Source: Eledone cirrhosa
Taxonomy: Eukaryota
Assembly (NCBI GenBank): GCA_964016885.1
Contig: OZ024743.1
Span: 375,844,001 to 375,908,000, forward strand
Direction: 5' to 3'
DNA length: 64,000 bases
Shown: piece after piece, positions 1 to 64,000 of the stretch
How positions within the stretch are numbered: position 1 is the stretch's first letter
Layout: every line of letters begins with the position of its first letter
The notes under the pieces: generated by a model
The model's database searches: none
What the model was told of the DNA's origin: nothing
Seen by the model: the letters and a program-made list of their open reading frames with translations, nothing else
Position numbers and translations under genes: made by a program

Positions 1-15105: not shown

Positions 15106-16113
15106 TAAACACATCCTTAAATGCGGAAACCCACAGGGTAGACCCTTGGTCACAGTCCTAGCGACTGAACGCAACATCGGATCCTTAAGGATAAAGGAAG
15201 CACTTGTTATTAAGAACCTCAGACCCCCACTTAACAACCGGGCTGAGAGAAATGAGCGGACATGGCTAACTTAACCATAGTGACCATTCACAGCCTACGG
15301 CCTGCTATCTTCACACACACGCACGTATATGCATACCCATACGCATACACACACACATCTATATTTATACACGCACACATGTTCTTACAACCTACCACCT
15401 TTCACACCCTTTGATTTCCAGCTTCTACAGCCCACTATCTTTCACACACACACGCACTCACACATATACACACACAGTTACACACACATATATACCCATA
15501 CGCTTACACACACACAGCTATATTTATACACGCACACATGTTTTACAACCTACCACCTTTCACGCCCTTTGATTTCCAGCTTCTACAGCCCACTATCTTT
15601 CACACACACACACACTCACACATATACACACTTACACTTATACACACATAGTTACACACACATATATATTTACACACACATATTTTACGGCTTTCACACG
15701 CTAGCGCACCCTCTTGATTTAACCCATTTGGTCAGTAGCTTTTGCCACAGCCTATCACGCGCACGCGCATTCTTTCCCTCGTTTAAATTTTAAATAAATT
15801 TCTCCCCATAACAGCATTCCTGTCTTAACGACATCACAACTTTCTCCGCTTGGCCTGTTCCCCCCCTTTTGGAACTTTCCCCCGTTGATGGGCGTGAGCC
15901 CGAAATATTGGGATTAAATCTCCACTACGGTAACCCTTCTACCTTTGTTTTGTTTTTGTTTTCATCTTTGTCTCTCTCAATTTTCACTTTCTCCTGTTTC
16001 TCCTATCTATCATTCACTTCCTACCTCGAGATTTCCCTCTGCATTGTTGTGGCTTTCTTAACTACGTATTTTACACATTTCACAATTCTTCAAGCAAACT
16101 TTAACACCCTCTT
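15106..16113 (+). mobile_element. 3' fragment of PLE family C (EN end plus pLTR)
   Basis: Near-identical to 56973-57975. Confidence 0.9.
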
Positions 16114-16192
16114 ATAAATATATATATATATATATGTATTTATATATAAATATATATATATATATTTATATATTAATATATATATATATATA

Positions 16193-16312
<120 letters not shown>

Positions 16313-16761
16313 CGTTATTCCGGGTTGAATCGGAGGTAACCACAGTAAGTAAGGTACTCAATACATAGCAGAGTATAACAGTTTTAATATAGAATCTCAT
16401 CTATATTAAAACTATATTTATATATATATATATTTATATATAAATATATATATATATTTATAGTTATATAATAAACAACATAAGGCAATTATTCTATTTA
16501 CCAGTGGTTTCTTAAAAGCAAAACATTTTGCTTTCAATCATCAGAATGAAAAAAATCCTCGTCTATTTATTGATATTGGATTCTAAAAACAAAAATGCAA
16601 TCTATATGAAAGTGAGGCTGGAGAAGGAAGAAGGAAAGGAAAGCACTCTTTTTTCCTGGACTTTTCCGACGGAATTACTTCATTCACACATATATATATT
16701 TATATATAAATATATATATATATATTTATATATAAATAAATATATATATATTTATATATAA

Positions 16762-16793
<32 letters not shown>

Positions 16794-16817
16794 ATATATA
16801 TTTATATATACATATAT

Positions 16818-16864
<47 letters not shown>

Positions 16865-16882
16865 AATATATATATATATATT

Positions 16883-16929
<47 letters not shown>

Positions 16930-17055
16930 ATAAATATAGATATTTATATATAAATATATATTATATATATTTATATATAAATTTATATATATATATATTT
17001 ATATATAAATATATATATATATATATTTATATATAAATATATATATACATATATT

Positions 17056-17137
<82 letters not shown>

Positions 17138-17152
17138 AATATATATATATAT

Positions 17153-18987
17153 ATAAAGACAAATAACGAAACGAAATTAAATTTCGTTTCGTTTGTAACT
17201 CATTTTGTATGACTGACGCTTAAACAATTAAGTTAAAAATGTACATCCACATATGTATACTGAAATACTAGTATGCATATGAATACACACACGTATACAT
17301 ATGTAGATGTACCAAGTTTTTCACTGGTCACTTTACCGTGAGTGTCCAGCTATTCTGTATGTAAACACACATGGCTTTCTGGAGAATAGAGGAAAGGTGT
17401 TTCCTCAAAAACCAGTGTGACTCTAAAAACAGGTTTGTCTGTGTGTTTACATACAGAATAGCTGGACACTCACGGTAAAGTGACCAGTGAAAAACTTGGT
17501 ACATCTACATATGTATACGTGTGTGTATTCATATGCATACTAGTATTTCAGTCTACATATGTGGATGTACATTTTTAACTTAATTGTGTAAGCGTCAGTC
17601 ATACAAAAGTGAGTTACAAACGAAACGAAATTTAATTTCGTTTCGTTATTTGTCTTTATCGTCTCCGTTGAACCGGTACGTACTCACACTCTATGCAAAT
17701 TGGTCTGCCCACTACTAATTTTCATAGAAAAAGCATATAACGATATGTGTTTTTACGATTCTCCAGAAAGGCCGGTAGATAGGTAAATATTGCTGATGAG
17801 TTGTAACAACAACCAAACTAGTTCAATGTTCCTTGTCTGGCTTTCTGGAGAATAGAGGAAAGGTGTTTCCTCAAAAACCAGTGTGACTCTAAAAACCGGT
17901 TTGTCTGTGTGTTTACATACAGAATAGCTGGACACTCACGGTAAAGTGACCAGTGAAAAACTTGGTACATCTACATATGTATACGTGTGTGTATTCATAT
18001 GCATACTAGTATTTCAGTATACATATGTGGATGTACATTTTTAACTTAATTGTTTAAGCGTCAGTCATACAATAGTGAGTTACAAACGAAACGAAATTTA
18101 ATTTCGTTTCGTTATTTGTCTTTATCGTCTCCGTTGAACCGGTACGTACTCACACTCTATGCAAATTGGTCTGCCCACTACTAATTTTCATAGAAAAAGC
18201 ATATAACGATATGTGCTTTTACGATTCTCCAGAAAGGCCGGTAGATAGGTAAATATTGCTGATGAGTTGTAACAACAACCAAACCAGTTCAATGTTCCTT
18301 GTCTGGCTTTCTGGAGAATAGAGGAAAGGTGTTTCCTCAAAAACCAGTGTGACTCTAAAAACCGGTTTGTCTGTGTGTTTACATACAGAATAGCTGGACA
18401 CTCACGGTAAAGTGACCAGTGAAAAACTTGGTACATCTACATATGTATACGTGTGTGTATTCATATGCATACTAGTATTTCAGTATACATATGTGGATGT
18501 ACATTTTTAACTTAATTGTTTAAGCGTCAGTCATACAATAGTGAGTTACAAACGAAACGAAATTTAATTTCGTTTCGTTATTTGTCTTTATCGTCTCCGT
18601 TGAACCGGTACGTACTCACACTCTATGCAAATTGGTCTGCCCACTACTAATTTTCATAGAAAAAGCATATAACGATATGTGCTTTTACGATTCTCCAGAA
18701 AGGCCGGTAGATAGGTAAATATTGCTGATGAGTTGTAACAACAACCAAACCAGTTCAATGTTCCTTGTCTGGCTTTCTGGAGAATAGAGGAAAGGTGTTT
18801 CCTCAAAAACCAGTGAGACTCTAAAAACCGATTTGTCTGTGTGTTTACATACAGAATAGCTGGACACTCACGGTAAAGTGACCAGTGAAAAACTTGGTAC
18901 ATCTACATATGTATACGTGTGTGTATTCATATGCATAATAGTATTTCAGTATACATATGTGGATGTACATTTTTAACTTAATTGTTT
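17153..18987 (+). repeat. 466-bp tandem array (about 3.5 units, retrozyme-like family B) preceded by an inverted partial unit
   Basis: Units are offset by 466 bp. 17153-17370 is the reverse complement of 17441-17659. (TA)n on both sides. Confidence 0.92.
17786..17830 (+). ncRNA. HHR-like motif with G12 replaced by C (copies 18252-18296, 18718-18762)
   Basis: AAUAUUG-CUGAUGA-GUUGU aaca ACAAC-CAAA-CUAG-UU-CAAUGUU. Confidence 0.8.
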
Positions 18988-18988
18988 A

Positions 18989-19021
<33 letters not shown>

Positions 19022-19068
19022 TTATATATAAATATATATATTTATATATAAATATATATATATATATT

Positions 19069-19116
<48 letters not shown>

Positions 19117-19125
19117 AACATATAT

Positions 19126-23070
<3,945 letters not shown>

Positions 23071-23225
23071 CTTGACTCTGTATTCCGTTTATCTTTCACC
23101 GAAAGTGATTTGTGAATGCATTTCTTCTTTCCATGATATCCGGATTACATTGAGTTCTTCATACGGATTGGACACTACCGTAAACTCTTGGTAGATTTAT
23201 CTACATAAATATATATATATATATT

Positions 23226-23257
<32 letters not shown>

Positions 23258-23329
23258 CATTTATATATAAATATATATATATATATATATTTATATATAA
23301 ATATATATATATATTTATATATACATATG

Positions 23330-23361
<32 letters not shown>

Positions 23362-23622
23362 AATATATATATATATATTTATATATAAATATATATCTAT
23401 ATATATTTATATATAAATATATATATATATATATTTATATATAAATATATATATATATATATTTATATATAAATATATATATTTATAAATATATATATAT
23501 ATATTTATATATAAATATATATATATATATATATACATATGTATATATAAATATATATATATACATATGTATATATAAATATATATATATATTTATATAT
23601 AAATATATATATATATATATAT

Positions 23623-23972
23623 GGAGGCACATGGCTTAGTGGTTAGAGCATTGGCCTTGCAATCGAAAGGTTGTGAGTTCAATTCTCAGACCGGGTGATG
23701 TGTTGTTTCCTTGAGCAAGGCACTTTATTTCATGTTGCTCCAGTTTACTCAGCTGTAGAAATGAGATGATAGGGACTGGGGTCCATATCATTCCACTGAA
23801 AAGTGGTCGTGTAGGCGCCACGGCAAAAAAGCACCCAGCACTCACTGTAAATGAGGTTGGTGTTAGGAAGGGCATCCAGCTGTAGAAATCAAGCCAGCAT
23901 CAGTTCCCGTCCCACCCTTGCAAGCAGGGAAAAGTGGACGTAAAATGAAATGATGATGATGATGATGATGAT
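23623..23972 (+). mobile_element. Full-length tRNA-derived CORE-like SINE with RTE-derived tail
   Basis: A box tggcttagtgg, B box gagttcaattctc, CORE-like ccttgagcaaggcacttt..ctgtagaaatg, 3' part shared with the LINE at 62250-62345, and a (GAT)n tail. Confidence 0.88.
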
Positions 23973-24174
23973 ATACATATATATATAAATATATATATAT
24001 TTATATATAAATATATATATATATATATATTTATATATAGATATAGATATATATATATATTTATATATAAATATATATATATATTTATATATAAATATAT
24101 GTATATATATATTTATATATAAATATATATATATATATTTATATATAAATATATATATATATATAAATATAAGC

Positions 24175-25800
24175 AAGATGTATGTGAATCGCCATGATCA
24201 CGCCTGACCTACCAAATATGCGACGGTAACTAGTTAAGCTCTATGCGTATAAGCAGAGCAGAAATATTAATGAAAAAGGACAAAGGAACTATTATGACAT
24301 TATAACAAGTTTATTGCCGACAGCCGTTTCGTCCGACCATATGGTGGGACTTTTCAAGGCATATAACATGTGATTGTAAGTTCATTATTTACATCAACGT
24401 TTCACTCAAGATTAGCACTTTGAAATTGTGGTATACATCAGCAGCTCCGCTTGTATATTTAGGGTCTATATTCTAAGGGGGCTCTTTTATATTAGTTGTC
24501 GGAGTTGTAAATGGGATGGGTTATGGGGAGTTAAGAGAATTTGAAAAGGGCCTAAGAGTCAGGGATTGAAGGTTAAAAATTAGATAATTTATAATTTACG
24601 CATTAAAAGTAAAAGACTTGGGACCTCGTAGAAGCACCTGGGGACAGCTGATGCCTGCGGTGTGGGACATTGTGAGTGCCTGGACTCACGTTGACTAATC
24701 GTGGGAGGTGCCGTCGGAGATGTATGTCAACAAATTCGGGAACTTGCCCAAGGAAACAGTAACCGAACACCCAATATGGCGGCCGCTCCCTGCCTATAAC
24801 AAATCAAACCCCCCCCCCAATAAACCCCCGCCCAAATAGATGCCCCATTCTCCCCCATTTACTTCCTTTGAGTTAGTTCTTCTTTATTATTAGTGGTTCT
24901 TTTTGAGTTAGTTCTTTATTAATAGGGATTTTTTTGTATATTACCACGGTTGACTTAATGGGCTTGGAGAGTTGACTCCCTTGATGTCTGACCACTCGAT
25001 AAGTTAGGGGTTGTGCCCCTTGAGCAGGGGTGAGTCTAGCTGGACTACCTGCTGTCTGCTACTACCCGAGACTGGACACGGTCGTAGCCACAGGCCAGCG
25101 CGTGCGCGATAGCAAGGAATATATATTTTCTGCTAGTCACCCCGTGTAATATGATACCCCAAGATTCCATGCATGAGATTCACCGAAGCATGCGCAGTCT
25201 TAACCGGAAGATGACATGCGAACTTGAAAATACCACAAGAGAGACCCTTTGGATAGCGTAGACGCCGGACCATACCCGCAAATATATACCCTGATCTGTC
25301 TTGAATATGCATGGCTGACGGAATATGGATAACACGACCACCATCTAAGCTGGAACCGACCCCTACAACAAACAAAGAGGGGACTGCCCTTCGCATTTGA
25401 CCAGTCGCGTGTGTGCTTGGAGTTCGTGAGAGGAGGTGATATTAGCGAGAGACGCAATATACCACCCCAGTCAAATCCACTGGTTTTTTTACCAATATAG
25501 CATGTAAACCAATACATCCTATGCAGCGAGACCTTGTATTTAGAACCGGCAGGCTGATCTATCGCAAACGCGTGCAACCCCCGAAACTAAAAGATCGAAC
25601 GGACCACACCCAGCAACCACTAGCTATTTGATCCACAGGTACATTTCCCAGAGAGTCCACACAGCTGATAGTGAATCCCAGTTGATTCGTGAACTCTGAA
25701 CTTTTAAACAAGACCAACTGTGCCTCGAGCTATGCAGATAAACTACATACGCACAATGGATATCGCACCCACAAGGTCGCCTGTATTGTTCATCTTGCTG
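24175..25800 (-). mobile_element. Probable degenerate PLE 3' remnant
   Basis: HHR near the 3' end. A frameshifted YK..C..C..YIGK-like stretch lies near 25480-25545. Confidence 0.35.
24315..24361 (-). ncRNA. Type I HHR, U3-A8 variant
   Basis: Reverse complement UGCC-UUGAAAA-GUCC..ACCA ua UGGU..GGAC-GAAA-CGGCUG-UC-GGCA. Confidence 0.8.
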
Positions 25801-26158
25801 TATGTGTGTAAAGTATCCGTGCGTGGGATATCCCTGAGTACATTTTCTTGACTATCAATTGTTTATTGATTGTTTGTTAATTAGGCAGGAATATACCATT
25901 ATGTCTTTGTTAATCCTGTGTTGCTGTATGTGTGTAACGTATCCGAGCGCGGGTTATCCCTGAGCTAATTTTGCTTGACTGTTAATTGTTTATTGATTAT
26001 TTGTTAATTAGGCAGGAATATATTATTATGTCTTTGTTAATCCTGTATTAATAATTTTATAATAATTTTTTGATAGTACATTATTAGATTACTGAAGCTA
26101 TATATATATATATTTATATATAAATATCTATATTTACATATATATATATATATATATT

Positions 26159-26197
<39 letters not shown>

Positions 26198-26469
26198 AGT
26201 GTAATTTTCTACACAAAGCGAAGGTTATAGAGAAAATTGAGGTTGGTAATGGCACATGGAATATATAAGAGACAGAATACTTTTTTGTGAAAAAACATAA
26301 TTTTATAAGGTAAGGAAATAATAAAGGGTATAATAAAGGTATATATATATATATATATAATAATAAAGGTATATATATATATATATATATATTTATAGGA
26401 TTTGTAAGGATGTGTAACTCTGATATACAGATTATTTATTATTAAGATGTATAAACTTGACATAACTAT

Positions 26470-29400
26470 TATCATCTTATATTCTCTCAACTAATCACAT
26501 TTGATTATATTTCTCTATCCCGTTTTCTCCCCCCATATTTATAATTTTTTTATTTGAAAAAATCGGTTTTTTTACATTCTGTTTTTCCCTTTCTAATACT
26601 TGCTTATATTTCTTTATATATTCTCTATATATTTTTTTTATTTATATATATATATTTTTTTATCTTTATTCTTATTTTCACTTTTATCTTCCTTTATATT
26701 TTACCTTATTCTTACTTTTATACCTTATTATAATGTAATCTTCCCCATGCCTTATTATACATTATTAATTATAGATTATTATTATTACTCTTTTTCCATT
26801 TCTAATTACCTCATGTACTTTCTCCTCCGTTATATATATATTGTATGCCCTTTGTGTGTGTGTAGCCTCTGCACACCCTCTGCACCCTACTATCGACGCC
26901 ACCCCATCTATGGCTCAACTAACCACTCGACTCCCGAGAATGAATATGACCACAGCTAGTAAACAAGGACCCACACCCCACCCTCCCGCACCAAATTAGA
27001 CTTATCGTCCCCTGCTTTTGCTCTTTACTCTCTTTACTCTTTGTTCTTGAATGTTTGGTTGGTAGAGTCCATAACACAAATGAAACCCCTTTTATAGCTC
27101 CGACGAATCCTACGGTTACGTAAGAAAGAAACATTGTAAGCCAATAAAAATCTGTTGATGTTATAGACGCTCTTGTGTTCTTTATCATATATACGGCTCT
27201 GCTCCAAAGCATAGAGCTAATTATTATGCTGCCAATACCTTAATGGGATTCGGGTATACAATACCTAACTCCTATTAACCTAAGTATTTCTACGGCTCCC
27301 CCCGGTTGAGCTAAATCCTTATAACCTGTCCACCTTGTGTATGATTATAATTGATTGGCAGCATGCTAACTAAAGACTACCTACCTATATCACTCAAGAA
27401 CATCCCAACCCCATCCAGGACTACTTATGAGAAATTACTGATAGCTAGTGTCAACTCCTTCGTTAAGCGTATTAGATGGCGCACTTTCCACTTCGATAAG
27501 AGAAATAAGAAATCAACCACGGTGTCCCCCAATAATAAATTCGGTTTTAAAACCTATAGGAGCCCGCCCCATAACTCCATGCTAGATGGATTTGAGAATG
27601 ACCTCCTAACACTAGTAAGGAATATTAAGTTTAAAAAACCCCATGGGAATAGCAACAAATTCCGGATGAAACTGGAAACCTTAGTTAAGGGCTTTAACGA
27701 TAAAAGAGATATCCTGGTCACCTCGGATAAAACCAGAAATATTTATAGCTTAAATTATGATACGTATCGTAGGTTTATATACAATGAATTAAATAGAAAC
27801 TATAAAAAGACAACAAGCGCAAACCTAGATGAAATTAATAAGGAAGCATGCGCCATAGTGGATAAACTAGGCCTGGAAAAGTAAACCCAACCATATACCC
27901 CTAGGCAACCCAGGTTCATCCTTAAAGACCATAAGGCTGACTTCATTAGTAAACCCTCTGTTAGATTAATTAGCCCATCGAAGTCAGATATAGGGATTAT
28001 CATTAAGAAAATTTTAGACGGCGTTATACCTACCATCAGGAGGAAAATAAATCTAGAGCTATGGGAGAATACGGAAGAGGTTTTGAAATGGTTCTCAAGC
28101 CTTAGCAACCATAAATCCCTTAAATTTATACAATTCGACATCGATGCGTACTACACCTCAATCTCCCCCATACTCCTTAATAAGGCCCTAATCATGGCCA
28201 TGCAGAAAAGTGACCTCACTAGATCTCAAATTGATGTCATTCTTGCGGCCCGGAAAACGATAATCACATTTGAGGACGAATTGTGGACCCGCAAGAATAC
28301 GCCCAATAACTTCGACATCACAATGGGATCTAGTGACTCTGCACAAGTAACGGACCTAGTAGGATTGTACCTCTTAAAGGAGTTACATGAGACATTACCG
28401 CACTTGAAGGGCGGCTTATATCGTGATGACGCCCTCCTTACTCTCGAGTATAAAAAGTGCAATATAGAAAGAACTAGGAAACAGTTACGTAGGTTCTTTA
28501 AAAGCTTTAATCTAAGTATTACCATAGATGCAAATGACAAAACAGTAAACTTCCTAGACGCCACCCTTGACCTAGAAACTAAAACATTTGCACCCTACCA
28601 TAAACCTAATGATAGACTAACATATGTAAACGCCAGCTCCAACCACCCCAAATCAGTCCTAAACGCTATTCCCAAGAGGGTCTCTAATAGAATTAGCAGA
28701 CTGTCCTGTAATGAGAGTATCTTCAACTCCAATGCAGACTATTATGACAAGGCCCTAGCAGAATCTGGTTACGGGAATAGATTATCATATATACATAAGG
28801 ACTCCCAAACCATGAGTGTGAAACGTACCAACATAATCACACATAGTATGGCCACAAAGCCTAACCAACTTAGAGGCAAGAATAATAGTAAGAACCCTAA
28901 TGGCGCTAACCCAGCTAAATGTAAACCACGTAGAGACAATACTAGAGTCCCTCACCACAACTCTAAAACAGCAAATGATCATGCCATGAATATAAACCAT
29001 CCGGGCTTAAGCAAAACAGACAACGCCACTAACGTTATTAACGGTACCCTACAAAATAGTACGCACAGTAACGAGACTCACCCCATAGATAAGAAAAATA
29101 GAAGAAGGAAAAACATATATTTTAACCCACCTTTTAACTCTGAGGTCCGCACTAACCTCCCCAGAGTATTCTTCGCATTATTAGAAAAAACTTCCCACCA
29201 GGCAATAGATATCGCAACATAATTAACAAAAACGTGATTAAATTATCCTATTCGACCACACCTAACCTCGCATCACACCTAGCACGCACGAACATTAGGA
29301 AAACTAGAGAAGGTTTCGAAGCAATTAAAATGGCAGTTAACCACCAGCAACCGACTACACTGGAAAATGGGCAACATAATAGCATCACTGAGCCATCTAA

Positions 29401-29600
29401 TGATATAGAGGCACCTAGTGATAATGCTAGTAACCAAACTTCGGGAGGTACGCTAACTGATCGAACCCGCACTTGCAATTGTAGGCAGAGTAGTAATTGT
29501 CCCCTAAGGGGGGATTGCCTCATAAAAAAACATCGTATATGCATGTGACGTAACCACACACAAAACACAGTGAATGGTAAACACGACCAGAACATCACAA
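26470..29600 (+). mobile_element. Near full-length Naiad-like PLE with a stop and frameshifts; EN truncated
   Basis: ORFs 27351-27884, 28083-29222 and 29234-29548 carry SDKT, FDIDAYYTSI, MGSSDSA, GLYRDD, YFNPPF and CNCRQSSNCPL. Confidence 0.9.
27091..27148 (+). ncRNA. Degenerate HHR-like motif upstream of the PLE ORF
   Basis: GCU-CCGACGA-A-UCCUACG guua CGUAAGA-AA-GAAA-CAUUG-UA-AGC. Confidence 0.5.
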
Positions 29601-31037
29601 CATGCACATCGGAGCAACAGAGATATAATATCAATAAGCGAATCAATTGAATTTTTTGAGTTGAAATACATATAAATATGTATCTGTGTGTATCGGACAC
29701 ACGTACACATTAAGAAACTGCTGACCTAAATGTACCTGTCATGCCTGTCTGAATTCCTAAGAGAATTTTCGGTCAGTTACTATCTTGACCGCTTACCCTC
29801 ACAATTACTACGTAGCGGTTCTTGCACGTGACTGCTGGACCCGGATGAAACGAAGACGAAGAATTTCCTTGCGTACCGTTTTGTACCACAGATGCGATCT
29901 CACTCTGCCTCGTTAATGTTCAATCGACACCAAAGTTCTACGTTCGGGGCAATAGAATTGAATCCAACCACCGACAACATAGTTGGATGACCGATAATCA
30001 CACCAAACCGGAGTACTGTGATCCTTGTGATTTCGAGATATACAACCACTGACACTGTTACGAAGACCAGAAAACCATACTCCATAATATTGAACCAAGT
30101 GATTGATTTGTGCGACCAAAATAACACCACACACATATTGAACTAGGAATATTGGATCCTCCGTCAATGTCTGGGTGAGCAAAAATAGATTCTATCTGCA
30201 TTGGAATTTACGAACTTGTGCATCTGCTGTGGTGTCAAAAACAAACGCACATGAGTGCACAGATGAACAATGGACTATGCCACGTGGGTTGAACCTGCAA
30301 GTGAATTGAAGGATGTGTAACTCTGATATACAGATTATTTATTATTAAGATGTATAAACTTGACATAACTATAAATATCCAGAGGTATTTATTTCCAGGT
30401 ACCTTATAAATATGACTTTCCGTATTTGTTACTGTTGTGAGATATTGAGGTTTTTTGGTTGTCACTTCTCTGTATTTAGCCTAAGAAAATATATATATGC
30501 GTGTGTAAATAATTACATGCATACATTTATTTTTTAAAATTAATTGAGTTCTTAACACGTGGAATTGATAATAGTTTTAAATAACTAATTAACCCGCGTA
30601 TATTAAATATTTTACTCTTAATTTGGCCAGAGATTTACATTCCCAATCGCATTTAAAGCGTAACCTTCCGTATTTGCTGCGGTGATGTGATGCGGTTTAT
30701 TTTGATATCACTTCTGTTTTTAGCCTAAGAAAATATCTATATGCGTGTGTAATTAATACACGCATACATTTATTTTTTTTATTTCAATTGAGTTCTTAAC
30801 ACGTTGGATTGATAATGTTTTTGAAAAAACTGATTAACCCGAGTGTATATTATTTTTTTCTTTTCTCGTGTATCGTGGTTGTCTCCCCTTCCCGCTTCGT
30901 GACGCTATGAAACTTCCTCAGTCAAAAGACTGCTGGAATTTCAAATATGGCGGTCATTCGATGCGTGAGGGAGCAGCTTAGCAGACACGATTTTTAACTG
31001 CGGTAAGAATGTTTTCTTATATCAAAGTTTAATGGGC

Positions 31038-31162
31038 TTCCACTGAAGATTTATAAGTGCCCACCTAAATATATTCTTACATGAATATATGTTAGGCTTC
31101 TACATAAACTGGAGACATTCTCCCAATTTGTAGAAAACTTATAATGAAACAATTGTTTGGAA
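31038..31162 (+). ncRNA. Type I HHR with branched stem II
   Basis: UUCCA-CUGAAGA-U-UUAUAAGU[two hairpins]ACUUAUAA-U-GAAA-CAAUUG-UU-UGGAA. Confidence 0.82.
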
Positions 31163-31595
31163 AAAGAGATATATTTTAAATTTAATTATATCTCATGAAA
31201 TAATACAACTGGCTTTCCACAAAATACATATAGTTAGCACCCCAAACACATAAATTGGGTTATACTAACATATAACCTAATGTTTGTTGAGTGAGATGGT
31301 TACCAGTCGGAGTTTAGCGTTAAGCTATCTCTGTTATTGTATTAAATATATATATATATTTATATATATATAAATATATATAAATATATATATATATTTA
31401 TATATATATAAATATATATATATTTTTATATATATATATATGTATATATTTATATATTTATAAAATTCTACAAACACCTTATATATATAAATATATATAA
31501 ATATATATATTTTTATATATTTATATATATTTATGTATATAAATATATATTTATAAAATTATAAAAACACCTTATATATATAAATATATATATAA

Positions 31596-31690
<95 letters not shown>

Positions 31691-31743
31691 AATATATATA
31701 AATATATATATATATATATTTATAAATATTTATATATATATAA

Positions 31744-31788
<45 letters not shown>

Positions 31789-31899
31789 AATATATATATA
31801 TATATAAATATATATAAATATATATATATATATTTATATATATATAAATAGATATAAATATATATATATTTATATATATATAAATATATATATATATTT

Positions 31900-32520
31900 C
31901 GTTTCTGAATTTGTTTAGCAAGATTCTTTATCTGAAATCGTGTGTTGAAACCGATATTGTTATACTTTGGGAGGATCATGTTGCCAATAAGAAACACACG
32001 CACCAGTTGCTTTCACTTCAATTTATTATATATCTATAAATTTATAAATTTACAAATCTACAAATCTATAAATTTCTGGTTGGTTTGTTGGTTCCACAAC
32101 CAGATAGTTGTTTATATATAGTCATAGTCCTTTCGTCACACACTCTGTGACCTCTTCAGTGACTGGGGATTCCTTTCTTTGTTTCTGTGCCTTTCCTTTC
32201 TTCTGTCCTACGCCATTTTGTTTCTGTGTGTGTGTTGTGTGCTCAGTTTGCGCATGCGCCACATCCGGGTGTCTGTGTGTGTTTGTGTTCATTTATCTAT
32301 TTGTTTATTTATTTACATGTTGTTGGTTGGTTGTTTGTTCTATGTGTGTGTGTGTTTTCATTTTGTCCTTAATTGTAAGTTGTGATGTTGTTGTTCCACT
32401 CATATTTTCTATTTAATTTTGGTTGTAATTCTTTTATGTTTACTGCCTCTGTAATTTGTCTAAACATTGCATCTTTTCTGTGTGTAGATTCTATTTTTAT
32501 TTCTATGTTCTCTAATTTAC
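31900..32520 (-). mobile_element. PLE 3' fragment (EN end plus pLTR with HHR at 32121-32163)
   Basis: RQITEAVNI..QPKLNRK is homologous to the end of ORF 12270-14444. Canonical CUGAAGA/GAAA core. Confidence 0.88.
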
Positions 32521-33293
32521 CACAAGGGTAAATTAGAGAACAAGAGAACAATAAATTACGTATCAAGGAAGCGCTTTTTATCAAACGCCTGGCACCGCAA
32601 ATAAACAATAGATCCGAGAGAAGCGAAATGAAGTGGCTGGTTTAAGTTAACAAACGATGCAGCAACACACGCACGCACACACACACACAAACTAGACAGC
32701 TACACACGCACACGCACACACACACAGTAGCATTCCACCATACGAACATACTACACTACCAATACAGAGGAACAAGGCAACAACACACACACTCAAGCGA
32801 GACAACAACACACGCACACACACACACAGTAACATTTAACAAACAGGCAGAGAATGGACTGACAGCTAGCACCACCCCCACTCCCACATTCGGCCGCTGA
32901 CCTCTGCCCGACCGACTCCATTTCACGCGCACGCGCGCTCTGCTGAATACCTCAGATATTCAAAACAACAAACAGCGGAGGACGCGTTTCGCACATTTCC
33001 GACAGATAACCTTTCCCCCACCCCGGAAAAAAAACCCAGTTGATGGATGTGAATCCGAAATATATAGGGATAATTAAATCTCACCCAAGGTAACTCTCTC
33101 TCGTGTTCTTATTTTTATTTTATCCTTTATACTCTTTCCTTCATTCTTCTACACGTCTTATACACAACACGCATCTCAACGTACACCCACTTACATCTCT
33201 CTCTCCACCACCGGATCTTGTTACCCGGAGATTTACCCATTTGCATTGTCGAGGCTTCCAAACGACTTAAAGATATTTACCTATTATTCCACA

Positions 33294-35926
33294 ATGCTTC
33301 AAGCAAACTTCAATACTCTCTTATCCTTACACCTGAGCCAGGAATTGTTTGCATCCGTAAGGGAACTGTTTAGACTGTCGGAGAAATGGGCCAATGCTGG
33401 TTGTCAAATTATTTTCCTGAAACGCTGCCTAAAAAACGATGTCATCCCCAACACCATCAGAAACATCCGCTTACCAGTAAGCCTACGTACACCAGCTTTG
33501 CAAAACACCACTAACCGCATACATCGCACGTGTATTAAACAGATCCTGAGACATCTCAACCGCCAATTACACGTCCATAAGCGGATACTCTCAGAGCGGA
33601 CACACCGACTGTCAATAGCACCCAGGGACTTGCTCTTGAAAATCACTAAAGCAATCGACCAGTGCTACCACTCCAGAGTCCAATACGAGAAAAAACGGCT
33701 CAAGCGAAAATATGAGTGGATCTTGTCGGAACGCCACAACGAGAACATCGACACTAACGAACAGACGGACCAGAACCACGTGGAAAACAACAACTTAACA
33801 ACCGCCACCGCAGCATCCACCAACACCGATCCACACCTCAACGATGCAACGCACCTGGTCACCGACCTAACCGGCACTCTCACGAGCGACGAGCTGAAAC
33901 TCCTACACCTCGGACCCAAGTTCATCGTCTCACAACGTCTCGACGACAGACTCAAACTCAACATCGAGGCCAACTTTTGTCGAGCCGCTTACCAACTTAA
34001 ATGGGTGACCGCCATCAACAGCGCCACAGAAAATAACAGCGCCCACGCAACCCACCCCAAGTTCCCCACTTACCACCCCGACAACCCACTCCACCCCCCA
34101 CCCACCAACCACGAACTCGACACTAAACTCATCAGGCTAAAACACTCCATCTCGGATATACTTCACAAACACACACACACATACACACACGCACAACACA
34201 TAACCTCACCAAATCTCAACTCACCACTCTCTCCAACCTAAAATCGAAGAACCTCATCTATCTCCCCTCCGACAAGGGAAAAGAATTCTGCGTCATCAGC
34301 AGAGAGGCCTACAACACCCTGGCCCTCCAACACCTTGACGATGACAACCTCTACTCCAAGGTCACGGGAATCACTCCCGCGCAGATAGAGGAGCACATCA
34401 ACGCCGCCTGGACCAACATCTGCGACCGGCAGAAGCTCCTGAAGAAGCTGAGATACAACCTCCTCACGAGGAACAGCAGACTACCCGCCTTCTACCACCT
34501 CGTGAAAACACATAAACAGGGACCCGACCTGAAAATCAGGCCCATTTTATCGAGCGTGGAGGGACCACTCTACAAAATTTCATGGCTCCTAGCCAGAATA
34601 CTCAAACCCATCTTAGACACCTTGCCGGGACACGTTAACAGCTCCGAGGAGGTGTTGAAGCGCCTGCATCAAATGGATCCCGACACCAGAAGGAATAACA
34701 GATACGCCTTCAGCCTTGATGTAGTCGCTCTCTACACCTCGGTCCCGGCACTCCCGGCCGTCAATATACTGATGGAACGTGTCCAATCCACCGACCTATA
34801 CTGCTTCGGGTTCACCACCACTGACATCCACCAACTCCTATCCATCGTCGTCGACAACACCTACTTCGGATTCATTGACCAAATATACCAACAAACCTCG
34901 GGATTGCCCATGGGATCAAGCCTATCAGGTGTGCTAGCGATCTCTTACATGGACAACCTCGAACGCAAGGCACTCAACGCCTGCCACCCCAACGCCGTAG
35001 CCTTTTTCTCAAGGTACGTGGACGATATCCTCATCCTCACATCTTCCCAAGAGACGGCGAACAGAATCTATGAGACGTTCAACAACACGGACGAGAACAT
35101 TGACTTCAGTGTTGAACACCCCAACGAACACGGGTCACTTGCCCTCCTCGACTTCCGAATCAACATCACGGAACAGGGAAGGATCCACTGCAACTTCTAC
35201 CGAATGGCAGCCTGCAGGGACCTGTTCGTTCACTACAAGTCCGCCCTCCCTAACAGTGCCAAAAGAGGATACATCACGAACGAGATCGCGCGAATCAAAA
35301 ACAGATGCAGCGATCCCGCTAGTGGTGTCACACATACCAAGAGATTCCTCGAGGTGCTGGAGACGAACGGGTATCCTACCTCGCTCACAGACAGAGTGGG
35401 AGACACCAGACACAAGAGACAGAGAGGCACCCAAAGCAAGTGCTTCCTTAAAATGCCACACCTGGGCGAGAATACCACCAACGCTATCCGCAAGGCTATA
35501 CGGAGGGAGGGCCTCGACATTCACCTGGCCCATTCGGGCCCCTCCCTGCGAAGATGCCTCTCCAGAAAACCCGGGAAATCTACTGACGCGTGCTCCCTCA
35601 GAGACTGCCCGATACGCAATGCGAACTGTTGCCTACGCACATACGTCGTGTATAAGGTAGAATGTGACAGGTGCAACCAATACTATATAGGTAGCACAAT
35701 CCGACATTTGCACATCCGGATCAAGGAACACACTAAAACCAGGGCCTCGTCTTTCCGGAAACACATAGACAAATGCGGAAACAAAGACGGAAGGCCCATT
35801 GTCACAATTCTAGCGACTGAAAGAAACGTCGGCACGTTACGTATCAAGGAAGCGCTTTTTATCAAACGCCTTGCACCGCAAATAAACAATCGATCCGAGA
35901 GAAGCGAAATGAAGTGGCTGGTTTAA
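33294..35926 (+). pseudogene. PLE polyprotein (N-terminal domain, RT, GIY-YIG) with one frameshift in a (CA)n tract near 34170-34200
   Basis: [19 protein letters not shown], then PSDKG, SLDVVALYT, GLPMGS, RYVDD, VVYKVEC..YIGST, KEALFI..INNR. Confidence 0.92.
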
Positions 35927-36303
35927 GTTAACAAACGATGCAGCAACACACGCACACACACACAAACGAGACAACTACACACGCACACGCACACACACAC
36001 AGTAGCATTCCACCATACGAACATACTACACTGCCAATACAGAGGAACAAGGCAACAACACACACACTCAAGCGAGACAACAACACACGCACACACACAC
36101 ACAGTAACATTTAACAAACAGGCAGAGAATGGACTGACAGCTAGCACCATCCCACTCCCACATTCGGCCGTTGACCTCTGCCCGACCGACCCCATTTCAC
36201 GCGCACGCGCGCTCTGCCGAATACCTCAGATATTCAAAACAACAAACAGCGGAGGACGCGTTTCGCACCTTCCGACAGACCTTTCCCCCACCCCGGAAAA
36301 AAA

Positions 36304-36340
36304 CCCCAGTTGATGGATGTGAATCCGAAATATATAGGGA
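36304..36340 (+). ncRNA. Atypical HHR-like motif (CAGUUGA core) in family B pLTR; copies 33035-33070, 54823-54850 (truncated), 58635-58671 (minus)
   Basis: CCC-CAGUUGA-U-GGAU guga AUCC-GAAA-UAUAU-A-GGG. Confidence 0.65.
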
Positions 36341-36737
36341 CAATTAATTCTCACCCAAGGTACCTCTCTCTCGTGTTCTTATTTTCATTTTATCCTTTAT
36401 ACTCTTTCCTTCATTCTTCTACACGTCTTATACACACCACGCATCTCAACGTACACCCACTAACATCTCTCTCTCCACCACCGGATCTTGTTACCCGGAG
36501 ATTTGCCCATTTGCATTGTCGAGGCTTCCAAATGACTTAAAGATATTTACCTATTATTCCACAATGCTTCAAGCAAACTTCAATACTCTCATATATATAT
36601 ATATAAAAATATATATAAATATATATATATATATTAATATATATATATAAATATAAATATATATAAAAATATATAAATATACATATATAAATATAAATAT
36701 ATATAAAATATATAAATATATATATATATAAAAATAT

Positions 36738-36772
<35 letters not shown>

Positions 36773-36800
36773 AATATATATATATGTATATATATATATA

Positions 36801-37027
36801 TGCTTGAAACTAGTACAGCGTTCCTTTGTCAGTGTTGAACAAACGAGCAACGATGGTTGCTAGACACTACGGCTTTATACGGGATGTTTGTTTACAACAC
36901 ACCGAGCATTATAATAAATGTTCGGTGAATCCATACCTACATATATATATGTGTGCATGTATGTATATATATATACATACTACTGTACGTCTGTATACAT
37001 ATATGTATGTACGTGTACATACTTATA
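36801..37027 (+). repeat. Diverged family A retrozyme fragment starting inside the HHR
   Basis: gcttgaaactagtacagcgttcc..gtcagtgttgaacaaa matches the family A unit. Confidence 0.7.
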
Positions 37028-37059
37028 TATATATAAATATATATAAATATATATATATA

Positions 37060-37133
<74 letters not shown>

Positions 37134-37138
37134 ATTAT

Positions 37139-37171
<33 letters not shown>

Positions 37172-37176
37172 ATTAT

Positions 37177-38119
<943 letters not shown>

Positions 38120-38220
38120 ATTTATATATATATATATTGATATATATATATATATTTTATATATATATATATTATATATATATATATTTATATATATATA
38201 TATTTATATATATATATATT

Positions 38221-38252
<32 letters not shown>

Positions 38253-38257
38253 TATAT

Positions 38258-38700
38258 ATACAAGTTAATATAAATTAATATATGATAAACACGTAAGTGT
38301 TTGCATTGCAAAAGACTAAGTTAGCTAGAATGAAATAAACTAATTAAAATAAATATAGTTTGTCCGTCTATAAATGAGCTTGTTTTTATCGATTTATATC
38401 GAGACGGACAAACTATATTTATTTTAATTAGTTTATTTCATTCTAGCTAACTTAGTCTTTTGCAATGCAAACACTTACGTGTTTATCATATATTAATTTA
38501 TAATTGGCAGTATCAGTAGAGGGTCGGACGCCATGCTTTCCAGCATAGTTACGTCCCTTTACGATCTGAGTTCAAATACCGCCGAGGTTGACTTTGCCTT
38601 TCATCCTTACGGGGTCGATAAAATAAAGTACCAGTAATGCACTGGGTAATTGCTGGCCTTGTGCCTAAAGTAGAAACAATTAATTTATATTAACTTGTAT
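38258..38700. repeat. Fold-back inverted repeat with the right arm split by a SINE
   Basis: 38258-38369 pairs with 38402-38502 plus 38690-38700. Confidence 0.85.
38503..38678 (+). mobile_element. ~175-bp SINE (second family)
   Basis: B-box-like gagttcaaatacc, central gactttgcctttcatcc..ggggtcgataaaa..gtaccag, and TSD ATTAATTTATA at 38492-38502 and 38679-38689. A copy lies at 55486-55663. Confidence 0.85.
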
Positions 38701-38837
38701 TTCACGGCTCAGAAATGCTTCTTTCTTTGAGCTAATTAATTGTAAATGACTCCAAATATATGATATATTTATATATATATATATTTATATATATATATTT
38801 ATATATATATATTTATATATATATATATTTATATATA

Positions 38838-40530
38838 ATCGTGGTCAACTTCTTGGATGTCACCTTCAACCTTAATAACGGTAATATAGAGCCATTTCAC
38901 AAACTTAATGAAAATCTCAAGTACGTTAATGTAAAATCGAACCATCCCCATTCCATTATTAAATCTATCCCTAAAAATATATCCATAAGGATATCCCGAC
39001 TGTCGTCTAATTTGCAGACCTTCAACGAGCATGCTGAATATTATAATGACGCACTTAGAAAAGCTGGTTACTGCGAGAAAATAGAATATCTAGATGATAA
39101 CTACATAAGTACTATGAATAAAACACATCTAAGTCGAACTAGTATTGCACCACACACACACATCAATAGGTGCAAACCAGCAAATAGAGTCAGACGTAGA
39201 GAGTACATATGGTATAACCCCGTGTACAATATTTCTATTAGCACTAAGATTATCTCACAATTCTATACACTAATCAATAAACACTTTACAACTTCACATA
39301 AATACTATAAAATCTTAAACTCGCGCACCATTAGACTCTCATACTCCACTGCACCTAACATAGAACAACTAATTAAAAAACTCAACTCAACAATACTAAA
39401 TAAGTACATCCCTAATGACACAGCGCACCAGCATAGCAACATACAACGCACTAACACGCAACTACAACCCCACCTAACTATCCAGGATACTACTGCAAAA
39501 CATAAAAATAACTGTAACGGCACCAAACCAGGTACGTGCCCACTGAATAACCAGTGCCCACTGAATAACCAGTGCACGCAATAGTGTCTACCGATGTACA
39601 ATAAATTCCGGAACAAACAAATGGTATTACGTCGGATGTACCGCAACATCTTTCAAAGCTCGCCTATACCAACATCGATCTTCGATCAGGCATGAGAAAA
39701 TGCGCTCCGTAACAACCCTCGCCGATAAAGCCTGGCAGCTTCGGAGGAACAATCAAGCATTCTCCCTTGATTGGCAAATTATTGTAGCTGCGCCTGCATA
39801 TAAGCAAAATCATCGATTCTGTAAATTATGCAATATGGAGATATACTGCATTTTAACGTCGGAAAACAAACTTTTGAACAGCAAAATTGAACGTTCATTT
39901 TACTCTAACCATCGTTTGAAAACGACTTTTTTCTTTTTTTAAATGCATGTAATGTTACCTTTTTACACCACCGTTTGCAAATTTCTGTTTTATATGTTTA
40001 TACACACGATATGGCTTTCTATAATAATAGCACTAAACACTGTTTTTTGGACCCCTTTAGAAATAACCTGCTACTATACTAGCCCCAATAACTTGTCTGT
40101 AACTCTGTACCACTTTGACCCCTTTAACTAAATTTTGTCCAAACAACACCACTAGAAGAATTTACTTCCCCCGCCAACCCTAACACGCCTCATTAAGCTA
40201 ACTGCTGCCAAAGCGTTCTCTCCTTACAATCTCTACTACTCTGACAGTCTTAAATCCTAAGACTCCCTCCCCCTTACTCGCTTCCCTCTTCCCCTTCCCT
40301 TCCTACCTCCTTCTTTCTCACATATCTAGTGTATAAAATATTTTCATATCATTCTACTACAAAGGTCTCATGACATGGTGTGTTTTCTTACAGTGTACCT
40401 ACGATTTATGATAATATTTTTATATTATTCAAATAGCGAGGTATAGGTAACCCATACACTATAGAAACAATTGTTACCTAATAAATTCTTTATACCCGCA
40501 TTTCCGTTTCACAAACTTCTTCTCCATATA
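38838..40530 (+). mobile_element. 5'-truncated Naiad-like PLE (RT C-terminus, EN, 3' region)
   Basis: VNFLDVTFNL, SNHP, WYNPVY, LSYST, CPLNNQC, frameshifted YVG, CKLCNME. Confidence 0.88.
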
Positions 40531-40584
40531 TTTATATATATATATATTTATATATATATGTATTTATATCTATATATCTATATA

Positions 40585-40631
<47 letters not shown>

Positions 40632-40633
40632 AT

Positions 40634-40700
<67 letters not shown>

Positions 40701-40805
40701 ATATTTATATATATATTTATATATATTTATATATATATATTTAGATATATATATATATATATTTATATATATTTATATATATAGATATTTATATATATAG
40801 ATATT

Positions 40806-40854
<49 letters not shown>

Positions 40855-40876
40855 TTATATATATATATATATTTAG

Positions 40877-40904
<28 letters not shown>

Positions 40905-40908
<4 letters not shown>

Positions 40909-41832
40909 ATACTTTGGGAGGGTCATGTTGCCAATAAGAAACACACGCACCAGTTGCTTTCACTTCAATTTATTATAATAAATTTATAAATTTAGGAATT
41001 TATACATTTCCGGTTGGTTGGTTGGTTCCACAACCAGGTAGTTGTTTATATATAGTCAAAGTTCTTTTGTCACACATTCTGTGACCTCTTCAGTGACTGG
41101 GGATTCTTTTCTTTGTTTTTGTGCCTCTCCTTTGTTCTGTCCTATGCCATTTTGTTTCTGTGTGTGTGTTGTGTGCTCAGTCTGCGCATGCGCCACATCC
41201 GGGTGCCTGTGTGTGTTTATATTCGTTTATTTATTTGTTTATTTACATGTTACAGGTTGGTTGTTTGTTCTGTGCGTGTGTGTTTTCATTTTGTCCTTAA
41301 TTGTAAGTTGTGATGTTGCTGTTCCACTCATATTTTCTATTTAATTTTGGTTGTAATTCTATTATGTTTATTGCCTCTGTGATTTGTCTAAACATTGCGT
41401 CTTTTCTGTGTGTAGATTCTATTTTTATTTCTATGTTCTCTAATTTACCCTTATGTTCTATTTTAGCATGTTGGTAGAGTACAGATGATTCTTTACTATC
41501 TTGAAGGTCTCGCCAGTGTTCATTTATCCGTTCCCCTACACTACGAGCTGTCTCACCTATGCACACTATATTTTTGTCTCTACATTGTCCTTCAGTACAT
41601 CTTATGCTATATACTACATTTCTAGTTTTACAGTTAATATGGGGGCTTAATTTACAGGTTATACATTTCTTATCTATACAGGGGGTCTTTGAAAAGGGTA
41701 TGTCTTGCTAATAAGTGTTTTTACGGAGGTACCTGGTCTTTCTACTATCTTAATATTGAGTTTATCTTTATCTAGGGCCCTTCTAAATTTGTAAGCTAAT
41801 TCACCTCTAGGGGTTGTATCGATGAACATTAC
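40905..41832 (-). mobile_element. PLE 3' fragment with mutated HHR (41055-41097, GAAA to AAAA)
   Basis: [29 protein letters not shown], followed by a pLTR like 31900-32370. Confidence 0.9.
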
Positions 41833-41890
41833 ACTCTGGTATTTATTGCTATCATACCATGAGTTTATTCTATTAGCCTTATTCCTAGTT

Positions 41891-41954
<64 letters not shown>

Positions 41955-41956
41955 TT

Positions 41957-42005
<49 letters not shown>

Positions 42006-42022
42006 AATATATAAATATATAG

Positions 42023-42126
<104 letters not shown>

Positions 42127-42158
42127 AGAATATTTTCGAAACAGCGAGTGGATTTAAA

Positions 42159-42500
<342 letters not shown>

Positions 42501-42501
42501 A

Positions 42502-42532
<31 letters not shown>

Positions 42533-42545
42533 AATATATATATAA

Positions 42546-42680
<135 letters not shown>

Positions 42681-42701
42681 TATATAAATATATATAAATA
42701 T

Positions 42702-42761
<60 letters not shown>

Positions 42762-42764
<3 letters not shown>

Positions 42765-44150
42765 ATCAAAAGATGGTTAAAAGAGTTCCATGAATTTTAT
42801 TATGCGCATTTCACAAACAAATATCATCATGCAATAACATTTGTGTTTTAATCAGATAAAATAGGAAGACATGATATGAAGGTTAAAAAACACTTGTGAA
42901 TAGTGCAGTTTTAAATCAACATATGAAAAGTAGTTTTAGATTGATGTGTGATAATGGGAAAAAAAAATTTTGAGGGGGCGGGGGGAGGTTGGAAAGGATG
43001 AAAAAGAGGAGGAGATGAGAGTAAAAAGTGTAGGGGGAGGAGTATAATGAGGAAGGATGAGATAGAAGGAGAGATGGGTGATAGAGAGAGAGAGATAGCT
43101 TTTATAACTGAGAAAAATATATTGTTTTATATAGAGAGGTTGAAAAACCGTTGGAAGATAATATATAAATTAAAAGAATTTGAAAATTAACGAAGAGAAA
43201 AATAATGTTAAGTTAAGGTTTGTATATTGAAGGGTTTAATAATATGTGCGATGAAAAGAAATTGTTAATATGTATTAAGAATAATATTTAAGGGTTTAAT
43301 AATATGTGCGATGGAAAGAAATTGTTGATATGTATTATTAAAAAATATAAAAATATAGCAATAGTAATGTAATTAAGGATATATTGTGAAAGAAGTAGAA
43401 GAGAGGATGAATAAGTGTAATATGTATAAGTTAGATGAGCATGAAAGGGAGAAACGTCAAAAAAATGTTTATGTTTACGAAGGATTTTTTCAAGGTGATA
43501 TAAAGTAAGAATATATTGTACTGCGTAATAATTGTTTCTATGTTAGGCACAATGAGAAAAGGTACAGATTAGGGGTTAGAAATTAAAAGAAAAAGGAAAA
43601 GAAAAGGAAAAGGAAGAAATGGAAGTGATAAATAGGAATGATATAGAAGGAGTAACTAGTATTATATAATGTATAATAAATAACTTTGAAATAAGGTTGA
43701 AGGATGGGTATGTTTTTAAAGAAGTATATATATATGTGCCTTTGAGAAAAGGATTTTAAATTGATAAAGTATTAGATATTAGCTGTATACTTTATCGAAT
43801 GTTCTGTGGAATTTATGCAAGCAGAGAGAAAACAAGTCAGTGCGTCTATTTATAGAATCTAAATTAGATATAATGGTAAATTTTTCATTTAAACAGAGAT
43901 TGCAAGTCTTGGATAGAGAACTGTTCAAGTATAGAGAAGCAGAAGAAACCTTTTTCCAAGAGATGTTATATTTAATATTTTTGTCTTTCAAGGACCATAT
44001 GAGTTCTGAGAGTGCCGTGTTGGTTCTTTTAAGTTGGTATTTAAAAGACGAATGATGATTATAAAGACGAGCTTTAAAGGAGGTGGAAGTGGAGCCAAAA
44101 TAGGTGAAGGAATTGGTGTCAGTTATAACTTTACATTCGTAGATTAAGTT
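42762..44150 (-). mobile_element. Naiad-like PLE 3' fragment; degenerate HHR at 42794-42862
   Basis: [25 protein letters not shown]. Reverse complement AUUUUAU-CUGAUUA-stem II-GAAA-UGCGCA-UA-AUAAAAU. Confidence 0.85.
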
Positions 44151-44169
44151 TTATATATAAGTCACCTCC

Positions 44170-44254
<85 letters not shown>

Positions 44255-44339
44255 AAATATATATATATATATATATATAAATATATATATAAATATATTT
44301 GTTTAGCAAGATTCTTTATATATATATATATATATATTT

Positions 44340-44696
44340 GAACTGAACAGCCTGAATTTTTATGCCGTACGGTGTTAAGGCAACCACGTCACCTTTTTGT
44401 TCAACACTGACACAGGAACGATGTACTAGTTTCAAGCTTGTTAGCTATCATCAGCACCGTATACCCATCTGCCAGATAGTTGAACGTTCGAAAGTATATA
44501 CTTTCCTTATGAAAATTAACGGCTGAGCAGCCTAATTTGCATATCGAGTGAGCTAAGTCGGTCAGGCATACCGAAAACGATAAGTTGAGATAAAATGAAA
44601 ACGAAATTTCATTTCTCACTCTTAGTACGGCACTTACTTAAATGTAAGTATGTGTGTATACGTACATACATATATGCATACAGACGTACAGTAGCA

Positions 44697-44700
<4 letters not shown>
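44340..44700 (-). repeat. Solo partial family A retrozyme unit (HHR 44417-44460)
   Basis: Matches the 470-bp unit and is flanked by (TA)n. Confidence 0.9.
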
Positions 44701-44745
<45 letters not shown>

Positions 44746-44785
44746 GATATTAAATAAATGGAAACTATATTTATAAAACCATATC

Positions 44786-44851
44786 TATTTCATTATATAT
44801 ATTTCAGGGATATCATATTAACAATATGTTATGCCTTCCTCAGACAAAATA
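44786..44851 (-). ncRNA. Type I HHR (decayed plus-strand homologue at 60604-60668 with UAAA for GAAA)
   Basis: Reverse complement UAUUUUGU-CUGAGGA-AGGCAUA..UAUCCCU-GAAA-UAUAUAU-A-AUGAAAUA. Confidence 0.78.
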
Positions 44852-44946
44852 CAATATAGACAGTTTTATAGATAAATAGATTTGACATACCGTTCAACAT
44901 CGACTTGTATTTGAAAAAGTTGATTTGGCAGTGAAAAATTGTAAAC

Positions 44947-44989
<43 letters not shown>

Positions 44990-45679
44990 AAACGAAGAAA
45001 AGGAAGAAAAAGAAGAAATGCATGCAACAAAATAGAGAGATGGAAAGATAGATAAAGAGAAGAACTTCATTTAAAGAAACAGAGAGAGATATATATAGAG
45101 AGAGGAAATAGATAGAGATAGATATATATAGAGAAAAGTAGGTAGTTGAACATCCGTTGAATGAACATATCAATGATACATTTATTTATTTATTTATTTA
45201 TTTAGCTCTAGTATTAATGTAAGGGAGATATATGTGGTTAGGAAAGAAACCAGCCGTTATATAGAGAGAAAAATGAAAAGTAACCAGACATAGGCGAGGC
45301 AGAATTTAAAGACCCTATGTTTTAATGTAGAAATATTAGTTCGTATAAAAACCAGGCACTATAATGTAAATATCAGTATTCCTGAATGAGACATGTATCC
45401 ATAATGTGTGAAAAGTAATGATCTTATGTCTAGTTTTAAAAATTCATATGTTTATATGATAACTACAAACATCGATGTGAATTTACGTGATCAACTCTGC
45501 AAACCCCTATTTCACACTGAGAACATTCTCATTGTGCTATAAAAATTTAAGTATACATATATGTGTATATATACACATATATATAGAGTCTATATTAATT
45601 TTAACAATACTATTCTTGTCTTTACTCTACATGATTATCTATCAAGCAGAAATAGAGAACAGATTTCAATATATTAATA

Positions 45680-45707
<28 letters not shown>

Positions 45708-45710
<3 letters not shown>

Positions 45711-45823
45711 GGAACCAGTAAGACCCCGACAGCTGAGCTCAAGCCGTTTCAACGGCTAATTCTAGACTGAATTAGCCGTCGAAACGGCTTGAGCTCAGCT
45801 GTCGGGGTGTTACTGGTTCCTAT
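45708..45823. repeat. GC-rich hairpin with 55-bp arms and a 6-nt loop
   Basis: ataggaaccagtaa..ggctaattc-tagact-gaattagcc..ttactggttcctat, with 2 mismatches. Confidence 0.9.
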
Positions 45824-45899
45824 TACCAACTCTACTACCTCAAGTATTGAGTACTTTGGTGCGTTATGGTCCACCTGGTTCCTTACCACATTTCCTTCG

Positions 45900-46056
<157 letters not shown>

Positions 46057-46175
46057 CAGGTACACATACATATATGGACGTATCAGTTTAGCGGACGCTT
46101 ATTATAATGCCGCTTTGTTGGTTTGTGAAAAAACTGAACAGCCTGAATTTTTATGCCTGTATGTGCCTGTATGTA

Positions 46176-46213
<38 letters not shown>

Positions 46214-46269
46214 TGCTACTGTACGTCTGTATGCATATATGTATGTACGTATACACACATACTTATATA

Positions 46270-46411
<142 letters not shown>

Positions 46412-46412
46412 A

Positions 46413-46445
<33 letters not shown>

Positions 46446-46457
46446 AATATATATATG

Positions 46458-46563
<106 letters not shown>

Positions 46564-46627
46564 TATATATATATAAATATATATATATATAAATATATAT
46601 ATATAAATATATATATTTATATATATT

Positions 46628-46670
<43 letters not shown>

Positions 46671-46676
<6 letters not shown>

Positions 46677-49333
46677 GTAAGTATGCATGTATACGTACAT
46701 ACATATATGTATACAGACGTACAGTAGCATGCACATATATATATATATATATATACACATATATATACATATGCATACAGGTACACATACATATATGCAC
46801 GTATCAGTTTAGCGGCGCTAACGTCGCTTTGTTCGTTTGTAAACAAACTGAACAGCCTGAATTTATGCCATACGGTGTTAAGGCAACCACGTCACCTTTT
46901 TGTTCAACACTGACACAGGAACGATGTACTAGTTTCAAGCTTGTTAGCTATCATCAGCACCGTTTACCCATCTGCCAGATAGTTGAACGTTCGAAAGTAT
47001 ATACTTTCCTTATGAAAATTAACGGCTGAGCAGCCTAATTTGCATATTGAGTGAGTTAAATCGGTCAGGCATACCGAAAACGATAAATTGAAACAAAATG
47101 AAAACGAAATTTCATTTCTCACTCTTAGTATGGCACTTACATAAATGTAAGTATGCATGTATACGTACATACATATATGTATACAGACGTACAGTAGCAT
47201 GCACATATATATATATATATATATACATATATATATACATATGCATACAGGTACACATACATATATGCACGTATCAGTTTAGCGGCGCTAACGTCGCTTT
47301 GTTCGTTTGTAAACAAACTGAACAGCCTGAATTTATGCCATACGGTGTTAAGGCAACCACGTCACCTTTTTGTTCAACACTGACACAGGAACGATGTACT
47401 AGTTTCAAGCTTGTTAGCTATCATCAGCACCGTTTACCCATCTGCCAGATAGTTGAACGTTCGAAAGTATATACTTTCCTTATGAAAATTAACGGCTGAG
47501 CAGCCTAATTTGCATATTGAGTGAGTTAAATCGGTCAGGCATACCGAAAACGATAAATTGAAACAAAATGAAAACGAAATTTCATTTCTCACTCTTAGTA
47601 TGGCACTTACATAAATGTAAGTATGCATGTATACGTACATACATATATGTATACAGACGTACAGTAGCATGCACATATATATATATATATATATACACAT
47701 ATATATACATATGCATACAGGTACACATACATATATGCACGTATCAGTTTAGCGGCGCTAACGTCGCTTTGTTCGTTTGTAAACAAACTGAACAGCCTGA
47801 ATTTATGCCATACGGTGTTAAGGCAACCACGTCACCTTTTTGTTCAACACTGACACAGGAACGATGTACTAGTTTCAAGCTTGTTAGCTATCATCAGCAC
47901 CGTTTACCCATCTGCCAGATAGTTGAACGTTCGAAAGTATATACTTTCCTTATGAAAATTAACGGCTGAGCAGCCTAATTTGCATATTGAGTGAGTTAAA
48001 TCGGTCAGGCATACCGAAAACGATAAATTGAAACAAAATTTCATTTCTCACTCTTAGTATGGCACTTACATAAATGTAAGTATGCATGTATACGTACATA
48101 CATATATGTATACAGACGTACAGTAGCATGCACATATATATATATATATATATACACATATATATACATATGCATACAGGTACACATACATATATGCACG
48201 TATCAGTTTAGCGGCGCTAACGTCGCTTTGTTCGTTTGTAAACAAACTGAACAGCCTGAATTTATGCCATACGGTGTTAAGGCAACCACGTCACCTTTTT
48301 GTTCAACACTGACACAGGAACGATGTACTAGTTTCAAGCTTGTTAGCTATCATCAGCACCGTTTACCCATCTGCCAGATAGTTGAACGTTCGAAAGTATA
48401 TACTTTCCTTATGAAAATTAACGGCTGAGCAGCCTAATTTGCATATTGAGTGAGTTAAATCGGTCAGGCATACCGAAAACGATAAATTGAAACAAAATGA
48501 AAACGAAATTTCATTTCTCACTCTTAGTATGGCACTTACATAAATGTAAGTATGCATGTATACGTACATACATATATGTATACAGACGTACAGTAGCATG
48601 CACATATATATATATATATATATACACATATATATACATATGCATACAGGTACACATACATATATGCACGTATCAGTTTAGCGGCGCTAACGTCGCTTTG
48701 TTCGTTTGTAAACAAACTGAACAGCCTGAATTTATGCCATACGGTGTTAAGGCAACCACGTCACCTTTTTGTTCAACACTGACACAGGAACGATGTACTA
48801 GTTTCAAGCTTGTTAGCTATCATCAGCACCGTTTACCCATCTGCCAGATAGTTGAACGTTCGAAAGTATATACTTTCCTTATGAAAATTAACGGCTGAGC
48901 AGCCTAATTTGCATATTGAGTGAGTTAAATCGGTCAGGCATACCGAAAACGATAAATTGAAACAAAATGAAAACGAAATTTCATTTCTCACTCTTAGTAT
49001 GGCACTTACATAAATGTAAGTATGCATGTATACGTACATACATATATGTATACAGACGTACAGTAGCATGCACATATATATATATATATATATACACATA
49101 TATATACATATGCATACAGGTACACATACATATATGCACGTATCAGTTTAGCGGCGCTAACGTCGCTTTGTTCGTTTGTAAACAAACTGAACAGCCTGAA
49201 TTTATGCCATACGGTGTTAAGGCAACCACGTCACCTTTTTGTTCAACACTGACACAGGAACGATGTACTAGTTTCAAGCTTGTTAGCTATCATCAGCACC
49301 GTTTACCCATCTGCCAGATAGTTGAACGTTCGA
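46671..49333 (-). repeat. Family A 470-bp tandem array, left arm (about 5.7 units; HHRs at 46920, 47390, 47860, 48319, 48789, 49259)
   Basis: Period 470 bp. One unit has an 11-bp deletion near 48038. Confidence 0.95.
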
Positions 49334-49376
49334 ATTTATCGTTTTCGGTATGCCTGACCGATTTAACTCACTCAAT

Positions 49377-49384
49377 ATGCAAAT
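49377..49384 (+). promoter_or_regulatory. Octamer motif ATGCAAAT, one per unit, conserved in families A and B
   Basis: Perfect octamer here, at 17693-17700 and near 6994, despite diverged flanks. Confidence 0.5.
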
Positions 49385-49457
49385 TAGGCTGCTCAGCCGT
49401 TAATTTTCATAAGGAAAGTATATACTTTCGAACGTTCAACTATCTGGCAGATGGGTA

Positions 49458-49502
49458 AACGGTGCTGATGATAGCTAACAAGCTTGAAACTAGTACATCG
49501 TT
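49458..49502 (+). ncRNA. Minimal type I HHR, representative of 13 array copies; predicted cleavage after 49495 (GUA)
   Basis: AACGGUG-CUGAUGA-U-AGCU aaca AGCU-U-GAAA-CUAG-UA-CAUCGUU, with palindromic stem III ACUAGU. Confidence 0.9.
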
Positions 49503-52500
49503 CCTGTGTCAGTGTTGAACAAAAAGGTGACGTGGTTGCCTTAACACCGTATGGCATAAATTCAGGCTGTTCAGTTTGTTTACAAACGAACAAAGCGACG
49601 TTAGCGCCGCTAAACTGATACGTGCATATATGTATGTGTACCTGTATGCATATGTATATATATGTGTATATATATATATATATATATGTGCATGCTACTG
49701 TACGTCTGTATACATATATGTATGTACGTATACATGCATACTTACATTTATGTAAGTGCCATACTAAGAGTGAGAAATGAAATTTCGTTTTCATTTTGTT
49801 TCAATTTATCGTTTTCGGTATGCCTGACCGATTTAACTCACTCAATATGCAAATTAGGCTGCTCAGCCGTTAATTTTCATAAGGAAAGTATATACTTTCG
49901 AACGTTCAACTATCTGGCAGATGGGTAAACGGTGCTGATGATAGCTAACAAGCTTGAAACTAGTACATCGTTCCTGTGTCAGTGTTGAACAAAAAGGTGA
50001 CGTGGTTGCCTTAACACCGTATGGCATAAATTCAGGCTGTTCAGTTTGTTTACAAACGAACAAAGCGACGTTAGCGCCGCTAAACTGATACGTGCATATA
50101 TGTATGTGTACCTGTATGCATATGTATATATATGTGTATATATATATATATATATATGTGCATGCTACTGTACGTCTGTATACATATATGTATGTACGTA
50201 TACATGCATACTTACATTTATGTAAGTGCCATACTAAGAGTGAGAAATGAAATTTCGTTTTCATTTTGTTTCAATTTATCGTTTTCGGTATGCCTGACCG
50301 ATTTAACTCACTCAATATGCAAATTAGGCTGCTCAGCCGTTAATTTTCATAAGGAAAGTATATACTTTCGAACGTTCAACTATCTGGCAGATGGGTAAAC
50401 GGTGCTGATGATAGCTAACAAGCTTGAAACTAGTACATCGTTCCTGTGTCAGTGTTGAACAAAAAGGTGACGTGGTTGCCTTAACACCGTATGGCATAAA
50501 TTCAGGCTGTTCAGTTTGTTTACAAACGAACAAAGCGACGTTAGCGCCGCTAAACTGATACGTGCATATATGTATGTGTACCTGTATGCATATGTATATA
50601 TATGTGTATATATATATATATATATATGTGCATGCTACTGTACGTCTGTATACATATATGTATGTACGTATACATGCATACTTACATTTATGTAAGTGCC
50701 ATACTAAGAGTGAGAAATGAAATTTCGTTTTCATTTTGTTTCAATTTATCGTTTTCGGTATGCCTGACCGATTTAACTCACTCAATATGCAAATTAGGCT
50801 GCTCAGCCGTTAATTTTCATAAGGAAAGTATATACTTTCGAACGTTCAACTATCTGGCAGATGGGTAAACGGTGCTGATGATAGCTAACAAGCTTGAAAC
50901 TAGTACATCGTTCCTGTGTCAGTGTTGAACAAAAAGGTGACGTGGTTGCCTTAACACCGTATGGCATAAATTCAGGCTGTTCAGTTTGTTTACAAACGAA
51001 CAAAGCGACGTTAGCGCCGCTAAACTGATACGTGCATATATGTATGTGTACCTGTATGCATATGTATATATATGTGTATATATATATATATATATATGTG
51101 CATGCTACTGTACGTCTGTATACATATATGTATGTACGTATACATGCATACTTACATTTATGTAAGTGCCATACTAAGAGTGAGAAATGAAATTTCGTTT
51201 TCATTTTGTTTCAATTTATCGTTTTCGGTATGCCTGACCGATTTAACTCACTCAATATGCAAATTAGGCTGCTCAGCCGTTAATTTTCATAAGGAAAGTA
51301 TATACTTTCGAACGTTCAACTATCTGGCAGATGGGTAAACGGTGCTGATGATAGCTAACAAGCTTGAAACTAGTACATCGTTCCTGTGTCAGTGTTGAAC
51401 AAAAAGGTGACGTGGTTGCCTTAACACCGTATGGCATAAATTCAGGCTGTTCAGTTTGTTTACAAACGAACAAAGCGACGTTAGCGCCGCTAAACTGATA
51501 CGTGCATATATGTATGTGTACCTGTATGCATATGTATATATATGTGTATATATATATATATATATATGTGCATGCTACTGTACGTCTGTATACATATATG
51601 TATGTACGTATACATGCATACTTACATTTATGTAAGTGCCATACTAAGAGTGAGAAATGAAATTTCGTTTTCATTTTGTTTCAATTTATCGTTTTCGGTA
51701 TGCCTGACCGATTTAACTCACTCAATATGCAAATTAGGCTGCTCAGCCGTTAATTTTCATAAGGAAAGTATATACTTTCGAACGTTCAACTATCTGGCAG
51801 ATGGGTAAACGGTGCTGATGATAGCTAACAAGCTTGAAACTAGTACATCGTTCCTGTGTCAGTGTTGAACAAAAAGGTGACGTGGTTGCCTTAACACCGT
51901 ATGGCATAAATTCAGGCTGTTCAGTTTGTTTACAAACGAACAAAGCGACGTTAGCGCCGCTAAACTGATACGTGCATATATGTATGTGTACCTGTATGCA
52001 TATGTATATATATGTGTATATATATATATATATATATGTGCATGCTACTGTACGTCTGTATACATATATGTATGTACGTATACATGCATACTTACATTTA
52101 TGTAAGTGCCATACTAAGAGTGAGAAATGAAATTTCGTTTTCATTTTGTTTCAATTTATCGTTTTCGGTATGCCTGACCGATTTAACTCACTCAATATGC
52201 AAATTAGGCTGCTCAGCCGTTAATTTTCATAAGGAAAGTATATACTTTCGAACGTTCAACTATCTGGCAGATGGGTAAACGGTGCTGATGATAGCTAACA
52301 AGCTTGAAACTAGTACATCGTTCCTGTGTCAGTGTTGAACAAAAAGGTGACGTGGTTGCCTTAACACCGTATGGCATAAATTCAGGCTGTTCAGTTTGTT
52401 TACAAACGAACAAAGCGACGTTAGCGCCGCTAAACTGATACGTGCATATATGTATGTGTACCTGTATGCATATGTATATATATGTGTATATATATATATA

Positions 52501-52623
52501 TATATATGTGCATGCTACTGTACGTCTGTATACATATATGTATGTACGTATACATGCATACTTACATTTATGTAAGTGCCATACTAAGAGTGAGAAATGA
52601 AATTTCGTTTTCATTTTGTTTCA

Positions 52624-52697
<74 letters not shown>

Positions 52698-52945
52698 GGA
52701 TACATTACGAACGAGATCGCGCGAATCAAAGATGTGAGAAAAACCACAGACCCTCCATCTCAACTCACCTTTTGAAAAGCAGAAGAACTGCGAAACCGGT
52801 AAAGGAACCAAATAAATATATATATATTTTTTTTTAATTATAAAAATAAGACTCCAGTTGCATTTTCGATTTCATCCCTTTTTCTTTATACTTTCACTCG
52901 TCTAGGATACCTCGGTTATTTTTCATTTTGTAAAAAAAACCTCAC

Positions 52946-53103
<158 letters not shown>

Positions 53104-53110
53104 ATTTATA

Positions 53111-53196
<86 letters not shown>

Positions 53197-53209
53197 TATA
53201 TATATATAA

Positions 53210-53296
<87 letters not shown>

Positions 53297-53297
53297 T

Positions 53298-54850
53298 ATC
53301 CCGAGGTTTGTTGGTATGTTTGGTCTGACCAAATATACCAACAAACCTCGGGATTGCCCATGGGATCAAGCCTGTCAGGTGTGCTAGCGATCTCTTACAT
53401 GGACAACCTCGATCGCAAGGCACTCAACGCCTGCCACCCCAACGCCGTAGCCTTTTTCTCAAGGTACGTGGACGATATCCTCATCCTCACATCTTCCCAA
53501 GACACGGCGAACAGAATCTATGAGACGTTCAACAACACGGACGAGAACATTGACTTCAGTGTTGAACACCCCAACGAACACGGGTCACTTGCCCTCCTCG
53601 ACTTCCGAATCAACATCACGGAACAGGGAAGGATCCACTGCAACTTCTACCGAATGGCAGCCTGCAGGGACCAGTTCGTTCACTACAAGTCCGCCCTCCC
53701 GAACAGTGCCAAAAGAGGATATATCACGAACGAGATCGCGCGAATCAAAAACAGATGCAGCGATCCCGCTAGTGGTGTCACACATACCAAGCGATTCCTC
53801 GAGGTGCTGGAGACGAATGGGTACCCTACCTCGCTCACAGACAGAGTGGGAGACGCCAGACACAAGAGACAGAGAGGCACCCAAGGCAAGTGCTTCCTTA
53901 AAATGCCACACCTGGGCGAGAATACCACCAACACTATCCGCAAGGCTATACGGAGGGAGGGCCTCGACACACACCTGGTCCACTCGGGCCCCTCCCTGCG
54001 AACATGCCTCTCCAGGAAACCCGGGAAATCTACTGATGCATGCTCCCTCAGAGACTGCCCGATACGCCATGCGAACTGTTGCCTACGCACATATGTCGTG
54101 TATAAGATAGAATGTGACAGCTGCAACCAATACTACATAGGTAGTACAATCCGACCTTTGCGCATCCGGATCAAGGAACACACTAAAACCAGGGCCTCGT
54201 CTTTCCGGAAATACATAGACAAATGCGAAAACAAAGACGCAAGGCCCATTGTCACAATTCTAGCGACTGAAAGAAACGTCGGCACGTTACGTATCAAAGA
54301 AGCGCTTTTTCTCAAGCGCCTTGAACCGCAAATAAACAACCGATCAGAGAGAAGAGAAATGAGATGGCTGGTTTAAGTTAACAAACGATGCAGCAACACA
54401 CAACACACGCACACACACACACACACACAAACGAGACAACTACACACACACGCGCACACACACACACAGTAGCATTCCACCATACGAACATATTACACTG
54501 CCAATACAGAGGAACAAGGCAACAACACACGCACACACACACACACTCAAGCGAGACAACAACACACGCACACACACACACACTCAAGCGAGACAACAAC
54601 ACACGCACACACACACACAGTAACATTTAACAAACAGGCAGAGAATGGACTGACAGCTAGCGCCATCCCACTCCCTCATTCGGCCGCTGACCTCTGCCCG
54701 ACCGACCCCATTTCACGCGCACGCGCGCTCTGCCGAATACCTCAGATATTCAAAATAACAAACAGCGGAGGACGCGTTTCGCACCTGTCCGACAGAGAAC
54801 CTTTTCCCCCACCCCGGAAAAACCCCCAGTTGATGGATGTGAATCCGAAA
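53298..54850 (+). mobile_element. 5'-truncated PLE family B (ORF 53354-54376) with a snap-back hairpin at its 5' end
   Basis: Near-identical to 34877-36330. It ends at the GAAA of the HHR-like motif. Confidence 0.93.
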
Positions 54851-55485
54851 AACATCGATCTACCTACCAACGATGCTTCACACCTCGTTACCGACTTAAC
54901 CGGTACCCTCACCAACGACGAACTCGAACTTCTGCGCCTCGGACCCAAGTTCATCATTACACAGCGTCTCGATGATAGACTGAAACTCGACATCGAAACC
55001 AACTTCTGTCGGACAGCATATCAACTGAAATGGCTAACCGCCATCCAAAACAACACCGAGATCGATTACAACCCCACAACCCACCCCACACTCCCCACGT
55101 ATCACCTCGACAACCCACTCCACCCCCCACCCACCAACAACGAACTTGACACTAAACTACTCAGGTTGAAACATTCTATCTCTAACATCCTTTCCCAACA
55201 CACACACACACACAATAAACGCAACCTCACCAATGCACAATTTAATACTCTCACCAACCTAAGATCCAGGAACCTTGTGTACCTTCCCTCTGACAAAGGG
55301 AAAGAATTCTGTGTCATCTTGAGAGAGACCTACAACAACTTAGCTCTCCAACATCTTAATGACCACAGCCTCTACTCGAAAGTCACAGGGACCTCCTCGA
55401 CTCTAATCGAGGAAGGCATTAACACCATATGGACTAACATCTGTGTCCAACGAAAACTGCCGAAGAAGGTAAAAAACAACATAAT

Positions 55486-55663
55486 TGTTTCTACTTTAGG
55501 CACAAGGCCAGCAATTACCCAGTGCATTACTGGTACTTTATTTTATCGACCCCGTAAGGATGAAAGGCAAAGTCAACCTCGGCGGGATTTGAACTCAGAT
55601 CGTAAAGGGACGTAACTATGCTGGAAAGCATGGCGTCCGACCCTCTACCGATACTGCCAATCC
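55486..55663 (-). mobile_element. SINE (same family as 38503-38678) inserted in the PLE ORF
   Basis: Reverse complement of 38503-38678. TSD ACATAAT at 55479-55485 and 55664-55670. Confidence 0.9.
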
Positions 55664-57746
55664 ACATAATGACTCGAAACAGCAAATTACCCACCTTCTA
55701 CCACCTGGTCAAAACACATAAACAAGGACCCGATTTGAAAATCAGGCCCATTGTCTCTAGCGTGGAGGGCCCACTCTACAAAATATCGTGGCTGCTCTCC
55801 ACACTACTGAAACCTATTCTACACACACTACCAGCCCACGTCTGCAGCTCAAAGGAAGTCTTGGAGCGACTACACCATCTGGCGCCCAACACCAGAAAGG
55901 ACAACGGTTATGCCTTCAGTCTTGATGTGGTCGCCCTTTATACCTCCGTACCAGCATCCCCAGCTGTCGACCTGTTGACCGAACGAGTCCGAGCATCTAA
56001 CTTACACTGCTTCGGACTCACACACACGGACATCCACCAACTCCTCTCCTTCGTTGTGGATAATGCACTCTTCAATTTCCTCGGCCACACGTACAAACAA
56101 ATCTCTGGGCTACCTATGGGCTCTAGTCTGTCCGGCATACTTGCGATCTCGTACATGGACCACCTGGAACGCAAGGCACTCAATACCTGCCAACCCAACG
56201 CCGTCGCCTTCTACTCCAGATACGTTGATGATATCCTGATACTTACTTCTTCCCGGGAGATGGCGAATGAAATTCACCAAATCTTCAACGATACTGACCA
56301 TCACGTCGATTTCACCATCGAACACCCAGGAGAAGACGGGTCACTCGCCCTCCTCGACTTCCGTATCAACATCTCGGAAGAAGGAGACATAAACACCACC
56401 TTCTACCGCAAAGCAGCGTGCAAGGACTTATTTGTGCATTATAACTCAGCCCTCCCCAACAACGCTAAGAGAGGCTATGTCCTAAATGAACTGACACGGA
56501 TCACTAACAGATGCAGCGACCCGATGGGTGGTCTCACCCATACCACGCAATTCCGTAATCTACTCAGATCTAATGGTTATCCAAGCGACTGATTAACGGA
56601 ATTAGAGACCCCAGACCCAATAGACAGACACCCACTAGAAAATTAAATAATAGCAGGTGCTTCTTTAAAATCCCCCACCTGAGTGAATATACCACGAACG
56701 CCATCCGCAGGGCCATACGGACGGAGGGACTTGACATACATTTGGCCCACACAGGACCTTCGCTGCGAAGATGCCTCTCCAACAAACCCGACGAGTCAGA
56801 TGGGACGTGTTCCCTCAGCAACTGCCTGATACGGGGGGAAGATTGCCTACGCACCTATGTCGTATATAAGATTCAATGCGATAAATGTAACAAGTTTTAC
56901 ATAGGTAGCACCATCCGACCCCTACATGTTCGTATCAAGGAACATATCAACACCAACGCATCTTCCTTCCGTAAACACATCCTTAAATGCGGAAACCCAC
57001 AAGGTAGACCCTTGGTCACAGTCCTAGCGACTGAACGCAGCATCGGATCCTTAAGGATAAAGGAAGCACTTGTTATTAAGAACCTCAGACCCCCACTTAA
57101 CAACCGGGCTGAGAGAAATGAGCTGACATGGCTAACTTAACCATAGTGACCATTCACAGCCTACGGCCTGCTATCTTCACACACACGCACGTATATGCAT
57201 ACCCATACGCATACACACACACATCTATATTTATACACGCACACATGTTTTTACAACCTACCACCTTTCACACCCTTTGATTTCCAGCTTCTACAGCCCA
57301 CTATCTTTCACACACAAACGCACTCACACATATACACACACAGTTACACACACATGTATACCCATACGCTTACACACACACATCTATATTTATACACGCA
57401 CACATGTTTTACAACCTACCACCTTTCACACCCTTTGATTTCCAGCTTCCACAGCCCACTATCTTTCACACACACACACACACACACTCACACATATACA
57501 CACACTTATACACACACAGTTACACACACATATATATTTACACACACATATCTTACGGCTTTCACACGCTAGCGCACCCTCTTGATTTAACCCATTTGGT
57601 CAGTAGCTTTTGCCACAGCCTATCACGCGCACGCGCATTCTTTCCCTCGTTTAAATTTTAAATAATTTTTCTCCCCATAACGGCATTCCTGTCTTAACGA
57701 CATCACAACTTTCTCCGCTTGGACTGTTCCCCCCCTTTTGGAACTT

Positions 57747-57782
57747 TCCCCCGTTGATGGGCGTGAGCCCGAAATATTGGGA
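57747..57782 (+). ncRNA. Atypical HHR-like motif (CCGUUGA core) in family C pLTR; copies 15878-15913, 1015-1050, 940-975 (minus)
   Basis: UCCC-CCGUUGA-U-GGGC guga GCCC-GAAA-UAU-U-GGGA. Confidence 0.65.
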
Positions 57783-58079
57783 TTAAATCTCTACTACGGT
57801 AACCCTTCTACCTTTGTTTTGTTTTCATCTTTGTCTCTCTCAATTTTCACTTTCACCTGTTTTTCCTATCTATCTTTCACTTCCTACCTCGAGATTTCCC
57901 TCTGCATTGTTGTGGCTTTCTTAAATACGTATTTTACACATTTCACAATGCTTCAAGCAAACTTTAACACCCTCTTATATATAAATATATATATACGTAT
58001 ATATAAATATATATACGTATATATAAATATATATATACATATATATAAATATATATATACATATATATATACATATATA

Positions 58080-58110
<31 letters not shown>

Positions 58111-58176
58111 GTATATATAAATATATATATATATATACATATATATATACATATATATATACATATATATATATAC

Positions 58177-58267
<91 letters not shown>

Positions 58268-58342
58268 CATATATATATACATATATATATACACATATAT
58301 ATATATATATATATAAATACATATATACATAAATATATATAT

Positions 58343-58393
<51 letters not shown>

Positions 58394-58422
58394 GATAAAT
58401 ATATATATATATATACATATAT

Positions 58423-59750
58423 GGGTAAATATCTTTAAGTCGTTTGGAACCCTCGACAATGCAAATGGGTAAATCTCCGGGTAACAAGATCCGGTGGTGG
58501 AGAGAGAGATGTAAGTGGGTGTACGTTGAGATGCGTGGTGTGTATAAGACGTGTAGAGGAATGAAGGAAAGAGTATAAAGGATAAAATTAAAATAACAAC
58601 ACGAGAGAGAGTTACCTTGGGAGAGATTTAATTGTCCCTATATATTTCGGATTCACATCCATCAACTGGGATTTTTTCCGGGGTGGGGGAAAGGTTGTCT
58701 GTCGGAAAGGTGCGAAACGCGTCCTCCGCTGTTTGTTGTTTTGAATATCTGAGGTATTCAGCAGAGCGCGTGTGCGCGTGAAATGGGGTCGGTCGGGCAG
58801 AGGTCAGCGGCCGAATGTGGGAGTGGGTGGCGCTGGCTGTCAGTCCATTCTCTGCCTGTTTGTTAAATGTTACTGTGTGTGTGTGTGTGCGTATGTTGTT
58901 GTCTCGCTTGAGTGTGTGTGTGTGTGCGTGTGTTGTTGCCTCTGTATTGGCAGTGTAGTATGCTCGTATGGTGGAACGCTACTGTGTGTGTGCGTGTGCG
59001 TATGTAGCTGTCTCATTTGTGTGTGTGTGCGTGTGTTGCTGCATCGTTTGTTAACTTAAACTAGCCACCTCATTTCGCTTCTCTCGGATCGATTGTTTAT
59101 TTGCAGTGCCAGGCGTTTGATAAAAACCGCTTCCTTGATACGTAACGTGTCGACGTTTCTTTCAGTCCCTAGAATTGTGATAATGGGCCGTCCGTCTTTG
59201 TTTCCGCATTTGTCTATGTGTTTCCGGAAAGACGAGGCCCTAGTTTTAGTGTGTTCCTTGATTCGGATATGCAAATGTCGGATTGTGCTACCTATATAGT
59301 ATTGGTTGCACCTGTCACATTCTACCTTATACACGACGTATGTGCGTAGGCAACAGTTCGCATGGCGTATCGGGCAGTCTCTGAGGGAGCACGCGTCAGT
59401 AGATTTCCCGGGCTTCCTGGAGAGGCATTTTCGCAGGGAGGGGCCCGAGTGGGCCAGGTGGATGTCGAGGCCCTCCCTCCGTATAGCCTTGCGGATAGTG
59501 TTGGTGGTATTCTCGCCCAGGTGTGGCATTTTAAGGAAGCACTTGCCTTGGGTGCCTCTCTGTCTCTTGTGTCTGGCGTCTCCCACTCTGTCTGTGAGCG
59601 AGGTAGGGTACCGTTCGTCTCCAGCACCTCGAGGAATCTCTTGGTATGAGTGACACCACTCGCGGGATCGCTGCATCTGTTTTTGATTCGCGCGATCTCG
59701 TTCGTGATGTATCCTCTTTTTAGGCACTGTTAGGGGGGGCAGACTTGCAG
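58423..59750 (-). mobile_element. 5'-truncated PLE family B copy (EN plus pLTR)
   Basis: Reverse complement of about 35235-36552. ORF 59056-59727 carries YIGST. Confidence 0.93.
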
Positions 59751-60765
59751 TGTGGGTAAGAGATATGTTGCTTAACCACGCAGTTATGATTGCAGATATG
59801 CATAATTTTAACAGAATGTTAAATGCATGAATGGTAATCGTATATATGAAGACATGAATGTTAATCGCATATATTTATGTATATATACTGTGAACTTTTT
59901 TATAACACAAGGAATGTATAGCAGTGATTAAGAGAAATCTTCTGTGTTTTGTATGTCTATATTGTTGACTTGAGTAAATATATTTTCAGGACGCGCGTAT
60001 ATATATATATATATATATATTTGTGTGTCTTTGCCTAAGATACTGATTTCTCTAGCATTTTGGTTGATTAAACCCAAATTTTGGTATATTGATCTCAAGT
60101 TTTAAACTAAACATGTAGTCATTATTGAACAATGTTTAATTTCTCATATTATATATTTATGTCCCATTCATGAATATTAATATTTATATTTTTATTATTC
60201 ATTTCATATAAATTGTTAACTCAACTTAATATGACATGACGTAAAGTTTTCATTATTTCCCCCTCTCTCTATATAATATTTCTCTCTCTTGAGTTTTCCT
60301 ATCTGTCTGATGACTTAATATCTCTCTGTTGCTTTCCTCTGTTTTTCTTATTTCTTATTTCTTCCTTTTTTCTTTCTTTCCTCCTGTCTTTATTTATCTC
60401 TTTCTTTTTTCTCCATACTTCTCCACGTTTTGTTTCTTTCTCTCTCTCCGTCTTTTTCTTTCTCTCCGTCTTTTTCTAATTGTCCTTAACACTATGACTT
60501 ATTAAAATAATATAAACAACTCACTATCCGGATGGCTTCCAAAAGTAATGGTTGCATTTTAATAGGGTACGTCAAAGCTTATTTGTAAAACTGTTATATA
60601 TTGTATTTTGTCTGATGAAGGCATACCATAATTTAATTTGGTATCCCTTAAATATGTATAATGAAATAAATATGGTTTTATAAATATTGTTTCCATTTAT
60701 TAATATCGTACATATACATATATATAAATTTATATATATACATATATATAAATATATATATATAC

Positions 60766-60819
<54 letters not shown>

Positions 60820-60851
60820 GGAGGCACATGGAGGCACACGGAGGCACATAT

Positions 60852-61197
60852 GGAGGCACATGGCTTAGTGGTTAGAGCATTGGGCTTGCAATCGAAAAGT
60901 TGTGAGTTCAATTCTCAGACCGGGTGATGTGTTGTTTCCTTGAGCAAGACACTTTATTTCACATTGCTCCAGTTTACTCAGCTGTAGAAATGAGATGATA
61001 GGGACTGGGGTCCCTATCATTCCACTGCAAAGTGGTCGTGGAGGTGCCACGGCAAAAAAACACCCAGCACTCACTGTAAATGAGGTTGGTGTTAGGAAGG
61101 GCATCCAGCTGTAGAAATCAAGCCAGAATCAGTTCCCGTCCCACCCTTGCAAGCAGGGAAAAGCAGCCGTAAAATGAAATGATGATGAAATGATGAT
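60852..61197 (+). mobile_element. CORE-like tRNA SINE (same family as 23623-23972)
   Basis: Near-identical sequence with a (GAT)n tail. Confidence 0.9.
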
Positions 61198-61643
61198 ACA
61201 TAAATATAAATGTATATATATACATATAAATATATGTATATATATACATATATATAAATATATATATATACATATAAATAAATATATATATATACATATA
61301 AATATATATATATACATATACATATATATATACATATATATACATATAAATATATATATATATACATATACATATGTATATACATATATACATATATATA
61401 CATATAAATAAATATATATATATACATATACATATATATATACATATATATACATATACATATATATATACATATATATATACACATATATATATACATA
61501 TATATATATACATATATATACATATATATACATATATATATACATATATATATATATACATATATATAGATATAGATATATACATATATATAAATATATA
61601 TATATATACATATATAAAAATATATATATATATATAAAAATAT

Positions 61644-61978
61644 ATCATCATCATTTCATTTTACGTCCGCTTTTTCCCTGCTTGCAAGGGTGGGACGGGA
61701 ACTGATTCTGGCTTGATTTCTACAGCTGGATGCCCTTCCTAACACCAACCTCATTTACAGTGAGTGCTGGGTGCTTTTTTGCCGTGGCACCTCCACGACC
61801 ACTTTGCAGTGGAATGATATGGACCCCAGTCCCTATCATCTCATTTCTACAGCTGAGTAAAGTGGAGCAATGTGAAATAAAATGTCTTGATCAAGGACAC
61901 AACACATCACTCGGTCTGAGAATTGAACTCACAACCTTTCGATTGCAAGACCAATGCTCTAACCATTAAGCCATGTGC
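61644..61978 (-). mobile_element. CORE-like tRNA SINE, tail-to-tail with the previous copy
   Basis: Reverse complement of the same family. Confidence 0.9.
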
Positions 61979-62002
61979 ATACATATATATATATACATAC
62001 AT

Positions 62003-62067
<65 letters not shown>

Positions 62068-62091
62068 TATATACATACATACATACATACA

Positions 62092-62123
<32 letters not shown>

Positions 62124-62134
62124 CATATATATAT

Positions 62135-64000
62135 ATCATCATCATCATCATCATCACCGTTTTACGTCCGTTCTTCCACGCTAGCATGGGTTAGACGGGT
62201 TGTTCTGTTGTGGGCAGTGTCTGGTCGGCTGACCATGCCTTGCTCATACAGGAACTGATTTGGCTTAATTTCTACAGCTGGATGCCCTTCCTAGCACCTA
62301 CCTCATTTACAGTGAGTGCTGGGTGCTTTTTCGTGGCGCCTACACGTCCACTTTACAGTGTGGGCTGTGTGCTTTTTTGCCGTGGCACCTCCACGACCAC
62401 CTTGCAGTGGGAGGGTGTGGGGGAATATTGTCTATATGCTTCAGCTTGTACCCATGGGAGGTCGGGTACTCTGTATTACTGCGTGACGCCAGAAGTCACG
62501 GTCGTGTGTCATTGCCTTTGAGAGGTGTAATTGGGTAAGGTCGGCTTTTATCACCTCATCCCAGGTCATCTTGGGTCTCCCCACTCCGCGGTTTCCATCA
62601 ACTTCTAGTGCTCTGCACCTTTTTATGCAGCTGTCATCCTTCATACGCATCACATCTCCATACCAGCGCAACCGCCTCTCCTGCACACAGCATTTGATTC
62701 CTCTTATGCTCAGTCTCTCTCTCAATTCATTTATGCTTTGTCGTTCACGTATATTACTGTTACACATTCACCGGAGCATGCAGGCTTCGTTTCTCTCTAA
62801 TCTACGTAAGTCTTCCACCTTCAGCGCCCAGGTCTCACTACCATGCAACATTGCTGTTCGGATACACGCATCATACAGTCTGCCTTTCATTCTGAGGGAG
62901 AAGCCTTTTGCAGCTAGCAGTGGTAGTACTTCCCTAAACTTCTTCCATCCTGTTCTTATCCTAGTTATTGTACTTTCTGAACACCCACCTCCGCTGCTAA
63001 TTCGGTCACCTAGGTAGCAGAAGCTGTCTACTGTTTCTACAGAGCCCTCCCAGAGATTGGTGGTACTTGTTTCCTGTGGCTGTTTGCTGCTTGCTGTCCC
63101 AGCACAGCTGCTGCATGTGAATCCTACATTCTTAATTAAGCTTCCTGAGATCCCGCTACATCTCTTGTGTTCCCATTGTTTGCATTTGGGGCAGAGAATG
63201 GAGTTCCTACCTACACCTTTCCTACATACTGAGCAAGGCCATTTCCCTGAGGGGATCTGGGTTCTGTTTTCTCGTCTACTTACAAGGACCTTAGTCTTTG
63301 TCATGTTGACTTTCAGACCCTTCTTTCTAGTCCCTGCTTCCAAGTTTGGAATTTATTCTCTAGTTCTACCATAGATTCAGCTATGAGTGCGAGGTCATCA
63401 GCATACAGGAGTTCCCATGGGCATCCGGTCTTAAACTCCTCCGTTATTACCTGCAGGACTATGATGAACAGGAGGGGGCTAAGAACAGAGCCCTGGTGGA
63501 CCCCAACCTGTACGCTAAATTCCTCGCTATACTCATTGCTAATCCTAACTTTGCTGACTGCTCCCCTATACATGGCTTGTACCGCTTTCACAAGCCATTC
63601 ATCTACTCCTAGTTTTCTAAGAGCCCACCAGATTACAGCACGTGGAACTCTGTCAAAGGCTTTCTCAAGGTCGACAAATGCCAAGTAGAGTCGCTTACTT
63701 TTAGCTAGGTACTTTTCCTGTAATTGCCTCACAAGGAAGAGGGCATCAGTGGTGCCTCTTCCTGGTACAAACCCAAATTGCATCTCGTCTATTTTCACCC
63801 GGTCCCTAATCAACTGTGCTATAACTCTTTCTGTTACTTTCATGACCTGGTCCATCAACTTCATACCTCTATAGTTTCCTCTATCTAGTGCATCGCCTTT
63901 ACCTTTGTAGCAGTTGACAATGATGCTACTGCACCAATATTTTGGTATGGCACCTTCTAGTATTACCTGGTTAACAATACGTGTGGTTATAGTGTGACCT
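62135..64000 (-). mobile_element. RTE/BovB-like LINE, 3' part (RT), with a frameshift and a stop; continues beyond the window
   Basis: NYRG, QFGF, FVDLEKAFD, GVHQGSVLSP, LLYADD, FCYLG, HGSETW, RLRWYG, GRPK. (GAT)n tail. Confidence 0.95.

What the first reader, a model, noticed from the sequence alone, without database searches (positions are those of the whole stretch)
36304..36340. Atypical CNGUUGA hammerhead-like fold conserved across two PLE families
Seen: families B and C have otherwise dissimilar pLTRs but share CCC-C(A/C)GUUGA-U-stem II-GAAA-UAU-GGGA. Stem II covaries (GGAU/AUCC vs GGGC/GCCC) around a GUGA GNRA loop, and stem III is a palindromic AT stretch. Eight copies are in the window. 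The core departs from CUGANGA at U4 and A6. Inference: a selected non-canonical HHR or an HHR-derived recognition structure that standard descriptors would miss.
Basis: partly seen in the sequence, partly recalled or inferred. Interest (0 to 1): 0.78.

Follow-up and report, generated by a model that had tools for sequence, protein, structure and literature searches.

The report
Mutant-core hammerhead in dominant Penelope retrotransposons
Thousands of copies of this animal genome's Penelope-type jumping genes carry a small self-cutting-RNA (hammerhead) fold in which two normally fixed core letters have changed while the other core letters and the pairing are kept, so it is likely a slowed-down version; cutting is untested.

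Summary
The motif is real. The window has 8 copies (7 whole, 1 cut short); the genome has 4976 matches, control 0. It sits in the pLTRs of Penelope-like elements, where sister families and distant relatives carry a consensus minimal type I hammerhead. The genome preserves intermediates: consensus, U4C, A6U alone, then U4A+A6U (families B, D) and U4C+A6U (C). Between B and C, fourfold sites are 41 of 107 identical, yet every other core position is unchanged and stem II covaries. Genomic 5' junctions do not pile up at the predicted cut (25 vs 2989 read-through) but about 78 nt upstream of the core (337 vs 833), so uncut RNA is the usual template. Consensus-core family E also shows none at its cut (0 vs 119), so this does not measure activity. 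Best reading: an attenuated, probably dimeric and protein-assisted hammerhead (0.5); rival: a non-cutting protein-binding fold (0.3). Whether A6U arose once or twice is unresolved. I found no report of this double change; Lunse 2016 was unavailable. An unchecked scan note reports an A6U core in another genome. New variant of a known kind.

The parts
36304..36339 (+). Family B variant minimal type I hammerhead (U4A, A6U, extra U after A9, 4-bp stem II, 6-nt palindromic helix III segment; predicted cut after 36336), in the 3' pLTR
36229..36230 (+). Main 5' junction of family B genomic copies; likely the RNA 5' end (transcription start, inferred)
   Evidence: 337 copies break here vs 833 read-through; 9 of 15 short junctions among 34 inspected copies
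36197..36210 (+). GC-rich box shared by B and C (C copy 57623-57636), about 20-30 nt upstream of the main B junction; promoter role inferred
36357..36365 (+). Predicted splice donor about 23 nt after the cut site; same place in families C, D, E and the old A6 group; splicing untested
36564..36594 (+). Start codon and first codons of the next unit; 3' end of the insertion, followed by a TA microsatellite
33294..35926 (+). Family B Penelope-like ORF (RT + C-terminal GIY-YIG), frameshifted near 34130-34240
33034..33069 (+). Family B motif in the 5' pLTR of the same element
54824..54850 (+). Family B motif cut off after A15.1 and joined to a 5'-truncated family C ORF
58636..58671 (-). Family B motif, inverted copy
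57747..57782 (+). Family C variant hammerhead (U4C, A6U; predicted cut after 57778)
54851..57140 (+). Family C ORF, 5'-truncated and frameshifted (RT + GIY-YIG)
15878..15913 (+). Family C motif
1015..1050 (+). Family C motif, right arm of an inverted pair
940..975 (-). Family C motif, left arm of the inverted pair
7084..8559 (+). Family E ORF fragment (58% identical to B); other E copies carry the consensus core at the homologous site

Best explanation
This is the Penelope pLTR minimal hammerhead with core changes at positions 4 and 6, kept under selection, and it likely works as a slow ribozyme that would cut only as a dimer or with help from the element's own protein. Shown: descent from a consensus core, retention of C3, G5, G8, A9, G10.1-C11.1, G12, A13, A14, A15.1 and U16.1, covarying stems, and that most reverse-transcribed templates carried it uncut. 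Inferred: the motif lies in the 5' leader about 78 nt after the RNA start and again between the ORF and the 3' end of the insertion, so fast cutting would remove the cap and sever the template from its priming region. Selection would then keep the active site but tolerate or favour rate-lowering changes at 4 and 6. Untested: any cleavage, dimer formation, protein dependence.
For: Across 19 representatives chosen by me, positions 3, 5, 8, 9 and the first stem II pair are the same in 19 of 19; position 4 is U15/C2/A2 and position 6 A15/U4 (G5, the C3-G8 pairing, A9, the 12-15.1 block and U16.1 were required by my scan for the metagenome rows, so only the own-genome rows test them). B vs C: 41 of 107 fourfold sites identical; chance of 11 core sites staying identical is 2.6e-5 at that rate, 0.009 at the intron's 0.65. 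Stems: 25 cells with two-sided change vs 7.2 shuffled, 97% paired vs 25-48% when slid (14 rows). On the U6-bearing path to B in the tree (about 0.35 changes per site, my sum) the ten core sites and stem II did not change, and helix III grew from 4 to 6 nt while staying palindromic. H17 stays A or U. Precedents: the anole PLE hammerhead cleaves only with the element's protein and is not needed for insertion in vitro (PMC11167929); natural U4C and A6C variants are weak but active (PMC3088659, PMC7151607). Read-through: 2989 vs 25.
Against: In a pairwise mutagenesis, all single and double mutants of this core region except the C3/G8 swap had low activity (PMC9901934, passages; per-variant values not seen), so the double change may be dead. 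The RNAcofold MFE shows no hammerhead dimer for B or C. No sharp junction peak at the cut. Young family E keeps the consensus core in the same place, so attenuation is not required for an element to spread. If A6U arose separately in C (best EN tree, 85/86), part of the B-C conservation predates it.
Confidence: 0.5

Rival explanations
1. It no longer cuts. The hammerhead fold is kept as a binding site for the element's protein (or for RNA dimerisation through the palindrome) during packaging or reverse transcription.
For: Double changes in this core region had low activity (PMC9901934). Templates are uncut. Catalytic mutants did not affect insertion in vitro (PMC11167929). Naiad elements spread without canonical hammerheads (PMC8557442). 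The most numerous motif-bearing families found here are the variant ones (4976 vs 48 and 119; the patterns differ and old copies are undercounted).
Against: Both catalytic guanosines, C3, G5, A9, A13, A14 and a non-G H17 are all kept across near-saturated divergence, which a pure binding role need not demand. In the anole element the minimal template needed for insertion began at +20 of the ORF, past the C3-G8 part of the core (PMC11167929).
Confidence: 0.3
2. It is close to normally active because the element's protein, the longer palindrome in B or another cation makes up for the changes.
For: A6C keeps good rates in Mn2+ (PMC7151607). Weak local excess of junctions at the cut: 9 of 13 non-microsatellite junctions at offsets 0/-1, p 0.007, post hoc.
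Against: A window just downstream (+3 to +7) has as many junctions (53). No compensating change is shared by all U6 families.
Confidence: 0.1
3. It is a decaying relic: the changes were fixed by hitchhiking in successful master elements and nothing selects the motif now.
For: Few master lineages; B and D share one ancestor. Position 4 has taken three states.
Against: No broken pair or lost catalytic base in any amplified family, against 38% identity at fourfold sites and chance-level upstream flanks.
Confidence: 0.07
4. The changes were selected at DNA level because the core doubles as the transcription initiator (the new letters resemble an Inr consensus, recalled from memory).
For: In Drosophila Penelope the donor lies 46 bp after the start (PMC2377424); here it lies 46-52 nt after positions 4-5.
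Against: Only 18 B copies break at positions 4-5 (13 true junctions) against 337 at 36229-36230.
Confidence: 0.03

Closest known systems
Minimal type I hammerheads in metazoan PLE pLTRs (Cervera and De la Pena 2014, PMC4209133; main text parts 1-2 of 4, supplement file 2 part 2 of 3 plus a term search; file 1 not readable)
   Same: pLTR position, extra nucleotide between 9 and 10.1, G10.1-C11.1, short stem I, palindromic helix III segment, predicted dimer.
   Different: All 44 rows seen in their alignment have U4 and A6; the only core change named in the text read is U3-A8. Here 4 and 6 are both changed and fixed in thousands of copies.
Protein-assisted hammerhead of anole Poseidon PAc (Frangieh et al. 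2024, PMC11167929; parts 1-2 of 4 and passages)
   Same: pLTR hammerhead; uncut RNA is the main template; no RNA-seq ends found at the cut.
   Different: No position 4 or 6 change is described there; it overlaps the start codon, whereas this one lies about 230 nt upstream, before a predicted intron.
Natural core variants U4C (viroid) and A6C (phage Bcep176) (Perreault et al. 2011, PMC3088659, section 8 and passages; Naghdi et al. 2020, PMC7151607, part 1 of 4)
   Same: Changes at the same two positions, with low but detectable activity.
   Different: Single changes in rare, monomeric ribozymes; A6U, U4A and a combined 4+6 change are not described in what I read.
Small PLE-associated hammerheads that cleave as dimers (Lunse et al. 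2016, PMC5785218; title only, from the reference list of PMC6765202)
   Same: By title: small PLE-associated variants acting as dimers.
   Different: Not held; whether it lists position 4 or 6 variants could not be checked.

Membership tests
Hammerhead ribozyme (type I, minimal) | Three-way junction with stems I and II and A15.1-U16.1 | tested here: met
Hammerhead ribozyme (type I, minimal) | C3, G5, G8, A9, G12, A13, A14 and a non-G H17 | tested here: met
Hammerhead ribozyme (type I, minimal) | Consensus U4 and A6 | tested here: not met
   U4A/U4C and A6U in B, C, D; so filed as a variant, not a consensus member
Hammerhead ribozyme (type I, minimal) | Self-cleavage 3' of H17 | not testable with these tools
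   no assay possible; the junction proxy is uninformative
PLE min-HHR | In the pLTR of an RT + GIY-YIG element, orthologous to consensus min-HHRs | tested here: met
PLE min-HHR | Extra nucleotide after A9 and palindromic 15.1-16.1 segment | tested here: met
   (palindrome in 18 of 19 rows)
PLE min-HHR | Active dimer through helix III | tested here: inconclusive
   RNAcofold MFE does not give the hammerhead dimer for any of 7 motifs, consensus-core ones included
Penelope-like element clade (Neptune, Nematis or Poseidon) | Placement among reference PLE RTs | not tested
   Cys-rich RT-EN linker seen; no reference tree built

The most novel reading that the evidence does not exclude
Penelope elements in this genome twice converged on A6U and then also changed U4, turning a self-cleaving RNA into one that folds and cuts only inside the element's own protein complex: a natural ribozyme-to-RNP transition with its intermediate steps preserved in one genome.
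Probability: 0.15. Interest if true: 0.8.

Novelty: new variant of a known kind. Interest (0 to 1): 0.52.

Why it matters
What pLTR hammerheads do for Penelope elements is open (PMC8557442, PMC11167929). Here one genome holds an allelic series in nearly the same 35-nt scaffold (consensus, U4C, A6U, U4A+A6U, U4C+A6U), with the double variants in families that amplified to thousands of copies. Assaying five short RNAs with and without the element's protein would show whether cutting is needed, merely tolerated or selected against. It also means descriptor searches that fix U4 and A6 undercount PLE hammerheads, and that two 'invariant' core bases can both be lost in a motif that stays under selection.

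Tried and rejected
1) Alternative register shifted by 3 nt (U3...G9): rejected; it breaks stem I and stem II, and consensus-core relatives fix the register. 2) Further U6 families with other stem II sequences: 34 matches vs 25 control, none a PLE family except one mutated D copy. 3) A relaxed core with position 6 not U gave 136 vs 140 control in total, but included true relatives. 4) The AU tests are invalid (one row's EN belonged to family E) and were redone. One origin of U6 is neither shown nor rejected (p-AU 0.126; support 38/78 and alternative p-AU 0.187; 95/92 only when stem columns are included). For one search, 55 of 96 rows were used: seven long-branch or truncated rows were dropped, B, C and D were thinned, and single A6/C6/G6 copies inside B/C/D were left out. 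5) RNA evidence: no RNA holder listed; only contigs could be laid. The organism B run gave no cover of the motif, which proves nothing. 6) Protein search in the genome returned only family B. 7) Junction test as a proxy for cleavage: uninformative, since consensus-core E has 0 vs 119, where about 1 was expected at B's rate. 8) No covariance model was built: this genome cannot be searched with an alignment and no other animal genome is held. 9) Viral contigs were not searched for the motif; that leaves its presence there open. 10) A sequence look-up in the scan's notes found nothing.

Full report
Observation. The sequence is as described: seven whole copies and one cut after A15.1. [quoted passage not shown] A pattern for the variant core matches 4976 places in the 3.0-Gb genome, 0 when reversed; a family C pattern with up to 3 mismatches matches 1791. 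A third stem-loop form (family D) exists. B and C are related (71% RT, 65% EN), so their shared motif is inherited, and the question is whether it is kept by selection.

Origin. Relaxed patterns found older pLTRs with the same flanks and the same donor-like site but other cores: consensus, U4C with A6, U4A with A6, and A6U with U4 (48 matches, control 0; 197 matches, control 0; listed). Single A6, C6 or G6 copies nested inside B, C and D were picked out by my patterns and look like point mutants. Family E, young and 58% identical to B, has the consensus core at the same place in 16 of 19 fetched copies outside the window. Among 75 metagenome loci with related RTs, my scan, free at positions 4, 6 and 7, found 14 consensus-core hammerheads of the same build in 14 loci. 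Its 9 other rows (in 7 loci) had weak stems or lay within the RT match or on the other strand and were not counted. So this is the ordinary PLE minimal hammerhead of Cervera and De la Pena (PMC4209133) with two core changes.

Selection. Between B and C, 41 of 107 fourfold sites are identical and the upstream 120 nt align at shuffle level, yet C3, G5, U6, U7, G8, A9, G12, A13, A14, A15.1 and U16.1 are the same and two stem II pairs changed on both sides. On 14 rows (D standing in for B, whose length misaligned), 97.1% of cells pair, 7 of 10 pairs change on both sides, and slid controls give 25-48% (rows are related and hand-picked, so the shuffles are not probabilities). The order of events is less clear. 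With stem columns the U6 families form one clade (95/92); on flank alone support falls to 38/78; the EN tree puts C outside the old A6 group (85/86) without rejecting one origin (p-AU 0.126). Either way, along the U6-bearing path to B (about 0.35 changes per site by my sum branches, a rough figure) ten core sites and stem II stayed fixed (chance about 0.002 by hand), and the palindrome grew from 4 to 6 nt.

What templates look like. If cut RNA were copied, genomic copies would start at the cut. A pattern for B/D copies that break within five positions of it found 25 (18 true junctions, 7 internal indels) against 2989 read-through. Control windows gave 53 just downstream, 22 in stem II (10 true) and 18 at positions 4-5 (13 true); the filters pass different shares of junctions, so these are rough. 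There is a small local excess at offsets 0/-1 (9 of 13, p 0.007, post hoc) but no peak above the downstream window. By contrast 337 copies break at 36229-36230 against 833 read-through. In C, 16 of 29 short junctions lie 57-87 nt upstream of C3, in a sample biased to close inverted pairs. The likely RNA start is therefore about 78 nt upstream and the usual template carries the motif uncut. Family E shows 0 junctions at its cut against 119, so the test does not tell active from inactive.

Mechanism. Pairwise mutagenesis found low activity for all single and double changes in this core region except the C3/G8 swap (PMC9901934, passages only; its supplements were listed, but not read). Natural U4C and A6C variants are weak but active (PMC3088659, PMC7151607). 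The anole PLE hammerhead cuts only with its protein, and cutting is not needed for insertion in vitro (PMC11167929). Since every copy that extends into the ORF had to be reverse-transcribed through an uncut 3' motif, weak cutting costs the element little and strong cutting could cost much (inference). Keeping all catalytic bases suggests some cutting still matters. I put an attenuated, dimeric or protein-assisted ribozyme at 0.5, a non-cutting binding fold at 0.3, near-normal activity at 0.1, relic 0.07, initiator overlap 0.03.

Novelty. Seven paper searches (listings only unless named) and the texts named above showed no natural A6U, U4A or combined 4+6 core; all 44 rows of the 2014 supplement seen have U4 and A6. 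Also seen: passages of PMC8557442, PMC2377424, PMC6765202 and PMC11014351, and part 1 of 5 of bioRxiv 10.64898/2026.07.22.740005. Lunse 2016 and supplement file 1 of the 2014 paper could not be read and may bear on this. A scan note (e1-9573165, unchecked) describes an A6U core in a repeat of another animal genome. Verdict: a real, selected new variant of a known kind, shown in one genome, activity unknown; interest 0.52.

Noticed in passing
window 46500-52700: Two inverted tandem arrays of about 470-nt units (centre near 49330), each unit with a consensus-core hammerhead-like motif; related single copies at 2707-2731 (-), 7074-7098 and 44430-44454 (-). Retrozyme-like.
   Followed up: no
window 1769-1846, 2086-2163, 17775-17846: Sub-threshold Rfam HH9 hits (about 31 bits vs 52); the first two lie in a 327-nt exact direct repeat.
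   Followed up: no
window 12174-14444 and 14721-14748: 756-aa ORF with a weak RT hit, followed by a consensus-core hammerhead-like motif: probably another PLE family.
   Followed up: no
window 36229-36230; genome-wide: Many family B insertions are mirror-image arms that both end at this site, some fused through its short palindrome; this maps the RNA 5' end from DNA alone.
   Followed up: partly
window 36284-36299 and 57726-57744: A small hairpin just upstream of stem I is predicted in both B and C; it is not obviously kept in older families.
   Followed up: no
window 54850/54851: A family B pLTR is joined right after A15.1 to a 5'-truncated family C ORF, 6 nt before the predicted cut; single event.
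   Followed up: partly
window 9285-9316: Family E-type pLTR motif with its 3' half disrupted (compare).
   Followed up: no
window 27885-29222: 445-aa ORF with a Pfam D5_N hit (E 6e-7), unrelated to the PLEs.
   Followed up: no
L264, L265, L267, L269, L273, L281: Six copies have internal deletions that end at or next to the first base after the predicted cut; selected by the pattern, no control made.
   Followed up: no

Follow-up and report, generated by a model that had tools for sequence, protein, structure and literature searches.

The window analysed here, a stretch of 64,000 nucleotides from Eledone cirrhosa (contig OZ024743.1), contains a 6-kb inverted array of 470-bp units that is probably a young insertion of a non-LTR retrozyme, for which a Penelope-like reverse transcriptase/endonuclease would have cleaved both DNA strands within a (TA)n tract and then gone round a single circular RNA monomer repeatedly from two start sites. 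The array fits the known class of animal non-LTR retrozymes, and hundreds of others in the genome share its build. Its ends, its inversion and its array-wide variants suggest that its contribution beyond this class lies in the mechanism of insertion.

The array is real. With units numbered so that u1 corresponds to 49333, the right arm (49333..52629, plus strand) consists of seven units plus 7 nt, carries seven hammerheads and terminates 3' at u477, the long start site; its seven 470-bp units show no mismatches among themselves. The left arm (46668..49334, minus strand) consists of 5.7 units with six hammerheads, has its 5' end at u95 and ends 3' at a short start site (u417-422), where it reads into (TA)n; its private changes are an 11-nt deletion near 48040 and a substitution at 47228, and its outer boundary (46668-46672) is ambiguous against the TA tract. 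The arms meet head-to-head at 49333..49334 with a 2-nt overlap (AA), and all joints between units are seamless. Flanking (TA)n tracts lie on the left (45901..46667), enclosing an older piece of this family (about 45949-46250), and on the right (52630..52685), while the 55-nt tail that separates the two fixed start sites (52575..52629, plus strand) is present at the right end alone. Thus, the preliminary description of an inverted 6-kb array of almost identical, non-coding 470-bp units, joined at 49333 by an AA overlap between (TA)n tracts and bearing seven plus-strand and six minus-strand hammerheads, is borne out, the motif having been located in all 13 places.

The unit has a GC content of about 36% and includes a TA/CA-rich self-complementary hairpin (49612..49735, plus strand), whose length differs between arrays and whose variation gives unit lengths of about 446-546 bp. 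No reading frame for reverse transcriptase and GIY-YIG endonuclease is present in the unit (both occur in neighbours), and the repeat map of the array contains no LTR. The longest ATG frames span 88 aa in sense and 133 aa in antisense, the latter running through the TA tract; antisense frames of 133-135 aa were rejected as genes, being of low complexity and broken by 2-nt length steps between arrays. The earlier impression that the unit is long for an animal retrozyme does not hold against the 51-972 bp given across families in the available part of bioRxiv 10.64898/2026.07.22.740005; PMC7229834 gives 150-450 bp.

Each unit carries a type I hammerhead, which in the first plus-strand copy occupies 49458..49502, with a predicted cut after 49495. 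Stem I (49458-49464/49496-49502) has 7 bp, including one G-U pair, and is followed by the core CUGAUGA (49465-49471), a stem II of 4 bp on a U-U mismatch (49473-49484), GAAA (49486-49489) and the palindrome ACUAGU (49489-49494). The complete motif, with the 7-bp stem I and palindromic stem III first described, was recovered; the label minimal has to be dropped, as stems I and II are full and only stem III is weak. Two successive cut sites delimit a predicted 470-nt monomer (49496..49965, plus strand) with a folding energy of -158.8 kcal/mol (z -7.8), much of it supplied by the long TA-rich hairpin, and of -155.2 kcal/mol as a predicted circle. The exact 45-nt ribozyme pattern has 8,299 matches in the genome, against none for the reversed-pattern control. 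Among nine ribozyme variants from three families, 8/13 pairs change on both sides, and the covariation score is reached by 0/500 shuffles, a figure that, the sequences being related, is not a probability. No hammerhead reached the Rfam gathering score (best HH9, 18.5 bits, E 0.081, cut-off 52); Rfam miRNA matches in the unit correspond to the TA hairpin and were discarded. Stem III is perfectly palindromic in families A/B, C and D alike, with a sequence of its own in each of the three, which supports cleavage as dimers; in a vertebrate survey, dimers of only 1/9 retrozymes were cleaved in vitro (bioRxiv 10.64898/2026.07.22.740005, available part). The array is very probably a retrozyme-type element with a working ribozyme.

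A unit-wide similarity search that skips common words gave no matches, even for the window, and exact patterns were used instead. The exact junction between the long end and (TA)n occurs in 830 copies genome-wide. From 80 other insertions, selected by a long end with a TA junction (the opposite end being independent of this selection), at least 57, by a scripted count that is a floor, have an adjacent inverted arm, which ends at the short site, about 55 nt before u477, in 54/57 cases and at the long site in 0/57. A one-ended tail is likewise found in four complete insertions of family B. The array in the window ends at two fixed internal positions and not where the ribozyme would cut. Arm lengths range continuously, by 5' truncation, from 34 nt to >7.3 kb, and head-to-head junctions mostly show 1-3 nt of microhomology, with zero overlap in 4/42 non-gapped junctions versus 54% expected (p 2e-9). 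The 5' ends fall at the cut site (u159-169) in 3/114 cases, versus 2.7 expected, with 178 crossings of it; this lack of stopping indicates that the RNA being copied was not a linear, cleaved monomer.

An inverted, 5'-truncated head-to-head arm, a tail at one end and a microsatellite target are the marks of Penelope-type insertion, and the strand inversion of this style that had been proposed for the window recurs in at least 57 of the 80 other loci, in 54 of them with the fixed staggered ends. In vitro, a Penelope-like protein extended both target strands, preferred AT-rich DNA, started at two internal RNA sites bounding the tail, and worked on uncut RNA without needing the ribozyme (PMC11167929). 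The genome holds three autonomous Penelope-like families bearing reverse transcriptase, with staggered ends in (TA)n (+45; +46/+60; about +96), none of which equals the retrozyme tail exactly. Across 89 loci of these three families, the unit found sequence matches only at loci with a nested or neighbouring retrozyme copy, and none of the three shares terminal-repeat homology with it. There is also an intact young Penelope-like family, with a 1,217-aa frame and copies 98% identical. From the form of its ends, the insertion was very probably made by Penelope-type machinery.

The form of the template can be approached through variants. In the window, the u419 A>T change (49751, plus strand) is present at 12/12 complete sites in both arms; elsewhere in the genome it occurs just 12 times, and a single sister array, with a different unit length and junction, accounts for 11 of these. 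Private variants are fixed across both arms in five more of the 80 loci, divergence is 0.38% within arrays versus 4.0% between them, and several of the longest arrays have identical units (10/10, 10/10, 12/13, 18/18), also across the inversion; one family B array has 18/18 identical units with its own variants. The single recent insertion initially envisaged fits the findings. Period-2 variant series in L318 and L280 and period-3 series in L213/214 and L052/053 fit dimer and trimer templates, respectively. Together, the array-wide private variants, the uninterrupted crossing of the cut site and the periodic series favour rolling-circle copying of a circular RNA, so that the copying of a ~470-nt circle put forward earlier gains support while still being inferred; on sequence grounds, such a template is likely. 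A common origin of both arms from one molecule is favoured somewhat less firmly. Long-site arms that break off 54-66 nt from their start, precisely at the short site (7/56 versus 1.2 expected; p 0.0003-0.003, with the window of lengths picked after the data were seen), were counted towards one shared template molecule; short-site arms showed no pile-up at the long site, though a circle might give one. Array-wide private variants were enriched in A>G in a first set (11/35 versus 7/108 among single-unit variants, p 0.0004), three of the 11 forming one cluster, and not significantly in the independent 80 loci (3/13 versus 13/121, p 0.19), which leaves RNA editing as a lead only.

Penelope-type integration might also have used a linear template, either a multimeric transcript of a parent array that had stayed uncut or a transcript with terminal redundancy on which the enzyme jumped repeatedly, the ribozyme being dispensable or a passenger. 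The array ends and the absence of stops at the cut site would fit any uncut template, the in vitro insertion did without a ribozyme (PMC11167929), one of the autonomous Penelope-like families here also forms tandem full-length copies, and in L052/053 one ordered three-unit series occurs in both arms. However, on a purely linear route a new single-base variant could reach all units only if the array shrank to one unit and expanded again, each generation would lose length by 5' truncation, the inter-unit joints are seamless and the ribozyme stems covary across families, which makes this explanation unlikely. Growth after insertion, by unequal crossing-over or slippage from about one unit per arm, has been proposed for vertebrate retrozymes (bioRxiv 10.64898/2026.07.22.740005, available part), and a private variant in both arms would fit it as well. 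Some DNA-level change is indeed indicated by the block-like, not strictly periodic, series of L055 and by the TA lengths that shift from unit to unit in L312 and L323. The series of L052/053 is block-like too, and a family B array has a period-3 variant confined to one arm; such patterns count against the circular-template reading and need two templates, template switching or later change in the DNA. Nevertheless, uniformity is greatest in several of the longest arrays and extends across the inversion, over which unequal crossing-over has no power to homogenise units, and the continuum of arm lengths is one of 5' truncations, so that later growth as the main source of the array is improbable.

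Even less credible, to the point of being very remote, is the possibility that the inversion or the number of units reflects an assembly or fold-back artefact. A run of seven perfectly identical units might be miscounted, and no piece spanning the 49333 junction appears among the matches listed in the assembled public short-read runs X19-X24, which may derive from another individual (the absence in X19, X20, X21 and X24 counts in favour of an artefact). Against this, the junction is not a mirror (u95 versus u1), the arms differ in length and in private changes, the 3-kb flanks share no non-simple sequence, and the build recurs at 57 other loci, where the junctions differ and the biological ends are fixed.

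Each unit also repeats an 11-mer, ATGCAAATTAG (49377..49387, plus strand), that is kept in family B and is identical to the -77 upstream element of one U6 gene of the genome. It is followed after 41 nt by a TATA-like GTATATAC (49418..49425, plus strand), 4-6 nt closer than in host U6/U6atac genes (45-47 nt). The U6 element motif arises in 15/5,000 shuffles, the unit shows no resemblance to the U1 promoter of the same genome, and polymerase III would need to read through four T4 runs. The chances that this U6-like, type 3 polymerase III promoter is in use seem about even.

Taking the favoured reading, that of a circular template, the U6-like promoter within each unit would start the transcript a few bases before the ribozyme. 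The hammerheads are predicted to cut after GUA, most likely as dimers paired through the ACUAGU palindrome, and the freed 470-nt monomers may be closed by a host ligase, as has been demonstrated for axolotl and mussel retrozymes. A Penelope-like protein, probably a dimer, would then nick both strands in (TA)n and prime twice on the same ribozyme-made circle, 55-64 nt apart, one cDNA starting at u477 and the other at u413-422. Both polymerases would circle the template by strand displacement for variable numbers of turns (here 7.0 and 5.7) before the two cDNAs are joined head-to-head, as the junctions record, mostly with microhomology. Monomer, dimer and trimer circles could all act as templates, a catalytically dead unit could still spread if its neighbour cuts it, and the U6-derived promoter in each unit would close the cycle. 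That the arrays record this whole two-primer scheme, including the dimeric protein, the multimer circles and the U6-derived promoter, must be considered tentative, at slightly below an even chance.

The Eledone array shares with the animal non-LTR retrozymes of coral, mussel, axolotl and newt (satellite 2) its non-coding tandem units with GC <50%, one type I hammerhead per unit with a weak palindromic stem III (and, with axolotl HHR_Amex2, U-U at the base of stem II), its thousands of copies and the presence of Penelope-like elements in the same genome. Documented in Eledone, by contrast, are a head-to-head inversion, a pair of fixed start sites and the targeting of (TA)n; the words 'inverted' and 'rolling' do not occur in PMC7229834, and the available part of bioRxiv 10.64898/2026.07.22.740005 describes none of these three features. 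According to the latter, 24/57 families of Xenopus retrozymes match known elements, nearly all Penelope-like, whereas the Eledone unit showed no terminal-repeat homology to the three Penelope-like families compared. Endonuclease-bearing Penelope-like elements (Penelope/Poseidon, Neptune, Hydra, Naiad; PMC8557442, PMC3846280, PMC11167929) have the same 5'-truncated head-to-head arms, one-ended tail, (TA)n microsatellite targets, tandem copies and two internal start sites, but the Eledone unit lacks a reading frame, its tail is about 55-64 nt rather than 30-40, its arrays make many more tandem turns and its ribozyme is full instead of minimal. Newt satellite 2 and a schistosome satellite, as cited in the available part of PMC2220036, are likewise hammerhead satellites with an internal promoter per unit; that of newt satellite 2 is of the snRNA type, for polymerase II, whereas the Eledone element is that of host U6/U6atac, not U1, with a shorter TATA spacing. 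Plant LTR retrozymes are also non-autonomous and hammerhead-flanked, with a circular RNA intermediate of the kind proposed here, but have a type III ribozyme, LTRs, a primer-binding site, a 4-bp target duplication and a Gypsy partner; the Eledone unit has a type I ribozyme and neither LTRs nor such a duplication.

The enzyme that moves animal retrozymes is left open in PMC7229834, PMC7761336 and the available part of bioRxiv 10.64898/2026.07.22.740005, where Penelope-type copying of retrozyme circles is proposed and not demonstrated; whether tandem arrays arise from circular RNA during insertion or through later changes in the DNA is likewise open there. Hundreds of very young insertions in Eledone carry array-wide private variants together with the two-start, head-to-head, (TA)n signature that in vitro work ascribes to a Penelope-like protein. 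As an intact young family of this kind resides in the same genome, the whole cycle is testable with defined parts. A non-coding 470-nt template, free of protein selection, gives a clean read-out of the poorly understood Penelope-like integration. If true, a two-primer rolling circle would provide one mechanism for the Penelope tail, the head-to-head inversion and the satellites of animal retrozymes.

The block at 46668-52629 of the window is bordered on either side by (TA)n and consists of two arms of hammerhead-bearing units (family A), placed head-to-head with their 3' ends outward. The plus arm (49333-52629, forward strand) contains seven copies of the 470-bp unit with 0 mismatches, plus 7 nt, and the minus arm (46668-49334, reverse strand) contains 5.7 copies, starting at u95 (unit positions are counted from u1 = 49333), and differs by a single substitution and an 11-nt deletion. 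The inverted array of 470-bp units with 13 hammerheads given in the preliminary description is borne out by the repeat map and by a generic scan, which found 13 type I hammerheads; arm mapping likewise confirms the 2-nt arm overlap, the (TA)n flanks and the near identity of the units. Five older pieces of family A lie elsewhere within the window. By every feature testable from sequence, the block is an animal non-LTR retrozyme, its cleavage and circular RNA being predictions.

An Rfam search of the block did not call the hammerheads at cut-off. Nevertheless, nine ribozyme variants from three families of this genome have an invariant core, with 8 of 13 pairs changed on both sides. Taking into account that stem III as a monomer has a loop of only 2 nt, and that it is a perfect 6-nt palindrome kept with three different sequences across families A/B, C and D, the predicted cleavage would probably occur in dimers, as is known for amphibian satellites (PMC7229834).

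The family is abundant in this TA-rich genome of 3.0 Gb, with 8,299 exact matches to the 45-nt ribozyme (control, 0) and 830 places with the exact junction between (TA)n and the long end (u477). The related, retrozyme-like family B (5,215 pattern matches in the genome) has in the window an array of 466-bp units with the same geometry (17155-18988), where the three ribozyme cores all read CAAA, not GAAA; among the genome matches listed, cores elsewhere are GAAA in 100 of 100. A core-dead unit thus seems to have been multiplied, which would fit cutting by the neighbour in a dimer. Fetched DNA also yielded families C (310-317 bp, stem III ACGCGU), D (stem III AGUACU) and others, C and D having inverted arms; these further non-coding hammerhead families (L033:6440-8400, L317 and L175; L126 and L129; window 1671-2314) are inverted and located in (TA)n, the last being a 317-bp dimer with a degenerate core. 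In addition, the window contains a long fold-back without mismatches, each arm of which bears a hammerhead-like motif (9380-9870; CUGAAGA, long stem II, AUAUAU palindrome), and a SINE-like, tRNA-derived element forming a tail-to-tail inverted pair around a TA tract (60848-61986; Rfam tRNA, 30.4-30.5 bits).

Insertion geometry was studied on contig C1, which holds every one of the first 100 of the 830 matches to the long end; 80 of these 100 insertions were taken, leaving out 9 fetched before and the last 11. A script detected an adjacent inverted arm in at least 57 of the 80, a floor, since two arrays leave the fetched stretch, one is cut off by masked bases, and the script overlooked several short arms within TA-rich sequence. 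These inverted arms end at a short site (u413-422) in 54 of 57 cases and at u477 in none; of the other three, one leaves the stretch, one ends within a TA tract and one has no clear end. The 5' ends of arms are scattered along the unit, and 42 of 56 exactly mapped junctions have no gap (14 have gaps or inserts), with overlap lacking in 4 of the 42, against 54% by chance. An inverted 5'-truncated arm, a tail at one end and (TA)n targets are the signature of Penelope-like elements (PMC8557442, PMC3846280), and this is the geometry read here from the sequence. In vitro, such a protein was shown to extend each of the two strands of the target, starting at two points inside the RNA that delimit the tail (PMC11167929).

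The 5' ends of arms show no excess at u159-169, around the predicted cut after 49495 (3/114; 2.7 expected), and arms cross this site 178 times, hence a circular or uncut template. The u419 A>T variant occurs in 24 places genome-wide: all 12 complete sites of the window array, 11 on an array of contig C1069 and one old copy. The C1069 array (L228, G000:C1069:35500-45400), with 460-bp units, a different junction and the tail on the opposite arm, is a sister or daughter of the window array. At five more loci among the 80, both arms are fixed for a variant that is private or nearly so, modal unit length is common to both arms in seven of nine arrays with full units in each, and distance is 0.38% within arrays versus 4.0% between them (first set, chosen by exact ribozyme match). 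Variant series of period 2 (L318, L280) and period 3 (family B L213/L214; also L052/L053) would fit dimer and trimer templates. At L213/L214 (G000:C1:56385500-56400900) an exact (A,G,G) x3 series is found in one arm and none in the other, either from a trimer template or from later block duplication; this one-arm variant and the block-like series of L055 argue that the template was not always a single monomer circle.

Of 56 arms that start at the long site, 7 are 54-66 nt in length and so end at the short site (1.2 expected; p 0.0003-0.003, for a range picked post hoc), as if blocked by a second primer on the same RNA; a hairpin or bound protein at that point would have the same effect. A linear RNA with redundant ends, on which the enzyme jumps again and again, could replace the circle, DNA alone fitting both. 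A two-primer rolling circle behind the arrays is given slightly less than an even chance. In a family B array (L209/L210, G000:C1:30830500-30845900), 18 of 18 units are identical and share three A>G changes, which fall inside 6 nt and abolish the U6-like element; the cluster resembles the outcome of A-to-I editing on the RNA template, but the A>G test across the genome failed to replicate.

This element, a candidate promoter, is ATGCAAATTAG at u45 of every unit, 88 nt upstream of the ribozyme core, and is kept in family B and an older subfamily; the examples of families C and D examined had none. In the same genome, ATG(C/G)(A/T)AAT(T/G)AG is found at -76 to -78 in three distinct U6 promoters and in that of the U6atac gene, all of which have a TATA box at about -31; the octamer-like 11-mer at -77 was absent from the U1 genes (loci compared: L064-L083, L104-L119, L324). 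U6 genes and U1 genes form tandem clusters here. When the unit was shuffled 5,000 times, the motif arose in 15 of the shuffled sequences. Because the candidate TATA-like box lies 41 nt downstream, versus 45-47 in U6/U6atac genes, and the unit has four T4 runs, the motif alone fixes neither polymerase nor start site. Hammerhead satellites of newts and schistosomes are cited as having internal promoters (PMC2220036).

It has been proposed that some reverse transcriptase copies the circle, with Penelope-like elements as candidates (PMC7229834, PMC7761336), and a preprint links retrozymes to Penelope-like terminal repeats and suggests their local expansion at the DNA level (bioRxiv 10.64898/2026.07.22.740005). 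Three RT-bearing families of the window, traced genome-wide, have staggered ends in (TA)n, as in the retrozyme arrays; nested copies aside, no terminal sequence is common to the unit and any of the three. The best candidate enzyme, on age alone, is that of the young one among these three, a Penelope-like family (window 12174-14900; L170-L184) with a 1,217-aa frame, copies 98% identical, a C-terminal GIY-YIG-type motif, an asparagine-rich insert, tandem and inverted copies, and a minimal hammerhead-like motif at 14721. Two further Penelope-like RT groups (33078-36800, 53294-54376, 55606-57140 and 7084-8559; 4943-6906, 27351-29548 and 38736-39942) include many fragments with short fold-back 5' ends (e.g., 53300-53352, 45711-45822).

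In the open main texts and literature listings searched, in part, no inverted two-start-site retrozyme insertions were found described, and such a description may be in print. In sum, the observation is real, and this array is ordinary in kind and unusually informative about mechanism.
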